DNA from: Candidatus Micrarchaeota archaeon | GTDB taxonomy: Archaea > Micrarchaeota > Micrarchaeia > Anstonellales > Bilamarchaeaceae | Direction of reading: 5' to 3' | NCBI GenBank assembly: GCA_043827025.1 | Contig: JBDRPL010000002.1 | Coordinates: 1-63,124 of the forward strand | DNA length: 63,124 nt | In this document: in pieces, positions 1-63,124 of the stretch | Layout of the letters: every line of letters begins with the position of its first letter | Position numbering within the stretch: the first letter of the stretch is position 1 | The notes under the pieces: model-generated | What the model was told of the DNA's origin: nothing | Database searches by the model: none | Seen by the model: the letters and a program-made list of their open reading frames with translations, nothing else | Position numbers and translations under genes: made by a program

Positions 1-87
1 CGGTGGTCGCAAACCACTGTCTTCATTTTTCAGTCTTGAGTCCGATAAATCGACGATTCGATTTATGGACCATTGATCGATATTCGA

Positions 88-1422
88 TCAATCGGTCGCG
101 GATTTAGGAACAAGAATATTAAACGTATCAGACCTAAAGAAAATCATTTTCTTGCCCAATACCTTCTTCTTTAGGAAGCCCATTTTTTCAAGCTCAAGCA
201 AATCATTCCGTGCAGTTTGATAAACTACCTTAAACAAATCCTGTAATTCAGCTATGACCGTGCTCTTTCTTGGATCAGCAAGAAACATAGAAAGGATAAC
301 TGCTTGCCTTTCGTTGACCCCTGGAATCTGCACAAAATCAAATGCTGTTGTTTTCTCTTCTGCTTTTCGCTTAACATACTCCTTTAAATCCCGCAAGGCA
401 AGCTTTATTTTATCGATCTGGAATTTTATAAAATAGGTCATATCGTTTTCATCCTGCTCACTGCAGACATATGCCCTTGAATATTGGGAAGGGGCATCCT
501 TGATGATCCTTGAAATCGCCAAAAACTCGAATAGCCAATATCCTTTTGACAAGAGATACCAGTAAAAAATGGCGCGTGCAGTCCTTCCGTTTCCATCTTC
601 AAATGGATGAACATAGCCAATAAGAAAATGCAGGATGCTCGCCTTTACTACGGGATGGATATAAGGTTCTGCAGAATTTGCAAAATCACAAATTTCTTTC
701 ATGACCGTTGGTAAAACGCTATATCGAAGCGGCACATGAAGCACTTCCCCCGACTCCTTATCCCAGACTCTAACTAAGTCATTATCCCTGAAACTACCCT
801 CATAAACCCCATTTTCAAGAGTACCTTTGGTCATTGAAGTATGGATTTGCTTGATCATTTCAAGAGTAAGCTCCTTGCCTTTCAATTCATTTACAATTAG
901 ATTCATCGTAGCATAGTTATTTGAGATCATCAATTCGTCCTTGTTCCTTGGTTTCCGTTTTGTCCTGAGCATCTCCTTTGCAATTTTTCTTGAAGTGGCT
1001 GCACCCTCAAGCTGGCTTGAGGCAATGGCTTCTTCCATCAAAGAACTTAGAAGATAGCTTTCACGATTCTGTTTAGGGACAATCAAATCGCGATCCAAAA
1101 TTCCGCCACAATCCATGTCAATGTCATGCAGATCCTGCTGAATCTTAGATGAAAAAGAATCGCTGAATTTAAATGAAATGTTATTTAAGTCAAATTTTCG
1201 AATATATAAATCCCTGGTATATTTCACAAATATCCATAAAAGGGCGTGGTCCAAGCCTTTTGGTATAGACTTATACTTGAACTCTTCCCAGGTCAGGTAA
1301 TTAGAATTGACCTCAGATATGATCTTCCGTATTTCAGGATTTGCTAAATTTTCAAATAGCTTACGGTCATAGGACTTGCCTTTTAAATCGCCTACGGAAG
1401 GTGGTTTCTCTGGAATTTTCAT
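88..1422 (-). CDS. Fic family protein (AMPylase) with C-terminal winged HTH
   Basis: Canonical Fic motif HPFEDGNGRTAR; C-terminal ...YQTARNDLLELEKMGFL HTH-like segment. Confidence 0.9.
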   Translation of the reverse strand: MKIPEKPPSVGDLKGKSYDRKLFENLANPEIRKIISEVNSNYLTWEEFKYKSIPKGLDHALLWIFVKYTRDLYIRKFDLNNISFKFSDSFSSKIQQDLHDIDMDCGGILDRDLIVPKQNRESYLLSSLMEEAIASSQLEGAATSRKIAKEMLRTKRKPRNKDELMISNNYATMNLIVNELKGKELTLEMIKQIHTSMTKGTLENGVYEGSFRDNDLVRVWDKESGEVLHVPLRYSVLPTVMKEICDFANSAEPYIHPVVKASILHFLIGYVHPFEDGNGRTARAIFYWYLLSKGYWLFEFLAISRIIKDAPSQYSRAYVCSEQDENDMTYFIKFQIDKIKLALRDLKEYVKRKAEEKTTAFDFVQIPGVNERQAVILSMFLADPRKSTVIAELQDLFKVVYQTARNDLLELEKMGFLKKKVLGKKMIFFRSDTFNILVPKSATD

Positions 1423-1464
1423 AGTTATTTATAGCACCAAAGGATATTTAAACCTACTATTTTC

Positions 1465-1554
1465 TACTAATTATTATATAAATTAGTAATTGATAAGAAT
1501 GAGGCACTAATTTGTTGATCAGTGAACAATTACTAATTTTAATATGAATTAGTA
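1465..1554. promoter_or_regulatory. Two copies of inverted repeat TACTAATT-N8-AATTAGTA (putative operator pair)
   Basis: Copies at 1465-1488 and 1531-1554 in the AT-rich gap between divergent fic and yhcH-like genes. Confidence 0.6.
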
Positions 1555-1625
1555 ATTAATTAGCATAAGAAATAAGTACTTAATTTATTTGTACGTTAAA
1601 ACATAATACAAAAACAGTGATTAAC

Positions 1626-2081
1626 ATGATTCCAGAAAAATCAGGCAGAGGAAGTAATAATAGCGAACAAAAGGCAATAAAAGAAGCAATAAATTACCTA
1701 TTGAAAACAGACTTCTCCAAAATGGAAAATGGTAAGCATCCCATAAAAGGAGAAGAGATGTTTGCACTAATAAGCGAATATGAAACTCTGCCAAAGGAAG
1801 AAAAGGATCCTGAATCACACATCAAGTTTATTGACATCCATCGTATGATAAATGGTGAGGAAAATATTGGCGTTTCATCCAAAGGCAGGAAGAAGGGAAA
1901 GTACAACGCAGATAAGGATTTCCTAGCATACGATTCAGTTGAAGATGAAGAATTCATCATGATTAGACAGGGAACATTTGCAATATTTTTCCCTAATGAT
2001 ATCCACCGACCTGGAGTAGCTATTGGCGAAAACAAGAAAGTCAGGAAGTGCGTTGTAAAAATAAGCGTTGGTTTGCCCTAG
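1626..2081 (+). CDS. YhcH/YjgK/YiaL (NanQ-like) family protein
   Basis: ESHIKFIDIH and FAIFFPNDIHRPG...VRKCVVKI motifs; GTGAT SD before ATG 1626. Confidence 0.85.
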   Translation: MIPEKSGRGSNNSEQKAIKEAINYLLKTDFSKMENGKHPIKGEEMFALISEYETLPKEEKDPESHIKFIDIHRMINGEENIGVSSKGRKKGKYNADKDFLAYDSVEDEEFIMIRQGTFAIFFPNDIHRPGVAIGENKKVRKCVVKISVGLP

Positions 2082-2095
2082 TCCTAAGGACAGGA

Positions 2096-2776
2096 TTACC
2101 AAACAAAAGGAATCAGCCGATATTTTACTTTCTTACAATATTCTTTGTATCCCTTAAGCTCCTCAGATAAAACCTTTTCCTCATTCCGTATCCTGAAGAA
2201 AATAGACAAGGAAATGAAAATGAATGGCACTAGTGCATAGTAAGAGCCAAGTGCAAGAGGAGTAAACAAAAACATTAGAATCACTCCAACATACATAGGA
2301 TGCCTCACAATTGAATATGGGCCCGTTGAAATCACTTTCTGGCCTTTCTCGACTTCAACTATGCGCGAAGTATACGTATTTTCCTTGAAAACAAGAAAAA
2401 CCAGAAGATAGCCAAGCAAAACCATAATGTCAGAGAAAACTACGAGCCAAAATGGCACCATGGACCATCCAAACCTATAATCCAACCCCGGAATCAATAG
2501 GCCGATGAAAAAAAGAATGCCTGTGAACAACACTATTGCTTTTTGCTCTGCTTCTTTTTCCTTCAACCTCATCCTTCTCTTAAGAAGCTCAGGGTCATTC
2601 TTAAGAAAATAAAAAACCACAAAAACAGGAGGGATTAGGATAACTGCACAATATACCCATGCCTGCCAATAATCAAATGAACCTGCAGGTAAAAATAATA
2701 TTGCAGCAAGACCAACCACTGCCAGCCCAAATCTAGATACAATAGTAGTTCTCAGTTTTGCTGTGTCTTCCCCCAT
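2096..2776 (-). CDS. Isoprenylcysteine carboxyl methyltransferase (ICMT/PEMT) family membrane protein
   Basis: Multiple TM segments; GPYSIVRHPMY and RIRNEE...Y motifs. Confidence 0.85.
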   Translation of the reverse strand: MGEDTAKLRTTIVSRFGLAVVGLAAILFLPAGSFDYWQAWVYCAVILIPPVFVVFYFLKNDPELLKRRMRLKEKEAEQKAIVLFTGILFFIGLLIPGLDYRFGWSMVPFWLVVFSDIMVLLGYLLVFLVFKENTYTSRIVEVEKGQKVISTGPYSIVRHPMYVGVILMFLFTPLALGSYYALVPFIFISLSIFFRIRNEEKVLSEELKGYKEYCKKVKYRLIPFVW

Positions 2777-2786
2777 TATTGCATAC

Positions 2787-2984
2787 CTACGGTTTTATAT
2801 AAATCATGGCAACTAATATCAAAATTACAGCAGTAAAACAGAAATTCAGAACTGCAAATGCAAATAAGGCGTAGAAAAACCACGATGGAAGTTGTGAAAT
2901 GTCAAAACCCTGATTTGAACTGCTTGAACTGCTTGACCCACTTGATCCCTTTGGCTTAGATTTAACATTATCATCATCTGGCAT
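2787..2984 (-). CDS. Small membrane-anchored hypothetical protein with Ser-rich linker
   Basis: MPDDD...SSGSSSSSSS followed by a C-terminal TM helix; co-oriented in the operon. Confidence 0.55.
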   Translation of the reverse strand: MPDDDNVKSKPKGSSGSSSSSSSNQGFDISQLPSWFFYALFAFAVLNFCFTAVILILVAMIYIKP

Positions 2985-3041
2985 ACATATCCCTCTGAAT
3001 AGGTAGAAACCGAAGATATAATTTAAAAACATAGCTGAATC

Positions 3042-3659
3042 TCATCCAAGCCCTATTTTTACCTTATCTCCAGGCCTGACAGGCATCTTAATAGGGGCAA
3101 TGACTTCGAGAATATCAATCCCATGGTGAGTTCTAACTGGAATTATTATTGCGCACTTTACCCCTTGCAATGTGCATGGATAGGCAAAAATGTCTCCGAA
3201 TGTCCTTTCCTTTGTTGAAAAACCAGACAACAATATAGGATCAGATTGCTTGAGATAGATTCTTTTTGCTTGCTCGTTTTCATCCAAACTGACATTTATC
3301 GTTCCGGCATATGGCTCGAAACCAAGCTTTTTCTTGACTTCATCGCGATAGCCTTTAAGTGAAAGATAATAGCTTCCCTCATTCAGACCATCGACTACAC
3401 GGCCTGCAAAAAAACGTTTTCCACCCTCGACAAGAAACTTAAGCTCAATATAATCCTTCATTATTGCATCCATTCCAGATACGCTAAGTTTTGCAGTACT
3501 GCCCCGCCTTTCTATCAGCTTCTCAGTTTCCAACAATATGAGTTTCCGTGAGGCATTCTGCTGGGACATGTTTAACTGTTTTCCAATTTCAGAAGTGGTG
3601 GCATTAACGAACTGCTTATCAGCACCCATCTTCAGCAGAAACAAAAGCAATTCATCCAT
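3042..3659 (-). CDS. ribK: CTP-dependent riboflavin kinase with N-terminal wHTH (RbkR-like)
   Basis: N-terminal HTH (SQQNASR); G..EG.YY, PYAGTIN and RTHH..LEVIAP motifs. Confidence 0.85.
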   Translation of the reverse strand: MDELLLFLLKMGADKQFVNATTSEIGKQLNMSQQNASRKLILLETEKLIERRGSTAKLSVSGMDAIMKDYIELKFLVEGGKRFFAGRVVDGLNEGSYYLSLKGYRDEVKKKLGFEPYAGTINVSLDENEQAKRIYLKQSDPILLSGFSTKERTFGDIFAYPCTLQGVKCAIIIPVRTHHGIDILEVIAPIKMPVRPGDKVKIGLG

Positions 3660-4800
3660 CAAGCAACCTCCTGTAAAGCCGAACTGTTTTTTCACAGCAT
3701 TGTTTCATAGAAAAAAGACCTGCTTTTTTTCTATTGGCAACTGCCATCTTTGCAGCCATTTTCTTGTTACCAAGCAACCTCATGACACAGTTCTGCAAAT
3801 CTCTGAGATCATTTGGCTTGAATAAAAGACCATTCACCTTGTCTTCGACAAGATCTGAGATCCCAGGGCTCTTTGGACAAACGATGGGCAACCCGCATGC
3901 CATACCTTCTAAAAAAGTGAGGCCGAATGTTTCAGTATCTGATGCAGAAACAAAAACATCCCCCATCCTATAAATAGAAGCCAAATCAGATTCTTCAACA
4001 AACCCTGTGAACACAACATTCTTCATGCCATGTGCCAGTTTCCTGCATTTATCCAGATATGGCCCACTGCCTGCGATTACAAGGATGGCGTCTAGTTTTT
4101 TGAAGGCATTTATCAGAAGCCCAAGCTTCTTCTCAAAACTCACCCTTCCCAAATATAGAGCCACTTTCTTTTCTTTTGGAATACTGTATTTTTTCCTGAA
4201 ATCAATTATTTTTCCTTTGAGCCTTCCAAGCTCTACGCCATTCTCCAGAAGCTCGGTATTTTTTATGCCATAGCTTTTGAGGATATGGACGAATTCAGAG
4301 GACGGTGCAGTCACCACATCCGCTTTCGAATAGAAGTGACTGACTAGTTTTTTGGTTGTAAATGAACTGGCCTGCTTCAGGAATTTAGGGTAGAACCCCA
4401 CAAAAAGATGAGGAAAATATTCCTCGAAATGAGTATGATATGTAGCAACAGAGCGAATGCCCAGCCTTCTGGCAGCAAGAAGAGCAAAAACACCAAGAAC
4501 AACAGGGGCATGGGAATGTACAATATCTGGTTTTTCTTTTTTTATGATTTTCTCAACATCCCTAGGACTTATTGCAGAGATACGGTATCCTTTGTAAAAG
4601 GGAAATGGCACAGAACGAACCCAAAGCACCTTTACCTTTCCATGCATTTCAATCCCAGGTCTGAGTCCTGGTGCAACAATAAGCACTTCATGATCCCGGC
4701 TAAGCCGGTTCAGCACCTGGTCTAAAAAAACAACAACCCCGTTTTTTTGAGGGTGGAAAGTATCCGTAAACAGCGCGATCTTCATGCACTTTTTCATCAT
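3652..4800 (-). CDS. GT4 family glycosyltransferase (glycolipid synthase-like)
   Basis: MKIALFTDTFHPQKNGV and ETFGLTFLEGMACG motifs. Confidence 0.9.
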   Translation of the reverse strand: MMKKCMKIALFTDTFHPQKNGVVVFLDQVLNRLSRDHEVLIVAPGLRPGIEMHGKVKVLWVRSVPFPFYKGYRISAISPRDVEKIIKKEKPDIVHSHAPVVLGVFALLAARRLGIRSVATYHTHFEEYFPHLFVGFYPKFLKQASSFTTKKLVSHFYSKADVVTAPSSEFVHILKSYGIKNTELLENGVELGRLKGKIIDFRKKYSIPKEKKVALYLGRVSFEKKLGLLINAFKKLDAILVIAGSGPYLDKCRKLAHGMKNVVFTGFVEESDLASIYRMGDVFVSASDTETFGLTFLEGMACGLPIVCPKSPGISDLVEDKVNGLLFKPNDLRDLQNCVMRLLGNKKMAAKMAVANRKKAGLFSMKQCCEKTVRLYRRLLDG

Positions 4801-5897
4801 GATGCCTTTGAAACGTCCCGGCAAGTCTGCTTCTTGCTCTCGTTCTTTATCTCATCGCAGTAAACAGGATTCTTCTGCTGGCCTGCAATTTCAATATAAC
4901 AGTCTTCATAATAGCCAATATCCTGAATATTTTTACAGTAGCTCGGGTCATTGAAGTTCATTGCAAAATTTATGTAGCATGGGCCGAGTTTCCTGTCTGC
5001 AAATTTGCAATACACTGAATCAGATTCCTGTAACGCGAAATTGAAGAAACAAGTGGCTGGATCCCCAGAAGCATAGCAAGTTTCTATTGTCCTGTCCTTG
5101 TCTGCGATCTTATTAAGCAAAGGCTCTGTCTCCGGTTCGCGGATTGCTTTTTTACTCGGCATTTCTATATCCCCATTATAGTTATAGTCTGCATCAAGAA
5201 GCTTGAAATGAGTTGTGACCGGATTTCCATTCATATAAAACTTCATTGTCTTTTCGACAACTTCATTTCCATCAATGCACCATGTCTCTTCAAACCATGT
5301 CGGTCCCCCTGCAATATTCAATTTGGCCAAATCCTGCATAGTAAGCACGGAATAATCCCGAGTATAAGAAATTTCCTTGCATGCCCTCTCATCAACAGAT
5401 TTATCGACTATGGAATTCTTGAATCTTATCGCTCCCTTTTCAATCATTATCGCATAGCCTTCTTTTGACACATGACTAATCTCATCATTCAGGAAAAGCC
5501 CTTTGATCATGTTTATGTAGGAAGTCATGGCAGACGTATTTTCTACACGTGCACACATTCTTTCATCATTCATGGACACACAAATAATATCGTCAGTTGG
5601 TTTGCTGCCATTGAAAAAAACGTCCCTTACTCCTGCAGGCGAAACCATGCTGAATTGCATTTTGTCTCCGCGCTTTACAAGAGTAGTCTGGACCTCGATA
5701 GGCCCACGTTGCTCATCATAGGAATAGAGATAGTTCTCGCCGGATTTCTTGTCAAAAGTGCCAAGATACATCGCAGAGATCTGGCCTGTCATGTCAGGAG
5801 TCTCGTTTTTCGGAACAACGGTCTCTGGTTTTGAAGTAATCACGTAGGCCGCAACAACCAAAATTACAACTAATGCGATAATATATTCTGTTTTCAT
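4797..5897 (-). CDS. Exported protein with N-terminal signal/anchor and C-terminal Cys-rich repeats
   Basis: MKTEYIIALVVILVVAAY signal; repeated C..I.....CY units at the C-terminus; the longer track start overlaps pdaD and is unlikely. Confidence 0.7.
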   Translation of the reverse strand: MKTEYIIALVVILVVAAYVITSKPETVVPKNETPDMTGQISAMYLGTFDKKSGENYLYSYDEQRGPIEVQTTLVKRGDKMQFSMVSPAGVRDVFFNGSKPTDDIICVSMNDERMCARVENTSAMTSYINMIKGLFLNDEISHVSKEGYAIMIEKGAIRFKNSIVDKSVDERACKEISYTRDYSVLTMQDLAKLNIAGGPTWFEETWCIDGNEVVEKTMKFYMNGNPVTTHFKLLDADYNYNGDIEMPSKKAIREPETEPLLNKIADKDRTIETCYASGDPATCFFNFALQESDSVYCKFADRKLGPCYINFAMNFNDPSYCKNIQDIGYYEDCYIEIAGQQKNPVYCDEIKNESKKQTCRDVSKAS

Positions 5898-5958
5898 AAT
5901 AATCACATAACACTTATTTTTGATAATCCTTAAATAGCTTTTGTCTAAAATCTTTAAT

Positions 5959-6519
5959 ATGATTTCCAACATGTTTGTACCAAAAAAGATGTTTTTCACA
6001 AAAGGAGTTGGCCATGGCCATAATGAACTCACTTCTTTTGAGCACGCGCTAAGGGATGCTGGCATCGAGAAATTCAATCTTGTCTCAGTATCAAGCATAG
6101 CTCCGCCTGGAATAAAGATAGTGTCGAAAAGCGAGGGACTGAAATGTCTGAGGCCAGGGCAGGTGGTGTTTACCGTGCTTGCTAGGATAACTTCCAATGA
6201 GCCAAACAGGCTTATGGTTGCATCAGTCGGCTGCGCGATACCTGCAGACGAGACTACGTACGGCTACCTAAGCGAATGCCATTCCTATGGCCAAACCGAG
6301 AGAAAGGCAGCAGACTATTCCGAAGACCTTGCCGCATCAATGCTGGCATCCACACTGGGTATCGAATTTGACCCGGAAAGCGCGTGGGATGAAAAAGAAC
6401 AGTATTTTAAAATGAGTGGGAAGATAGTTAAAACAACAAACATAACTCAATCAGCTGAATGCAACAAAGACGGAAAATGGACGGCAACTATTGCAGCGGC
6501 AGTATTTATATTCGAATGA
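5959..6519 (+). CDS. pdaD: Pyruvoyl-dependent arginine decarboxylase
   Basis: SFEHALRDAGIEKFNLVSVSSI self-cleavage motif; GYLSE. Confidence 0.9.
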   Translation: MISNMFVPKKMFFTKGVGHGHNELTSFEHALRDAGIEKFNLVSVSSIAPPGIKIVSKSEGLKCLRPGQVVFTVLARITSNEPNRLMVASVGCAIPADETTYGYLSECHSYGQTERKAADYSEDLAASMLASTLGIEFDPESAWDEKEQYFKMSGKIVKTTNITQSAECNKDGKWTATIAAAVFIFE

Positions 6520-6536
6520 AAAGAGAGGGTGAACAG

Positions 6537-6980
6537 ATGGGATTTTTAGATTCTTTATTCGGGAAGGGCCAAAAAGAAATGAAAGAGATGCAGAGGGAAA
6601 GGCCAAAAGGCGACGTATCATCCATAAAGACCACATTCCAGTTCACGCCACTGAGGCTTACTGCAATGAAGATAAACTCAATTACACTCACAACGAAAGT
6701 GAAAAACGAGGGAGAAAGCAAACAACTGGTTTCAATGGACTTCGTTCTCCCGAAAAACGAGATAATAGGTTTCGACCAGACGTGCCTGCAGAAAGTCAGG
6801 GAAAATAAAGTAGGCGAAATAAAGCCTGGCGAAACAAAAGAATTCTCTGTGCAGATATATGGATCCAACCAGACCAAATCCTGCACCTGCGACATAGGTG
6901 TGGTAACATATTCGCACTACTTGGATTACAACAAAGTGATAACCTCGACTAAGAAAAAGTTTCAGCTTAGAATAAGTTGA
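6537..6980 (+). CDS. Hypothetical protein with N-terminal amphipathic helix and Ig-like domain
   Basis: Starts MGFLDSLFGKG after a GGTGA SD; GEIKPGETKEF resembles an Ig/CARDB strand. Confidence 0.65.
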   Translation: MGFLDSLFGKGQKEMKEMQRERPKGDVSSIKTTFQFTPLRLTAMKINSITLTTKVKNEGESKQLVSMDFVLPKNEIIGFDQTCLQKVRENKVGEIKPGETKEFSVQIYGSNQTKSCTCDIGVVTYSHYLDYNKVITSTKKKFQLRIS

Positions 6981-6996
6981 TGAAAAGCTCAGGAAA

Positions 6997-7284
6997 TCAT
7001 ATCTGCTGCACTTTAGTTGTTTCTTTTATTTGATCAATCAGATTTGCGAGCTTGGCCCCTTTCTCAGTCAGTTTAACTAATTTTTTCTTGCCTTTTGTCT
7101 CGATCACCACCAGACCTCCCTGGTTGAAAAGCTTCACCATATGAGTTACAAAAACATAAGTAGTCTTGGTTTCCCTCGCTATCTTGGAGAGGTGCCAATT
7201 GAGATTAGGATCTTTCAGCGCCACAAGTATGGAAGCAGTTTTGCTTTTTACCAGAAGATCGTAAAGAGCCATTCTATCCACCAA
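6997..7284 (-). CDS. Small winged-helix DNA-binding protein
   Basis: LSKIARETKTTYVFV...KLVKLTEKG wHTH pattern. Confidence 0.75.
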   Translation of the reverse strand: MVDRMALYDLLVKSKTASILVALKDPNLNWHLSKIARETKTTYVFVTHMVKLFNQGGLVVIETKGKKKLVKLTEKGAKLANLIDQIKETTKVQQI

Positions 7285-8176
7285 TTCTTTTCTTCATTTC
7301 AGCTTTCCATTCCTTTTGGTCGAAGCGCACATCAATATCTCTAAAAAGACTTATAATTCCACGCATGCCTTTCTGCACTACCGGACCTGTTGACATTTTT
7401 TTGAGTTTCCTTGCGAACTCGGGATTGGCAAGCACAAGGTTGATGCATTTGTTCTCCATGGACTTTTTTTTCTGAGCTATTGCATGAAGGACTTTCATTG
7501 CATTGTATTCTGTAGTAGTTCCCTTGCCCTTGCTTTTCTCGAAATCCTTCCTAGCATCAAATTCCTTTGAATTAATCTGATCTAATTTCTTGCAGAATTT
7601 CTGAAGTGCCATATTTATGAAAGGCTCATTGAGCATAACAAGCCAGCCTTTCCTGCGATATTTCGCATCAATACGCTTCAGCTTATCCAGAGCTTCGTCT
7701 TTATCCATATCGCTTGTAAACTCTCCGTCAAGAACCTTCCAGGTTGCCCTCAGGGATTTTGAATCTATTCGCCCCACCCACTTCTTAAGGAATCCAGATG
7801 CCTCTCTCAGCTCGTGCCTTTTTGCCCTTATGGATTTCAGCTCCTTCTCAGCATCTTCCTTCTTCAATGGCCTGAACTCTGTAAGCCACATCTTATGCAA
7901 AAGTATTGAATGCAGCTGCTTATCCTCAAAGAAGACATTGAAAAGGTCCTTGAAATCAGACTTGAGAAAACGGAGCTCCTCCATATTTCTTGAAATCCTG
8001 TTGCCAATTTCCAATTTCTTGTTCTTGACCATTTCGCTTTGTGCCTTGATCTCTTCCCTAAGCTGTTTGTCATAGAAATCACGATACATTGCATTCATCT
8101 TATGCAACGCTTCCTCTAACTCCTTGAGTTCAGCGCTACCCATTTCAAGGGCATCTATCAGAAGTTCACGGCCCAT
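7274..8176 (-). CDS. Hypothetical helical/coiled-coil protein
   Basis: Long Lys/Glu-rich ORF; likely start MGRELL at 8176. Confidence 0.65.
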   Translation of the reverse strand: MGRELLIDALEMGSAELKELEEALHKMNAMYRDFYDKQLREEIKAQSEMVKNKKLEIGNRISRNMEELRFLKSDFKDLFNVFFEDKQLHSILLHKMWLTEFRPLKKEDAEKELKSIRAKRHELREASGFLKKWVGRIDSKSLRATWKVLDGEFTSDMDKDEALDKLKRIDAKYRRKGWLVMLNEPFINMALQKFCKKLDQINSKEFDARKDFEKSKGKGTTTEYNAMKVLHAIAQKKKSMENKCINLVLANPEFARKLKKMSTGPVVQKGMRGIISLFRDIDVRFDQKEWKAEMKKRIGG

Positions 8177-8180
8177 GAGG

Positions 8181-9443
8181 TTATTTTGATTCCATCTTGT
8201 TATAAAGATTGGCAAAGGCAAAGAAAAAAAGTGCAAAGAGAAATGAAAGAAAAGAAGCACAAGGATTGGTTTTCACAGCATCTGACACCTGCCCAGCATT
8301 CTGCTCGGATAAAATTTGTCTTGACTTCTCGATTATGACATCCGTATCCTGGTGCACATCATTCGCCATGGCACTTAATTTCATAGTATACACATAACCT
8401 TCCTTGAAAACCCCTTTGTTAATGTCATATTCAATATGCCTTTTTTCATTAGGGGAGAGCACGATTGTCTCTTTTATTGTGCCAATCACCTCATTTGGAG
8501 TGACGATGGAATAGGTAACAAACTCGTACTGGTTGTTCAGGTTCTGGATATCTACATTGACCGTATATTTTTCCTTATCAAAACCAAGGTCAACCGAAAC
8601 ATCTCCGCTCCGTTTCCTAAGATAGATCTCCTCGATAGTCGTGTTGCTTGAAATCGAAACCTTGTACAATGACGTAATAGTATCAAAAACATCTGTCTGG
8701 TCTTTCCCATATGAAACATATATGTGGCTATTGTCCAAAAGGCCGACTTCGCCGAAAGTACTGTCAACCGGTATCCAACCTGTGCCATCCACATAGACTT
8801 CCACCCAGGAATGAGGCTGCCATTCTTCGCTTCGCACATGCCCTGACACATACCTTGATTTGAGCCCCATGGAATTGAAAATGGCAATAGTAAGATGTGA
8901 ATATTCAACGCAAACCCCTTCTCTGTCAGAGAAAACCTGTTTGGCAGTCTTATCCTGGTCTGCAAGAAGTTTATTATACGTTACATAATTATTCGCCCAA
9001 TTCACTACATTGACAATTGTTTTGAGAGTTGAGTTCTTGTTGATAAGTGGCTGAATTATATCAGCCATCTCAGAAGTATAGCTGGTATATTCAGTACCCT
9101 GCATCGATGCAGGGGCTAAAATAGGATCCTCAAAAATGTTAAGATCTGGAAACGTAAGTATTTCCGCCCTTGCAACCACCTCTACCTTTGGCTTATCAAG
9201 CTTAAAAGAATATATCATCCTCAGATCCTCCTTGCCTACCAGTTCAGCCCCAAGTGGAACATCAAGGCCAAGGACTTTCTGCCTGGCACTATTGATGATA
9301 AATGTGCCATTGAGCTTGATAGTATCGCCTGGAGTTCCTTCGATTATCCATTTTTTCTCTATGACGAACTTGGACTCGCCAAAGCTGGAGAAAACGTTGC
9401 AGGCGAGTAGAATGATTGCTAACAATGGAAGGATCTTGTGCAT
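8181..9443 (-). CDS. Secreted, membrane-anchored transglutaminase-like protein
   Basis: Signal peptide; GVCVEYS, HSWVEV and WIPVDST Cys-His-Asp triad; C-terminal TM. Confidence 0.85.
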   Translation of the reverse strand: MHKILPLLAIILLACNVFSSFGESKFVIEKKWIIEGTPGDTIKLNGTFIINSARQKVLGLDVPLGAELVGKEDLRMIYSFKLDKPKVEVVARAEILTFPDLNIFEDPILAPASMQGTEYTSYTSEMADIIQPLINKNSTLKTIVNVVNWANNYVTYNKLLADQDKTAKQVFSDREGVCVEYSHLTIAIFNSMGLKSRYVSGHVRSEEWQPHSWVEVYVDGTGWIPVDSTFGEVGLLDNSHIYVSYGKDQTDVFDTITSLYKVSISSNTTIEEIYLRKRSGDVSVDLGFDKEKYTVNVDIQNLNNQYEFVTYSIVTPNEVIGTIKETIVLSPNEKRHIEYDINKGVFKEGYVYTMKLSAMANDVHQDTDVIIEKSRQILSEQNAGQVSDAVKTNPCASFLSFLFALFFFAFANLYNKMESK

Positions 9444-9502
9444 TCTGATCAGAAATATAACAATCTCAAAGAATAAAAGGTTATTCAAAGAATAGTAGGA
9501 AT

Positions 9503-10021
9503 ATGAAAAACAAAGGAGAAGTAATCCATTTCATAATAACCGGGGGCACCATTGACTCGCATTTTGATCCTGCAAAAGATGCAGTAATAATTGGAGAAAG
9601 GACCTATGTCGAAGAATACATCAGAAAATTACAGCTTCATAATGAGATTAAATTCTCAATTGTTTTTCTCAAGGATAGTAGGGAGATCAGGCACAGGGAC
9701 AGGCAAAAACTGGTTGATGAAGTCAAAAGATCGCCATATAAGCGGATTGTGATCACACATGGAACTTATACCCTGCCTGATAGCGCACAATACCTAAAAG
9801 AAAATCTTCTGAATACTGACAAAACAATAGTGTTTACCGGCTCGATGATTCCGTTAAAAGGATTTGAATTCTCGGATGCTCCGTTCAATCTGGGATATGC
9901 GATTGCAAGCGTGCAGACTCTTTCCCATGGAATTTACATATGCATGAATGGAAAGGTGTTTGATCCTGATAAAGTGGACAAAAACAAAGTAGAAGGAAGG
10001 TTTGAAGAGAACAAGGACTAG
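9503..10021 (+). CDS. Short L-asparaginase (N-terminal domain only)
   Basis: TGGTID, ITHGTYTL and VFTGSMIP motifs. Confidence 0.85.
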   Translation: MKNKGEVIHFIITGGTIDSHFDPAKDAVIIGERTYVEEYIRKLQLHNEIKFSIVFLKDSREIRHRDRQKLVDEVKRSPYKRIVITHGTYTLPDSAQYLKENLLNTDKTIVFTGSMIPLKGFEFSDAPFNLGYAIASVQTLSHGIYICMNGKVFDPDKVDKNKVEGRFEENKD

Positions 10022-11046
10022 TCTGCACTTATCCATTTGCCCCATGCGATCTTTGGTTTCCCATCATTTCCAAATAATCCCATAGTGTTGAAAGGTTCGA
10101 TTGTTTTTTGATCGTATAAAAAGCTCCAAATTACAATCTCCTTATTCAGATCTTCACTAAGCTCAAAAAACATATTGACAAATTCAACCTGCTCTTCTTC
10201 ACTGCTTTCCCATCCCTTTGGGCTTGGAGCACTGTGCCAGCCTAACTCAGTAAAAACAATTGGTTTGGTGGTGTGCGATTCAATCTCAGAATAATAATCA
10301 ACTGGAATATCGGATGGATTTTTGTAAATCAAATCAGGATAAGAAGTGAACGCTATCGCATCGCTTTTTGTGAATTTGTCAAGTAGAAACCATTCTGAAT
10401 TCACAGGATTGTTTTCCCCGCCAAACAAACCACCATTCATGCCTTTCATTTTTTCCAGTTGAAAAATAGTGAATATCCTTGTGTCAGGCGATTCAGCCTT
10501 TATCGCATCGTAGACTTCACCATAGAATTGAACAAATGAATCAAAATCTGTTTGGGATTTTTCATAAAGCACATTGACTTCAACTCCTATGCCAATGTAT
10601 TTTGGTTTGTATTTCTTAGCAAACTCAACCAAAGAATGTTTGTAATTTTGCTTGGTTGAATCATCCAAAGGCCTTAGTAATTGGCCTGTTGATTGCTGAA
10701 AGAACTGAATACAAATCAAAGGAGTATAACCATAGGTCGAAGACAATTCCGCCACTATCTGCGGTGCTCCGCCTTCTTTGCCTAGCTCATTCCAATCCCC
10801 AACCCATGAAACGATTTGTCCAGCCTGCTTTGCCTTGGCAAAGAAATCAATGAAATCGCCCTCATTAAAACTTCTTGGGGAAAGGCTGACCCCTTTCATT
10901 AATTGGTTTTGAGTCTTGAGTTTCGAGTCTTGGATGTTTTGGACTTTAAGTCCTGCATCAGATTGAATGTCTGCTCTTTCAGACTGAGTACAACCAAAAA
11001 GAAATAATGAAAAGACCAATACCAAAAGTATAAAATATTTGGTCAT
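10018..11046 (-). CDS. Lipoprotein with glycoside-hydrolase-like TIM barrel
   Basis: Lipobox LFGC; GVEVN and VFTELGW clan-GH-A-like acidic residues. Confidence 0.65.
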   Translation of the reverse strand: MTKYFILLVLVFSLFLFGCTQSERADIQSDAGLKVQNIQDSKLKTQNQLMKGVSLSPRSFNEGDFIDFFAKAKQAGQIVSWVGDWNELGKEGGAPQIVAELSSTYGYTPLICIQFFQQSTGQLLRPLDDSTKQNYKHSLVEFAKKYKPKYIGIGVEVNVLYEKSQTDFDSFVQFYGEVYDAIKAESPDTRIFTIFQLEKMKGMNGGLFGGENNPVNSEWFLLDKFTKSDAIAFTSYPDLIYKNPSDIPVDYYSEIESHTTKPIVFTELGWHSAPSPKGWESSEEEQVEFVNMFFELSEDLNKEIVIWSFLYDQKTIEPFNTMGLFGNDGKPKIAWGKWISAD

Positions 11047-12329
11047 CCTCTAATTTCCCTCATATGTTCAATCCTTTTCTGTATCAGGGCAGCAGTACCG
11101 ATATCTTCCCTGTGCCACACAGGCCCTTTGATTAATTTGCAGCCTTCTTCTGCAATTCTTTCTGCTTTTTCCAATGTTTCTGCAACCCCAAGTATGCCAA
11201 ATGCACGTGAAGAAGTTGTAAATATGTTTCCATCTTTTTCGTAAACAGATGCATAATATATCCTTGCAACTGAAGGCATGACAAGGACTTCAAGATCCTT
11301 CCTTGGAGCATCAGGATATCCGTCAGGAACAATATATTTCAGAACTGTGCACCTATCTTCAAATTCCACCTTGCACAGGTTGCCTTTTGCCATTGACATA
11401 AAAACGCGCGAAAGTGGAGTCTTCAGGACAGAAAGAACATTCATTGCCTCTGGATCGCCGAATCTTGCATTGAATTCAATGACTTTTGGCCCGTCTTTCG
11501 TAACCATGAACTGGCCATATAACACTCCAACAAAAGTATGGCCTTCCTTGTGCAATGCACTTACAACCTCTTGTAGTATTTCCTTTGCCTGATCAAGATC
11601 ACTTTGATTTAAGAAAGGAAGCAATTTTCCAGTTGAATATGAACCCATGCCGCCAGTATTCGGCCCCTTATCCCCTACAAATGCACGTTTATGATCTTGA
11701 ACCGGGGGCATGGATTCTATTTTATTGCCATCCGAGAATGCCTGGAATGTAAATTCTTCTCCAATTAATTCCTCTTCAATCAAAACCGAACCATCCTTCA
11801 CAAGCCATTCATCTGCATATTTGATTGCATCTTCAACAGTTGGAAAATGATCCTTTGAAACACGAACTCCTTTTCCACCTGTAAGTCCAAGAGGCTTTAC
11901 TGCAACCATCTGGTACTCTTTAATTATAAGTTCAACCTCTTCTTTGCTCTTGACAACCTTGTGCCTTATTTGGCCTTTTACAGCGTATTTCTCCATGAGC
12001 ATGCGCATGAAACTCTTGTCCCATTCTATCTGCGAACCTTTCCTGCTTGGCGATGCAACCAAAACGCCATGCTCTGCCATGACATCACTTATGCCTGCCG
12101 CAAGGGTTGCATCCGGAGAAGCAAATCCAAGATCAAACTTTTCCTTTGATTCAGTAAGAATGCGTGAAACCTCATTGGCATCTTCGATATTTGCAACCCA
12201 GTAATTCTTGCACAGCTTTGCAATTGCGGGATTCTTCTTTGACATTATTGCATATACGTCAGAGTCCTGGGCCAGCTTCTCTGCGATGACATGTTCACGT
12301 GCACCATTACCGATAATTAGGATTTTCAT
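11043..12329 (-). CDS. purD: Phosphoribosylamine-glycine ligase
   Basis: GNGAREH, QDHKR..GD.GPNTGGMG and EFNARFGDPE motifs. Confidence 0.95.
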   Translation of the reverse strand: MKILIIGNGAREHVIAEKLAQDSDVYAIMSKKNPAIAKLCKNYWVANIEDANEVSRILTESKEKFDLGFASPDATLAAGISDVMAEHGVLVASPSRKGSQIEWDKSFMRMLMEKYAVKGQIRHKVVKSKEEVELIIKEYQMVAVKPLGLTGGKGVRVSKDHFPTVEDAIKYADEWLVKDGSVLIEEELIGEEFTFQAFSDGNKIESMPPVQDHKRAFVGDKGPNTGGMGSYSTGKLLPFLNQSDLDQAKEILQEVVSALHKEGHTFVGVLYGQFMVTKDGPKVIEFNARFGDPEAMNVLSVLKTPLSRVFMSMAKGNLCKVEFEDRCTVLKYIVPDGYPDAPRKDLEVLVMPSVARIYYASVYEKDGNIFTTSSRAFGILGVAETLEKAERIAEEGCKLIKGPVWHREDIGTAALIQKRIEHMREIRG

Positions 12330-12347
12330 AAGGATTAATTTGTTGGA

Positions 12348-12467
12348 TTAAGATTTTAAACCAAAAGCCTTCAGCACAGAATCGATGAAACCCTTCTTCA
12401 TCTCCTTCCTGATGGTATATTTCCGTTCAATAGGATAGTTTCTTAGTATCATGAATTCCTTTTCCAT
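12348..12467 (-). CDS. Putative 39-aa microprotein MEKEFMILRNYPIERKYTIRKEMKKGFIDSVLKAFGLKS
   Basis: Fills the gap after the ATPase operon; GTGAT SD upstream; translated by hand (below track cutoff). Confidence 0.5.
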   Translation of the reverse strand: MEKEFMILRNYPIERKYTIRKEMKKGFIDSVLKAFGLKS

Positions 12468-12484
12468 AATATCACTGATCCAAA

Positions 12485-13171
12485 TCAAGAACTCCGCTTT
12501 ATGTAGCCTTCCTTTGCAAGAGTGCTAAGCGCTTCCTCTGCTCTGGCAGATGCGACATTGAAGGCCTTGCAGAATTCTGAAACATCAATTGAGCCATTGT
12601 GAAGCTTTATCCATTTGTACATCTCTTCCTTCAGCACTTCATCGCTCACTGACTCTAATTTGGCAATCCTTTTCCTAAGCTCTTCGTTCTTGCTCTCGTA
12701 TTCCAAAAGTATCCTTGCATTCTGTTCTCCTGAACGAAGCACTTCTTCATATTTCCGGTTCAAAGATTCATAGCTTGATTTGATGCCATTGAGCTCTAAA
12801 GAAACATCAACTGCATCCTTGTCTATGACTTTCTCGAGTTCCTTCAGGTGAACTATGATGAAATCATATATCCTGGGCGAAGCATCATAGAACGGGCTGA
12901 CGACAACAAGCAGACTGAGAAGCACAGGAAAAAGCTCAAGCATTCTTCTAGTGTTGCTAACCTTTGGCTGGAGGCTGTAAAAAAACAATAATCCATTCTT
13001 CTTGAAAACTATTTTGTAGTCAAGGCTTTCATCCCCAAGCATCTTCTCTGCAACTATTCCTTCATTAGTCACTTCGATCTTGCTGAATCCCAATGGTTGC
13101 AATGCCTTGAGTATGCCTGCAGTGCTTTTAGCTTTCATTTTTGCATCAATTGCAAGAGCTGGCGGAAACAT
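12485..13171 (-). CDS. Coiled-coil protein with C-terminal winged helix (ATPase operon partner)
   Basis: Heptad region followed by IDVSEFCKAFNV...LAKEGYI. Confidence 0.7.
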   Translation of the reverse strand: MFPPALAIDAKMKAKSTAGILKALQPLGFSKIEVTNEGIVAEKMLGDESLDYKIVFKKNGLLFFYSLQPKVSNTRRMLELFPVLLSLLVVVSPFYDASPRIYDFIIVHLKELEKVIDKDAVDVSLELNGIKSSYESLNRKYEEVLRSGEQNARILLEYESKNEELRKRIAKLESVSDEVLKEEMYKWIKLHNGSIDVSEFCKAFNVASARAEEALSTLAKEGYIKRSS

Positions 13172-13172
13172 G

Positions 13173-14603
13173 TTAATCCTCCAGCCTAAGATTCACAACG
13201 CCTTTCTTGGCATTCCTCATCTTTGCAAGCGAAAACACCTGCACAAGATTCTTCTCACCTACTCCCAACTGCCTTAGAAGCGAAATTATAGAGGATTTGG
13301 AATAGCCGAATTTGGTAAGTATGGCAACGATATTTTCCCCATCAGCCTTGCCATCATTCTTTTCAAACTCTGATTTTACCATGCCTATCTGGCCCTCATC
13401 CAATCCATGATTGTAAAGCATCTTGACCAACTGGTCCCGTTCGATTTCAATTTCCATCTTTCCACCCTTCAATTTATACATGAACAAAGGCTCTTCGCCA
13501 TCGATTTTGTTCAAAAGAAAAGTTCTTGCATTGGACTGCCTTTTTGCGAATATCATGTTTATTGCGCAATCCCCTACCCCAAACTTTGAGATCTCCTGGT
13601 CGATATGTTCAGAATAACCTATGGAGTTTTGCATATAATCCCTGAACTCCTTGAGGACAAGCCTAAGCATGAAAATAGTACCGATGTTGCTGAATATGGT
13701 TTTATGAAGGTCTGTAGGGTTCTGTGAGGAAACTATCAATGCAAAATTATATTTCCTGCCTTCCCTCACAATCGTGATGACATCGCTCCTTTCATCCTGG
13801 GCGATTTTCCATGCCTCGTCAAGCACAACAAAAAGATCCACACCCCTATCTTTCTTTATGCCTTTTTTTCTCATTATCTCTTTTATATGCTGGAGAATAG
13901 TCAGTCCTGCAAGGCTTCTTATCTCTTCAGTAGGAAGATCATGCAAATCTATGCACACAAGGCCGGATTCAGTAAGTTGATTTATCTTGAAGGTAGATTT
14001 ACCTGCAAAGAAGTCAGTGCCTTCGCTTGTGAAACGCTTCAGGAGCCTTGATGCCCGCTTATTGCCTTTTTTTTCAAGTATTTTCTGGACGTCCACCAAA
14101 GTTGGACTTTTTTTCTCGTAGGCAATTTCAATCGCTTCTTCGATTTCATCCCTCTCGTCCCTGTATTTCTTGAGGTCAACAAGTATATCAAGAGCAGAAA
14201 TGATCTGCTTTATGCGGTCACGCTTGGGTATGCCTTCGCAATCAAGAAGATTCAGTTTCTCTTTTCCCAATCGTATTGTCTTTCCACCAGCCTGCCTTAC
14301 CCACTCATTATATTCTCCCACCCAATCCAGGATTATTGCATTGGAATTCCAAGTTATTGCTGCACGCGTCAGGAATGTTTTTACAAGATAGCTCTTTCCT
14401 GAACCAGTTATTCCAAGCACTGCGATATGAGGATTGATCAGGTTCGCAGGGTTCCAGAAAACAGGCGTCCCAAGATATCTTGTCTTTCCTATGTATATAC
14501 TGTTCGTTGGATCATTCATCAAAAGATCTTTCTTTGGCTCAGGCGGATGGACAAGAATCATCTTATTTGCAAGCTCTTTTGATAATAGGTAATTGGTTTT
14601 CAT
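13173..14603 (-). CDS. VirB4/HerA-FtsK superfamily ATPase (CedB/TraC-like)
   Basis: NPHIAVLGITGSGKS Walker A, VVLDEAW Walker B, REGRKY, SSQNP. Confidence 0.85.
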   Translation of the reverse strand: MKTNYLLSKELANKMILVHPPEPKKDLLMNDPTNSIYIGKTRYLGTPVFWNPANLINPHIAVLGITGSGKSYLVKTFLTRAAITWNSNAIILDWVGEYNEWVRQAGGKTIRLGKEKLNLLDCEGIPKRDRIKQIISALDILVDLKKYRDERDEIEEAIEIAYEKKSPTLVDVQKILEKKGNKRASRLLKRFTSEGTDFFAGKSTFKINQLTESGLVCIDLHDLPTEEIRSLAGLTILQHIKEIMRKKGIKKDRGVDLFVVLDEAWKIAQDERSDVITIVREGRKYNFALIVSSQNPTDLHKTIFSNIGTIFMLRLVLKEFRDYMQNSIGYSEHIDQEISKFGVGDCAINMIFAKRQSNARTFLLNKIDGEEPLFMYKLKGGKMEIEIERDQLVKMLYNHGLDEGQIGMVKSEFEKNDGKADGENIVAILTKFGYSKSSIISLLRQLGVGEKNLVQVFSLAKMRNAKKGVVNLRLED

Positions 14604-14608
14604 CTTGC

Positions 14609-15385
14609 TCAGAACACCTCGTCTTTCAGTTCTTCTGAAGTTGTTGGAAAGAACGCGTCCCATTCAAAGCACTTAATCATACCCAAATCAGATAGGTCAA
14701 TTATGTCACAGCCAAGTGAGCTGGAAAGTATTGTCTTAACCTCATTGACCTGCCTCTTTACCCTTGAAACCGCATCCTCTCTTGTGAGGCCGAATGCAGT
14801 TGTTGAGGCGTAGGAAGTGATTTCAACAGGCTTCTCGCCATGAGTCAATCTTTCAAGCAACTTGTTGTAAGAAGAAATTTCACGGTCCAATTTAACTGCA
14901 TCGCCTGAGTCCCTTATCTTGGATCTTCTTGCCTCAGCAGCGCTTCTTTTGGTCTTTATATCATCCATATGCACCGAAAGGTCAAGGGGAGAAACCATCA
15001 TGGAAATCTTGACAATGTATTTTAGAGAGCTTATGGCTTTCTCAAAGGATTCAAACATATGTTGTTTTCCTGAAGAGTCCTTGTCCCTGGAGCTTTCATA
15101 AAATTGTATTTCCATGAACTTTGTGGCATGGTAGCCAGTAGCTGACTTTTTGATTATGTAGTCCCTGGACGGAGGTATCTCGTATCCTCCCCGAACTTCG
15201 ATTACCTTTGCAGCCCGAGTTATCATCGGAAAGATTATGTAACCATATCTCCAGAAAACTATGCTCAGGAAAAAGAGGAATGCAGCCAGAAAGCTGAACA
15301 GGGCATTGCCCTGGGAAATCGAAAGGAATATTGAAATAATTCCGCCTAATATAGCTGCTACTGCTATTGCTCTGTTGGAAATCAT
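14609..15385 (-). CDS. Membrane protein, two N-terminal TMs plus a cytoplasmic domain (VirB3/VirB4-N-terminus-like)
   Basis: Two TM helices, then an alpha/beta domain with coiled coil; immediately upstream of the ATPase. Confidence 0.6.
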   Translation of the reverse strand: MISNRAIAVAAILGGIISIFLSISQGNALFSFLAAFLFFLSIVFWRYGYIIFPMITRAAKVIEVRGGYEIPPSRDYIIKKSATGYHATKFMEIQFYESSRDKDSSGKQHMFESFEKAISSLKYIVKISMMVSPLDLSVHMDDIKTKRSAAEARRSKIRDSGDAVKLDREISSYNKLLERLTHGEKPVEITSYASTTAFGLTREDAVSRVKRQVNEVKTILSSSLGCDIIDLSDLGMIKCFEWDAFFPTTSEELKDEVF

Positions 15386-15394
15386 ATCATCACA

Positions 15395-16366
15395 TCATAC
15401 GAATTTTATTGTTGAAGAGAATATTTCGCCCCCCAATATGTTGGTCAGCTCCTTAACAAAAACAATTGTGACTATAAGGGAGAATAAAGGCGCGAGTATT
15501 GAATATAAGGTAATTTTTGAAATAGCATTCGAATTCGAATCTATTAGCTGGGTCAGATCCTGGGTAAAGTCAACTTCCGCTTCTGTCATGTTAGTTGTGT
15601 TTCTTCCGCTCATGAGGTCTATCTTCTGTGCGATTGCATAATTGTTATTCAAATCGATTATCGGAACTGTTGCATAGCCTGGATTTGAATTAAATCTTGC
15701 TGTTGTATTTACAGCCAAAACCACATCATTTATAGGGTCTGGAAAGATAGAAATAAAGGAAGGGTAGACCAGGAATAAGGCAATTGAAACCGAGATGACA
15801 AAACCTCCCATCTTCCTTGTTGCGAAAAACACCCTGAGTATAAGGCCCACTGACAACAGCAGTCCAAGCGCATTCTGAGATACAAAGAAAAGTATCTGAA
15901 GGTTGAGATCTATCAAGATCATGCTTATTTGCAATGCCTGAACCTGGGAAGAAAGAGTGTCAGAAACAGCTTTCAGGTTAGTGAAAGGCTGGATGGAAAA
16001 TGATCCGAAATCAAGGTTCAGGGTTTGATAATATCCAATTATCTGAAGGGCCTGAACATCCTGGTCAAGAAGGTCGAATGAATTTGAAGACAATCTTTCA
16101 AAGGAACAGGACAGATCAGTTATTACATCCCCTTCTATACATTCGTTCTGCGAAATGTCCGAGCCAATCAAGGTCAATGTTCCCACTATAAGAACTATGG
16201 CTCCAACAATTGCCGCATTTACAATTGACTGCGCCAGTTCTTCCAAACCAAACGATTCAAGCCTCTTGTTGCTGATGGCACGCCCCAATCCAAGGATAAT
16301 GCCTGACAGTATGATGGAAGCTGAGACAACTAGTAATGCCAAATCTAAACTTACTTCCCCCTCCAT
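15395..16366 (-). CDS. Polytopic membrane protein, CedA/VirB6-like
   Basis: About 5 TMs with GLILRVFFATRKMGG..I...L..VYP segment; first gene of the ATPase operon. Confidence 0.55.
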   Translation of the reverse strand: MEGEVSLDLALLVVSASIILSGIILGLGRAISNKRLESFGLEELAQSIVNAAIVGAIVLIVGTLTLIGSDISQNECIEGDVITDLSCSFERLSSNSFDLLDQDVQALQIIGYYQTLNLDFGSFSIQPFTNLKAVSDTLSSQVQALQISMILIDLNLQILFFVSQNALGLLLSVGLILRVFFATRKMGGFVISVSIALFLVYPSFISIFPDPINDVVLAVNTTARFNSNPGYATVPIIDLNNNYAIAQKIDLMSGRNTTNMTEAEVDFTQDLTQLIDSNSNAISKITLYSILAPLFSLIVTIVFVKELTNILGGEIFSSTIKFV

Positions 16367-16427
16367 CGGAATTTATATCTGGCTGAAGGTTTTAAACAGT
16401 TGTTATTCTGCCAAAAATAAGAAAAAA

Positions 16428-16544
16428 TTAGTTAGAGCATCCGCCCCAGCCGCAACTGATACACATCATGCAACCTTCTTGGAATATAAGATTAGATTCG
16501 CAACAAGGGCACAGACCTGCCTTGATTCGCTCAGTTTCGTCCAT
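16428..16544 (-). CDS. 38-aa stand-alone Zn-ribbon protein MDETERIKAGLCPCCESNLIFQEGCMMCISCGWGGCSN
   Basis: CPxC...EGCxxCxxCGWxxC pattern as in the C-terminus of class II ribonucleotide reductases; translated by hand. Confidence 0.7.
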   Translation of the reverse strand: MDETERIKAGLCPCCESNLIFQEGCMMCISCGWGGCSN

Positions 16545-16760
16545 TCAAAATCGCCAGTAACAATTACTTAGCAAATATATAAAAAGACTCTTTTTGCCGA
16601 CGTGAAAAAGTTGTGTGCGTTTGTAAACGTTTGGTTTTTCTTAGTCGGGAAAAATTGGAAAAAGAATTTGAAAAAATAAGATACAAAAACAAAATGAAAC
16701 GAACATGCAGATTTAAATTATCTTTCCTAGAAACAAATAGAATAGTGGAAGTGTGGTTAT
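16545..16760. other. AT-rich intergenic region upstream of cdc6; possible replication origin
   Basis: A-tracts at about 16650-16705 next to cdc6; no convincing full ORB seen. Confidence 0.3.
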
Positions 16761-17948
16761 ATGGTTAATTCTTTTGACGAGATCCTTGCGAAAAAAAGCA
16801 TTTTCAAAGACGTCTCAGTCCTTTCTCCGCATTTCGTACCTCAGAACCTTCCTTTCAGGGATGACCAGATACAATTGATAATGAGGACTGTTTCTCCTGC
16901 CCTTAAATCACAGAAGCCAAGGAATCTTTTCATCTACGGGACAACAGGGACTGGAAAGACCTGTTGTACCAAATGGGTGATGGATGAATTCAATAAAATA
17001 GGCAAGAATTGCAAGATGGTTTATCTTAATTGCCGAGTATATAATTCAAGATATAGGATATTGCAAAGATTTCTCAAGGAATACGATGAGGAATTCGCAA
17101 AATCAGGTTTCGGCCTTACTGTTCTTTATGAAAAACTGTTGGAACTGATTGGAGGAAACAACCAGATGATACTTGTGCTTGATGAAATAGACATGGTCAA
17201 GGACCTTGATGACCTTGTTTACACTCTCACCCGGGCAAATGACGAGGTAAGAAATACGGGCGGAGTTTCAATAGTGGGCATCTCTAACAAGCTTTCATTC
17301 AAAGATGCCCTAGATCCAAGAAGCAAATCAAGCCTTTCCGAGATAGAGATGATTTTTCCGCCTTATACTTCAGAACAACTGAAGGAAATACTCAAGCAGA
17401 GGATAGATGGTGGTTTCGGCGAGAACGTAGTTTCAGATTCTGCAATCAATCTTGCAGCTGCAATCACCTCACAAACATCAGGAGATGCAAGATACGCACT
17501 TAAATTGCTTGTGAAGGCAGGTGAAATAGTTGAGCAACAGGGAAAGGAAGAATTAACAGATACTGAAGTTGAGAATGCAAGGAAAATGGTTGAGTTAGAC
17601 TTGGCAGCTGAGACGATTGCGACCTTGCCGGACAACCATCAGATGGTTCTCTATGCAATTGCAGACCTCACAACAAAAGGCGGGAAGTATGAAAGGCTTC
17701 AGGGATTGGAAAAAGGATTCCTTTTCTCAGGAGAGGTCTACGAAGAATATGAATTGATTTGCAAAAAACTAAAGAAAAGGCCAAGGAGCCTGAGATGGTA
17801 CAAGGAATACCTCAATGACTTGGAGATGCTTGGCCTGATCTCCACAAAACCATCGTCAACAGGAATAAGGGGCCACACAACACTAATCAAGCTTGGACAT
17901 TCTGCGAATAACATACTTGAGATAGTACAAAAGAATCTGGACATCTGA
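16761..17948 (+). CDS. cdc6: Orc1/Cdc6 replication initiator
   Basis: GTTGTGKT Walker A, LDEID, GDARYAL; C-terminal wHTH with G.RG.T. Confidence 0.95.
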   Translation: MVNSFDEILAKKSIFKDVSVLSPHFVPQNLPFRDDQIQLIMRTVSPALKSQKPRNLFIYGTTGTGKTCCTKWVMDEFNKIGKNCKMVYLNCRVYNSRYRILQRFLKEYDEEFAKSGFGLTVLYEKLLELIGGNNQMILVLDEIDMVKDLDDLVYTLTRANDEVRNTGGVSIVGISNKLSFKDALDPRSKSSLSEIEMIFPPYTSEQLKEILKQRIDGGFGENVVSDSAINLAAAITSQTSGDARYALKLLVKAGEIVEQQGKEELTDTEVENARKMVELDLAAETIATLPDNHQMVLYAIADLTTKGGKYERLQGLEKGFLFSGEVYEEYELICKKLKKRPRSLRWYKEYLNDLEMLGLISTKPSSTGIRGHTTLIKLGHSANNILEIVQKNLDI

Positions 17949-18007
17949 TTTTTAAACTTTTGCACACCTAAATAATAAATAGGTAATATTGTAAAATGTG
18001 TGATAAT

Positions 18008-19243
18008 ATGAGAATAGTTCAACAAAGAGTTAAACAGTTCGAAGGAAAAGGAATAAGAGCCATTCACCCTCATTTAAATGAACAGGCACCTGACTTCTGG
18101 AGAAAAATAGTTGGACAGAAAAGAATATCGGCATATGAATCAATCTTGGCATTTGAAAATGGATTTGAAAGATTTGGACAAATGCAAATGCCTTCGGAAT
18201 TAACAGGAATGTCTTTTTTTAGAGCTGCAGGAACAGTGATTTCCATACAAGATGAAGGTTCCAGGCAAGAAGTTGGAAGAATGCTTGAAAGAATCGAATT
18301 CGGAGGCGCGTTCCTTGTTGTGGGACATGGTGGCAAATATAAATGCGGCGGAGTTGCAGCAGGCCAAGGCCACCATTCCGGAGCAGACCTTTCCAAAGAA
18401 CATGAATTTGTCAGGCACATTGCCAGCCAAATCGACCCCGAAGTGGTTAGTCAGGAATCAGGGCTTGCAGAATTGACAAATGCAATGGCACAGGCACAGA
18501 AAGTGCTCAATGATTCGGAATTCGGGGCAAGTATACGACAGAAGAATATCAGCATAATTGCAGCAGTTGCAACTCACAATAGACTGCATTTCATTGCAGT
18601 TAACAGGCCGATCTGGAAAGAAGGGGACATCTTAAGAAAACACCCATTGCTTTATGCATTGAAAAGAAAGGTGGAACGTGGCCATAAGACAATGGAAATT
18701 GAACAAAAACCTGCAACCCATTATGCCCATGCAATAATTGTTTATGACCCATTGGATATGAGAACGGTTTTGGATCCTCAGAGAGAGAAGTTAAGTGTAG
18801 GAGGTTTGACCTGCGTTGATGCAAGACAACAGATAAGAACTCCTGATGGGCCGGCATACCTTTTCAGGCTCCATGGAAATGAAGCTTTTGCAGCTACAGT
18901 TGGAATTGTTGGAAATGAGGTAAGTCTTTCATGGGATGACACGGGTTCGATAATCTATGCGTTGGGCCATGTAGATGGAGTGAATTCACTCGCTCACCAT
19001 GGAGAAAAAGGAAATGGGCATATCATGGCATTGGCAACTACTCCTGAAAGGGCGATGTTGATAAGAACTGCGCTTATGAATATAGAACCAATCCAAAATG
19101 CAACAAACAATGGAGAAACTCTTTCAACTGCTTCATTCAATGGCCAAGCACTTGAAATTTCAAGATTTGATGGAGATATGCTCTGGCAGACGCTTAGATC
19201 TGAACTCAATCCTCACCAGCAGGTTTTACCACCTAGATCTTAG
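18008..19243 (+). CDS. Hypothetical protein with two degenerate beta-carbonic-anhydrase-like halves
   Basis: LVVGHGGKYKCGGV resembles H-x-x-C-G; second half has GSIIYALGH; GTGAT SD before ATG 18008. Confidence 0.45.
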   Translation: MRIVQQRVKQFEGKGIRAIHPHLNEQAPDFWRKIVGQKRISAYESILAFENGFERFGQMQMPSELTGMSFFRAAGTVISIQDEGSRQEVGRMLERIEFGGAFLVVGHGGKYKCGGVAAGQGHHSGADLSKEHEFVRHIASQIDPEVVSQESGLAELTNAMAQAQKVLNDSEFGASIRQKNISIIAAVATHNRLHFIAVNRPIWKEGDILRKHPLLYALKRKVERGHKTMEIEQKPATHYAHAIIVYDPLDMRTVLDPQREKLSVGGLTCVDARQQIRTPDGPAYLFRLHGNEAFAATVGIVGNEVSLSWDDTGSIIYALGHVDGVNSLAHHGEKGNGHIMALATTPERAMLIRTALMNIEPIQNATNNGETLSTASFNGQALEISRFDGDMLWQTLRSELNPHQQVLPPRS

Positions 19244-19366
19244 TATTTTCTATTTCTAAACTAAAAAATTCCGATCCGAATAATTCTTTCACAAATGTAT
19301 AAATAATTTATTGCTGATGCTAATTGATAAAAAATAAATAGAAATAAAAATAAAAGGTGAAATCTT

Positions 19367-20518
19367 ATGACTAAGCATTTGTTTACATCGGAAAGTGTAA
19401 CTGAGGGTCACCCAGATAAATTGTGCGACCAGATCTCAGATGGAATACTAGATGAAATATACAAGCAGGATCCGAACTCAAGGGTGGCAGTTGAATGCAT
19501 CACAACAACTGGGTTGGTGATGATTGCGGGAGAAATCACAACCGAAGCTTACATAGATGTGCAAACTGTTGCAAGAGACATCATCAAAGACATAGGATAT
19601 ATCTCATCAGAATACCAATTCGACCATAATTGCGGAATAGTTTCAGCGCTCCATGAACAATCTCCAGATATTGCAATGGGAGTTGTAAGGCAAACAGAAG
19701 AAGAGCAGGGGGCTGGCGACCAGGGGTTGATGTTTGGTTATGCATGCAATGAAACTCCAGAATTGATGCCCTTGCCGATTTCACTTGCACACAAATTGAC
19801 CCTAAGATTGGCAGAAGCAAGAAAGAAAAAAGAGATAACCTATCTAAGGCCCGATGGAAAAAGCCAGGTAACTGTTGAATATGATAATGGAAAGCCCGTA
19901 AGGGTCCATACTGTTGTCATATCCGCGCAACATGACCCAGACGCAACAAATGAACAGATTAGAAAGGACATCATTGAAAAGATCATAAAACCTGTGTGCG
20001 GAGAATGGCTTGATAAGGATACGATTTATCACATAAATCCAACAGGAAGATTTGTCATTGGCGGGCCTCATGGAGATAGCGGTCTGACAGGAAGAAAAAT
20101 CATTGTGGATACCTATGGCGGAGTCGGAGCACATGGCGGAGGAGCATTCTCTGGAAAAGACCCATCAAAAGTGGACAGGTCAGCTGCATACATGGCAAGA
20201 TATATTGCAAAGAATATAGTTGCAGCAGGTTTGGCAGAGAAATGCGAGATTCAATTAGCTTATGCAATTGGAGTTCCTGATCCAGTCTCGATTATGATAT
20301 GCACAAAAGGCACTGGAAAGGTGACAGATGAGAAACTAGTTGAATTAGTCAGGAAGCACTTCAGATTAAGGCCTGCGCACATAATAAATGATTTACAGCT
20401 CAGAAGGCCAATCTACAGGAAAACGGCGGCATATGGCCATTTCGGCAGGGAATTGCCTGAGTTCACATGGGAGAAAAAAGATAAGGCAGAAGAACTGAAA
20501 AAGGCTGCTGAACTGTAA
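19367..20518 (+). CDS. metK: S-adenosylmethionine synthetase, bacterial/eukaryotic type
   Basis: [19 protein letters not shown] and GGGAFSGKD motifs. Confidence 0.95.
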
Positions 20519-20567
20519 GCCCATCTAGAATACTAATTTTTATTTCTTTTTCAGCTAACCTATCCTA

Positions 20568-21848
20568 GTGGATCCATTATCTATTTACAAACGAGTCGAT
20601 TCTGAAAACTCTGTGCTTCTTCACAGCTCTAGAAATGATTCGAAAGAAAGATATTCAATAATTGCTTTTGACCCGTTTCTCGTTTATGAAAGCAAGAAAA
20701 ACGAGAATCCGTTTGAACAACTAAAGAAGTTGCTCACAGAACATAAGGCTACTAAAAGATCAAATAATTCGATTTTTGATGGAATTGCAATTGGTTATTT
20801 CGGTTATGGATCTGTTTATTTCATCGAACAGCTTCCAAGAAATGCAATTGATGACCTAAGGATTCCGAATGCAAAGTTCGCATTCTACAAGGATTATTTC
20901 ATTTTCGACCATTCAACCAATAAATTGATTTTGGTTGGTGACAAGAACAAACTGAACAAGGCACTTGAACGAAAACCGAAACAAATTCCGAATTCTGGAA
21001 AGACTGAAAAACCGAAATCAAATTTCACGAAACAAGATTATTGCAAAGCGGTCGAGAAAGTCAAGGAATATATAAAGTCGGGCGACACCTTCCAGGTAAA
21101 CATTTCACAAAGATTCGAAACTGAAACTACAATTGATCCATTATTTGTTTACGAAAAGCTGTCGAAAATCAATCCATCCAATTTCGGCGCATACCTTAAC
21201 TTCGGAGACCTCGGATTATTATCTTCATCTCCTGAAAGGCTTGTCAAACTGACCAACGGAAAGGCATGGACAAGGCCAATTGCAGGCACAAGGCCAAGAG
21301 GCAGAACAAAGGAAGAAGACCAAGCGCTTGAAAAAGAGCTAAAAACAAATGAAAAGGAGCTAGCAGAACACACAATGCTTGTTGACCTTGAAAGGAATGA
21401 TCTTGGAAAGGTGTGTGAATACGGAACAGTCAAAGTAGATGAAATAATGACAATAGAGAGATATTCACATGTCATGCACCTTGTTTCAGAGGTAAGCGGC
21501 CAACTCAGAAAGGATAGAACAAACGTTGATTTGCTTAAGGCAATGTTTCCTGGAGGAACAATCACTGGCTGTCCAAAAGTAAGGACAATGGAGATAACTG
21601 ATGAGATTGAGCCGACACAAAGAGGACCATATACTGGAGCAATCGGCTATTTTTCATTATCTGGAGACATGGATTTCAATATGACAATACGAACGATATT
21701 AATGAAGGGAAAAAAAGTATACCTGCAAGTCGGAGGCGGGATTGTCTATGATTCAGTTCCTGAAAAAGAATATGATGAAACCATCCACAAAGCAAATGCA
21801 ATGTTCAAGGCTCTTGGCATAGCAGAAGATGAGGCGACAAAGAAATGA
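20568..21848 (+). CDS. pabB: Aminodeoxychorismate/anthranilate synthase component I
   Basis: SSSPE, RPIAGT, EHTMLVDLERNDL, PGGTITGCPK; followed by a GATase and a class IV aminotransferase. Confidence 0.8.
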   Translation: MDPLSIYKRVDSENSVLLHSSRNDSKERYSIIAFDPFLVYESKKNENPFEQLKKLLTEHKATKRSNNSIFDGIAIGYFGYGSVYFIEQLPRNAIDDLRIPNAKFAFYKDYFIFDHSTNKLILVGDKNKLNKALERKPKQIPNSGKTEKPKSNFTKQDYCKAVEKVKEYIKSGDTFQVNISQRFETETTIDPLFVYEKLSKINPSNFGAYLNFGDLGLLSSSPERLVKLTNGKAWTRPIAGTRPRGRTKEEDQALEKELKTNEKELAEHTMLVDLERNDLGKVCEYGTVKVDEIMTIERYSHVMHLVSEVSGQLRKDRTNVDLLKAMFPGGTITGCPKVRTMEITDEIEPTQRGPYTGAIGYFSLSGDMDFNMTIRTILMKGKKVYLQVGGGIVYDSVPEKEYDETIHKANAMFKALGIAEDEATKK

Positions 21849-22411
21849 TACTTGTAATTGACAATTACGATTCATTCACTTACAACCTAGTGCAGGCACT
21901 TGGAGCTTTGGGTGAAAAGCTTGAAATCAGAAGGAACGACCAAATAACCATAAAACAAATCGAAGAAATAAAGCCTGATCGAATCGTAATCTCGCCAGGC
22001 CCATGCACACCAAATGAAGCAGGAATATCGATCGAAGTCATCCAAAGATTAGGGAACCGAATTCCGATTTTAGGAGTCTGTCTTGGCCATCAGGCAATTG
22101 GCCAGGCTTTCGGAGGAAGGATAATCAGGACAATCCCTGTTCACGGAAAAACAAGCGAAATAAAACATGATGGAAACACAATTTTCAAAGGATTGAAAAC
22201 TCCATTCACAGCTACAAGATATCATTCACTCATAATCGAGAAAGAAACGATCCCAGATTGCCTTGAAATCAGCGCAACTGACAGCAAAAACAATATTATT
22301 ATGGGCGTCCGGCACAAGGAATTCCCAATTGAAGGCGTACAATTCCATCCAGAATCGTTTTTAACACTAGAAGGAGATAAGCTGTTGAAGAATTTCCTTG
22401 ATTTGAGATGA
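21845..22411 (+). CDS. pabA: Glutamine amidotransferase component II (PabA/TrpG)
   Basis: IDNYDSFTYNL, GVCLGHQ and QFHPES motifs. Confidence 0.85.
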   Translation: MILVIDNYDSFTYNLVQALGALGEKLEIRRNDQITIKQIEEIKPDRIVISPGPCTPNEAGISIEVIQRLGNRIPILGVCLGHQAIGQAFGGRIIRTIPVHGKTSEIKHDGNTIFKGLKTPFTATRYHSLIIEKETIPDCLEISATDSKNNIIMGVRHKEFPIEGVQFHPESFLTLEGDKLLKNFLDLR

Positions 22412-22420
22412 GGTGGGAAA

Positions 22421-23185
22421 ATGTTTGTTTATCTGAATGGCAGGATGATTGAAGAAAAGAATGCGAAACTAGATATTAATGACACTTCGTTCCTTAGGGG
22501 ATATGGAATTTATGAGACTCTTAGGGCAATAGATGGAACTGCCATTAGAATAGAGGAGCACATCAGTCGATTTTTCAGATCAGCAAAACTTGTTGGATTG
22601 AAGAGTCCATTAAATAAATCGGAAATCGGAAAAACAATTGAATCACTGCTTGAGCGAAACGATCTGAGGAATGCAAGAATACGGCTGACATTGAGCGAAC
22701 AGAATTTCCTGATTACAACAGTCGAATTCATAAGCCATGACAGAAAATACTATGAAAACGGAGCAAAACTAGTTACATTCCAGGCAATCCGTACAATGCC
22801 AATGGCAAAGAGCACGAGTTGTGTTTCACAAGTAATAGCTGAGAAGTATGCAGAAAAGAAAGGTGCAATTGACGCAATCATCTTGGAAGGAAAGGAAGTA
22901 AGAGAGTGTGCAGGCTCGAACATATTTGCAGTCAAAAAAGGCATTATCTACACGCCAAAGACCAACATTCTTCTTGGAGTCACAAGGCAGGCATTGATTG
23001 AAAATGCAAGGAAGAAAGGAATTAAACTGATTGAGAAGGACTTTGACCTGACTTTCCTGCAGAAAGCAGACGAATGCTTTATCACTAGCAGTATGAAATG
23101 GGTCATGCCAGTAATAGAAATAGATGGAAAAAAAGTCAGGGACGGAAGGATTGGGAAAATAACTCGAATCCTGTCTGTTTTTTAA
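22421..23185 (+). CDS. pabC: Class IV aminotransferase / aminodeoxychorismate lyase
   Basis: GYGIYETLR, E..GSNIF and ILLGVTR motifs. Confidence 0.7.
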   Translation: MFVYLNGRMIEEKNAKLDINDTSFLRGYGIYETLRAIDGTAIRIEEHISRFFRSAKLVGLKSPLNKSEIGKTIESLLERNDLRNARIRLTLSEQNFLITTVEFISHDRKYYENGAKLVTFQAIRTMPMAKSTSCVSQVIAEKYAEKKGAIDAIILEGKEVRECAGSNIFAVKKGIIYTPKTNILLGVTRQALIENARKKGIKLIEKDFDLTFLQKADECFITSSMKWVMPVIEIDGKKVRDGRIGKITRILSVF

Positions 23186-23214
23186 AACTTTCCCACAGTA
23201 ATTATCCTTCTAAT

Positions 23215-23394
23215 GGGCCCGTCGTCTAGAGCTTTGAAACCCGCTGGTTTCAAAATTCCCTAATGAAACCAACCTTGGTTTCATTGGGCATAGGGAACTT
23301 CGTTCCCTAATGTGCCAGCTTTTTCAAAGCGGTCAACGGTTAGGATGCCTGCTTGACGTGCAGGAGGCCGCAGGTTCAAATCCTGCCGGGCCCA
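23215..23394 (+). tRNA. tRNA-Val(GAC) with 107-nt intron (23230-23336) in the D-loop
   Basis: Acceptor GGGCCCG/CGGGCCC+A; anticodon arm CCTGC-TTGACGT-GCAGG; T arm GCAGG-TTCAAAT-CCTGC; intron removal restores GTCTAG|CGGTTAGGAT; TATA-like TTTTAAAA upstream. Confidence 0.9.
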
Positions 23395-23433
23395 CTATAA
23401 TTATTTTATAAACCTAGTTCTCTAAATTAGATT

Positions 23434-23739
23434 ATGCTCAAGCGACCAAAGATAAGCAAACACGAACTCATAGCAGACTTGATATTCCTGCTTGTTTCCA
23501 TGTCCGTTACTTTCATTGCAATATTCGTTTTCGACATCCATTGGTCTTTCTATCCACAAAACATAGGGAAAGGCATCCAATCTGTATTCCAAAGCCCTAC
23601 TCCTTATTTGATACTGATGCCAATAGGCGGAATAGTTGGATTATTTGTTTTCAAGCTGATTTTCTTCGCATTTGTTGAAGAAGAAAAGGCTGTTGAGGAA
23701 ACTAAAAAAGGGAAAAAATCGAATAGAAATAAGTTGTAA
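23434..23739 (+). CDS. Small two-TM membrane protein
   Basis: Two hydrophobic segments; TTTATAAA promoter upstream. Confidence 0.65.
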   Translation: MLKRPKISKHELIADLIFLLVSMSVTFIAIFVFDIHWSFYPQNIGKGIQSVFQSPTPYLILMPIGGIVGLFVFKLIFFAFVEEEKAVEETKKGKKSNRNKL

Positions 23740-23775
23740 CAACTGTTTAAAAAGGTAATACAATACAATAAACTC

Positions 23776-24675
23776 ATGAGAAGATCAAGAAAGGGAGCAG
23801 GAGACACTATACCAGGTGAAAGAAGAACTGATTGTGCAACTGAACATTTGCAGCTAACTGGTCAGGCAAAAAACGAGAAAATCATGCAGATGATAAATAA
23901 CCTGTGCATCCATGGCCTTGAAGCAGGCGGAAGAGAATTTGTAGCCAAAGCTTCTGAAATATTGGGCCAGAATGAAATGGAAATGTATGAAGACCTGGTA
24001 AAATGGGCAAAGGGGCGTAGGGAGATACCGGATGAATTTGAATTTGGAAGATTGATAGGGGATTTGGCATGGGCACTTGATACAAAAGATATGAGTCTAC
24101 ATGATGCCGTCCGTATATACCTCGAATGTTTTGAACAGCTGAAATCTGTGCCATTTCAAAGAAAAGGCCAGCCATTATACGAACTAATTACCCAAGTCAC
24201 ATTTCTTTCAGGACTCAATGAAACAGATTTGGAAATGCTTGCAAGTATGCTATTAGATTATGAAAGGATAATTCAAAAAGAAAGAAAGGTTATGGGCGCT
24301 AGAAAGACAAATGTCCAAATAATGCCTTCGGAAAGTATGGTAGAAGATGAATTGTTGGTAATGAATGATGAAGAATCAGTGCGGGGATTCGCTAAGATGG
24401 TTTTTACACGACTTACAAGGGACAATCCGGACGCAATAGAATTTGGAAATTGTTCATTATTGGACCATATTCGTAATATACGTCTCGAAGACCCGGTATT
24501 AGAATTAATTTCATTAATGATAACAAGATCACAAACAGGTGAAGGGGAACAAAGGGAAAGAGCAGTGCAATGGGTCAATGAGATGTTAGAAATCAATTCA
24601 GATATAATCACGCACTTTTTTTCGTCCGGAGTGCGAGCGCAAGAAACTCAGTCAGATCCGACGCAGCGTAATTAA
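23776..24675 (+). CDS. Hypothetical (orphan) protein
   Basis: 299-aa ORF with its own TATA (TTTAAAAA) and basic N-terminus MRRSRK. Confidence 0.6.
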   Translation: MRRSRKGAGDTIPGERRTDCATEHLQLTGQAKNEKIMQMINNLCIHGLEAGGREFVAKASEILGQNEMEMYEDLVKWAKGRREIPDEFEFGRLIGDLAWALDTKDMSLHDAVRIYLECFEQLKSVPFQRKGQPLYELITQVTFLSGLNETDLEMLASMLLDYERIIQKERKVMGARKTNVQIMPSESMVEDELLVMNDEESVRGFAKMVFTRLTRDNPDAIEFGNCSLLDHIRNIRLEDPVLELISLMITRSQTGEGEQRERAVQWVNEMLEINSDIITHFFSSGVRAQETQSDPTQRN

Positions 24676-25354
24676 ACCCGAATTTTTTCTTTGCTAAATT
24701 TCCTGCTTTGCCAACTGTTTTTGCAGCAGCATATGCCGATTCAAACGCTTCATTCCTGCAGTAAAGCGCAGCTACAAATCCAGAAAGAACGTCGCCAGTG
24801 CCTCCTTTTGTCATTCCCTGATTATGAGTTTTGTTGACCTTGACTCGCTTGCCATCCGAGATGGTGTCTCCTTTCGGATCCTTCTTGAGAATAATACAAT
24901 TATGTTTTTTCGCCATTGCCCGTACGTTTTCTTTCGTTCCATTCATACCAAAAAGCATCCTGAATTCGCCTTCGTGTGGGGTAAGAATCGCGTCTTTTGG
25001 AATCTTGCCCTTTATGTGCCTGAGGCCATCGCCATCAACAACCAATCGTTTCGATTCCTTCAGAATTTTGCTGATGAGCTTTGGCTTCTTTGCCAAGCCT
25101 GCACCAATGCCAAAAAGAACGCAATCGAATTCATCGGATCTCGATAATTTGTCCAAAACAATGACTTCAGGAATCGTCCTTATCCCGTAAAGTAATTTGT
25201 CATTCGATTCATAGGGATAGAAATAAACCAAATCAACAAATCTCCTTGCTGCAAGAATCGAAAGCATCGGAGCGCCATGATATTTTTTGCTTCCACCAAC
25301 TATCAGAAGCCTGCCGTTTTGGCCCTTGTGCGAGAATCTTGGGGGTTTATACAC
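24608..25354 (-). CDS. nnrD: ADP-dependent NAD(P)H-hydrate dehydratase
   Basis: HKGQNGRLLIVGGS..YHGAP, LTPHEGEF and GGTGDVLSG motifs. Confidence 0.9.
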   Translation of the reverse strand: MYKPPRFSHKGQNGRLLIVGGSKKYHGAPMLSILAARRFVDLVYFYPYESNDKLLYGIRTIPEVIVLDKLSRSDEFDCVLFGIGAGLAKKPKLISKILKESKRLVVDGDGLRHIKGKIPKDAILTPHEGEFRMLFGMNGTKENVRAMAKKHNCIILKKDPKGDTISDGKRVKVNKTHNQGMTKGGTGDVLSGFVAALYCRNEAFESAYAAAKTVGKAGNLAKKKFGFNYAASDLTEFLALALRTKKSA

Positions 25355-25374
25355 ATACTTGCTAGACAGATTAA

Positions 25375-25390
25375 GAATAAATATTTATTC
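25375..25390. promoter_or_regulatory. Perfect 16-bp palindrome GAATAAATATTTATTC between divergent nnrD and sod
   Basis: Self-complementary; TATA-like on both strands. Confidence 0.45.
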
Positions 25391-25457
25391 GATGGTTGCC
25401 CAGTGGAAAGCATCACGATTTTAATATTGCAAGAGAATAGAAACAACAGGTGAAATC

Positions 25458-26069
25458 ATGTACAAACTAGAACCATTGTCATTTGCGTATGATGCATTGG
25501 AACCATATATAGATACAAAGACTGTTGAGATACATTATTCAAAACACCATCAGAGCTATGTTGACAAGCTGAATGCAGCTACTGAAAAATACCCTGAATT
25601 GCAGAAAAAAGGCGTGGAAGAGCTTCTCAAAAACTTAGGGAGGGCACCTGAAGATATAAGAAACCAGGTTAGAAACTTCGGAGGAGGCCATGCCAATCAC
25701 ACATTCTTCTGGAAGATATTGAAGAAGGATGGCGGGCTTCCACAAGGTGAAATCAAAACCGCGATTGAAGCAGAATTCGGCAACTTTGAACAGTTCGAGC
25801 AGAAGTTCTCTGCCAGCGCAACTTCTTTATTTGGAAGCGGATGGACCTGGCTCGTATTAAACAAGGGCAAACTAGAAATAATAAACAGCGCAAACCAGGA
25901 CAACCCATTAAGCGAAGGAAAAACACCATTGCTGGTAATTGACGTCTGGGAACATGCGTATTATCTCAAATTTATGAACAAGAGAGCGGACTTTGTAGCT
26001 GGATTCTTTAATATAATAAACTGGCAGAAAGTCAATGAGCTTTACATTCAGGCCAAAAAGCAAAAATAA
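25458..26069 (+). CDS. sod: Fe/Mn superoxide dismutase
   Basis: HYSKHH, GGHANH and DVWEHAYY motifs. Confidence 0.95.
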   Translation: MYKLEPLSFAYDALEPYIDTKTVEIHYSKHHQSYVDKLNAATEKYPELQKKGVEELLKNLGRAPEDIRNQVRNFGGGHANHTFFWKILKKDGGLPQGEIKTAIEAEFGNFEQFEQKFSASATSLFGSGWTWLVLNKGKLEIINSANQDNPLSEGKTPLLVIDVWEHAYYLKFMNKRADFVAGFFNIINWQKVNELYIQAKKQK

Positions 26070-26160
26070 CGAAAAAATGCCAAATCATCAAAACTTCGCG
26101 CCGTACACTATATTAGTGAGTTTTAAATAGTTTACCAAACATAATATAGTTGTGATTTTC

Positions 26161-27270
26161 ATGTCAAAAAAGATTAAGTGCGCTGTTGTCGGAGTCGGAA
26201 ATTGCTTTGCCGGCCTTGTGCAGGGAATAGAATATTATAGGCAGAACCCCGAACAGAAGATAATAGGTATAATGCATGAAAGCCTTGCTGGATATACAAT
26301 TCACGACATAGAATTCGTATGTGGTTTTGATGTTGGCGAGAACAAGATAGGCAAAACCATCAACGAATCCATCTATGAATATCCAAACATGATTACTTGG
26401 ATTCCAAATGAAAGGATGCCCAAAACAAACGCACGTGTTTATGAGAGCCCTGCACTTGACGGAGTAGGTATATGGGTCGAGAACAGAGTTAAAGCTATCC
26501 AAAGCAAGAAAACAACTGAACAATTGACTGAAGAAGTGAAGAAAGTGCTGAAGGACAATGGAGTTGAGATATTGGTCTCATATCTTCCAGTTGGCTCTGA
26601 AAAAGCCACAAAATACTGGGCGCAGGTCTGTCTTGACACTAAAACAGCATTTGTCAACTGCATGCCCTCGTTCATTGGTTCAGATCCAGAATGGGCCAAT
26701 AAATTTAAAGCTGCCAATTTACCTATCGTATCGGACGACGTGAAAGGGCAGGTCGGAGCGACGATAGTGCACAGAACACTTGCAAAGCTTTGCGACGACC
26801 GCGGAACAAAGATAGAGAAAACATACCAGATAAATGTTGGTGGAAATACGGATTTCCTTAACATGAAGGAACAGGATAGATTGGTGAGCAAAAGGATAAG
26901 CAAAACAGAATCAGTCCAGAGCCAATTAAAGCAAAGATTGCCTGATGACCAGATTTACGTTGGTCCAAGCGACTTCATTCCCTTCCTAGGAAATACGAAA
27001 CTGATGTTCATGCGCATAGAAGGCAGGCAATGGGCCAACATTCCATACAACATGGAAGTAAGGCTTGAAGTGGATGATAAGTCAAATAGCGCAGGAATCG
27101 TAGTTGACGCAATAAGGGCTTGTAAATTAGGCTTAGATAGAAAATTAGGCGGACCCTTAATTGGCCCGAGTGCATATTTAATGAAACATCCGATAATGCA
27201 AATGAGCGATGCAGAAGCAAAAAAAGAATTTGAGATGTTCATTGAAGGAAAAAACTATCGTAAATATTGA
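26161..27270 (+). CDS. ino1: myo-inositol-1-phosphate synthase
   Basis: VGVGNC, YLPVGS, DDVKGQVGAT, GGNTDFLNM, SKTESV and YLMKHP motifs. Confidence 0.92.
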   Translation: MSKKIKCAVVGVGNCFAGLVQGIEYYRQNPEQKIIGIMHESLAGYTIHDIEFVCGFDVGENKIGKTINESIYEYPNMITWIPNERMPKTNARVYESPALDGVGIWVENRVKAIQSKKTTEQLTEEVKKVLKDNGVEILVSYLPVGSEKATKYWAQVCLDTKTAFVNCMPSFIGSDPEWANKFKAANLPIVSDDVKGQVGATIVHRTLAKLCDDRGTKIEKTYQINVGGNTDFLNMKEQDRLVSKRISKTESVQSQLKQRLPDDQIYVGPSDFIPFLGNTKLMFMRIEGRQWANIPYNMEVRLEVDDKSNSAGIVVDAIRACKLGLDRKLGGPLIGPSAYLMKHPIMQMSDAEAKKEFEMFIEGKNYRKY

Positions 27271-28371
27271 CAACACACTGATAATATTCTGGAATTACGC
27301 CAAAGTATTCTTTTTTATTCAATATCTTAAGAGTAGCTATGACCATCTGTAGAGGACTTTTAAGTTCACCTCTTCGAATATGTTCAAATTGTCGATAAGT
27401 AAATGGGATTTTTGAATATTTGTTTATTTCATCCACAGTTTCTTTGTCAGTCCCGATTTGTTCTTTCAGTTCAATAAGAATATTTGGAAGTAATTTAAAT
27501 GGTATCCGCGCACGTTGATAAATTTTATATATAAATTTCTGAAGCTTACCATGTTTCTTACGATTTAGAAAACCAATGTTAGTATAGAAGTGGATTATTC
27601 CAGAATGGTTACTTATAAAAAGCATAAATATAGATTTGTCATAATCTGGATATTTCGCATATTTGGTTTTTCTTATATGGATATTTCCGCTTGAAACCCC
27701 AAAATCGTTTAGAAGCTGTTTGATCTGAAACATAAAAGTTTGCCCAGATGAAAAACAATTATTATGTTTATTAAAACAAAAATTTATTTCCGCAGTACTC
27801 CTAGTATGCCGAATTGAAATGCTACCATCAAAGCTAAATAAAACCTTTAAAAAAGAGGATTTTATTTCTTTAGTTCCGAGAATAATCCATTCAGGAACAA
27901 GATAATTTTTAGTGGTCTTATCTCCACACGGAACTCCGAGTGAAATCAAAAGTCGAGCCAAAGGAGCGCAATAAACTATGGCCTTGAATGATTCTTTTCT
28001 AGAAAACCCACTAGTAGAACGATATTTTACAACCTTGCCGTTTATATGGAACAAATCATAAATTTTTTCTAAGAACCATTGGCATTCATTTTTATAGTTT
28101 GAGTAAAGAATAATCTTTTTTGTCATTGGATTTCCGTCATAATCATTCCAATCTATGTGCCCATCGGTCAATAAAGCAGCAAATATCTGGGCAATATCTT
28201 CAGAAGGATAAACTGGAAACCATGAAGAAACCATCTCCTTATGCTTATCCCTAATCTTATGGAATTCTATGAAGTCTTGATAAGTCATTAAAGGTTCCAG
28301 CACATTAAAGTTCGATTTTTCCTTATTTAACTCCTTTTCGGAACACCTCACTTCCGCACGCGGAAATGAAA
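27211..28371. mobile_element. Homing-endonuclease cassette inserted in the ino1 3' end (replacement C-terminus plus antisense HEG)
   Basis: AT-rich block bounded by homologous ino1 tails starting GCAGA at 27211 and 28372. Confidence 0.65.
27239..28288 (-). CDS. Free-standing double-motif LAGLIDADG endonuclease (intein/DOD type) with C-terminal HTH
   Basis: IFAALLTDGHI and FLKVLFSFDGSI motifs, FYTNIGF, YRQFEHIRRGE; no Hint splicing motifs; start uncertain (28288-28381). Confidence 0.85.
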   Translation of the reverse strand: MTYQDFIEFHKIRDKHKEMVSSWFPVYPSEDIAQIFAALLTDGHIDWNDYDGNPMTKKIILYSNYKNECQWFLEKIYDLFHINGKVVKYRSTSGFSRKESFKAIVYCAPLARLLISLGVPCGDKTTKNYLVPEWIILGTKEIKSSFLKVLFSFDGSISIRHTRSTAEINFCFNKHNNCFSSGQTFMFQIKQLLNDFGVSSGNIHIRKTKYAKYPDYDKSIFMLFISNHSGIIHFYTNIGFLNRKKHGKLQKFIYKIYQRARIPFKLLPNILIELKEQIGTDKETVDEINKYSKIPFTYRQFEHIRRGELKSPLQMVIATLKILNKKEYFGVIPEYYQCVVNIYDSFFLQ

Positions 28372-28413
28372 GCAGATGCAAAGAAGGCGCTTGAGGAGTT
28401 TGTGAAAGGATAG
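28372..28413 (+). pseudogene. Displaced original 3' end of ino1 (ADAKKALEEFVKG*)
   Basis: Aligns to the current tail AEAKKEFEMFIEG (7/13 aa, 27/39 nt). Confidence 0.7.
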
Positions 28414-28446
28414 AAGATTAAAGCCTTCTGAACAAAGACAAATATC

Positions 28447-29358
28447 ATGGCAATCAATTTGCTAATCGACCTGTTCACGATAGTATTTACTGTGCTGATA
28501 TGCTGGACAGTCTTTTCCATAAGAAACAGCTGGAAGAAGCCTGGTTCGGACAAAAGAGTTCTTGGGATTGAACTTGCGATCTATCTAGGAATTTATTTGG
28601 TTTTTATTTATGCTATCTATTACGCACCCTATCAACTCACAATCAAATATCAGACTTTCCAGATTCTTGATACGCAAAACCCTGTTAAAATCGTCTTCAT
28701 AAGCGATATCCACGCAGGAATTGTCAGTGAAGGATACCTTAGATATGTTGTGGACCAGATAAACAAGGAAGACCCAGACATGATCCTGATTGGTGGCGAT
28801 TTCATACACGTTGACGAATCAGAAACACATATTCTTGAGCCTTTAAGAGGCCTCAAGGCAAAGCAAGGAGTCTACTCTATACTTGGAAACCATGATTACG
28901 GCCTGAGCTGGAGTAACAGAGAAACGGCTGGGAAAGTTAAGGCATATCTTGAATCAATAGGAATCGATGTCTTGATAAACGAAAACAAGGAATTGCAAAT
29001 CGAAGGAAACAAAATCGAATTGATTGGTTTGGGAAGCTATTGGGCAGGAGAAACTGATTATGACAAGGCAACAGAAGGAATTGATGAAAAACTGCCGAAG
29101 ATAATACTTATTCACGAGCAGGAAGGACTAGACATATCAAAGGTCAAAGGAAATGCAATAATACTTGCAGGCCATACTCACTGCGGACAGGTCAGAGTGC
29201 CATTCCTAGGCTCGATTCCAAAACTATTCGGGTTCAAAGGCGATGTGGACATGGAACGCGGTAAGATAGGGCATTACGAGATATACACAACCTGCGGGAT
29301 AGGCGGAACCCCAAGATTTTTAACAGGTCCCGAGATAACGATAATCCGACTTGAATGA
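28447..29358 (+). CDS. Membrane-anchored calcineurin-like metallophosphoesterase (YkuE-like)
   Basis: SDIH, GGDF, GNHD and GHTHCGQ motifs; N-terminal TMs. Confidence 0.9.
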   Translation: MAINLLIDLFTIVFTVLICWTVFSIRNSWKKPGSDKRVLGIELAIYLGIYLVFIYAIYYAPYQLTIKYQTFQILDTQNPVKIVFISDIHAGIVSEGYLRYVVDQINKEDPDMILIGGDFIHVDESETHILEPLRGLKAKQGVYSILGNHDYGLSWSNRETAGKVKAYLESIGIDVLINENKELQIEGNKIELIGLGSYWAGETDYDKATEGIDEKLPKIILIHEQEGLDISKVKGNAIILAGHTHCGQVRVPFLGSIPKLFGFKGDVDMERGKIGHYEIYTTCGIGGTPRFLTGPEITIIRLE

Positions 29359-29401
29359 GTAAACCCTATAAACCTAACCAACAAATAGAAAACTGATCGA
29401 T

Positions 29402-29668
29402 ATGGATTCTGACGATTATTGCCCGAAATGCAAGAAATGGAATCTGTTTGGCGAGCTTAATTCAGAAGGAATGGTCAAAAGAGAGATGGAGAAGAACGGA
29501 ATAGAAGGAAGTGCAGCTGAGCTGCTCCAAAACAACAGGAAAAAATTCAGCGAATTATACAAAGCTTACCTGGATGAGAGAAACTGGATCGAGGCAGGGT
29601 GCTTAATCGTAACGAAATGCTCGGCCTGCGGAACAAAACTGATACATAAAGAGAGGGAAAATGCTTAA
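29402..29668 (+). CDS. Small putative Zn-binding protein
   Basis: CPKC near the N-terminus and CSAC near the C-terminus. Confidence 0.6.
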   Translation: MDSDDYCPKCKKWNLFGELNSEGMVKREMEKNGIEGSAAELLQNNRKKFSELYKAYLDERNWIEAGCLIVTKCSACGTKLIHKERENA

Positions 29669-30302
29669 ATCAACAAAAACAGCTGAAAAGGCATCTTCGA
29701 AGCTTGGCTCAGTATTGAAATTCATACCGATAGACCCAAATGCAATCACATTGCTTTCAGTGATACTTGCAATAATGGCTTTGGGAATAGTGGTGCTGGA
29801 CCAAGGGTTTGAAACAATAGTCGCTTCATTCATACTTTTCATTTTCGCATTCTTCTTTGATGCTGTGGACGGTGCGGTTGCACGCGCAAAGAACCTTGTC
29901 AGCATAAAAGGAGGCTTTTATGACGGAATTGCGGACAGAGTAGTTGAATTCTGCCTTATTGCAACATTGATATTGATCTATCTTAAAATAAGCGGGGCAT
30001 ATCTGCTAAGCTATAACATGGTCCTTGTGCTTGTTTCAATTTTATTCTTCGGAACATGCATGACCTCTTTCGTAAAGGCATATTCAGAGCACCAGGGGAT
30101 TCTGAAGAACGAAGAGGCAAAGAAACTGCCAGGGTTTCTTGAAAGGGCGGAGAGAAGCGTTTTGCTGTTGCTGGCATTCCTGATGCTGATTTTAGGAAAA
30201 ATGCAATTCGCAGAGTGGGACCTATACTTAGTTGCAGCACTCTCAATCCTAACATTCCTACAAAGGTTTGTGCTTGTTGCGAACTTCAAACAGAAAAACT
30301 AG
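29661..30302 (+). CDS. CDP-alcohol phosphatidyltransferase (archaetidylinositol phosphate synthase-like)
   Basis: DAVDGAVAR...GGFYDGIADR signature; near ino1. Confidence 0.88.
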   Translation: MLKSTKTAEKASSKLGSVLKFIPIDPNAITLLSVILAIMALGIVVLDQGFETIVASFILFIFAFFFDAVDGAVARAKNLVSIKGGFYDGIADRVVEFCLIATLILIYLKISGAYLLSYNMVLVLVSILFFGTCMTSFVKAYSEHQGILKNEEAKKLPGFLERAERSVLLLLAFLMLILGKMQFAEWDLYLVAALSILTFLQRFVLVANFKQKN

Positions 30303-30306
30303 ATTA

Positions 30307-31743
30307 TTATTTTTTAGCCAAGTTCTCCAAACAATCGACAACTAACCTCACTCCAATGCCTGTTGCTCCCTTGTCAAGATAAGGATGTGAAGAGGTAACG
30401 TGGTCAACACCTGCAATGTCAAGATGCACCCATTTGGTCTCTCCAACAAATTCTTTTAGGAAACAGGCAGCTGTGATTGTGCTTCCCTCTCCGCTTTCAG
30501 AGCCTATGTTCCGGACGTCTCCAAGATCCCCTTTTATCATCTCACTGTACTCTTTATCAAGCGGAAGCCTCCATACCTTTTCATAGGTTCTTTCACCTGA
30601 ATCATAGACGATTTTGGCTATGCGATCATCATTGGAAAACATGCCGATCCTTACTCTGCCAAGTGCCACAATGCATGCACCAGTAAGCGTTGCCAGGTCA
30701 ATCATTAAACTTGGTTTCTTTTCTGCAGCATAGGTCAAAGTATCGGCCAATATCAAACGGCCTTCTGCATCCGTATTCAAAACTTCAATCGTCTTCCCTA
30801 AATAAGAGGTAACAATATCCCCAGGCTTCTGAGCTGAACCAGATGGCATATTTTCAGTCACTGTAAATGTGCTCATCAGTCTGAATGGCAGTTTTAACTC
30901 AGCAACAGCTTTCATAACTCCAAGTGAAACCATTGCCCCAGTCTTGTCATATTTCATAGAATCCATTCCCTTAGAAGGCTTTATGGAAATGCCTCCGCTG
31001 TCAAAGGTAATTCCCTTTCCAACAACTGCATAAAGCGGAAGGTTCCGTTTATCTGCATTATATGTCAATGTAACAAGATAAGCTCCTTTGACACTTCCCT
31101 GATTGACTCCAAGGATGGCATTCATCTTCTTCTTTGCCAATTTATCCTTGTCAAGAACTTCTATGTCCAACCTGTATTGCTTTGCTAAATCCTTTGCATA
31201 CTCAACTACTTTTTCAGGAGTTGCTATGTTTGCCGGATTCTCATTCATGTCCCTTACATAATTCTGGGCAGATGCAAGAATGAAGCCTTTTTCGATTTCT
31301 GCTTTGGCATTTCCGCTACTGACAACATATGCACGCTCAAGAGGAACATAATCTTCGACCTTGCTCTTGAACTTGATGCATTTGTATGAAGCCAAAACAA
31401 GGCCTTCTGTGACTGACTGGGCCCATTCTTTTTTGCATGCGACATTTACGTCTTTTGATTTCAATGACAGTGCATACCTTACGGCAGCCCCTGCCATTTC
31501 TCTTGCAAAATCCAGTTGGAATTCCTTTTCAGGACCAAGGCCATAAAGAAGAACTTTTCTAAAGCCGAATTTGTCATTCATGATTGCAGTCTTGCCAAGT
31601 TTACCATCAAACTCATCCTTGCTTAAACCTGCAAATCGAATCGGCTTATCATCATAAACAGAAACAACCTGTTTTCCATCATCAAAAAAAGGCAAAACTA
31701 AAATTCCTTTGGCTTCCTGAAGATTCTTTTGAGAAACAATCAT
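30307..31743 (-). CDS. pepA: Leucyl aminopeptidase (M17)
   Basis: GKGITFDSGG, NTDAEGRL and HLDIAG motifs. Confidence 0.95.
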   Translation of the reverse strand: MIVSQKNLQEAKGILVLPFFDDGKQVVSVYDDKPIRFAGLSKDEFDGKLGKTAIMNDKFGFRKVLLYGLGPEKEFQLDFAREMAGAAVRYALSLKSKDVNVACKKEWAQSVTEGLVLASYKCIKFKSKVEDYVPLERAYVVSSGNAKAEIEKGFILASAQNYVRDMNENPANIATPEKVVEYAKDLAKQYRLDIEVLDKDKLAKKKMNAILGVNQGSVKGAYLVTLTYNADKRNLPLYAVVGKGITFDSGGISIKPSKGMDSMKYDKTGAMVSLGVMKAVAELKLPFRLMSTFTVTENMPSGSAQKPGDIVTSYLGKTIEVLNTDAEGRLILADTLTYAAEKKPSLMIDLATLTGACIVALGRVRIGMFSNDDRIAKIVYDSGERTYEKVWRLPLDKEYSEMIKGDLGDVRNIGSESGEGSTITAACFLKEFVGETKWVHLDIAGVDHVTSSHPYLDKGATGIGVRLVVDCLENLAKK

Positions 31744-31821
31744 TTGATATCACCTGATTATTTTGTAACAAGACAGTTAATGTTAGTAAATATTTAAACC
31801 TTCCATGACGTAATATACCCT

Positions 31822-32787
31822 ATGGCAAGAAGAGCAATGCCAGCATCTTCACCAAAAGAACAGTTCTACTCAAAACAAAGATTCAAAACCTCCACTGGAC
31901 CTGAGCTTGAATATATTCATTTTGATAGAGGAAAACCTCAAACACTGATTTTCGTAAATGGATGGATGCTTAGGCTTTCCTGCTGGAGAGCGCAGATGCG
32001 AAACAGAGACGGACAAGGAAGATTTTCTGAATATAACTTGCTTTTTACTAATAATCGAGGTCATGGAACAGTTCGGTTAGGTTCCAGCACCCCACGAACA
32101 TACCTAACGAATTGCGCAAATGATCTTGGCGAGCTTCTAATACATATCGACGCACGCAAAATCAACCTTATAGCTCATAGCATGGGTGGAATCATAGCCA
32201 CAGAATTCTATGCAGCTCATTCAGATAGATTCGATATTCAATCAATAATGTTTGTAAATTCAGCTGTGGGCAATCCTATGCAAACGTTTGTGGGTTCGCC
32301 GATAATTACTCCAATATTAAGAGCAACAGAAGGTAATGGTGGCGGAGAAATTGTAATGAAAACTCTAGAAAATGTTCTTGCCAGACTCACAAGCCCAATT
32401 TTACTTAGAATTCTTTATACCCATTTTAGGCTCACAACTGGAAGTGAAGTTTCATATGACCTATTTAGAAAATTCCTAAAAACTGTAGTGGAAACTGATC
32501 CAAAAACAGCAAATCTGGCATTACGGGCATTGGTTCTCATGGGCAGTGAAATAGGAGAAAAGATGGCGCAGATAACCTGTCCAGTACTTGCAATAACTGG
32601 AAAGATGGATTTCCTTGTATCTCCAGGCTCTATTCAAATATTAAGGGCAAGAATCCCACACGCTACAATTGAAATTCTTAGAAAATCAACACATTTCCCT
32701 CAGGCAGAAAGGCCATTACTATTCAATTCCCTTCTACATACATTCCTTAGTGGAGAGGAAATGAACCACTTTGAATTGCCGCAGTAG
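31822..32787 (+). CDS. Alpha/beta hydrolase
   Basis: RGHG, AHSMGG nucleophile elbow, GKMD and THFP triad. Confidence 0.85.
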   Translation: MARRAMPASSPKEQFYSKQRFKTSTGPELEYIHFDRGKPQTLIFVNGWMLRLSCWRAQMRNRDGQGRFSEYNLLFTNNRGHGTVRLGSSTPRTYLTNCANDLGELLIHIDARKINLIAHSMGGIIATEFYAAHSDRFDIQSIMFVNSAVGNPMQTFVGSPIITPILRATEGNGGGEIVMKTLENVLARLTSPILLRILYTHFRLTTGSEVSYDLFRKFLKTVVETDPKTANLALRALVLMGSEIGEKMAQITCPVLAITGKMDFLVSPGSIQILRARIPHATIEILRKSTHFPQAERPLLFNSLLHTFLSGEEMNHFELPQ

Positions 32788-32822
32788 AAATCAATTTAAA
32801 ACATTGGGATTATGAGATAACT

Positions 32823-33062
32823 ATGGCAATCGAAGTAATTCATGATAAAGGAACTTGCATAGGATGCGGAGCATGTGTAGCTGTCTGTCCAAAACACTGG
32901 GAAATGGGAGATGATGGGAAATCCCACCTTAAGAGTTCAAAGGAAAAAGAGAAGAATTTTTTCCATCTTGACTTGAATGAGATGGATGGCAATCTGGAAG
33001 CAGCCCAATCCTGTCCAGTGACCTGCATTCACATAAATGAGAATGGGAATAAGAAGATTTGA
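32823..33062 (+). CDS. Ferredoxin (single cluster)
   Basis: CIGCGACVAVCP...CPVTCI. Confidence 0.9.
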   Translation: MAIEVIHDKGTCIGCGACVAVCPKHWEMGDDGKSHLKSSKEKEKNFFHLDLNEMDGNLEAAQSCPVTCIHINENGNKKI

Positions 33063-33064
33063 AG

Positions 33065-33715
33065 TCAACAATTACAATCTTGTTTATCTATTTCGCGGAT
33101 TATTTTCGAAGAAATACGAGTTATCTCGCCAGCAAGCGTCACCTTATATTCAGAACTCCAAACCGTGCCATAGCAGGGACACATCTCCCAGTCCTCATGG
33201 ACAATTGTAATCATGAAACTATCCCCTTCCACTCTAGCAGCTGAGGATTTCTCAAAAGGAGGACTGCCTAAACCTTCCAGCATATTAAGGCCTTCGTGAA
33301 GCTGAACGTAAACAATTGCTTCTTCATCCGATTGAATAGGAATAAAATATGGTTCAAGTTTTGAGACCTCCTCGATCTCCGTATAGTTCTTGCCATCAAA
33401 AATAATATATGTAACAAACCAGGTGCCCATGGGGTGTGCACCTATTTCAAAAAAACCATAATCATACATACCTTTTTCCATGAATGACCTAGAATCCTTT
33501 GCACAATACCATACCACTAGGTCTCCATAAGAAGTTGCATTCTTAGCCCCTCTGTCACAGCCAAACTCCATTCTAAGTTGATCATTGGTTTTTAGATTGG
33601 TGTATTTCGGAGGCTCTTTGACAATGGAGATGTTTTGGCCATTTCCATCAGGAGGTGGCGAAACGCATCCAAACAGAAGCAAAATCCCAAATATGGCAAG
33701 GATACAATGTTTCAT
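33065..33715 (-). CDS. Hypothetical lipoprotein
   Basis: LLLFGC lipobox-like signal. Confidence 0.65.
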   Translation of the reverse strand: MKHCILAIFGILLLFGCVSPPPDGNGQNISIVKEPPKYTNLKTNDQLRMEFGCDRGAKNATSYGDLVVWYCAKDSRSFMEKGMYDYGFFEIGAHPMGTWFVTYIIFDGKNYTEIEEVSKLEPYFIPIQSDEEAIVYVQLHEGLNMLEGLGSPPFEKSSAARVEGDSFMITIVHEDWEMCPCYGTVWSSEYKVTLAGEITRISSKIIREIDKQDCNC

Positions 33716-33739
33716 ACCTTTGCTTCTACAAAAAGATTA

Positions 33740-35056
33740 TTATGCTTTTGCAAGCCTCAGCATCTCTTCAACCACATTCTTTGCAAAACCATCTTGCGTC
33801 AGCACAGCAGCTGCCTTTGCATGGCCTCCACCAGATTTAATGAAATCACGCATCGTTCCCTTGACTTTCTCAATCATATCATTTGCCCTTATTCCTAATT
33901 CTGCTGCCTTATCATTCACGCGGATGACAATCGACTGTTTTCCGTATCCGATCACAACATTCGGCTTTGCTTGGTCAAGGCTCTCGAATATTTGGGTTGC
34001 AATCTTTCCCCTGCTTGGAAAATCAGAATGCTTCATTATATTCTCCAGGTCGACAACATAGAAATTGGCACCATTTATTTCTGAAGTATGCATTGTCTTC
34101 CTTGCCATTTCAGTTATATGGCCTATCTTTTCCCTTGCCTGGCCCAGCATCGAATGGAACAATTCGTCCTTGCGCATGACATTCTTGTAGAAATCAAGGT
34201 TGTTGCCAAAGCTAGCATAGCTTGACATGTAATCAAGAACCAAAGCTTTATCCCTATCTTCCTGTGAAATGAGTAGAAGATCACTCTTATCTCCTGCAAG
34301 CGAGACCTTTGCAAGGGATTCATCATCTGGCTTTTTGCTTCCCGCAAGCCTTGCTATTTCAATTGCAAGATAGCCCGCAGTATATCTTGAAAGCTCATGG
34401 CCCTTTCCTGTTGTCCAGGGGGAAACAACAAAGGCATATTTTGAAGTGTTTTCACCAAGAGGATGATGGTCTATGATAATTGTTTGGATACCTGCTGCCT
34501 TTAGAAGCTCCAATCCTTCCTTGCTTTCAGAATTGGCTCCGAAATCAAGCAGAACAACAAGTGGGGTTTGTTCCTGATAAAGAGAATTGAGATCGCGGAC
34601 TGCATCTCTTGAAGAATAAACTGCGGAATTGTGCTGGACACTGAATGTTCTTAGGAAACCAGTGAGTGCAAATGCACCTGCAACTCCGTCTGCGTCATTG
34701 TGGAATTTCAACAAGATATACCTTCCAAGCTTTTGAGAAAGGAGAAGTTCTCTTGCCGCTGTTTCCAAAGACGGTCTTAATGCCCTTGTGACTTCATCAT
34801 CCACAAGAAAATCGATTTTATTGAGAGTTGTATTTTTCCTGAGATTTTGGAGTATCATTTCCTTCTTATCTGTTTTTTCCATCTTTATTATTTGCAACCT
34901 GTCGCTATCACCTTCAACAGTTGCAGTCACATGTACGGCCTGGCCCTGCTCAAAATAATCAGCATAGTTTGCACGGTAGCCTTCTGTAAACTCATAGTAA
35001 TAGTCGTATTTTGAGGTTCTTGCCTTGGTTATAATCAAGTCTAGTGACAGTTCCAT
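33740..35056 (-). CDS. Archaeal RecJ-like DHH phosphoesterase with DHHA1 domain
   Basis: HNDADG, LLDFG, IDHH and GGGHAKAA motifs. Confidence 0.85.
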   Translation of the reverse strand: MELSLDLIITKARTSKYDYYYEFTEGYRANYADYFEQGQAVHVTATVEGDSDRLQIIKMEKTDKKEMILQNLRKNTTLNKIDFLVDDEVTRALRPSLETAARELLLSQKLGRYILLKFHNDADGVAGAFALTGFLRTFSVQHNSAVYSSRDAVRDLNSLYQEQTPLVVLLDFGANSESKEGLELLKAAGIQTIIIDHHPLGENTSKYAFVVSPWTTGKGHELSRYTAGYLAIEIARLAGSKKPDDESLAKVSLAGDKSDLLLISQEDRDKALVLDYMSSYASFGNNLDFYKNVMRKDELFHSMLGQAREKIGHITEMARKTMHTSEINGANFYVVDLENIMKHSDFPSRGKIATQIFESLDQAKPNVVIGYGKQSIVIRVNDKAAELGIRANDMIEKVKGTMRDFIKSGGGHAKAAAVLTQDGFAKNVVEEMLRLAKA

Positions 35057-35114
35057 GTGGATAAGTATGAAAAGAAAGGTTTTAGGAAGTTATTATTGGA
35101 CAGTTTATTGGCGA

Positions 35115-36569
35115 TTATTGCGAAGTCAATCCTGCATAAGCTCGGTCAAACTTTTGCAGAACATCAATCAATGCACTCATATCCTGCTTTGAAATCAGTA
35201 AAACAATCCTTGTCTGCTTTATTCCGCTATTGACACCTTCTTCTGTTAATCTAAAGGGTGCAAGAGGAGTCGTATTCGGAATTGGTAGGCCATAATCATA
35301 TGCAAACTTGGCAATCCACCAACCTAAAGGTTTATCTAAGGCAAACAAACCTCGCGGATCGTCATGGCGAATCACATAATATGGAGAAACTGTTCTTGGA
35401 TCATCGCCATAATATTCTGAAATGCCAAAACGGTTTGATGGATCTGAGACATATTGCAAGAGGATTGCTGCATTTTCCTGGACGTGCTGGATTCTTCTTG
35501 GCGCAAACTCACCATCAAAAGTAAGGTCTCTGCCTTCCATGACATCCGTCATAGTAATCCATGCGGCTACCTGAGTCATCATGTTCGCGCTTCCAAGCTC
35601 ACGTTGAGGCAGTATACTTGAAGATTCTGCAAAACGTTCTCTTTGTTCAGCATGATTATCACCACCCCAATGTACTGCAAGAAAACCAAGTCTTCTTCCA
35701 GTCAAACCCCACATCTTTGAGAACCCGTCTAACTCGATTACCAATCCAGGATACCCACAGGCTCGTGCAACTTGTATTGGGGATAAAATGTTGCCATCAG
35801 GCCTCCATCTTTCATAGGTAGTGTCAAAAAGAGTAACAGGTGCTTTGCCATCCATCTTTTCTTGAATTATAGCAAGCCGTTCTATAATTTCTTGTGCAGT
35901 TGTAATGGTACCAGTTGGATTTCCAATTGTGGTGTCTATGACTGCGCGGGTGTTTTTGTCTATTGCCCTCCTAAGCGCCTCCTTATCCCAAACCCCTCCT
36001 TTGGAAGGCACCACATGAAACTTCATCCCTCTTCTTCTAGCTTCTGCAGTAAAAAGGATGTAAAGTTCTTCTGGAACCACAATGTTGCCTTTTTCCAGCA
36101 TTAAATCAAATAAGAGTCTTGCAACACCGCTTCCCCCACTTCCTATGATAATATTATCTGGATGAATTGAAACTTCCCTAAACTTGTACCACCATTTTCC
36201 AATCGCATCCCTAAGTGGCGGAAACCCAAGAGCATCATTATACATCTCCGCAGTATGTACAAGGTTTTGAGTTAAACGAGGATCACGAATACATGATGCC
36301 AAAGGTTCAGGAAAAGTCCCTTCTAGTCCAAGTCCCCGTATGTTTATGGCGGCTTCCCATAATTTAAATCGTGGATAAGGCCTGAAATCAGGATGGCCTG
36401 CAGTATCCCCAAGACCAGATTCGAGTATCGATTTTCCCGCTTCTCGTGCTTCTTTTACCAGTCTTGCAGTAGAATGAACCCTAAGAGTGTGCACACGCAT
36501 CTTATTTATCCGGGGATCATAGAAAAATTTTTTATCCGGTTTGGTTTGTCTAGCGAGACGCCTAGTCAT
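35115..36569 (-). CDS. Divergent PLP-dependent class I/II aminotransferase
   Basis: GNPTG, FDTTY and GFSKMWGLTGRRLG motifs; GGTG SD before MTRRLARQ. Confidence 0.75.
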   Translation of the reverse strand: MTRRLARQTKPDKKFFYDPRINKMRVHTLRVHSTARLVKEAREAGKSILESGLGDTAGHPDFRPYPRFKLWEAAINIRGLGLEGTFPEPLASCIRDPRLTQNLVHTAEMYNDALGFPPLRDAIGKWWYKFREVSIHPDNIIIGSGGSGVARLLFDLMLEKGNIVVPEELYILFTAEARRRGMKFHVVPSKGGVWDKEALRRAIDKNTRAVIDTTIGNPTGTITTAQEIIERLAIIQEKMDGKAPVTLFDTTYERWRPDGNILSPIQVARACGYPGLVIELDGFSKMWGLTGRRLGFLAVHWGGDNHAEQRERFAESSSILPQRELGSANMMTQVAAWITMTDVMEGRDLTFDGEFAPRRIQHVQENAAILLQYVSDPSNRFGISEYYGDDPRTVSPYYVIRHDDPRGLFALDKPLGWWIAKFAYDYGLPIPNTTPLAPFRLTEEGVNSGIKQTRIVLLISKQDMSALIDVLQKFDRAYAGLTSQ

Positions 36570-36705
36570 GGAATTAAACACCTGTTTTTGAACTATTTCT
36601 AACCATCTCTTTTTAAACCAATTCACAACATTTTCGTACATTGACGAAGTTTTTGATTTATAAAATCTTTGAACAATATTTCAAACTGAAAATGAAGTGA
36701 TGGAT

Positions 36706-38436
36706 ATGTTAATCAGATCACCAATTGTTGCTACGCTTGGCCATGTAGATCATGGCAAAACCACTGTGCTTGACTCAATTCGAGGCTCAAAGGTAGCTGA
36801 CAAAGAAGCAGGCAAAATAACCCAAATGATTGGCGCTTCTTATATTACAAAGGAAAACATATTAGAAGTTTCAAAACACGGGAAGCTAAAATTCGATTTG
36901 AAGATACCTGGCCTCTTGTTCATTGACACGCCGGGACATGAAGCATTCACCAACCTAAGGGACAGAGGAGGTTCAATTGCAGATATTGCAATACTCGTTG
37001 TAGATGTGGCGCAGGGATTCCAACCGCAGACAATTGAGTCTCTTAAAATACTCAAGCAATACAAGACGCCTTTCATAATAGTTGCGAACAAGATCGACCT
37101 TGTGCATCATTGGAAAAGCCAAAAAGGCGAAGCATTCCTGACTTCTTTAGAGAAGCAATCAGAACTCGCAAGGCAAAACCTAGACCAAAAGATGTATGAC
37201 CTTATGGGAAAAATATCTGAATATGGATTCGATTCCGAAAGATTCGATAAAGTCACGGATTTCACAAAAACTATTGCAATTGTGCCTGTTTCAGCAAAGA
37301 ACAAAGAGGGGCTTGCAGAATTATTGATGCTCATTGCTGGACTGAGCCAGAAATTCCTTGGCGAAAAACTAACCATCGACCCGGATGGAAGGGGAAGGGC
37401 AAGCGTCATAGAAGTCAAGGAAGAAAAGGGCATGGGAACCACTGTTGATATTATTTTATATGACGGCATTATGAAGAAGAATGATGAAATAATTTATCTT
37501 ACTGCAAATGGAGTGAAAACAACCAAAGTAAGGGCACTGCTCCAACCGAATGTTGGTGGCGGAGAGAAGTTCATATATGTGGATCAGATTGTTGCTGCAG
37601 CAGGCGTCAAGATATTTGCTCCTGGACTTGAGGAAGTGATTCCCGGGTCGCCGCTTGATGTACTTCAGAATTTGGAAGAAGACAGGAAAAACCTTGAGGA
37701 AGAATTCAAGGAAGTTTTATTTGAAGGAGAAGAATCTGGAGTTATAGTGAGGGCTGAAAGCCTTGGTTCAGTTGAAGCAATGGTTGAACTCCTGAAGAAG
37801 GAGGAAATTCCAATAAAGTCAGCAGGTGTTGGCAAAGTCGTACGGAAGGATATAATGAATGCAGCGCTTGTAGCAAAAGAAAATAGATATTGCGGAGTCA
37901 TACTGGCATTCAATGTCAAGATAATGGATGATGCAAAAACAGAAGCCGAGGCAACCGGAGTTCCGATAATCTGGTCAAATGTCATCTACAAGATAATCGA
38001 AGATTATGTCCAATGGAAGAAAGATGAAACTGAAAGGGAAAAGAAAGATGCGCTTGCAGAACTTCCATGGCCTGGAAAAATAAAACTTCTGCCAGGGTGT
38101 TGTTTTCGAGTTAGCAAGCCTGCGATCTTTGGAGTTGAAGTAATCGCAGGAGTAATAAAAAACAAATACCAGCTTATGCGGGATGGGAAAATAATTGCAT
38201 CAGTCAAAGGAATGCAGCACGACAAGAAATCAGTTGATGAGGCAACAAAGAGCATGCAACTTGCAATGTCATGCGAAGAAATACATTATGGAAAGGATGT
38301 CAAGGAAAGAGATGTCTTATATGTATTCATGAACAGCGAACAGATGAAAATCTGGGACAAGCAATTAAACTTGCTTTCAGAAGAGGAGAAGCAGGTATTT
38401 CAAGAGATAAAGGATCAATTAAAAAAGCATTTCTAA
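36706..38436 (+). CDS. infB: Translation initiation factor aIF5B (IF2)
   Basis: GHVDHGKT, ITQMIGA, DTPGHEAF, NKID; archaeal length. Confidence 0.95.
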   Translation: MLIRSPIVATLGHVDHGKTTVLDSIRGSKVADKEAGKITQMIGASYITKENILEVSKHGKLKFDLKIPGLLFIDTPGHEAFTNLRDRGGSIADIAILVVDVAQGFQPQTIESLKILKQYKTPFIIVANKIDLVHHWKSQKGEAFLTSLEKQSELARQNLDQKMYDLMGKISEYGFDSERFDKVTDFTKTIAIVPVSAKNKEGLAELLMLIAGLSQKFLGEKLTIDPDGRGRASVIEVKEEKGMGTTVDIILYDGIMKKNDEIIYLTANGVKTTKVRALLQPNVGGGEKFIYVDQIVAAAGVKIFAPGLEEVIPGSPLDVLQNLEEDRKNLEEEFKEVLFEGEESGVIVRAESLGSVEAMVELLKKEEIPIKSAGVGKVVRKDIMNAALVAKENRYCGVILAFNVKIMDDAKTEAEATGVPIIWSNVIYKIIEDYVQWKKDETEREKKDALAELPWPGKIKLLPGCCFRVSKPAIFGVEVIAGVIKNKYQLMRDGKIIASVKGMQHDKKSVDEATKSMQLAMSCEEIHYGKDVKERDVLYVFMNSEQMKIWDKQLNLLSEEEKQVFQEIKDQLKKHF

Positions 38437-38734
38437 AAGCCAGCCAGGGAGACGTATTTTTGATTTTAAAAATTGCCAAAGAAGATCAATATATATTTCT
38501 CGTATTATTATTTATCGCTAATGACCACACGCAAACAGCCCCAATAGCAAAAATAATGAGTCCTGCTCCAGCCCGAGAAAAACCATTCTCCAAAAAAATA
38601 GGTTTTGGGCACGTTATAAATGTTAATGAAGTTCCAGTGTTTACCTTCTATTTTACAGATTCAGAATTCCACCTGAGAACAACCAGAAAATACCATAGAT
38701 AGCTATTTATACCTTTCTACACAAAAATACTTTT

Positions 38735-39631
38735 ATGAAAACAATTAGACCTTTACAGATAGGAGAACCACGTAGGGAATTAGGTCCAGTAAGGATTTTG
38801 CTTGGTAGGAATACAATCTCTCCAGATCATGTATATACTCAAAGAGTAAATGACCCGGAATCTAGGCTCAAAAGGCTCCATTGGGGAGATAAAACACCCT
38901 TCCTGGAAGCGAAGTATAGAAGAAGATTTGGCGCATATGCGATCAAGGTCAGAAGACTTATGGATGACCAATGTATAGAATCAGTTGCCAGGATAGTTAT
39001 GGATAACTTTAATCCAGTAAACCAAACTCCTGAAAGGACAACTGATACATTCAACTCAGAACTCCCGCATTTTTGGTTGACAGATGACGCAGGCGGAGTA
39101 CAATATCCTCTTGACGCCATAGGAAATCCAAGAAAAGTAAATGAATTCGGAAGCAGATCGTTCCAGATAACGAGCATAGAATCTGCAGTCTTATTTTCCA
39201 TAGTAGTATTACGTGAACTCAGACATCGTGCATTTTTAACAGTCGCACATTGCGGGCCGAGAATTGAAAATGAGACAATGGATGACCGGGAACTTAGAAT
39301 TGCCATAATCAATAAAAATTTGCTGCATGTCTTTGCACTAGATGGGTGCAGGAGAATGGGTGGCGCGCTAGACATACTCGGAGATGAAACTGCAGGCATT
39401 GTTCTTAGAGGTATTGATGCAAGCAGGTCTTTATCAAAAGCAACAGAAATTCAACATCCACTCTCAAGAGAATTGGCAAACCTACGCAATGGAGATATTA
39501 GTTTAGACCAGCTTATGCCAAGATTAGGTTCGGCAATCAATGAGCGCGATACTGAAGAATTGCAAGGCGAAATAGGTGCAATGGAAAAAATATTCACACA
39601 AATACGAAACCCCCTATCTATTTATTTTTAA
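38735..39631 (+). CDS. Hypothetical Arg-rich orphan protein
   Basis: 298-aa ORF with its own TATA (TTTATA); no recognised motif. Confidence 0.6.
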   Translation: MKTIRPLQIGEPRRELGPVRILLGRNTISPDHVYTQRVNDPESRLKRLHWGDKTPFLEAKYRRRFGAYAIKVRRLMDDQCIESVARIVMDNFNPVNQTPERTTDTFNSELPHFWLTDDAGGVQYPLDAIGNPRKVNEFGSRSFQITSIESAVLFSIVVLRELRHRAFLTVAHCGPRIENETMDDRELRIAIINKNLLHVFALDGCRRMGGALDILGDETAGIVLRGIDASRSLSKATEIQHPLSRELANLRNGDISLDQLMPRLGSAINERDTEELQGEIGAMEKIFTQIRNPLSIYF

Positions 39632-39648
39632 CCCAATAATATTTTTCC

Positions 39649-40647
39649 ATGTTAATCGGTCTTACTGGTGAAAATTGCTCTGGCAAGGGAACTACTGCTG
39701 AATACTTGATGAAAAAGGGCTTCCATTACTTATCATTATCCGACGTCATACGTGAAGAGCTTAAGGCACTGGGAAAGGAACCTACAAGAGATGTGATGAT
39801 TGAAAGGGGAAACGAACTTAGGAAGAAGTTCGGACCAGGCGTGCTTGCGCTTAAGACAATTGAAAAGCTTGACGGAGACAAAAACTACGTAATTGATTCC
39901 ATCAGGTTGGCTGGAGAAGTCAAGGAACTGAAAAAACGAAACGGATTCTATTTGGTTTATGTCACTGCGCCTCAGGAAATCAGGTTCGAAAGGATGAGGA
40001 ACCGCGAGAGGATGGGAGATCCTAAGACATTTGAAGAATTTTTGAGGCTTGAAAAAATAGAGGAAGAAAATGCTGACAAATCAAAGCAGAACCTCAAAGA
40101 GACTTCAAACCTGGCAGATAAAATAATTGTGAATAATGGGAATATGCACAGCCTCTATGATGGTGTTGATAGGACGTTGTCTGAAATTTCATCCGAATTC
40201 AAACTCATACGGCCGTCATGGGACGAGTATTTCATGAACATTGCAAAGGTCGTTGCAACAAGGAGCAATTGCATCAAGAGAAAGGTTGCTGCTATAATTG
40301 TAAAGGACAAAAGAATCATTTCAACTGGATATAACGGAACTCCGCGTGGAGTTAGAAACTGTTCTGACGGCGGATGCCCAAGATGCAATTCATTTGGAGA
40401 AAGTGGAAAAAACCTAAATGAATGTGTTTGTTCGCACGGAGAAGAAAATGCAATAGTCCAGGCATCATACCATGGAATCTCAATAAAAGACTCAACCATT
40501 TTTACAACATTCTCGCCATGCTTGTTATGCACAAAGATGATATTGAATTCAGGTATAAAGGAAGTTGTCTACAATGCAGAATATCCAATGAGCGAACTGT
40601 CGCTCAAGCTTTTGAAAGAAGCAGGAATACTTGTAAGGAAGCTATAG
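39649..40647 (+). CDS. dCMP deaminase fused to an N-terminal P-loop nucleotide-kinase-like domain
   Basis: GENCSGKG P-loop; RPSWDEYFM, HGEENA and PCLLC deaminase motifs. Confidence 0.9.
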   Translation: MLIGLTGENCSGKGTTAEYLMKKGFHYLSLSDVIREELKALGKEPTRDVMIERGNELRKKFGPGVLALKTIEKLDGDKNYVIDSIRLAGEVKELKKRNGFYLVYVTAPQEIRFERMRNRERMGDPKTFEEFLRLEKIEEENADKSKQNLKETSNLADKIIVNNGNMHSLYDGVDRTLSEISSEFKLIRPSWDEYFMNIAKVVATRSNCIKRKVAAIIVKDKRIISTGYNGTPRGVRNCSDGGCPRCNSFGESGKNLNECVCSHGEENAIVQASYHGISIKDSTIFTTFSPCLLCTKMILNSGIKEVVYNAEYPMSELSLKLLKEAGILVRKL

Positions 40648-41970
40648 AAAAAATCCCATGTTCCCATCATAAGTGCTCCATTGGATTGGCTTCAGGGATT
40701 CGTCTTTTCCTGGTTTTCTGAAAACATAAAGATGTTCATGTTTTAGAGGGAGGTATTTGGTCCCATCTTCAGAAAGGGCCCTGGTTAATCCCGTCATTCT
40801 TCCCATACTTGCACCTGTGCCTGGATCCCTACAGCCATGCTGTAGCTTTATGATATCATTATTCAGAACGAACCCCATACGCATGAAAGCCAATTTCAAT
40901 ACGTCAGAAAGAGGAATCTGATGGCAGCACTCGCGCATATCTCCGATTAAAAGAGCTGCCTTTTTGCCAAATTTCAAAAGCCTGAACAATTCATAAGCAA
41001 CACGCGTCATTTCTTCAACAAATTCATGCAATCTTCTCTTGGAGATTTGAGAAAGGTCTCCATCTACCTGGCTATATTTGATAATGTCCCCGTAAGGAGG
41101 ATGAAACATGATAAAATCAAATATGCCATTATCAAAAAGATGGAGATTCCTTGCATCACCTATGTACGTATGTTGAGTTATCCGATGTGGAAACTCTAGA
41201 GCTGCTAGAGCAACTTGAATTGCATCCGGATTGATATCCACCCCGACCCCTCTTCGATCCATAACTGCACACTCGATTAATGTGGTTCCTCCGCCAACCA
41301 TGGGATCAAGAACTAAATCACCTTCTTCTGTATATAATTCCAAAAGACGCCTTATTATATGAGGAGAGAAATTTCCTGGATAATTCCCATTGTGTGTTGC
41401 CCAAGAACCCCGATCCGGAAAGGACCAAACTGTTGACTCAGTGACAACTCTTTCATCCTCAGCTGGCTGGAGATGGCTTGGATCAAAATCAGGAGGTTCG
41501 ATTCTGACTGTCTTTTTACCCAAGGCAATAGGAGGTGCGTACTTGGCATCCCGCCTGGGAACTTGCCCCATTTTTCGAAATTTGCCTGGGACCAAATCAA
41601 TAACGTCAGCTGGAATCTGCGGCAGGCCAAGGTGTTTGGCTGCAGCAACAAATGCAAGCCCTCTTTCTCCGCAATATAAATCATTTCCAAGTTGAAATAA
41701 TTGCGGAAGAAAACCATCATCATGCAAATGCTGTCCGAAAGAATCAAGAGCTCCTGATTTTAAAAGTCGAACAAATGCCTCTAAACGAGCACTTCCAAAA
41801 AGAGTAGGTTGCCAATTGCCTTCAAAATCGCTAAATCTTTCAGACTGCCCATAAACACCAATGATCCCATCTGGAGAAACCATTTGCAATCCAATAGGCC
41901 TTCTGGGCATTGACCTTGCTCTGTCTGGAATTTGGCGCAATGCCTGAGCAACACGTGATCTAGAAGCCAT
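40642..41970 (-). CDS. SAM-dependent amino-methyltransferase (DNA N4/N6 or TRM11-like) with ParB-like N-terminal domain
   Basis: VLDPMVGGGTT motif I and FHPPY motif IV; N-terminal P.L.Q....Y....G...V.AA..LG...I.ADV. Confidence 0.75.
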   Translation of the reverse strand: MASRSRVAQALRQIPDRARSMPRRPIGLQMVSPDGIIGVYGQSERFSDFEGNWQPTLFGSARLEAFVRLLKSGALDSFGQHLHDDGFLPQLFQLGNDLYCGERGLAFVAAAKHLGLPQIPADVIDLVPGKFRKMGQVPRRDAKYAPPIALGKKTVRIEPPDFDPSHLQPAEDERVVTESTVWSFPDRGSWATHNGNYPGNFSPHIIRRLLELYTEEGDLVLDPMVGGGTTLIECAVMDRRGVGVDINPDAIQVALAALEFPHRITQHTYIGDARNLHLFDNGIFDFIMFHPPYGDIIKYSQVDGDLSQISKRRLHEFVEEMTRVAYELFRLLKFGKKAALLIGDMRECCHQIPLSDVLKLAFMRMGFVLNNDIIKLQHGCRDPGTGASMGRMTGLTRALSEDGTKYLPLKHEHLYVFRKPGKDESLKPIQWSTYDGNMGFFL

Positions 41971-42020
41971 TCCAAGAAGTTGTATGCTAAACTTTTAAAC
42001 TGTTGTGTGTAGATTATATT

Positions 42021-42089
42021 TGTGGCGTTGATGACACCGTCCCAGGCGAGTCGCAAGACAATGACCGTAAGAGTAGCTTCTTAGCCACA
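42021..42089 (+). ncRNA. C/D-box methylation guide sRNA
   Basis: Stem TGTGGC/GCCACA; C TTGATGA, 11-nt guide, D' GCGA, GTC-GCAA-GAC hairpin, C' ATGACCG, 12-nt guide, D CTTA; TTTTAAAC promoter upstream. Confidence 0.75.
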
Positions 42090-42153
42090 CATATTCATAC
42101 ATTTCAGGAAGACTTAAAATAATATCCAACATAAGTATTTTGGGGGTAAAACA

Positions 42154-42894
42154 ATGAAACTAGTTATCGAAGATGCATCATCATTAAAATCCGCAATAGA
42201 TTCTGTTGTCAACTTGGTCGAAGAAGGGCTTTTTGAGATAAAGCAGGATGGGCTCCATCTCAAGGCAATGGACCCTTCGCAGATTTCAATGATCTCGTTC
42301 AAAATGCCAAAAACCGCTTTTGTCGAATATAATCTTGAGGAAGAAACGAAGATAGGGCTTGACATAACCCAGCTGTCAAACATACTTTCAAGAGGCAAAA
42401 AAGGTGAAAAGGTAGAGCTTTCGCTTGAAGATGGAAGGCTGGTAATCAAATTCATAGCAGACAAACGAAAAAGGACTTTTAAAACTCCGCTGCTTGATGT
42501 AGGCGAATCGCTGCAAAGGGAACCGAAAATAGAATTTGGTAACTACGCAGTTGTTTCAGGAGATGCACTGAAAGAAGTGCTGAAGGATGCCAAACTTGTA
42601 AGCTCTCATGTAAAATTAATGCTTACCGCGAACAGCTTCATAGTGGAAGTCAGGGGAGATAACGGCGAAGTGAAGGCAGAATTCGAGAAAGGACAAGAAG
42701 TCTCTGAAATAAAGTCAAACACAAGCGCACGAGCCACATTTCCGCTCCAGTATCTTGAGGATATAGTAAAGGCAAGCAGCTCGAGTTCAGCCATAAAAAT
42801 CAACCTGGAGACTGACAGGCCTCTGAAAGTAGAATATTCAATTCATGGCGCAGAAGTAGCCTACTACCTTGCTCCGAGAATCGAAAGCGAGTAA
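42154..42894 (+). CDS. pcn: PCNA sliding clamp
   Basis: AMDPSQISM and C-terminal YYLAPRIE motifs. Confidence 0.95.
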   Translation: MKLVIEDASSLKSAIDSVVNLVEEGLFEIKQDGLHLKAMDPSQISMISFKMPKTAFVEYNLEEETKIGLDITQLSNILSRGKKGEKVELSLEDGRLVIKFIADKRKRTFKTPLLDVGESLQREPKIEFGNYAVVSGDALKEVLKDAKLVSSHVKLMLTANSFIVEVRGDNGEVKAEFEKGQEVSEIKSNTSARATFPLQYLEDIVKASSSSSAIKINLETDRPLKVEYSIHGAEVAYYLAPRIESE

Positions 42895-42931
42895 GCGTTT
42901 CTAATAAAAATATTGCGGCAGAATATATGGC

Positions 42932-43327
42932 ATGTTGGATTTTGAGACTTTCATTAGAAAGTACATAGTAATGCTCATTCTGATAAATGCAAGCGTATTC
43001 TTGTTTGCATTCTATACTGGAATGTGGGTCATAGGGATAGCCGTATTTCTCCTCGTAAATGGATTATTTTATATGGCATTCGGAAAAGAAGGGGAAGAAC
43101 TCTACGAACCTTCCAAACCCGACCAGGAAACACTCGCATTAAGAAAGGACGACGAGGAGATTATGAATGAAAATGAGAATCTAAAGACTCATCTCAGCGA
43201 TGTCAATAGAAGAATATACGATGAATTTGAAAATGAGTTCAGGAAAGTCCCTATTGAAGAGAGAACCGATAAGAAAGCGCATGAAATAATGAATGCCGTA
43301 AAAAGAAGATATGGAAGGGGAGATTAG
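42932..43327 (+). CDS. Hypothetical membrane protein
   Basis: Two N-terminal TMs plus a charged tail. Confidence 0.6.
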   Translation: MLDFETFIRKYIVMLILINASVFLFAFYTGMWVIGIAVFLLVNGLFYMAFGKEGEELYEPSKPDQETLALRKDDEEIMNENENLKTHLSDVNRRIYDEFENEFRKVPIEERTDKKAHEIMNAVKRRYGRGD

Positions 43328-43332
43328 CATAT

Positions 43333-44379
43333 TCAAAATTTGTGGATAACGCTGTCCAATTCTGCAAAATTCTCGTAGATTTGAATTCCCTTCTCTTTTA
43401 CAACTTCTCCGCTTACTTTTGCTTCGATTCCGTGCTTCTTTGCAATCCTGATTATTGAATCGGGTTGATCAGTTGCAACAATCATCCCATTCCCCATATT
43501 CCAGGTTTTATAAGCTTCATTGATAGGCACATTGCCAACATCCATACAATGATTCATCAACCTACATGGCCCAAATAGGTTGTCAAGTCTCGCACCCAAT
43601 CCACTTGGCTTAAGCATCCTTCCTAATTTACCAGGTATTCCTCCGCCAGTTATGTGTGCAACCCCGTGAAGTTTTCCAAGCATTTCGAGAACTGCCTTCG
43701 TGTAAATCTTGGACGGCTCAAGTGCTTCAAGAAGGGTTTTATTGTCCCATTTATCTTCCATTATTTTTCTCAGCAGCGAAAAACCATTTGACCTAAAACC
43801 TTTTTCTTTGAAAGAAACTAATTTATCTCCGACCTTGATTTCCTTTCCAGTGAACATGTTCTTCTTTTCTGCAAACCAGATAACTGCTGCACCCCAATTG
43901 TATGCATGACCGCCGAAACCCCCAACTCGTGAACCCAATTCCGCAATCTCTCCATTGATCACTGCAACATTTGCTTCCTTTGCAGCATTCACGTATCCTT
44001 TTGCAAGCTGTTTCACTACATTGAGATCGAGTTTGTTCACGTCAAGTATTGAACCAACGAGAACAGGCTCTCCTCCCCTTACAACAGCATCATCGCATAC
44101 CATTGCGAATAAATCGAAAGCCATTGTGTCATGCTTGTTCAATCTCTCTGCAATCTCTGCCTTTGTTCCGATTCCATCGAAATTAACACTCATCATTGTT
44201 CCTTTTGGAAGGGAAGAAACATCTATCGCCCTTAAACCTGAAAAATCATCGAATGGAATAACAATCTCACCAAACTTTCCCTTTCTATTCTCCCAGGTAA
44301 TTCGCGCAGCATTATACATGACCTTTGATGCATCATCACCTAATTCAATATTAACGCCAGATTCAGAATAAGTTGCCAT
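43333..44379 (-). CDS. purM: AIR synthetase
   Basis: YSESGVNI, DGIGTK, GEIAEL, HITGGG and TWNMG motifs. Confidence 0.9.
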   Translation of the reverse strand: MATYSESGVNIELGDDASKVMYNAARITWENRKGKFGEIVIPFDDFSGLRAIDVSSLPKGTMMSVNFDGIGTKAEIAERLNKHDTMAFDLFAMVCDDAVVRGGEPVLVGSILDVNKLDLNVVKQLAKGYVNAAKEANVAVINGEIAELGSRVGGFGGHAYNWGAAVIWFAEKKNMFTGKEIKVGDKLVSFKEKGFRSNGFSLLRKIMEDKWDNKTLLEALEPSKIYTKAVLEMLGKLHGVAHITGGGIPGKLGRMLKPSGLGARLDNLFGPCRLMNHCMDVGNVPINEAYKTWNMGNGMIVATDQPDSIIRIAKKHGIEAKVSGEVVKEKGIQIYENFAELDSVIHKF

Positions 44380-44479
44380 AAAAGGAATATGTGAAGAAGG
44401 GATTAAAACATGATGGTGACGCATGCGACATATAACACAATTTGATACTTTTTTAAACATTTGTGAATATTAAACCATC

Positions 44480-45451
44480 ATGAAACTCTTTAGACGAAAT
44501 ACTGCAAAGACACTCACACCCGAACAGATGGCAAGAAAAGAAGCAGTTGAAAGAAAAAATAGATTATTGAAATCCAACAGAAGGGCTCTGGGATATGAAG
44601 GAAAAAAGGAATTAGAATCACTCAGAAGAGAAGCAATGGTCTTCCATCAGAGATTTAATAACCGACCAAAGGGTGACTTGGCCCTAATACATGGCAGCGT
44701 AGAAAAAATCAGGCTTGCAATATTTGCCATAGATGCTTTGTCTATATCAAAAGGAAATTGGACCGAACAAACTCCAGTGCGCATAGAAAGACCAGAGATA
44801 TATAGAACTGCAGAAAAAGAATTGGATTGTGGAGAGCAAATTGCGGAAAATCGCCTTATGAGCAATAGACGGATACTCGAGGCAAGATTGGAGCATATTC
44901 TTGAGATTACAGAGAAACCAGGATTCCAATTCAATGAAGCAAAGGCAATCGGACAGGACATCAAAACAATATTAGAAACAAACCTAAGCTGGTTTGGGCT
45001 GGCAAGGCAAACATTTGGCCGCATATTTACAGTCGTCATTGCAACAGGCACAGCTCTGTGGATCAGCGGCGCAGTAACTGGTGGAAAAACAGCAGGGACA
45101 CTGATTGGCTTACTCAGCGATATCGCATATTCGCGAGTCATGATGGGCATATGCGCAATAGCTGCAGGAGCAGCATTAGCCTTTTACGTGATTGAAAACT
45201 TCAGCAAGGAATTGAAGCAATTGTTGAGTGCAAGAAGACTCATGGAACGAGATTACGAAAAAGAGCTGTTTAAACTATCACCAGAGATTTCAGCCATCAT
45301 TTACAAGGAATCGTGTGAAGTTGTCAGGGTTTCTCAAGAATATGTAAAGGATGTCCCAGGATTCCTGCGCGCTATTGCGGGTGAATTGCCCGAAGGAGAA
45401 AGGGCATGGGTAATGAGAAACCTAGAACATATTGAAAGAGAAACACAATAA
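44480..45451 (+). CDS. Hypothetical orphan protein with two central TMs
   Basis: Basic N-terminus MKLFRR; two hydrophobic segments. Confidence 0.6.
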   Translation: MKLFRRNTAKTLTPEQMARKEAVERKNRLLKSNRRALGYEGKKELESLRREAMVFHQRFNNRPKGDLALIHGSVEKIRLAIFAIDALSISKGNWTEQTPVRIERPEIYRTAEKELDCGEQIAENRLMSNRRILEARLEHILEITEKPGFQFNEAKAIGQDIKTILETNLSWFGLARQTFGRIFTVVIATGTALWISGAVTGGKTAGTLIGLLSDIAYSRVMMGICAIAAGAALAFYVIENFSKELKQLLSARRLMERDYEKELFKLSPEISAIIYKESCEVVRVSQEYVKDVPGFLRAIAGELPEGERAWVMRNLEHIERETQ

Positions 45452-45467
45452 ACAGATTCTCATGGAA

Positions 45468-46268
45468 TTACCTAAAGTATTCAACAGCATTCCTGAACAA
45501 TTTCATGTTCAATGATTCCTTCGGCATTCTCTTTCCTTCCCTTTTCAGCTGTTCTTTTAGCAATGTCCAACCATATTGATTGGTGAGGTCCATCGCTCTC
45601 TCAGCATGAGGCATTAAACCAAGCACTTTGCCATCTTCTGAAATTATTCCTGCAATGTCTTCAATTGCTCCGTTTGGATTGTATGGAAATTCGCCATTTG
45701 CCGGGCTTAGGTCTTCCTTCACATACTTAAATGCAATCATGCCCTTTTGCTTGATTTTATCAAGCACTTCATTTTCACAATAGAAATTGCCTTCGCCATG
45801 GGCAACTGGACAATGGATTCTCTCTATGCCTTTTGTCCAAAAGTTCTTTGCAACAGGCTTTATTGTAACGAATCTGCATTGAAAAACGCCTGACTCGTTT
45901 GGCATAAGCGCAGTTTCACGCTTGTATTCCTTTGCAAATGCCGGAACTATTCCAAGATTAACAAGTATCTGGAAGCCATTACATATCCCCATGACAAGAT
46001 TGTCGCCATCTAGGAAATCCTTCAGTTCTGACCAAAGATTATTTCTGACTCTGTTTGCATAGGCATTCCCTGCGCCAGTATCGTCACCATATGAGAATCC
46101 GCCTGGAAATATGGCAAGCCGATAATCCGAGAGTTTTTTTCTTTTATCAATCAAATCATTGATGTGAACAATATCAGACCCCATTCCGCATCGCTTAAGG
46201 ACTTCCTGAGTTTCCATCTCTGAATTGATCCCATATCCGCTCATGACCATTGCTTTGTCCATAATCAA
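45468..46268 (-). CDS. purQ: FGAM synthase glutaminase subunit
   Basis: PGGFSYGD, GICNGFQ and LMPHAER motifs. Confidence 0.93.
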   Translation of the reverse strand: MIMDKAMVMSGYGINSEMETQEVLKRCGMGSDIVHINDLIDKRKKLSDYRLAIFPGGFSYGDDTGAGNAYANRVRNNLWSELKDFLDGDNLVMGICNGFQILVNLGIVPAFAKEYKRETALMPNESGVFQCRFVTIKPVAKNFWTKGIERIHCPVAHGEGNFYCENEVLDKIKQKGMIAFKYVKEDLSPANGEFPYNPNGAIEDIAGIISEDGKVLGLMPHAERAMDLTNQYGWTLLKEQLKREGKRMPKESLNMKLFRNAVEYFR

Positions 46269-49246
46269 TACCTCTTGAAAGTTAATTTGTAAGAGTGTTC
46301 CATCTCATCAACAGAAACATTAACCAACTCGGTTGAAGGTGGCTTTCCGCCAACAACGCCATTGTTCCAATCAGGATCAGTGCTCATGACTACGAATCTG
46401 TTGCCATGCACTGTTCCAATGAATTCGAATTCCCCTGCCATTATCTTTTCAAATGATTCCTTGTTGCTCGGGTTAACAGTTACAACAAATCTGCCTTGCG
46501 ATTCTGAAAACAGATAGTAGTCATGCCTCACATCCTTCTTTAGCTTAAGCGAGATGTGCATTCCAAGTCTTCCGGCAATTGCAACCTTTGCAAGCGCAAT
46601 TCCAAGGCCACCGTAATTTACTGCATAACAAGATGCAATCAATTCTTTCTTGATTGCCTTTGACATCTTCTTGTATCTTTTCTTTGCAGCACTTGCATTC
46701 AGTTTTGGAATGTTTGAGCCGATCTGGCCAAAAGAAGCAAGATATTCTGATGCACCCGTCTCAGTTGAATTCGTTTCGCCGACAACATAAACAAGATCGC
46801 CTTCGAACTTGGCATCCATGGTTACTGCCTTTTTCACGTCATCGATAACCCCCATTGACGAGATAAGAAGAGTCGGTGGAACCGAAACTTTCACAGGATT
46901 GTCATTCTCATCATAACCCTTGAAATCATTGAACATGCTATCCTTTCCTGAGATGAAAGGCGTTTGGAACTTGGTTGCATAATCATAGCATGCCTTTGCA
47001 GCTCTTTTCAATTGCCAAAGCCTTTCAGGCTCATTTGACGAGCACCAGCAGAAATTATCTAAGAGTGCAATCTTGTCAAGTGGAATTCCGATTGAAATAA
47101 GTCCGCGTATCGCAGTGTCAATTCCAGCTGCTGCCATATAGTACGCATCTAAGTCAGAATAGGAGGGATAAACTCCCTGGGAAAGGCCTACTGCCTTTGG
47201 TGAATCAAGTACTACTTTTGTCAATGATGACATTCCCTGAACTCGTCCTTTTCCCTGAACTGGACCAATGACATGTCCGCCTTGAACCGTGTGGTCGTAT
47301 TGAGTGGAGATAAATTCCTTTGAGCATATGTTCGGCCTTGCAAGCAATTCAACCAAAGCCCTGTTAAGGTCAGATGGACATGAAAACTCCGCAGAATTCT
47401 CAATAATTACTGGTGGCATGCGTTTTGTCTTGAGTTGTTTTTTAGGAGTGCCTTCATGCAAGAACTCAAGTTCAATGTCCATTATCTTCTTTCCCTTGTA
47501 TTCAACAACGCATTTTCCTGAATCATTGAACTCACCGATGACAGTTGATTCTACCTCGCGCCTTCGCATCAAATCCATAAATTCGTCCAATTTATTTTGA
47601 GGTATTGCAAGAGTCATCCTCTCTTGTGACTCAGAAATCCATATCTCCCATGGAGCCATCCCTGGATATTTCAATGGGACCGCATCTAAGTAAACATGAC
47701 AGCCATTGCATTCCCTTGCCATTTCTGCTACTGAACATGAAATACCTCCAGCGCCATTATCAGTTATACTATTATAGAGTCCAAGATCCCTTGCTTCCTT
47801 TACAATTGCATCACTTAACTTCTTTTGAGTAATAGGGTCGCCGATTTGGACAGCAGTTGCAGGACTGCCAGAATCCATTGCCTCTGATGAGAAAGTTGCA
47901 CCATGTATTCCGTCTTTTCCAACCTTTCCACCGATGACAACTATCCTATCGCCAGGCTTTGCAGATTTCTCATATAATTTCTTTCCATTTAATTCTCGTG
48001 GCATTATTCCTACTGTGCCTACAAAGACAAGTGGCTTTCCGCAGAACCTTGGCTCAAAATAGCACCAGCCTTGCGGTGTTGGAATGCCTGAGCAATTGCC
48101 TCCAGCATTCACCCCATCCACCACACCGCTCATTATCTGCCTTGGCGGAATTATTGGATTTGCTTTGTTTTTTCCACGGTAAAGCTTTGGATTTGCCCTA
48201 GGATCAGCAAAGCAATAACCATAGTAGTTAAGTGCAGGCTTTGCACCTAAACCAAAGCCAATTGTATCTCGATTAACTCCGACAATTCCAGTTATTGCAC
48301 CGCCGAATGGGTCAAGAGCTGAAGGAGAATTATGCGTCTCTACTTTGTGAGTTACTAAATATTTGTCATCGAAAACTATGGCGCCGGAATTATCAACGAA
48401 AACTGAAAGGCAGATGTCTTTGTCTCCTTTCTTCTCACGAATCTTGTTTGTAGCTGCTTTGATATAAGTCTTGTAAAGCCCATCTGGCACATCCTTGTCA
48501 AGAGAAGCTGCGAATATCGTGTGTTTGCAGTGCTCGCTCCAGGTCTGGGCCAATGATTCTACTTCAAGATCAGTTGGTTTTCTCCCTTTTCCTCTAAAGT
48601 ATGCTTGGATTGCATGTAGATAATCAAGGTCAAGTGCAAGCGGACCTCGCCTCTGGCCTGTTTGTTTATCTGCGATACCCTCCTTTCCAATCCTTGCCAA
48701 TTCTTCATCGCTTACTTCAAGGTCAACTTCCTCTGCTTTAGGAAATTCGTGGAGCTTGACTTTTGGAACTACAATGCCCATTCCCTTGTCGCTATACTCC
48801 TCTTTTGTCTTTACACTAATTCTTTGGATCAATGGATTGGCTAATGTCTCACCAAGCTTGTGCATCTCTTCTTTTGATAAATTGCCTTTGAACAAAAACA
48901 GTTTGGAAGAGTAAACGCCTTCTTCAGAAGCGAAATTCACTTTGAAGAAATCCTCTACGATCTGCCTTGCGGTGCTTCCAACATTGTCCGTTACGCCAGG
49001 TAAGAAGCCCACTTCAATTGCAAAACCAAAATCACCATGAGTTGCCTTGTCTATGACAAATTGTTGCATAACTGGATTGACAAGCTGCTCCCCCAGTTGG
49101 ACAAGTTGGTCATGGGAGAATTCCCTAGAAATAGTATAAACTTCGACCAATCTGACATCATCAACATTAAAGCCAAGGGACCTTAGTTTTTCAGTCCTTC
49201 CCTTTATTCTTGCATCAATCTTATAGCTAATCTCGATTCTATGCAT
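46265..49246 (-). CDS. purL: FGAM synthase PurL with fused N-terminal PurS-like region
   Basis: QTWSEHCKH, ETHNSPS, DNGAGG, SESQERM; about 170-aa N-terminal extension. Confidence 0.93.
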   Translation of the reverse strand: MHRIEISYKIDARIKGRTEKLRSLGFNVDDVRLVEVYTISREFSHDQLVQLGEQLVNPVMQQFVIDKATHGDFGFAIEVGFLPGVTDNVGSTARQIVEDFFKVNFASEEGVYSSKLFLFKGNLSKEEMHKLGETLANPLIQRISVKTKEEYSDKGMGIVVPKVKLHEFPKAEEVDLEVSDEELARIGKEGIADKQTGQRRGPLALDLDYLHAIQAYFRGKGRKPTDLEVESLAQTWSEHCKHTIFAASLDKDVPDGLYKTYIKAATNKIREKKGDKDICLSVFVDNSGAIVFDDKYLVTHKVETHNSPSALDPFGGAITGIVGVNRDTIGFGLGAKPALNYYGYCFADPRANPKLYRGKNKANPIIPPRQIMSGVVDGVNAGGNCSGIPTPQGWCYFEPRFCGKPLVFVGTVGIMPRELNGKKLYEKSAKPGDRIVVIGGKVGKDGIHGATFSSEAMDSGSPATAVQIGDPITQKKLSDAIVKEARDLGLYNSITDNGAGGISCSVAEMARECNGCHVYLDAVPLKYPGMAPWEIWISESQERMTLAIPQNKLDEFMDLMRRREVESTVIGEFNDSGKCVVEYKGKKIMDIELEFLHEGTPKKQLKTKRMPPVIIENSAEFSCPSDLNRALVELLARPNICSKEFISTQYDHTVQGGHVIGPVQGKGRVQGMSSLTKVVLDSPKAVGLSQGVYPSYSDLDAYYMAAAGIDTAIRGLISIGIPLDKIALLDNFCWCSSNEPERLWQLKRAAKACYDYATKFQTPFISGKDSMFNDFKGYDENDNPVKVSVPPTLLISSMGVIDDVKKAVTMDAKFEGDLVYVVGETNSTETGASEYLASFGQIGSNIPKLNASAAKKRYKKMSKAIKKELIASCYAVNYGGLGIALAKVAIAGRLGMHISLKLKKDVRHDYYLFSESQGRFVVTVNPSNKESFEKIMAGEFEFIGTVHGNRFVVMSTDPDWNNGVVGGKPPSTELVNVSVDEMEHSYKLTFKRY

Positions 49247-49398
49247 AGGAACACCACAAAATAAAATGAGCATATGTTGGTAAAAACAACTTATAAATAC
49301 TCCATCTGCCTATTTCTGCACAATTCGTCAAAAGACGTAATGAGACAAAGGATTATAAAGTCCTTTGCCATAAATAAAATAAGTAGTGAGGCGAAATT

Positions 49399-50268
49399 AT
49401 GAAGAAATTCGAGTACCTAGAGTTTCAAAATAAGCTAGAAGAAAAGAAAGAAGAGCGTGAGCTCAAACTCGAAGATAAGAAATTGCCATTCTTTTCTACT
49501 GAAGTTCCAATATCCTCGCAGAAATCTGAAAGCGATGAAATAATTACAGTAACGCACAACTGGAATGACTCAGAAGCCCCATGGATACGCGTAAAGAAAG
49601 CAGAATACCTAAAAGGCGAAGACCTTGATGGAATATACAGCATAAACATCAGAGATGGTGCTGAAAAGGCAATGGTAAAGAAGCTAGGCTTCAGCTACGT
49701 CCTTAGAAAAGCCTCCAGAATAGTAGCACGTTCATTATTCTCAGCAATGAGAAAAGCAAAACTCTGTATAGAAAAAGTAGTTGGATTCCTTACTACAATG
49801 TGCGGCAATACTTACTTGATATCAAAAATAAGCAAAGGTACGTGGAGCTTTGACAAATCCATTCACGACGAAAACGTAAACATACTCGAAATAGAATCAC
49901 TCCAACCTTCGGAAAAAGACAAGATGTTTGAAATGGTTACTGAAAAAATGATTGAACTCCATTCAAACAGGTTCCTCATAAAGGAATTTTCAATGGAAAA
50001 CATCATCATGACTGACAATGACATATATTTCGCAGACCCAAGGAACCTTAGAACCACCCGAAAGCTTTCTATTCTTGCAGATGAGTTCAAGGCAGTGTTG
50101 AAATATTTTGTTTCTCTCGGAATGAGCAGAGGCGCAGCCTACAACTCAATTGCAGTATACACCCAAAGCGCAAAGGATGCCACAAACGAATGGTATACTG
50201 AAAAGACAGGTAAGAAAGCCAAGGATGAGGTGGAGCTGGCTTCAGAATTCGAAAAAGACCTGTTCTGA
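49399..50268 (+). CDS. Protein-kinase-like (RIO/Kdo-kinase fold) protein, probably catalytically degenerate
   Basis: ELHSNRFLIKEFSMENII...IYFAD resembles LH..G..HGD....N....D without the catalytic Asp. Confidence 0.45.
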   Translation: MKKFEYLEFQNKLEEKKEERELKLEDKKLPFFSTEVPISSQKSESDEIITVTHNWNDSEAPWIRVKKAEYLKGEDLDGIYSINIRDGAEKAMVKKLGFSYVLRKASRIVARSLFSAMRKAKLCIEKVVGFLTTMCGNTYLISKISKGTWSFDKSIHDENVNILEIESLQPSEKDKMFEMVTEKMIELHSNRFLIKEFSMENIIMTDNDIYFADPRNLRTTRKLSILADEFKAVLKYFVSLGMSRGAAYNSIAVYTQSAKDATNEWYTEKTGKKAKDEVELASEFEKDLF

Positions 50269-50314
50269 CTGCTAAAGGCCAGTTTATCTTTCTTTTGATT
50301 CAATATCCTATTAC

Positions 50315-51100
50315 ATGTCAAAATACAAACCAACAAAGGAAAAAATACATCGAGTGCATCAGCGCAAGCCGAACAAATGGGCACGCTTCAGAGACATGCT
50401 GAAACACTGTGAAATTGTTTTAGAGGTGCTTGATGCACGAGACCCAGAAGGAACAAGAACCCCTATTTTAGAGCATTGGGCAGGAAGGGACCGCATAATC
50501 AAAATTGTGAACAAAAGCGACCTTATGTTTCAGAAAAATCTTGACCCGAACGAATATTTCCTATTCTCTGCAAAATACTGCACTACGAAGAAAAGGCAGG
50601 AACTCATACAAAGAATACTGAACAAGAGAGAAATAAGGCCAATTCGCGTTGTTATAGTTGGGTATCCAAATGTTGGAAAAAGCAGCCTGATAAACATACT
50701 TGCAAAAAAGAAGGTGGCCAGGACTGCCCCAATTTCAGGAACAACCACGAACGTGCAATGGATAAGGATACATCCTGAGATAATGCTTCTGGACACGCCA
50801 GGAGTTTTCTCCGCAAAGCAAAGCCAATACGAATTGCTGATGAAAGGAGCCCTTAACGTAACCAGCATAAAGGACCCGGAAACATTTGCAATAGAATTCC
50901 TGGAAATCGCCATGAGGGATCCGGAAAAACGCAGGAAGATGGAAACATTGTTCGACATACGGATATCTGAGGCAGACACTCCGTCCGAAATCATAGAAAA
51001 AATCGCCAAAAGAAGAGGATTCGTATCGAAAGGCGGAACGCCGAACCTTGATACTGCAATTGTGACATTTCTAAGGAAATTGTCTGAAACAGGCCTCTGA
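50315..51100 (+). CDS. Circularly permuted ribosome-biogenesis GTPase (RbgA/YlqF family)
   Basis: DARDP, NKSD before GYPNVGKSS, DTPG. Confidence 0.9.
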   Translation: MSKYKPTKEKIHRVHQRKPNKWARFRDMLKHCEIVLEVLDARDPEGTRTPILEHWAGRDRIIKIVNKSDLMFQKNLDPNEYFLFSAKYCTTKKRQELIQRILNKREIRPIRVVIVGYPNVGKSSLINILAKKKVARTAPISGTTTNVQWIRIHPEIMLLDTPGVFSAKQSQYELLMKGALNVTSIKDPETFAIEFLEIAMRDPEKRRKMETLFDIRISEADTPSEIIEKIAKRRGFVSKGGTPNLDTAIVTFLRKLSETGL

Positions 51101-51151
51101 CAACTTCAAAAACCTTATATATTTCAGCTCATAAGACTTGTAGGTTGTTTT

Positions 51152-51937
51152 ATGGGAAAACTCATTAAAAAATTCGAAGTCATCATTCTTGACACCAAAG
51201 TGGAATGGGACAAAGTTCTAGACGAATTAAAGAAAAACAATTTCCCAAGAGAAATAAAATTCACTGTTTTTGGAGACGACCCGACCAAATATAGATTTGG
51301 AAGTATGAAAAGGAGGGTTGAGGCCAGCGGGTCAGTATGGGGAGAGATACTTCAAAAGACCTGGGGTGGAAAAGTACCAATACCAAAAAAGAAAAACACA
51401 GTCATCATTTTTGATGTGAATGACTCCAGGATAGACTGGAGTTTTGGAAGAAACCGGCCGACAAAGGGGGCTGCACCTTTTGGAGTAGGAGACAACAATT
51501 TAGAAATTGCATTTGTACAAACAGATGATGCACCCCCTTCAGGAATAGCATCTGTCCTATGGCATGAAATATTGCATGTGGTGGGTGCAGAGGTGCATCT
51601 TGCTGATGAAACGAAAATGGGATTATCCGATTATATGGATGAAGAAGCCATAAAGACGCAGATAGAAGGATTCTGCAAATGGCTAACTGCAAACAACAAG
51701 CAGTATGGGGGAAACAGCTGCGTTGCAGACATTTCCGGCATGCGATTCGGAGCCTACTGGAACAATACCGAATTGACTTTTTTATGGAATGAGTATGCAA
51801 CAAAAAGCTGCGTTCCTGGAACATATCTGGATGAGCATGACAACTGGATTCCCAACCAAAATGAGTTCATGGCTGCAATGAAGAAACTGCCTAAGGAATA
51901 CTTGGAGAATTACAAAAAACTTTCAAAGCTGAAATAA
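51152..51937 (+). CDS. Putative zincin metalloprotease
   Basis: WHEILHVVGAEVH (HExxH..G...H). Confidence 0.55.
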   Translation: MGKLIKKFEVIILDTKVEWDKVLDELKKNNFPREIKFTVFGDDPTKYRFGSMKRRVEASGSVWGEILQKTWGGKVPIPKKKNTVIIFDVNDSRIDWSFGRNRPTKGAAPFGVGDNNLEIAFVQTDDAPPSGIASVLWHEILHVVGAEVHLADETKMGLSDYMDEEAIKTQIEGFCKWLTANNKQYGGNSCVADISGMRFGAYWNNTELTFLWNEYATKSCVPGTYLDEHDNWIPNQNEFMAAMKKLPKEYLENYKKLSKLK

Positions 51938-51938
51938 A

Positions 51939-53474
51939 ATGGAAACAAATGTTTTTGAAGGCGCAATTGACAAGGTCATCTCCAATGCAACAATTCTTGA
52001 TAATCCATCAAAGGAAGAGCTGCAAAAACTGGCGAAAAAAGACGAAACTACGACAGAATTTGGAAGTGCTGTTTATATAACGAAAATAAGGAGCAGAAGT
52101 GCAAAATTTACTGAAATCATTTATGGCAAGCCAACTGATGAACAGGAAAAGCTGATTAGCGAGGTCGTGGAATATCTAAAAGGCAAAACACTTGTCCAAG
52201 TGGATAGGATAATGTGCCTTGATCCAAAGCATAGGCTTGCATGCAGAGCATACGTGACAAAGGAATATGCAAGAATGGCCTTACTTTGGCATGAGATGCT
52301 TTTTCCGCCAAACATAAAGAATGGAAATCTCTTGAAACCAGATATCAACCTGTTGTTTGTCCCTGAATGGCCTGAACGGAGAATATTGATTGATCCAAAA
52401 TCATATACGACGATTGCATTAGGTTCGGATTATTCCGGAGAGATGAAAAAGGCAGGCCTTAGACTTGGGATGTACTATGCAAAAAAACACGGTGGATTGG
52501 GATTGCATGCCGGATGCAAGGACATTTTTGTTAGGAACAAGAGGGGGAAACTAATTGAAAAGGGAGTTTTGTTATTTGGTTTAAGCGCAACTGGCAAGAC
52601 AACGCTTACGTGCCACCACCATTGGCTAAATGAAAAGAAAGGCGAATATGTGATAATAAGGCAAGACGACATTGTTTTTCTGTGGAAAGATGGATCATGC
52701 ACTGGAACTGAAAATAATTTCTACATGAAGACGGAGAATCTTGATCCCAAGACAGAACCTCTTCTTTACCATGCAGTGACAAGTAGGAATGCACTTATCG
52801 AGAATGTCAAAGTGGATGCCAATGGCCGGATGGACTTCCATGATTCATCCATAACTTCGAACGGCAGGGCAGTTGTGATGCGAAATGAATTGGGCCATTA
52901 CTATGATGAATCAATTGACCTGAAAAAAGTTGGTGTGATCATATTCATAACCAGAAGGAATACCGTTGTCCCGCCCATTGCCAAATTGAATGCAGAGCAG
53001 GCAGCTGCATTCTTCATGCTTGGCGAATCAATAGAAACATCTGCAGGCGACCCAACTCAGGCAGGCAAATCCATCCGGGTTGTTGGAACGAATCCATTCA
53101 TAATCGGGCCTGAAGATGAAGAGGGAAACAGATTCTACGAATTCATAAAGAAAGACAAAATTGAATGTTATCTTTTGAATACAGGAAGATTCGGGCAGAA
53201 AGGCGAGTTTAAAGGAGAGAAGATAAAGGTCGAAGATTCATCTGTATTGATGGTGGATGCTATAAGAGACGATATTGAATGGATAAATGATAAGTTTTGG
53301 GGATATCTTGTGCCGAAAAAGGCGAAGGGAATCGACCTGGAAAGATTCGATTGGAAAAGATATTATTCAGATGGAGAGTATGCAAAACTTAATGAAGAAC
53401 TGAAGCTGGAGAGGAAGGAATGGCTTGGAAAATTTGGAAACCTGAATATGAAGATAAGGAATGCAATAAAATAA
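51939..53474 (+). CDS. pckA: Phosphoenolpyruvate carboxykinase (ATP-type)
   Basis: YSGEMKK, LHAG, FGLSATGKTT, QDD, NGRA and LLNTG motifs. Confidence 0.9.
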   Translation: METNVFEGAIDKVISNATILDNPSKEELQKLAKKDETTTEFGSAVYITKIRSRSAKFTEIIYGKPTDEQEKLISEVVEYLKGKTLVQVDRIMCLDPKHRLACRAYVTKEYARMALLWHEMLFPPNIKNGNLLKPDINLLFVPEWPERRILIDPKSYTTIALGSDYSGEMKKAGLRLGMYYAKKHGGLGLHAGCKDIFVRNKRGKLIEKGVLLFGLSATGKTTLTCHHHWLNEKKGEYVIIRQDDIVFLWKDGSCTGTENNFYMKTENLDPKTEPLLYHAVTSRNALIENVKVDANGRMDFHDSSITSNGRAVVMRNELGHYYDESIDLKKVGVIIFITRRNTVVPPIAKLNAEQAAAFFMLGESIETSAGDPTQAGKSIRVVGTNPFIIGPEDEEGNRFYEFIKKDKIECYLLNTGRFGQKGEFKGEKIKVEDSSVLMVDAIRDDIEWINDKFWGYLVPKKAKGIDLERFDWKRYYSDGEYAKLNEELKLERKEWLGKFGNLNMKIRNAIK

Positions 53475-53664
53475 TAATCCTTTGCTCCAGAACAACGGCA
53501 TGAAATCCATGAAGTTCTCAGTATCAGATGTCCGCAATATTCGAATAGAATTGGCAAAGGCAAGCAGGGAATTGCAACAGCACCAGGAGGATACATGCCT
53601 TGATTCCATTGGAAAGTATTTGGAAAAGGTTTAAAATCTTAGATTCGAGACTAAACCGATCAAT

Positions 53665-54234
53665 ATGGCTAAGAAAACTAAAAATACTAATAAAAATACA
53701 AATTCTGGAATGGGAAAAATGGAGGGTTGGTTCCTAGGAATGGGGATCCTCTTCATAATCCTGGGTGTCATGTTCATGCTCTTGCCAGTGATTGCAAGCG
53801 TGGCAGCGGAAATGCTTTTCGGACTGATTCTGCTGGTTCTGGGAATCGCGGAAATCGTGTTTTCATTCATGACAAAGAAATGGACAGGCTTCTTGTTCGT
53901 GCTGTTGAGCGGATTGTTGTTTTTCATAGTTGGTATATACCTACTGACAAATCCTATTGCTGGAATGATAACACTGACGCTCCTTATCGGAATACTCTTG
54001 TTCATCGGAGGATTCGTAAAGATAATACAGTCACTTTCATCCAAGCCTGCAGGCCACTGGGAATGGCTATTCTTCAACGGAATACTATCTATGTTGTTGG
54101 GACTTCTGATAATCATGGCATGGCCAAGCGATTCAATATGGGTTGTTGGTCTTCTGTTCGGAATAGACCTGTTGTTCGGAGGAATAACGTTTGTATTGCT
54201 TTCCAGAGCAACAAAGCAGTTCCGCTTGGATTAG
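53665..54234 (+). CDS. HdeD/DUF308 family membrane protein
   Basis: Six TMs; WPSDSIWVVGLLFGIDLLF.G. Confidence 0.85.
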   Translation: MAKKTKNTNKNTNSGMGKMEGWFLGMGILFIILGVMFMLLPVIASVAAEMLFGLILLVLGIAEIVFSFMTKKWTGFLFVLLSGLLFFIVGIYLLTNPIAGMITLTLLIGILLFIGGFVKIIQSLSSKPAGHWEWLFFNGILSMLLGLLIIMAWPSDSIWVVGLLFGIDLLFGGITFVLLSRATKQFRLD

Positions 54235-54331
54235 GCAAATCTTTTTTTTCTTTTTTAATTCTTTTTCTAAAGAGATATGAATATGGGCGAGAATACGATG
54301 AAGGAAGCATTTGATTTTCCTGAATAACTAG

Positions 54332-54601
54332 TTACTTCTCAATAACGCAAATTATATGATAACCAAATTCTGTCTTGACAGGGCCAATGAACTCACCTAC
54401 TTTGGCCTTAAGGCACGCGTCCTCAAATTCCTTTACCATCTGGCCCTTTTCAAATTTACCAAGATCACCATTATTTCTTTTGCTTGGGCAGCTTGAAAAG
54501 CTCCTTGCAGCCTCTGAAAAGCTGACTGCCTCTGATTTAAGTTCAGCCATTATCCTTTCTGCTTCTTTGGAAGTAGAAACAAGTATGTGTTGAGCTCTCA
54601 T
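54332..54601 (-). CDS. ppiC: Parvulin-type peptidyl-prolyl isomerase, copy 1
   Basis: AQHILV, SSCPS, GDLG, GQMVKEFE and EFGYHII motifs. Confidence 0.92.
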   Translation of the reverse strand: MRAQHILVSTSKEAERIMAELKSEAVSFSEAARSFSSCPSKRNNGDLGKFEKGQMVKEFEDACLKAKVGEFIGPVKTEFGYHIICVIEK

Positions 54602-54659
54602 ACTAATAATACGTTAGTAGAAGTTTATTTAAAGGTATATTTATGGATAATGAAAAGAA

Positions 54660-54989
54660 TCAACAAATAGAATTTAGCATAAAGTTTGGAGGGGGATGTC
54701 GCTTACTTACCACAACATCATTTTTCAATAGAACACGGATTATGTGATAGCCAAAAGATGTCTTGACAGGGCCAATGAGTTTCCCGACTTTGGCTTTAAG
54801 GCATGCCTGTTCGAATTCCTTTACCATCTGGCCTTTCTCGAAGTTGCCCAAATCACCATTGTTCCTTTTGCTTGGACAAGTAGAAAAGCTCCTTGCAGCC
54901 TCTGAAAAACTAAGGGTCTCTGAATTGAGTTCGTTCATGATTCTGTCTGCTTCTTTGGAAGTAGAAACAAGTATGTGTTGAGCTCTCAT
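54660..54989 (-). CDS. ppiC: Parvulin-type peptidyl-prolyl isomerase, copy 2 (C-terminal extension)
   Basis: Near-identical to copy 1, with an extra tail of about 20 aa. Confidence 0.9.
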   Translation of the reverse strand: MRAQHILVSTSKEADRIMNELNSETLSFSEAARSFSTCPSKRNNGDLGNFEKGQMVKEFEQACLKAKVGKLIGPVKTSFGYHIIRVLLKNDVVVSKRHPPPNFMLNSIC

Positions 54990-55094
54990 ACTAATACTAT
55001 GGGTAGGAGTTTATTTAAAGGGATATTTGTGTAAGAAGATAAGAAAAAAGGTGTTTCGGAAAACTTATAAATCGAAACGCCTCTATATTGTATT

Positions 55095-56564
55095 ATGGTT
55101 CCTAGACTAAGCAAAAGAGAAGCAATTGGATTAGAGATCGATCCATTTGGAATTGTACCTGGAAGAAAACTAGAAGGAGAAGATGAAAAAGGGGCTACAA
55201 TAGTATTAACAGAAAAAGAATGGTACGACAAGCTTGTGAAACATACGCAAGAATTATGCAAAGGCAAATCCGGCTTGGAATCAGCTTATGCAATTCTAAA
55301 AGATATAGAAGCTGAGATTGGGAGACCAAATGAATGGCAAGGCTACCAAAAAGGTGGTGCATTAGGCATACGATATCAGAAAAGTCCAGGACGCCGAGAG
55401 GGAAGTTTCAGAGGTATTGATGTTTTTGCCAAGAAAAGAGGGGATTGTGATGAAGTTTCCTATCTTTTTTGCATGATGGCGCGGGCAGTTGGTTTAAAGG
55501 CACATATTGCCGACGTAGAACTTACACGCATAGAAAAATATCAAGCTCTAGATGCAGGGCACGTAATTGCAGCTGTCTTTCTCAATGGCAAGGAAATGGA
55601 TTTTGGAAAAGGAGATGAATATCAACAGCTTAACAAATGGACTGGTTATCCTCCGGGAGAGAGAAAAAAGACATTTGAGAAATTAGGGCTTGATGCCTAT
55701 GGTGACACGCAAGTAGTACTAATGGATGCAGTTTCACATAAAATAGAACACTTCCATTCAGTGACAATAAAAAGCGATAGGGAGGCAATGGCGCTCCATT
55801 ACTCCGAGTTAAGTGGACCGTTAATAGATGATAATAAATATACCACGGCTTTAAAGATGCTGGAAAAGGCCAAGGAACTTGACCCATCTCTCGACAGCAT
55901 ATACATAAACCTGGGTAATTTATTTGCAAAACAAATGAGCCAGGAAAAAAATCCAAAAAAAGCACAGGATTTGTTTTATAAGGCTGAAACCAACTTTCAA
56001 AAGGCCATGGCAATGGATCCAAACTCGCTTCTAAACCTACATAATTTGGGCACCTTGTATTTGAAAAGAGGTTTGTTGGATAAGGCAGAAACATTTTTTA
56101 AAAAGAGTTTGGATTTGAGTGGAAGAGCAAGTAGGTATGCATATACACTTACAGCCCACATTCAATTGGGATTAATTTATCTGGAAAAAGGATATGATAA
56201 GACTGCAGATGATGAATTCAAAGAGGCATTATATATAAATCCAGGTCTTAAACTAGAGCTGACGTATAAGCGTGGTGAAATCTATTATAAAACAAACCGT
56301 TTCGAACAGGCTATTGAATTATTTAATGAAATCACAAGTAAAGATGATCAGTCTATTCGTAATCGTGACAAATTCTTATGTGATTCTATATTTATGCTCG
56401 GAAAATGCTATTTAGGACAAGGCAAGTTAAAAGAAGCGCTTGAATCATTTGAAAGATACGCAAAACTGGACCCTAATTGGAATGAGGTAGATATGGAAAA
56501 AATCAAAGAAGCGAATGAGCATATCAAGGAAATAAGTTCGAAAATGAAAGTATCTATTCGTTAG
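55095..56564 (+). CDS. Transglutaminase-like domain plus TPR repeats
   Basis: GDCDE, GHVIAAV and LMD triad; multiple TPR units. Confidence 0.8.
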   Translation: MVPRLSKREAIGLEIDPFGIVPGRKLEGEDEKGATIVLTEKEWYDKLVKHTQELCKGKSGLESAYAILKDIEAEIGRPNEWQGYQKGGALGIRYQKSPGRREGSFRGIDVFAKKRGDCDEVSYLFCMMARAVGLKAHIADVELTRIEKYQALDAGHVIAAVFLNGKEMDFGKGDEYQQLNKWTGYPPGERKKTFEKLGLDAYGDTQVVLMDAVSHKIEHFHSVTIKSDREAMALHYSELSGPLIDDNKYTTALKMLEKAKELDPSLDSIYINLGNLFAKQMSQEKNPKKAQDLFYKAETNFQKAMAMDPNSLLNLHNLGTLYLKRGLLDKAETFFKKSLDLSGRASRYAYTLTAHIQLGLIYLEKGYDKTADDEFKEALYINPGLKLELTYKRGEIYYKTNRFEQAIELFNEITSKDDQSIRNRDKFLCDSIFMLGKCYLGQGKLKEALESFERYAKLDPNWNEVDMEKIKEANEHIKEISSKMKVSIR

Positions 56565-56613
56565 GCAAAAAAAATAAAGAAAGGATTATACCTCTGGAAT
56601 CAGGTTCGGCCAC

Positions 56614-58920
56614 TCATATCCTCTCCACAGAAGTAGCCCCAAAATTGCCCTTGTCCCGATTAAGTTTATAACTGGAAGCGAATTCCGAACCCATCAAAGA
56701 TTCATCATGCGTAATGACAAATGTCTGTTTGACAACTTCAGGGACTTTATATTGCAAGGTCTGCGATAAGAGCTCTACTGCTTCCTTGTCTAGATTATGA
56801 GTGGGTTCGTCAAGTATAAGCCATGATAGATTTGGAGTTAGTACCATTGCAAGAGCCACTCTTAGCGTAAGTGCAGCACATGCCCTCTCTCCACCAGATG
56901 CAACGCTCTCCAAAGTCTTCCAGCTGTCGCTCATTATCTCGAACTGATAGTCTTTTTCACCTGCACTTAAGCGAAGGGCGCTGTAATCCTTGTAGGGATA
57001 AAAGATAGTCCAGATTTCGTTCATTGCTGAGTTTATTGCTTCGATTAATGAGGACCTGAGATTTGTCTGCGTCTCAATCAATGCAGTACGATAAAGGGAA
57101 AGGTCTTCGATCATCTTTCTGAGAGATTCAAGCTCTGTCTTAATATCTTCCTGGCCTTTGATGTCTTTTAGTATGAGTGCAAGGACATCAGATGCCATCT
57201 TCTGCCTGCTTAGGGAATTGGAAACTAGAGAATTGGTTTTCTCGATCTCGATCCTGACAGATTCAAGAGCTGTTCGGAGTTTCTCGAATTTTGATTCGTC
57301 GAACTGGATTTTGCCAAGACTCAGAATAATGTCATCAAGGGACATCTTCTCGAGTGACAATTTCTGCTTCTTATTAATCAATTTCTCTATGTCACTCATT
57401 TCCAGCACAAGCATCTGGACCCTGTTGTTCAATTCCGATATATCTTTCTCAATCTGGAGTCTTTCATTCCCAAGACATATGAGCGCCCTGCCCCGATCCT
57501 CTTTTTCTGCAATCAGTTTTGAAACATCAGTTGCCTCTGCCTTCAGTATATTGAATCGGTTTGCAAGCAGTTCCAGAGTCTTGATTTTTCTTGAAAGCTC
57601 TTCCAGTTGCTTTGATTTTTGAGGCAGTTCCGAATTGAGTTTGTGCAGCGCTTCTTTTGTTTCTGCAATCTTCTGGTCCTTATGGATCTTGAGATGCTGG
57701 ATCTTGTCTTCATTCAATTCGCTTTCGCACACAGGGCAGATGGAACTGCCTGGCTTCAGCTTTTCAGAAGAGTCCTGAAGCTCAAGCAATTGGTGTTCAA
57801 GGCTCTTTTTCTCGGATTTGGCAGAGATTGATGAGTTTTCAAGTTCCTTGTGCAGATTTACCAAATCTTCCAATGATTCTGCAGCCACTTTGACCTCTAT
57901 AATCTTCAGCTCTGCATTCACCTTTTCAGCAGTCTTTATCCTGGTGTCCAGCACCCCAGTCTCCTTTGAAACATTAGATTCATGTTTTGCAATATCCCTA
58001 AGCTTGGCAAGATAACTTTCCCTGCTTTTCTCGATATCGGATTTTGATTTTTTCAGATTTTCATAGACCTCAAGATTTGCCTCCTTGCCATTGATTTCTT
58101 TTTCTAAAGATTCAATTATTGCCTGTCTCTTTATCTTCTCCTTTGATAGCTGTTCGTATTCGTCTTTGGTTTTTTTCATCTCACTGAACTCTGCAACCAA
58201 TCTTGACGCCTCGGTCTTATGAGCTACTAGAACCTTGCTTGCCCGCTCGAAATCCGAAGTCGTTTTTACAACCTCCTGCTCTTTTTCAAGCCTGCTTTTC
58301 AGAAGAGATTGATATGTTTCAGAGTTCCATTTCGATTCAAGGAAAGATTGGTTGGACTTTAATCTATTAATAACTGAAACGATGTTGGAGCGTGCAGTCT
58401 CGAACTTGTCCAAGCCTAAAAGAAAGTCCATCTCGATCTTTCGTTTGGAAGGATCAAGAGTAAGAAAGTAGTCTATGTTGTTCTGTTCTGAGTAAATTGC
58501 CCTTGTGAAAAGATTATAATCGACTTGGAGAAGGTCTTCAACGTATTTTGTTACAGCTTTCGAGCCTTTTTCCATAAGCTGGCTGTTCTTGTAGATTAAA
58601 GCATTGGTTGAGGTTAAGGATTTGCCTTTCTCTATCTTGCGCTCTATCTTGTAGTTTTCATTGTTCCAAAGAAATTCAATTACTATGTTTGCATGATCCT
58701 CATTCAGCCTTATTATGTGCTCAAGCTTCAATTTTCTCCGTTCAAGTGCTGGAAAAGTTCCAAACAAGGCAAAGCTGATGCCATCTAAAATGGTTGATTT
58801 TCCGCTTCCCATCATGCCAATGAATAAGTTGGTTCCTTCCCTGAACTCGAACAGCGAATCTGAGTGGGAACGCCAGTTCTTGAGGTTGATGGAATTTATC
58901 ATTGAATCACTTAATGCCAT
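56614..58920 (-). CDS. rad50: Rad50-like SMC ATPase
   Basis: GMMGSGKS, central CPVC Zn hook, SGGE signature, LDEPT, ITHD. Confidence 0.9.
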   Translation of the reverse strand: MALSDSMINSINLKNWRSHSDSLFEFREGTNLFIGMMGSGKSTILDGISFALFGTFPALERRKLKLEHIIRLNEDHANIVIEFLWNNENYKIERKIEKGKSLTSTNALIYKNSQLMEKGSKAVTKYVEDLLQVDYNLFTRAIYSEQNNIDYFLTLDPSKRKIEMDFLLGLDKFETARSNIVSVINRLKSNQSFLESKWNSETYQSLLKSRLEKEQEVVKTTSDFERASKVLVAHKTEASRLVAEFSEMKKTKDEYEQLSKEKIKRQAIIESLEKEINGKEANLEVYENLKKSKSDIEKSRESYLAKLRDIAKHESNVSKETGVLDTRIKTAEKVNAELKIIEVKVAAESLEDLVNLHKELENSSISAKSEKKSLEHQLLELQDSSEKLKPGSSICPVCESELNEDKIQHLKIHKDQKIAETKEALHKLNSELPQKSKQLEELSRKIKTLELLANRFNILKAEATDVSKLIAEKEDRGRALICLGNERLQIEKDISELNNRVQMLVLEMSDIEKLINKKQKLSLEKMSLDDIILSLGKIQFDESKFEKLRTALESVRIEIEKTNSLVSNSLSRQKMASDVLALILKDIKGQEDIKTELESLRKMIEDLSLYRTALIETQTNLRSSLIEAINSAMNEIWTIFYPYKDYSALRLSAGEKDYQFEIMSDSWKTLESVASGGERACAALTLRVALAMVLTPNLSWLILDEPTHNLDKEAVELLSQTLQYKVPEVVKQTFVITHDESLMGSEFASSYKLNRDKGNFGATSVERI

Positions 58921-59034
58921 GCCGAAGGTATAGAAGCAGTAATTGGATTTGTTGAAGAGAGAATAAAAAACTACTGCCCCAACCAAAAGAAAAAGACATA
59001 AAAATAGTTGTGTTTAATAGAGATGTGTGATATT

Positions 59035-59742
59035 ATGGCAGTCAGAATCAGGTTAGATGAAAGGATTACAGCAGGCAAAATCCGATTGCAGGTAAGAGAA
59101 CCACTCGTCAGCATAGTTGACCCAATTCTTGATAGATCAGAAAAAATGAGAAATATAGTCAGCGGAATTCTTGGAAATAATTATAGCGGACTGATTGAAT
59201 TGACCCAAAGGGAAAATATCACAGTGGAAAAGGCAAAGGAACTTGTAGCTTTTGCCTATGAAAAGGCAACGGGAGAAAAACACTACTTTACTGCATTCAA
59301 AATAGCATCGAGATTTGAACTAGCTCCTGAAATTGTGATGGAAGCAATGGTAAATGACATGGCAATGACTATGGATGATACGGCATGGAGAGGAAGTACC
59401 AAAAGAATCACAACCACACACTTGGAAATCTTTGGTCTGAGACCTAGTGAAACTGAATTCAAACTTGCAGCCACTATTGCAAGAGACAGAAAAATAGATG
59501 AAGCGAAGAAGGAATGTGCTGAGACTTATCAAATAGGAAATGCAAGATGCGCAGGCGCTGCAGCACTTCTTGAAAGGGCGTATGGCTTGGAACCAAGGGT
59601 AGATTTAGAACTATATAGAGAAGCAGCGCAGGAAGGGATAACAAGATATGAAAATACGGACTCGCACACCCACTCAATCGCTGAAGCACTTGGAACAATG
59701 TTCGACCTTCCTGTTAAACCAGCAAGAAGAGGCCTTGCCTAA
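59035..59742 (+). CDS. Hypothetical orphan protein
   Basis: GTGAT SD then MAVRIRLDER; no recognised motif. Confidence 0.6.
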   Translation: MAVRIRLDERITAGKIRLQVREPLVSIVDPILDRSEKMRNIVSGILGNNYSGLIELTQRENITVEKAKELVAFAYEKATGEKHYFTAFKIASRFELAPEIVMEAMVNDMAMTMDDTAWRGSTKRITTTHLEIFGLRPSETEFKLAATIARDRKIDEAKKECAETYQIGNARCAGAAALLERAYGLEPRVDLELYREAAQEGITRYENTDSHTHSIAEALGTMFDLPVKPARRGLA

Positions 59743-59746
59743 TTTT

Positions 59747-60550
59747 TCAATTTTTTATTATCTTCTTATATGCCATGGATAATGCAAAGAATACTACCAG
59801 CGTCAGGACAATCGCGCCTCCTGCTGCCAAATCGAAATAGTATGCTGAAGATAGACCAATTATCACTGACAGAATCGAAAGCATTGCAGAATAAACCATC
59901 GCCTGCCTAAAGCTCTTGCAGAAGAGAAGCGCAATTGATGCAGGAATGACAATAAATGAAGATACGAGCAGTATTCCTACAATACGCATTGAAACAACTA
60001 CCGCAATTGCAGTGAGAAGAATGAGGATCGAATCTACTTTTTCAACAGGAATGCCGCTTGCTTTTGCTGATTCTTCATCGAAAGTTATGTAGAATAGCTC
60101 TTTGTAGAAAACAATTATGGCGATTATTGTAATTATACATAATGCTGCAATAAAGATAAGGTCAGTTTGGCTTACTGAAAGTATGCTTCCGAAAAGATAT
60201 GAGAATAGGTCCGCTGTGAATCCACTAGAAAGACTGATTACTACGACACCAAGGGCCAAACCAAATGAGAAGAAAATTGCAATGGCAGCATCTCCGTAGA
60301 CCTTCATTTTCCTTAATTTTTGAATGCCAAGCGCTGATAATACAGTAAAGATCAAAGAGGCAACCAGTGGATAAAAACCAAAGAACATCCCTGCTGCCAA
60401 ACCTCCGAAAGAGATGTGTGCCAATCCATCCCCAATCAAGGACATGCGCCTAAGCACAAGAAAAACTCCGAGGATTGAACATATTATTGCTATGAGTAGG
60501 CCTGCCAGAAACGCATTTTGCATGAACGAATATTTGAGTATTTCCAACAT
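59747..60550 (-). CDS. znuB: Zn/Mn ABC transporter permease
   Basis: GDGLAHISFGG, YLFGSIL and FDEESAKASG motifs. Confidence 0.92.
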   Translation of the reverse strand: MLEILKYSFMQNAFLAGLLIAIICSILGVFLVLRRMSLIGDGLAHISFGGLAAGMFFGFYPLVASLIFTVLSALGIQKLRKMKVYGDAAIAIFFSFGLALGVVVISLSSGFTADLFSYLFGSILSVSQTDLIFIAALCIITIIAIIVFYKELFYITFDEESAKASGIPVEKVDSILILLTAIAVVVSMRIVGILLVSSFIVIPASIALLFCKSFRQAMVYSAMLSILSVIIGLSSAYYFDLAAGGAIVLTLVVFFALSMAYKKIIKN

Positions 60551-60557
60551 ATGATCA

Positions 60558-61325
60558 CTAATGCCTATGAGTATGCGAATGTGAAACTCTCTTCATTACA
60601 TCTGGATAGGGACACATCAAATCCTCGTGCTTCAAACCTTTTGACACGTCATGAAGTATAAGTTTCTGGTTGATGCAGGCCAATTTGTTTACATGAGTGC
60701 TGACCATGCCCACGTCATGCGATACTAAAATACAGGTCAATCCCATTTTCTTGTTCAGACTATCAAGAATATCGTAGAACATTTTCTGAGAAGCCTCGTC
60801 AACTCCAACAGTTGGCTCATCCAAAAGCAATAATTCAGGTTCCCCTGCCAATGCCCTTGCTATGAAAACCCTTTGCTGCTGGCCACCGGATAAACTGCCG
60901 ATCATTGAATCCTTGTGTTCAAGCATTCCCACTAACTTCAATGACTTTTCGATTGCACCTAAGTCTGATTTTGAAAGTGGCTTGAAAAAACCAATCTTTG
61001 CAAAACGCCCCATACTTGCAACCTCGAAGACAGTTGCAGGGAAATTCTGGTCGAAATTGGTTGCCTTCTGGGGAACGTAGCCTACTCTATGTTTTTCATT
61101 GAAAGTCTTGCTGTCTTTTCCAAATATAATCAGTTGCCCTGAATCCGGCTTCAAAAGCCCCAGCATTATCTTCAACAAAGTTGTTTTTCCAGCTCCATTC
61201 GGGCCAATCATTCCAACAAAGTCGCCACGCATGACTTTCAGGTCAATATCTTTTAGGATCCTATGCTTGCCATAGCTGAAGCACACGTTTTTTAGCTCAA
61301 TAAGAACCTTAACATCCTTTGCCAA
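60558..61325 (-). CDS. znuC: Zn/Mn ABC transporter ATPase
   Basis: GPNGAGKT, LSGGQQQR, DEPT; His-rich tail. Confidence 0.92.
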   Translation of the reverse strand: MAKDVKVLIELKNVCFSYGKHRILKDIDLKVMRGDFVGMIGPNGAGKTTLLKIMLGLLKPDSGQLIIFGKDSKTFNEKHRVGYVPQKATNFDQNFPATVFEVASMGRFAKIGFFKPLSKSDLGAIEKSLKLVGMLEHKDSMIGSLSGGQQQRVFIARALAGEPELLLLDEPTVGVDEASQKMFYDILDSLNKKMGLTCILVSHDVGMVSTHVNKLACINQKLILHDVSKGLKHEDLMCPYPDVMKRVSHSHTHRH

Positions 61326-61329
61326 TTTT

Positions 61330-62214
61330 TCACCTGCAATTCTTTCCTATGTTCTGGAGATTATCTTCCATGAGCGATATATAATCCTTGCCCTGGGCTT
61401 TTTCATCATCTGTGATGCCATGAACTGAATTGAAAACCAATGTGTAACCGCCGAGCTCGTTTGCAATCAACTCTGCTGATTTTGGATTGATCAGGCTCTC
61501 AAAGAAAACTGCTTTTACCCCATTGGCCTTAGCTTGTTCAATTATATTTGCAAGATCTGCAGGAGAAGGTTCTGCCTCTGGATTGACCCCTGTTATTGCG
61601 ATTTGGGTGCAGCCATAGCGCTTGCAGAAATAAGCAAGGGTCGCATGGGTTATTAGTATGTTTTTGTTCGCGCAGTCTGCGAAGGCTGATTGAATCTCGA
61701 AATCCAGAGTATCCAATTTGGATTCGTAAATCAAAGCACTTTCTTCATAGAACTTCGTGTTTGAAGGGTCTTTTTGCACCAACGCATCTTTTATTGATTC
61801 GACCTGCTTCTTTGCATTCATCGGGTCAAGCCAAATATGCGGATCATTTTGTATCAGTTCAATGTTCCTACTTGTATCGACCAGTATCACATTTGAATCG
61901 TCCAAATTTTTCAGCAGATTCGGAAGCCAGGGCTCCATGTTCGCGCCATTGTAGATGAAGATGTCTGCATTCAGGATTCTCTTCATGTCATTCGGAGTTG
62001 GCTCGAATTCGTGCGGTTCAACTCCGTTTGGTATCAATGTCGTTATTTCTACTTTATCCTCACCAACGTTCTTTGTGAAATCGTAAAGCGGATAGAAGCT
62101 AACAACGACATTTATCTTTCCTGAATCGGATTGTGTTTGCTGTGTCTGCTCCTGCGTACAGCCGAAAAAGGCAAGGCAAAGAACTAGCAAGATTGCAGGA
62201 ATCATTCTCTTCAT
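61330..62214 (-). CDS. znuA: Zn/Mn ABC transporter substrate-binding lipoprotein
   Basis: EPHEFEP, DPHIWLDP and THA metal ligands; lipobox FFGC. Confidence 0.9.
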   Translation of the reverse strand: MKRMIPAILLVLCLAFFGCTQEQTQQTQSDSGKINVVVSFYPLYDFTKNVGEDKVEITTLIPNGVEPHEFEPTPNDMKRILNADIFIYNGANMEPWLPNLLKNLDDSNVILVDTSRNIELIQNDPHIWLDPMNAKKQVESIKDALVQKDPSNTKFYEESALIYESKLDTLDFEIQSAFADCANKNILITHATLAYFCKRYGCTQIAITGVNPEAEPSPADLANIIEQAKANGVKAVFFESLINPKSAELIANELGGYTLVFNSVHGITDDEKAQGKDYISLMEDNLQNIGKNCR

Positions 62215-62245
62215 AAGAAACTATCCGAATTAAGAATATTTATAT

Positions 62246-62264
62246 GTTAATGATTTTCATTATC
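62246..62264. promoter_or_regulatory. Fur/Zur box overlapping the znuA promoter
   Basis: Minus strand reads GATAATGAAAATCATTAAC, 17/19 to the classical Fur box GATAATGATAATCATTATC; abuts TATA (TATAAATA, 62237-62244, minus strand). Confidence 0.75.
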
Positions 62265-62308
62265 AATAAGAAAATGCATGAAATACGTATGAAATTGATG
62301 TGATTTTG

Positions 62309-62671
62309 ATGAAATCGAGAAATACGAAACAAAAGGAAACGATTGGATCGGTAATGGAAAGGTTCGATCACTTCTTCACTGCCGAAGAGCTATGCGAAAC
62401 AGTTAGAAAGAAGGATTCGAAGATCGGACAGGCGACAATCTACAGATTCTTGAAGCAGGAAATAAAGAACTCGAACCTAAACAACTATGTCTGCGGCAGA
62501 AAATCAGTTTATTCAAGAGGCTCAAACAACCACAACCACTTCACCTGTGAGAGATGCGGAAAGAAGAAACATTTCAGTTTGAAGAACATAGATTTTTTAC
62601 AGAAAGAAATCGGTGGAAAGGTGAAGACAGTACAGATAGATATACAGGGGATTTGTGAGGATTGTTGCTAG
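62309..62671 (+). CDS. Fur-family metal-sensing repressor (Zur-like)
   Basis: HFFTAEEL, ATIYRFL, HNHFTCERC and GICEDC motifs. Confidence 0.9.
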   Translation: MKSRNTKQKETIGSVMERFDHFFTAEELCETVRKKDSKIGQATIYRFLKQEIKNSNLNNYVCGRKSVYSRGSNNHNHFTCERCGKKKHFSLKNIDFLQKEIGGKVKTVQIDIQGICEDCC

Positions 62672-62708
62672 TTATTTGTTTATTAATTGTATTATTCAAA
62701 TGTTGTTA

Positions 62709-62843
62709 TACGATGATGATTACGGTGATCTCCGAGCCATTCCCTAAGCTATCTCGTTTGCGCAAGCAAACGGGACGCTTTTACCGAAAGGTAAAATGCG
62801 AAGCCACGGAGGAAGCAGTGACGATTGACGTGCGGTCTGAGTA
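62709..62843 (+). ncRNA. C/D-box guide sRNA with 82-nt structured insert between D' and C'
   Basis: C ATGATGA 62713-62719, 12-nt guide, D' CCGA 62732-62735, C' GTGACGA 62818-62824, 12-nt guide, D CTGA 62837-62840. Confidence 0.8.
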
Positions 62844-62854
62844 AAGCAAATGTC

Positions 62855-62979
62855 TTGGGTTTAGAGTCTTCAGTCTCGGCGGAAAAAGTTCGGCGTTTTG
62901 AGTCCAGAAGTGGCATAGGCGAAAAAGCGCATAGGCAGACCCAAGAGCTAAGTGCGTATAGTGTTTTGAGTCTTGAGTC
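62855..62979 (+). repeat. Short tandem heptamer repeats (TTGAGTC-like)
   Basis: TTGGGTT-TAGAGTC-TTCAGTC at 62855-62875, TTGAGTC at 62898, TTGAGTC-TTGAGTC at 62966-62979. Confidence 0.5.
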
Positions 62980-63124
62980 CTGCACGGATAGAACTGAAAT
63001 ACAAAAGCAACTCGCCCAACTTTGGCCAAACATCAAACGAGAACTTGACTTCATTGCCCGTTACACTGCAAAAGACAGACTAGTTGAAGCGATATCCATA
63101 TTTTCGGAAGCAAGAAAAAACAGA

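Follow-up and report, generated by a model that had tools for sequence, protein, structure and literature searches.

A probable free-standing homing endonuclease gene at the 3' end of ino1 in Micrarchaeota, with a replaced gene end and a stranded second tail

On prokaryotic chromosomes, homing usually goes together with inteins or introns, and splicing hides the damage to the invaded gene. A different arrangement is known from gene hybrids in fungal mitochondria, namely atp6 of Allomyces macrogynus (as described in the Glomus report) and atp6, atp9, cox2 and nad3 of Glomus, in which a free-standing LAGLIDADG or GIY-YIG ORF brings an in-frame foreign C-terminus, the stranded native end is nearer to that of the sister species, and no splicing is involved (PMC3630166). 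The locus analysed here, a putative homing endonuclease gene (HEG) at the 3' end of ino1 in a member of the Micrarchaeota (DPANN), resembles these hybrids in its foreign in-frame end, its stranded native end and its independence of splicing; it differs from them in residing on a prokaryotic chromosome, in carrying an antisense HEG under a promoter of its own instead of a co-transcribed one, in often replacing the whole gene, and in encoding an intein-type nuclease with a C-terminal extension (PMC3630166). With the T4 phage nucleases SegF, SegB and MobE it shares a neighbouring conserved gene as (predicted) target and long co-conversion and, as in phage intronless homing, a need to recognise self by the sequence of the allele; the phage HEGs are of the GIY-YIG or HNH type and intergenic, whereas the ino1 HEG is inserted inside its target gene and has left a duplicated tail (PMC2988022, PMC13565253). 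Chromosomal free-standing LAGLIDADG genes have also been reported from Haloferax glycosylation islands, where they are proposed to move flanking DNA via gene conversion; unlike for the ino1 HEG, neither an insertion in a gene nor a replaced gene end is described in the sections of that paper on which we draw (PMC5867893). A search of a largely open-access literature found neither an ino1-targeting HEG nor an archaeal HEG that replaces a C-terminus.

The window, i.e. the whole stretch of DNA that was analysed, comprises 63,124 nt of a Candidatus Micrarchaeota archaeon (contig JBDRPL010000002.1), the genome being referred to as G000. The ino1 locus is organised as follows.

26161..27270, plus strand: ino1, myo-inositol-1-phosphate synthase, the host gene, with a foreign 3' part (Pfam PF01658 Inos-1-P_synth, E=7e-33)
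27211..27270, plus strand: replacement tail in use, AEAKKEFEMFIEGKNYRKY (minimal extent only)
27239..28288, minus strand: free-standing double-motif LAGLIDADG endonuclease (HEG), 349 aa; D42 at 28163-28165, D154 at 27827-27829
27284..27505, minus strand: C-terminal helical extension of the HEG, residues ~262-335, probably XRE-like HTH (RQFEHxRR motif; middling structural similarity to XRE/Cro)
28323..28330, minus strand: TATA-like box, predicted HEG promoter, position and spacing fitting the box-plus-TATA pattern
28348..28369, no strand assigned: palindromic double promoter box TCACTTCCGC-nn-GCGGAAATGA, right end of the cassette and a cis-element of the lineage
28372..28413 (beginning at 28370-28372), plus strand: putative stranded native ino1 tail ADAKKALEEFVKG with stop codon, an untranslated remnant, first in rank on the tail profile
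28447..29358, plus strand: metallophosphoesterase (Pfam PF00149), the downstream host gene and a lineage-specific neighbour

HEG and ino1 are convergent, tail-to-tail, with a 32-nt overlap up to the end of the HEG ORF at 27239, and the final residues of the ino1 tail in use are encoded by the strand opposite the end of the HEG. The cassette consists of an ino1 3' tract, the antisense HEG and the HEG promoter, and extends for ~1.1 kb beyond the tail; the HEG is the sole ORF of at least 80 aa within the insert, the plus strand of which has a longest frame of 58 codons. At 31.5% GC, the HEG ORF is below both the genome (40.6%) and ino1 (41.6%). An earlier note, made from the sequence alone, had described an AT-rich antisense ORF overlapping the ino1 stop, with two LAGLIDADG motifs and no Hint motif, and this description is borne out. 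The ORF starts at the ATG at 28288, yielding the 349-aa product that equals database protein P0001, and not at a TTG at 28381. That 28372-28413 is a second ino1 tail was likewise recognised correctly: it is in frame with 27210 and identical to the tail in use at 27/39 nt. The reconstructed gene does not directly abut its neighbour, as had been stated, the stranded stop being located 33 nt ahead of the next ATG, and the empty allele beside the phosphoesterase that one might have expected did not appear, as no metallophosphoesterase adjoined ino1 in 59 other loci with 1.5-kb flanks.

Pfam alone barely detects the HEG of G000 (LAGLIDADG_3, E=0.08), while the family is matched by 15/15 aligned homologues (best 8.6e-8). 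D42, K124 and D154 are invariant in all 15, and the catalytic acids are D or E throughout the HEG clade. An AlphaFold model (pLDDT 91.8) matched the LAGLIDADG fold in Foldseek (E 2.7e-10), and structural matches (VIA) comprised the TliVMA intein nuclease (Z 20.1, rmsd 2.1 across 184 residues, the top LAGLIDADG match), PI-PfuI (18.9), WhiA (16.3) and I-DmoI (15.1). Two motif helices that each end in an acid, together with the fold, place the protein among the monomeric double-motif LAGLIDADG homing endonucleases; alignment and model strongly indicate an intact catalytic centre in a homing-nuclease fold, and cleavage is predicted. The C-terminal HTH of the earlier note stands as a helical extension, but its assignment is weaker: residues 262-335 matched XRE/Cro HTH proteins at only middling scores (Z 5-5.7), none of 15 HEG clade members matched an HTH family in Pfam, and a single-sequence structure model of the domain reached a pLDDT of only 47, with no usable fold. 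An origin from an intein nuclease, also suggested there, holds for the type of fold, with TliVMA, PI-PfuI and the RtcB-intein nucleases (all DOD), the latter according to NCBIfam and Atlas, as the most similar proteins. Unlike these, the ino1 HEG is without a Hint domain and out of frame with its host gene, and direct descent is no more than a possibility, since its nearest relatives in the tree are free-standing nucleases of ~260 aa, a sister family lacking the C-terminal extension that marks the HEG clade (support 98). Some genomes carry an intein at Ino1 residue ~229; descent from the nuclease of this intein was considered and rejected, as that nuclease is far from the HEG clade in the tree.

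Among the 99 genomes of the family that were scanned (threshold E<=1e-12), 13 match the nuclease, four of them by segments of 810-990-aa ORFs that resemble inteins. The remaining nine (G000, G403, G396, G340, G336, G406, G344, G306 and G239) harbor members of the close clade with identities of 45-64%, and in 8 of the 9 the HEG is positioned tail-to-tail on ino1. The HEG of G344 is split over two contigs, and the contig of G239 stops too early to show this position. Eighteen further loci were found in metagenomes, 17 of which fall within the HEG clade: 12 are convergent on the ino1 end (two duplicate pairs included), two, encoding the same HEG protein, are divergent and upstream of ino1, and the remaining three are truncated. 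The HEG family is bound to ino1, and the search for homologues at ino1 that the earlier note had proposed came out in its favor. Ino1 itself is present in 54/61 genomes searched. A deeper subclade of the HEG includes one protein named from Diapherotrites as well as contigs L128 and L133, which carry a bacterial fmt above the TIGR00460 cut-off; on these bacterial-looking contigs, ino1 and HEG lie inside an otherwise co-directional gene run. No viral relative of the HEG was found among 30 candidate viral stretches.

A profile built from 40 Ino1 tails of empty alleles was scored on all 2,647,592 six-frame 11-mers of the G000 genome, in which the stranded tail ranked first with 26.8 bits, compared to 21.9 for the tail in use and 16.8 for the best unrelated match; the similarity of the 28372 segment to Ino1 C-termini, on which the earlier note depended, is therefore real. 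The best nucleotide match of this stranded tail is the empty allele of G011 (28/36 nt versus 22/36 for the tail in use), while against the empty allele of G001, from the same genus, both tails are equal (23 versus 23 of 36 nt), which suggests that the stranded end of G000 is closer to an empty allele than the end in use only indirectly, via G011. The relatives are more informative: the stranded tail of G340 matches host sister G338 at 22/24 nt (tail in use, 13/24), and that of G403 matches sister G387 at 44/51 nt (tail in use, 23/51) and three other relatives at 37-40/51 nt (tail in use, 23-31/51). Since the stranded tails match empty host sisters more closely than the tails in use do, they are the host's own native ino1 ends. 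Stranded tails of 17-32 bits are present in 6/13 core right flanks (G000, G306, G403, G340, G406 and L123), and G336 has a weaker one in register; none was found in 6/13 core right flanks nor in any deep-clade flank scored. Their starts differ by genome, from the second Pro of KHPP in G403 to about 7 codons later; the right junctions accordingly vary between genomes within ~7 codons, across unrelated downstream contexts. With an incoming in-frame C-terminus, a native end stranded beyond the HEG and, in G340 and G403, a stranded end that resembles the empty sister more than the tail in use does, the ino1 cassette is a gene-hybrid element at the level of sequence.

Homing genes are expected to pass through a cycle of invasion, degeneration and loss. 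In G306, the HEG is reduced to ~56 C-terminal residues; G191 has lost it and retains the foreign tail, the box and the stranded tail; G299 is HEG-less with tail and box retained; and only a lengthened tail is left in G413, G414, G253, G197, G334, G410 and G010. These nuclease-deleted scars, as read from the alleles, complete an invade-and-decay cycle.

The incoming ino1 DNA is often far longer than the 13 codons stranded in G000, amounting to at least 65 codons or all of ino1. In a host tree of IF2 (30 of the 40 genus g19 genomes and G000; a single gene from metagenome-assembled genomes), occupied genomes are scattered, often beside empty sisters. An Ino1 tree (FastTree, 61 rows of at least 300 aa, shorter rows left out) contains a foreign clade of 11 rows with support 100 (G340, G403, G406, G336, G191, G414, G299, G413, G344, G021 and L123), which covers three genera (g19; g7 with G344; g21 with G021) and a metagenome contig (L123), and is recovered from the N-terminal half alone with support 94. 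The eight g19 bearers as one host clade are rejected by an AU test on IF2 (p-AU 1.5e-7; at least 5 changes), the group having been defined from the Ino1 tree itself. In G340, the entire ino1 was swapped in place, because residues 60-180 are only 51-52% identical to sister G338 and 81-87% identical to G336. Chimeric Ino1 proteins with native front and foreign rear occur in G396 and G253, which share 80-93% identity with their sisters as far as residue 300 and 48-68% beyond it; at the DNA level, identity in G253 is 93-96% upstream and falls to 65-74% for most windows past ~500 nt. The Ino1 C-terminus of G000 groups with occupied L131 (mg131) and the HEG-less G410 and G010 (support 93) and not with G001 of the same genus, and the GK.YR.Y ending of its tail in use recurs in these three. 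GC3 along ino1 did not locate a left boundary of the foreign tract in G000, for which 27211 would be only the minimal one. Thus, of the travelling recoded 3' end in the earlier note, the replacement end is upheld, and its extent of 13 codons is not. The HEG and Ino1 trees are incongruent with respect to G344.

Taken together, we consider it very likely from these comparisons that the HEG is a free-standing homing endonuclease gene specialised on ino1, acting with tract replacement, a stranded tail and subsequent decay. The cassette has entered ino1 repeatedly in scattered Micrarchaeota lineages and then decays to scars, and the central proposal of the earlier note, in which a self-mobile nuclease cassette settles without splicing at the 3' end of ino1 and supplies a new end, is supported by repeated occupancy, sister-matching tails, patchiness and scars. 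When an empty ino1 meets donor DNA, the HEG would cleave at the KHP|P codons or upstream of them, a position suggested because the longest stranded tail begins there. The left end would be resected and repaired on the donor ino1, overwriting at least 65 codons or the entire gene, and the right end would rejoin within the first codons of the recipient tail, captured through short stretches of homology with the stranded tail that the donor itself carries, with the box or with a shared downstream gene. The recipient's final 12-20 ino1 codons are left stranded behind the HEG promoter, and splicing would be unneeded because the incoming ino1 allele is complete. More speculatively, the HEG might be transcribed from a host box common to repair genes and be switched on during DNA damage and recombination.

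That the recoded end removes the cut site, as the earlier note had expected, finds no support in the alleles: MKHPP.Q.SD is common to several occupied alleles and to empty ones, and scans of nucleotides and residues revealed no column near the junction separating all occupied from empty alleles. The scans yielded only tendencies, namely GPS and a Pro-to-Ile/Leu change. GPS precedes LMKHP in 11/12 occupied and 9/9 scar-type alleles; among empty alleles it does so in 2/18 outside g19 versus 15/21 inside g19, and some of these GPS-type 'empty' g19 alleles belong to a type evidently invaded again. On the basis of the alleles, the GPS pattern fits successive nuclease variants.

Most occupied and scarred right ends carry the box TCATTTCCGC. 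As GCGGAARTGA ahead of a TATA, it is an element of the lineage and also occurs at other genes; TCAYTTCCGCRG is present in 75/99 family genomes, mostly without HEG, with a reversed control near zero, and a role of the box chiefly as an element-specific end or as an operator for the HTH was rejected on this ground. The HEG may autoregulate through the box. The box with TATA spacing occurs in 14/15 genomes of genus g19 and is rare elsewhere (22/301 genomes). A survey of 72 sites at 70 loci, part of ~306 matches, revealed a TATA-like sequence 9-25 nt past GCGGAARTGA at 46/72 sites; the opposite side has one at 4/72 sites, and the random expectation is 2.4%. In G000, the HEG promoter is the only exact box-plus-TATA match in the genome, and a second palindromic copy of the box (C32:38019) is located ahead of a Cdc6/Orc1-like ORF. 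The 25 downstream ORFs that were scanned comprise seven other LAGLIDADG proteins, six IS605/TnpB, two Nre, two XPD/DinG-like, one each of DUF763, Cdc6, Cas6, methylase and HAD, and three without assignment; a recurrent small gene downstream of the box is DUF736-like. As in the DDRE system, repair genes are among those with the box ahead of the promoter TATA. For Orc1-2/DDRE, the Sulfolobus work describes a similar short box upstream of repair-gene promoters and of the promoter of an orc1/cdc6 paralogue; the consensus differs, however, being ANTTTC (TTTC-containing) in Sulfolobus and TCATTTCCGC in Micrarchaeota (PMC6061795). By analogy, expression from the box, and that of the HEG with it, could be damage-inducible, a proposal to which we assign even chances.

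Several other explanations were weighed. As the window is a metagenome-assembled contig, the locus might be an assembly chimera of two strains, which we consider hardly conceivable: one contig of a second assembly (run X1, possibly the source sample) covers 25400-29800 with zero differences, contigs from a different study (X2) match the locus letter for letter over 28294-28499, including the right junction, and over 27063-27214, and the same architecture is found in many other genomes; the caveat of a chimera raised in the earlier note can thus be dismissed. The intein-type fold of the nuclease and the duplicated 3' end, as in integrative elements, might point to a spliced element (an intein, a group I or a bulge-helix-bulge intron) or to an integrase-type element with target duplication. 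Either is very improbable, as the HEG is antisense, no terminal HN/HQ or other Hint motif is present in its ORF, no intein family was matched by 15 HEG members in Pfam, no frame reads through, and the upstream ino1 allele is complete; furthermore, the insert gave no Rfam match at E<=1, no integrase gene is encoded within 1.1 kb, and instead of an exact att repeat there is a repeat of only 27/39 nt with a variable right junction.

The nuclease might alternatively be a domesticated, WhiA-like DNA-binding regulator beside ino1, the duplication being an old accident. WhiA indeed has the same layout of LAGLIDADG domain and HTH (Z 16.3), linkage to ino1 extends across archaeal and bacterial-looking contigs, and a deep clade lacks the stranded tail. 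WhiA/DUF199 regulators have, however, lost the catalytic acids, which are both kept across the HEG clade, and instead of stable vertical inheritance we find a HEG in only 9/99 family genomes, scattered, with deletions and scars, and with stranded tails that differ in start codon and match different host sisters, which makes this explanation quite improbable. Passive movement of an island of ino1 and nuclease by horizontal transfer and homologous recombination, with the nuclease hitchhiking or cutting elsewhere (e.g. competitor or viral DNA), would account for the common whole-gene replacement, for the lack of an immunity signature in the allele scans, and for ino1 and HEG within a co-directional run on bacterial-looking contigs; it is nonetheless unlikely, given that foreign alleles cluster at loci that bear a HEG or a scar, that conversion tracts stop at the HEG, and that a right junction within ~7 codons in unrelated contexts is hard to obtain without a targeted break. 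Speaking against the homing reading are the two loci with the HEG divergently upstream of ino1, the incongruent HEG and ino1 trees, the core (6/13) and deep-clade (all scored) right flanks without a stranded tail, and the GPS pattern, which does not account for self-immunity.

Homing at ino1 would mean that a HEG family can settle in a conserved archaeal gene because it brings spare coding sequence along and has no need of splicing. Natural sister pairs display invasion, stranded tail, decay and scar, and the target and the rule of self-immunity are thus directly testable. It might be speculated further that the cassette constitutes a chromosomal gene drive in DPANN which overwrites whole alleles of a metabolic gene between genera, the stranded tail serving as a homology arm that travels with it, in an ino1-bound family that extends to bacteria and is connected to a hitherto undescribed host DNA-damage regulon (GCGGAARTGA) also used by TnpB and other free-standing nucleases; this wider scenario is tentative and, in our view, somewhat doubtful. 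The HEG family would represent a new set of compact meganucleases, and the box may be the first element of a DNA-damage regulon to come to light in Micrarchaeota. That the entire ino1 allele can be dragged along would explain why single-gene phylogenies in DPANN are discordant, and the cross-genus ino1 alleles imply DNA exchange between genera of these episymbionts.

The clade of free-standing LAGLIDADG homing endonuclease genes (HEGs) linked to ino1, whose proteins carry a C-terminal extension, is also found in other settings. Members are borne by five bacterial-looking contigs (L128, L129, L133, L126 and L130), a set marked by fmt and AmmeMemoRadiSam genes; at these loci the HEG start overlaps the stop of the upstream gene, and a search there for a stranded tail, the native 3' end left beyond the HEG, found none. 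At L138 and L139, a member lies upstream of ino1 in divergent orientation and not at its 3' end. Related free-standing proteins of about 260 aa, which lack the extension, occur at 12 loci (L039-L047, L051, L052 and L140), four of which adjoin tRNA-Ile or tRNA-Gly and a fifth a tRNA of unassigned type, as identified by ARAGORN.

A promoter box, a lineage element, was also catalogued:

window 28348-28369; G000 (the window's own genome) C32:38019; L149-L218: promoter box GCGGAARTGA

The box precedes a TATA element by about 12-16 nt, and the downstream genes encode Nre, an XPD-like protein, DUF763, a cdc6 paralogue and a DUF736-like small protein; it is likewise located upstream of TnpB and many free-standing LAGLIDADG genes. 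Judged from sequence, the box and its genes are a candidate DNA-damage regulon of genus g19. Hairpins lie 3' of several copies.

Two further kinds of insertion were observed at ino1:

L070-L075 and L120 (genomes G010, G026, G054, G046, G035, G020 and G222), residue ~229: in-frame intein-like insertion
L072 (G054), about 95-190 nt past the ino1 stop: second copy of the ino1 tail (MKHPPKQYSDPQAREMLEEFIKG) that looks exact

Those open frames with the residue-~229 insertion that are complete span 700-860 aa, and the nuclease of this insertion is unrelated to the HEG at the ino1 end. In G010, ino1 harbors both this insertion and a HEG-type tail scar, the tail kept after HEG loss, and thus is one gene common to two selfish elements. 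At L072, a short spacer separates ino1 from the tail duplicate and the HEG is absent; the duplicate is the scar of another small insertion. Toxin-antitoxin-like small gene pairs, labeled HicAB-like and MNT-HEPN-like by eye, directly follow ino1 at L011, L012 and L020, and the ino1 3' flank is, therefore, an insertion hotspot.

What the first reader, a model, noticed from the sequence alone, without database searches (positions are those of the whole stretch)
62709..62843. C/D-box guide sRNA with a large structured insert, targeting the 16S decoding site
Seen: canonical C/D and C'/D' boxes with exact 12-nt guides. The normally short D'-C' loop is 82 nt and holds two GNRA-capped hairpins (TCTCGTTTGC-GCAA-GCAAACGGGA; CGCTTTTACC-GAAA-GGTAAAATGCG). 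The D guide TTGACGTGCGGT is complementary to ACCGC(A)CGTCAA, the conserved 16S ACCGCCCGTCA, and the D+5 rule points to C1402 (E. coli numbering), a known 2'-O-methylation site. The single mismatch predicts A at 1403 in this organism. The D' guide (target AGATCACCGTAA) best resembles 23S helix 93 (AGACCGTCGTGA in typical archaea), which is tentative. The extra domain could be a protein-binding module or an inserted mini-element.
Basis: partly seen in the sequence, partly recalled or inferred. Interest (0 to 1): 0.75.

Follow-up and report, generated by a model that had tools for sequence, protein, structure and literature searches.

The report
Expanded guide RNA clamping 16S end
This small RNA gene of tiny archaea is a methylation-guide RNA whose two arms match the decoding site and the tail of the small ribosomal RNA; it carries an extra folded domain with a conserved loop that likely binds an unknown partner, and its end likely also serves as a landing site for small mobile DNA cassettes.

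Summary
Real box C/D sRNA (62709-62843) of a Micrarchaeota-type archaeon; orthologues were found in 111 of 151 phylum genomes. The D guide targets 16S C1402 and co-varies with each genome's own 16S (94 genomes). All 49 genomes with the host's GC-rich target keep an internal mismatch, at +3, +5, +6 or +7 by lineage, which suggests selection for a weak, releasable duplex. The D' guide pairs with the anti-Shine-Dalgarno flank (C1533), not 23S helix 93, so the RNA straddles h44/h45 like Nanoarchaeum sR13. The 82-nt loop is a family-level domain: a covarying stem with an invariant CUAA/CAC internal loop at a fixed distance from the boxes (63 of 65 long loops). The two GNRA hairpins are this genome's own, replaceable apex. 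The D-guide end is duplicated behind 1.3-3 kb cassettes (Fic and other genes) in several genomes, like an attachment site. Expression and methylation are untested. The scan found this RNA family before in another genome (e1-5723621).

The parts
62709..62843 (+). Box C/D sRNA gene, 135 nt including a 3-bp terminal stem
   Evidence: covariance model R1 hit 62713-62840, 86.7 bits (the window's copy is in the model's training set)
62677..62696 (+). AT-rich TATA-like stretch, likely the sRNA's own promoter (inferred)
   Evidence: a loose TATA-like pattern 18-40 nt upstream of box C in 66 of 87 orthologues against 10% of random windows (intergenic AT-richness not controlled)
62713..62719 (+). Box C (ATGATGA)
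   Evidence: RTGATGA in 84 of 88 orthologues
62720..62731 (+). D' guide; core GGTGATC pairs with 16S GAUCACC (1530-1536); +5 position = C1533
62732..62735 (+). Box D' (CCGA)
   Evidence: CTGA 49, CCGA 26 of 88
62736..62817 (+). 82-nt D'-C' loop folded as one stem with a two-hairpin apex
62741..62750 (+). 5' strand of the conserved core: TCC-CTAA-GCT
62802..62810 (+). 3' strand of the conserved core: AGC-CAC-GGA
62752..62775 (+). Apical hairpin 1, GCAA loop (most long relatives have a GUCA(A) loop at this place)
62776..62800 (+). Apical hairpin 2, GAAA loop
62818..62824 (+). Box C' (GTGACGA)
62825..62836 (+). D guide to 16S 1398-1409; +5 = C1402 (Watson-Crick), +6 = U opposite C1403 (mismatch)
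62837..62840 (+). Box D (CTGA)
62825..62857 (+). Block duplicated at G000:C21:635 (33 bp) and C21:2020 (17 bp); likely attachment-site core
62841..62980 (+). Arm of 7-bp periodic repeats, 80% identical to the arm behind the C21:635 copy; likely the end of an integrated cassette
62300..62671 (+). Upstream neighbour: Fur-family regulator beside a ZnuA-type zinc uptake operon (context only)

Best explanation
It is a double-guide box C/D sRNA whose arms match the two sides of 16S helices 44-45 (the C1402 region and the anti-Shine-Dalgarno flank at C1533) and that likely works as a weak, releasable clamp on the 3' minor domain during small-subunit maturation, predicted to 2'-O-methylate C1402 and C1533 on the way, with an expanded loop whose conserved internal loop likely binds an unidentified partner. 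SHOWN: boxes, both complementarities, guide-16S covariation, the real mismatch, the covarying stem, and fibrillarin and Nop5 genes in the host. INFERRED: assembly with L7Ae/Nop5/fibrillarin; binding of both arms at once, which would place h44 and h45 beside the C'/D' end where the insert projects; selection against a full-strength duplex so that the RNP lets go. The apex above the CUAA/CAC loop is a tolerant expansion segment (4 to 108 nt) and is not the functional core. The domain is an accessory: 23 of 88 orthologues have loops of 32 nt or less and lack it. Separately, at DNA level, the D-guide/box D end likely serves as an attachment core for small cassettes that carry no integrase of their own.
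For: Guide-target covariation in 94 genomes: position 1400 G-C 78 / A-U 7; 1404 G-C 46 / A-U 35; 1405 C-G 47 / U-A 13; 1406 A-U 59 / G-C 34 / C-G 1. All 49 genomes with the host's target sequence have an internal mismatch (+5 in 19, +6 in 24, +7 in 5, +3 in 1), costing 6-9 kcal/mol against the perfect 9-bp duplex. D' core complementary to the 16S 3' end over 7-9 contiguous bp in 85 of 88 order-level sequences, and none pairs all ten positions; guides that reach further along the tail mostly carry an internal mismatch. Precedent: N. equitans sR13 guides A1408 and A1534, Cm1533 was measured in I. hospitalis with no known guide, and Cm1402 was measured in N. equitans (PMC5389701, passages) and P. 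abyssi (PMC7005279, passages). Mismatches at +6 to +8 did not lower activity in a hemi-complex assay (PMC1635284, passages). Insert: CUAA/CAC core in 63 of 65 loops of 33 nt or more, starting 8-9 nt after box D' in all 63; 96.2% of cells paired, 0 of 500 shuffles reach it, flanking pair C-G 42 / U-A 10. Fibrillarin and Nop genes present.
Against: No expression or methylation data. The D' duplex is only 7-8 bp in most genomes, at or under the 8-10 bp quoted as optimal (PMC7089733, passage). The weak-duplex rule is not universal: 29 of 36 genomes whose 16S has U1404 have mismatch-free guides at about -13 to -17 kcal/mol. A 23S site could explain the U at +6: it pairs 9 nt at -14.6 against -16.7 for 16S and is kept in 22 of 30 relatives, though with G-U at +5. 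Two of 10 genomes scanned (G030, G060) have a 23S site of about -16 kcal/mol. Genomes are related, so the counts are not independent events, and one genus supplies many of the long forms. KsgA/RsmA is present in 163 of 176 order genomes, so this RNA does not replace it. The hemi-complex used for the mismatch data is itself non-specific. No partner for the CUAA/CAC loop was identified.
Confidence: 0.68

Rival explanations
1. Ordinary methylation guide with a neutral expansion: the RNA simply guides Cm1402 and Cm1533, the mismatch is tolerated drift, and the insert is structural filler whose core is conserved only by descent.
For: 23 of 88 orthologues lack the domain, including G001 of the same genus. 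The only other C/D candidate in G000 also has a long, 38-nt loop. Halobacterial sRNAs have 19-21 nt D'-C' regions (PMC2584109, passage). +6 mismatches are tolerated in vitro.
Against: The loop letters CUAA/CAC are invariant while the flanking pairs co-vary and the apex turns over, and the distance from box D' is fixed at 8-9 nt. The mismatch moves between positions but is never absent in 49 genomes with the strong target, and in 19 it sits at +5, which is held to abolish methylation (PMC6009581 passage).
Confidence: 0.2
2. Non-methylating chaperone or anti-SD mask: the RNP binds but leaves C1402 (and perhaps C1533) unmodified, and its role is to keep immature or idle 30S subunits from engaging mRNA.
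For: A opposite C1402 at +5 in 20 of 94 genomes; A opposite C1533 at +5 in 16 sequences of families f13 and f14; the D' guide is itself a Shine-Dalgarno-like sequence; conserved +5 mismatches are reported in Pyrobaculum.
Against: In this window and in 74 of 94 genomes +5 is Watson-Crick at C1402, and both methylations are measured in other archaea. This reading differs from the best one only in whether methyl groups are added here.
Confidence: 0.15
3. Dual-target D guide: U at +6 is kept because the guide also pairs with a 23S site (host position about 1048-1056), linking the two subunit RNAs.
For: 9-nt duplex, -14.6 kcal/mol, in which the +6 U pairs with A; site exact in 22 of 30 relatives; cross-subunit guides exist (Neq sR20).
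Against: +5 is G-U; the site is changed in 8 of 30 relatives while this part of the guide is nearly invariant; it cannot explain A at +6 or the +5, +7 and +3 mismatches; in 6 of 10 genomes of other lineages the 16S site was the best hit.
Confidence: 0.1
4. The insert recruits a second modifying enzyme to helix 45, as yeast snR45 or human SNORD13 recruit the ac4C writer (recalled), or is a fused H/ACA pocket.
For: The D' target abuts helix 45, whose CCG is acetylated in P. abyssi, where the authors proposed RNA guides.
Against: Nat10/TmcA domain PF13718 found in 0 of 176 order genomes while controls rang; no pocket-type target for CUAA/CAC in host 16S or 23S; the flanks co-vary with each other, not with rRNA.
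Confidence: 0.05
5. The insert is a mobile mini-element that landed in the sRNA loop.
For: This genome is rich in small palindromic modules (earlier notes); extra hairpin pairs in L210, L222, L238, L017, L234 and L212 resemble such modules by eye.
Against: The G000 loop has no second copy in its genome and no look-alike in the loci held; the core is at one position in 63 orthologues; no target duplication is seen around the loop.
Confidence: 0.07

Closest known systems
Nanoarchaeum equitans C/D sRNA sR13 (Seistrup et al., PMC5389701; passages seen)
   Same: One sRNA pairs with the h44 5' strand and with the anti-SD segment, spanning h44/h45; proposed to delay folding and act as a maturation checkpoint.
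   Different: Targets are A1408/A1534 there and C1402/C1533 here, on swapped boxes. That host lacks RsmA; 163 of 176 genomes here have it. No long structured loop or conserved mismatch was described in the passages seen.
C1402 guides: yeast snR70 and human SNORD43 (names recalled); unnamed archaeal guides found here in Thermoproteota, Iainarchaeota, Thermoplasmata, Undinarchaeota and others
   Same: D guide to the same universally modified nucleotide (Cm1376 P. abyssi, Cm1639 yeast, Cm1703 human; PMC7005279 Table 4).
   Different: 29 of 31 such archaeal guides have G at +6 and unrelated D' guides with short loops (the search fixed +5 and +7 and their own 16S was not checked).
Halobacterial C/D sRNAs with longer D'-C' regions (PMC2584109; passage seen)
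   Same: Extended region between D' and C'.
   Different: 19-21 nt there; 33-139 nt here, with a sequence-invariant internal loop and a branched apex.
tRNA-targeting archaeal integrative elements (review PMC8371274; passages seen)
   Same: Duplication of the 3' end of a stable-RNA gene on the far side of cargo, with the gene left intact.
   Different: The target is a C/D sRNA (the term sRNA occurs 0 times in that review's text); cassettes are 1.3-3 kb and no integrase ORF was recognised in them; the recombinase is unknown.
MITE-like C/D sRNAs of Pyrobaculum calidifontis (PMC6009581; passages seen)
   Same: Link between C/D sRNAs and mobile DNA.
   Different: Those are whole sRNA-like copies with terminal inverted repeats and degenerate guides; here there is one intact conserved gene plus partial 3' copies.

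Membership tests
Archaeal box C/D sRNA | Boxes C, D', C', D in order, able to form K-turn and K-loop | tested here: met
Archaeal box C/D sRNA | Guides of about 10-12 nt before D and D' | tested here: met
   12 nt each
Archaeal box C/D sRNA | Guide complementary to host rRNA with a Watson-Crick pair at +5 | tested here: met
   D: 11 of 12 positions, G-C1402; D': 8 bp, G-C1533; covariation
Archaeal box C/D sRNA | Duplex of 9 bp or more without interruption | tested here: not met
   D has a mismatch at +6 and D' has 8 bp; published predictions allow one mismatch and relax length for double guides (PMC4644070)
Archaeal box C/D sRNA | Host encodes fibrillarin and Nop5 | tested here: met
   L7Ae was not searched
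Archaeal box C/D sRNA | Short D'-C' loop (4-10 nt in most orders) | tested here: not met
   82 nt; a typical rather than defining trait; short-loop orthologues exist
Archaeal box C/D sRNA | Expressed, bound by core proteins, directs 2'-O-methylation | not testable with these tools
   needs RNA-seq, RIP and RiboMeth-seq
RsmA-substituting sRNA (Neq sR13 type) | One sRNA spanning h44 and the anti-SD | tested here: met
RsmA-substituting sRNA (Neq sR13 type) | Host lacks RsmA/KsgA | tested here: not met
   PF00398 in G000 and 163 of 176 genomes
ac4C guide (snR45/SNORD13 type) | Host encodes Nat10/TmcA | tested here: not met
   0 of 176
Fused C/D-H/ACA guide | Internal-loop strands pair on both sides of a target uridine | tested here: not met
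   no such site in host 16S or 23S; tRNAs and 5S not tested
11-nt GAAA tetraloop receptor (recalled motif) | 3x2 loop closed by two C-G pairs next to the UAA strand | tested here: not met
   the C-G/U-A covariation (42/10) sets a register one base away, giving a 4x3 loop
Attachment site of an integrative element | Direct duplication of the gene's 3' end flanking cargo | tested here: met
   15-33 bp in 7 genomes that hold both a full and a partial copy; same-contig cargo in G008, G140, G141
Attachment site of an integrative element | Cognate integrase and excised circle | tested here: inconclusive
   3 PF00589 genes in G000, all on other contigs; no circle data

The most novel reading that the evidence does not exclude
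A phylum-wide RNA clamp on the 16S 3' minor domain whose pairing is tuned to be imperfect (one mismatch relocated among lineages, even at the methylation position), so that its main job is timing the folding of the decoding site and masking the anti-Shine-Dalgarno; in one family it has gained a new RNA module (CUAA/CAC loop) that docks helix 45 or a maturation factor, and the same guide sequence doubles as a chromosomal landing site for integrase-less Fic-carrying cassettes.
Probability: 0.3. Interest if true: 0.78.

Novelty: new variant of a known kind. Interest (0 to 1): 0.52.

Why it matters
Archaeal guides are said to be rarely conserved beyond a genus (PMC6009581, passage), yet this one is found across a phylum and co-varies with its target. 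It supplies a candidate guide type for Cm1533 and Cm1402, sites measured in Ignicoccus and Nanoarchaeum without a known guide. The moving mismatch makes an old question directly testable: whether C/D RNAs are kept for the methyl group or for the pairing. The CUAA/CAC loop is a candidate new RNA motif with natural minimal (33-nt) and absent versions for comparison. An sRNA used as an integration site would extend the known tRNA-centred rule.

Tried and rejected
Rfam at gathering and E-value thresholds: no family. A1403 in the host or order: refuted. 23S helix 93 as D' target: refuted. A second GATCACC in host 23S (position 956): exact in only 2 of 30 genomes. ac4C guide, H/ACA pocket, 11-nt receptor and RsmA substitute: see membership tests. 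An early idea that the D guide is always mismatched was too strong: families f13 and f14 mostly pair fully on a changed target. The GUCA loop of long relatives is complementary to the guide's 5' half, but its GUCC variants come with an unchanged guide, so a pseudoknot has no covariation support. Expression: no RNA holder was listed and nothing from three same-study RNA runs was laid on the stretch; this says nothing about expression. The sigma-70 promoter and terminator scan is not suited to archaea. Literature searches listed no paper on Micrarchaeota C/D sRNAs, on this motif, or on an sRNA attachment site; most subscription papers and all supplements were not seen, and supplementary sRNA tables of PMC4644070, PMC6009581 and PMC5389701 may hold related guides. 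Rows left out: bacterial and other chance hits; three order-level pattern hits without sRNA context or not parsed (G067, G073, G146); extra hits in G112, G114 and G131, two of them with G at +6, were not fetched; 17 of 111 model hits had no own 16S motif and were left out; three rows (G174, G196, G205) are mis-parsed or atypical.

Full report
OBSERVATION. The described element is in the sequence (coordinates fixed): box C 62713-19, D' guide 62720-31, box D' 62732-35, an 82-nt loop, box C' 62818-24, D guide 62825-36, box D 62837-40, with a 3-bp terminal stem. The loop folds far better than shuffles (z -4.49). The window is contig C2 of G000, a 1.33-Mb archaeal genome with one 16S and one 23S gene, fibrillarin and Nop5. 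A scan of the whole genome for C/D architecture with rRNA-matching guides found this element and one other, and none in three shuffled genomes. Rfam has no matching family. Named records that carry the same RNA are mostly Micrarchaeota (Bilamarchaeaceae, Anstonellaceae and unclassified).

DISTRIBUTION. A pattern for the D guide and box D matched 94 of 176 genomes of the order. From all loci held I parsed 88 distinct full sRNAs. A covariance model built on 52 of them matched 111 of 151 genomes drawn across the phylum, one hit each (the sample includes G195, flagged unpublished, which had no hit). Six of these 111 (families f16, f17, f21, f23) share the D guide but have unrelated D' guides.

D GUIDE. 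It pairs with host 16S at 11 of 12 positions, with G opposite C1402 at +5 and U opposite C1403 at +6. The two co-vary: 1400 G-C 78 / A-U 7, 1404 G-C 46 / A-U 35, 1405 C-G 47 / U-A 13 / U-G 34, 1406 A-U 59 / G-C 34 / C-G 1. This establishes the target. All 49 genomes with the host's target sequence have an internal mismatch: +5 in 19, +6 in 24, +7 in 5, +3 in 1. Within family f1 alone it sits at +5, +6 or +7. It costs 6-9 kcal/mol against the perfect 9-bp duplex. Against a strict rule: of 36 genomes whose 16S has U1404, 29 are mismatch-free, and 2 of the remaining 9 genomes are too. Outside Micrarchaeota, 29 of 31 archaeal guides to this site have G at +6 (+5 and +7 were fixed by the search and their 16S was not checked). 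A second target could explain some mismatches. A 23S site pairs 9 nt with the host guide (-14.6 against -16.7 kcal/mol) and is exact in 22 of 30 genomes, but has G-U at +5. In 10 genomes of other lineages the 16S site was the best hit in 6; G030 and G060 have a 23S site of similar strength (their 16S was not in that scan), and G043 and G178 gave nothing strong. Cm1402 is measured in P. abyssi (PMC7005279, passages) and N. equitans (PMC5389701, passages). Mismatches at +6 to +8 did not reduce activity in a hemi-complex assay, whereas +3 to +5 did (PMC1635284, passages).

D' GUIDE. Its invariant core GGTGATC is complementary to GAUCACC at the 16S 3' end. By the numbering given in PMC5389701, +5 is C1533. 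The helix-93 idea gives -5.3 against -12.6 kcal/mol, and a second GATCACC in host 23S is exact in only 2 of 30 genomes. The 16S tail is essentially invariant in the rows shown (46 rows were not listed). Of 88 order-level guides 57 pair 8 positions, 21 pair 7, and none pairs all ten; phylum-level guides that reach further mostly carry an internal mismatch, in 16 cases at +5. N. equitans sR13 has the same span (A1408 and A1534) and was proposed as a folding checkpoint; Cm1533 was found in I. hospitalis with an unknown guide. Unlike N. equitans, 163 of 176 genomes here keep RsmA/KsgA.

INSERT. Loop length runs from 3 to 139 nt. The 23 loops of 32 nt or less are plain loops or hairpins. Of the 65 longer ones, 63 contain CTAAGC...GCCAC, starting 8-9 nt after box D' in all 63 and ending 10-12 nt before box C' in 56. 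On a 52-sequence alignment the named structure is 96.2% paired, above all 500 shuffles and all slid controls; the pair under the loop is C-G 42 / U-A 10 and the next-but-one G-C 28 / U-A 16 / G-U 6 / A-U 2 (relatedness is not removed by the shuffle). The result is a 4x3 internal loop, CUAA/CAC, invariant in letters between co-varying stems. Above it the apex may be a tetraloop (33-nt forms), a three-way junction with a GUCA(A) or GUCC loop (most long forms) or larger. In G000 the apex is again two hairpins, but with unrelated sequence found nowhere else in G000 or the loci held. The region between D' and C' is 4-10 nt in most archaeal orders and 19-21 nt in Halobacteria (PMC2584109, passage). 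I could not assign the loop to a known motif (one search listed no paper; an 11-nt receptor reading, recalled, is excluded by the covariation register). An ac4C-guide role is unlikely (Nat10/TmcA domain 0 of 176), as is an H/ACA pocket. By geometry (inference), both h44 and h45 would lie at the C'/D' end of the bound RNP, next to this stem.

DNA-LEVEL USE. The D guide and box D recur at G000:C21:635 and C21:2020 without the rest of the RNA. A Fic gene lies between them. Partial copies also occur in G008, G107, G140, G141, G120, G012, G138, G160 and G005. In the 7 genomes with a matching full copy the identical block is 15-33 bp (G107 differs at +6). Cargo between copies is 1.3-3.1 kb; Fic was confirmed for G000 and G008, other ORFs were judged by eye. 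Arms of 7-bp periodic repeats point inward on either side of many copies: three or more units per 100 nt occur in 46 of 20000 random windows, behind 9 of 84 full copies, and before 9 of 13 partial copies. The same repeats flank several tRNA-like ends in G000. The three tyrosine recombinase genes of G000 are on other contigs. That C2 continues into C21 is inferred, not shown. A review of archaeal tyrosine recombinases (PMC8371274, passages) lists tRNA, intergenic and protein-gene targets and does not contain the term sRNA. Earlier scan notes describe hairpin cassettes duplicating tRNA ends in this genome; none describes this site.

EXPRESSION. Not shown; no data were available (see Tried and rejected).

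VERDICT. A genuine, phylum-conserved double-guide C/D sRNA that spans 16S h44/h45, with a family-specific structured domain and imperfect guides. It is a new variant of a known kind. The scan reported the same RNA family from another genome (e1-5723621; an unchecked AI note, seen only after my own reading was set down). Papers were seen as passages, one named section (PMC7994747, section 4 part 1) or search listings; no supplement was read.

Noticed in passing
G000:C9:68568 (- strand): Second C/D sRNA candidate with guides matching host 23S near positions 2607 and 2559; its D'-C' loop is also long (38 nt, hairpin).
   Followed up: partly
window 62841-62980; G000:C21:501-790 and 1806-2036; C5:42111, C25:57243, C32:53449, C19:1864: 7-bp periodic repeats in inverted orientation around the duplicated core and beside several tRNA-like ends; one set lies at the start of a tyrosine recombinase ORF (L349).
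   Followed up: partly
L033:834-1808, L026:1705-2691, L309, L305: Fic-domain genes (Pfam-confirmed for the first two) recur as cargo between duplicated sRNA ends; related-looking ORFs occur in tandem in G120.
   Followed up: partly
L020:1508-1555, L099:401-448: In genus g31 the D' guide is replaced by one that could pair 7 nt with 16S 1493-1499, the partner strand of C1402 in helix 44.
   Followed up: no
L012, L258, L260 and other long forms: A GUCA(A) hairpin loop is conserved in most long inserts; it copies 16S 1405-1408 and is complementary to the 5' half of the D guide. G000 lacks it.
   Followed up: partly
L016:96-222, L170:1369-1522, L440, L444, L452, L462: Long D'-C' loops without the CUAA/CAC motif, showing independent expansions of the same loop.
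   Followed up: no
phylum families f13 and f14: The normally invariant 16S 1400-1406 segment varies (U1400, U1404, A1405, C1406 or G1406).
   Followed up: partly
L149 / L189: A full copy with the motif sits in a record labelled Pirellulales, probably a mis-binned archaeal contig.
   Followed up: no
G155, G006, G027 (genus g6): No KsgA match in any of the three genomes, two of which carry the sRNA with the motif; may be a lineage that lost KsgA.
   Followed up: no
G007, G158 16S 3' end: Helix 45 appears interrupted by an insertion just after the 5' strand, probably an rRNA intron.
   Followed up: no
window 56614-62671; L331, L335, L313: A Rad50/SMC-like ORF and a zinc ABC transporter operon lie near the sRNA here and next to the sRNA or its partial copy in some relatives.
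   Followed up: no
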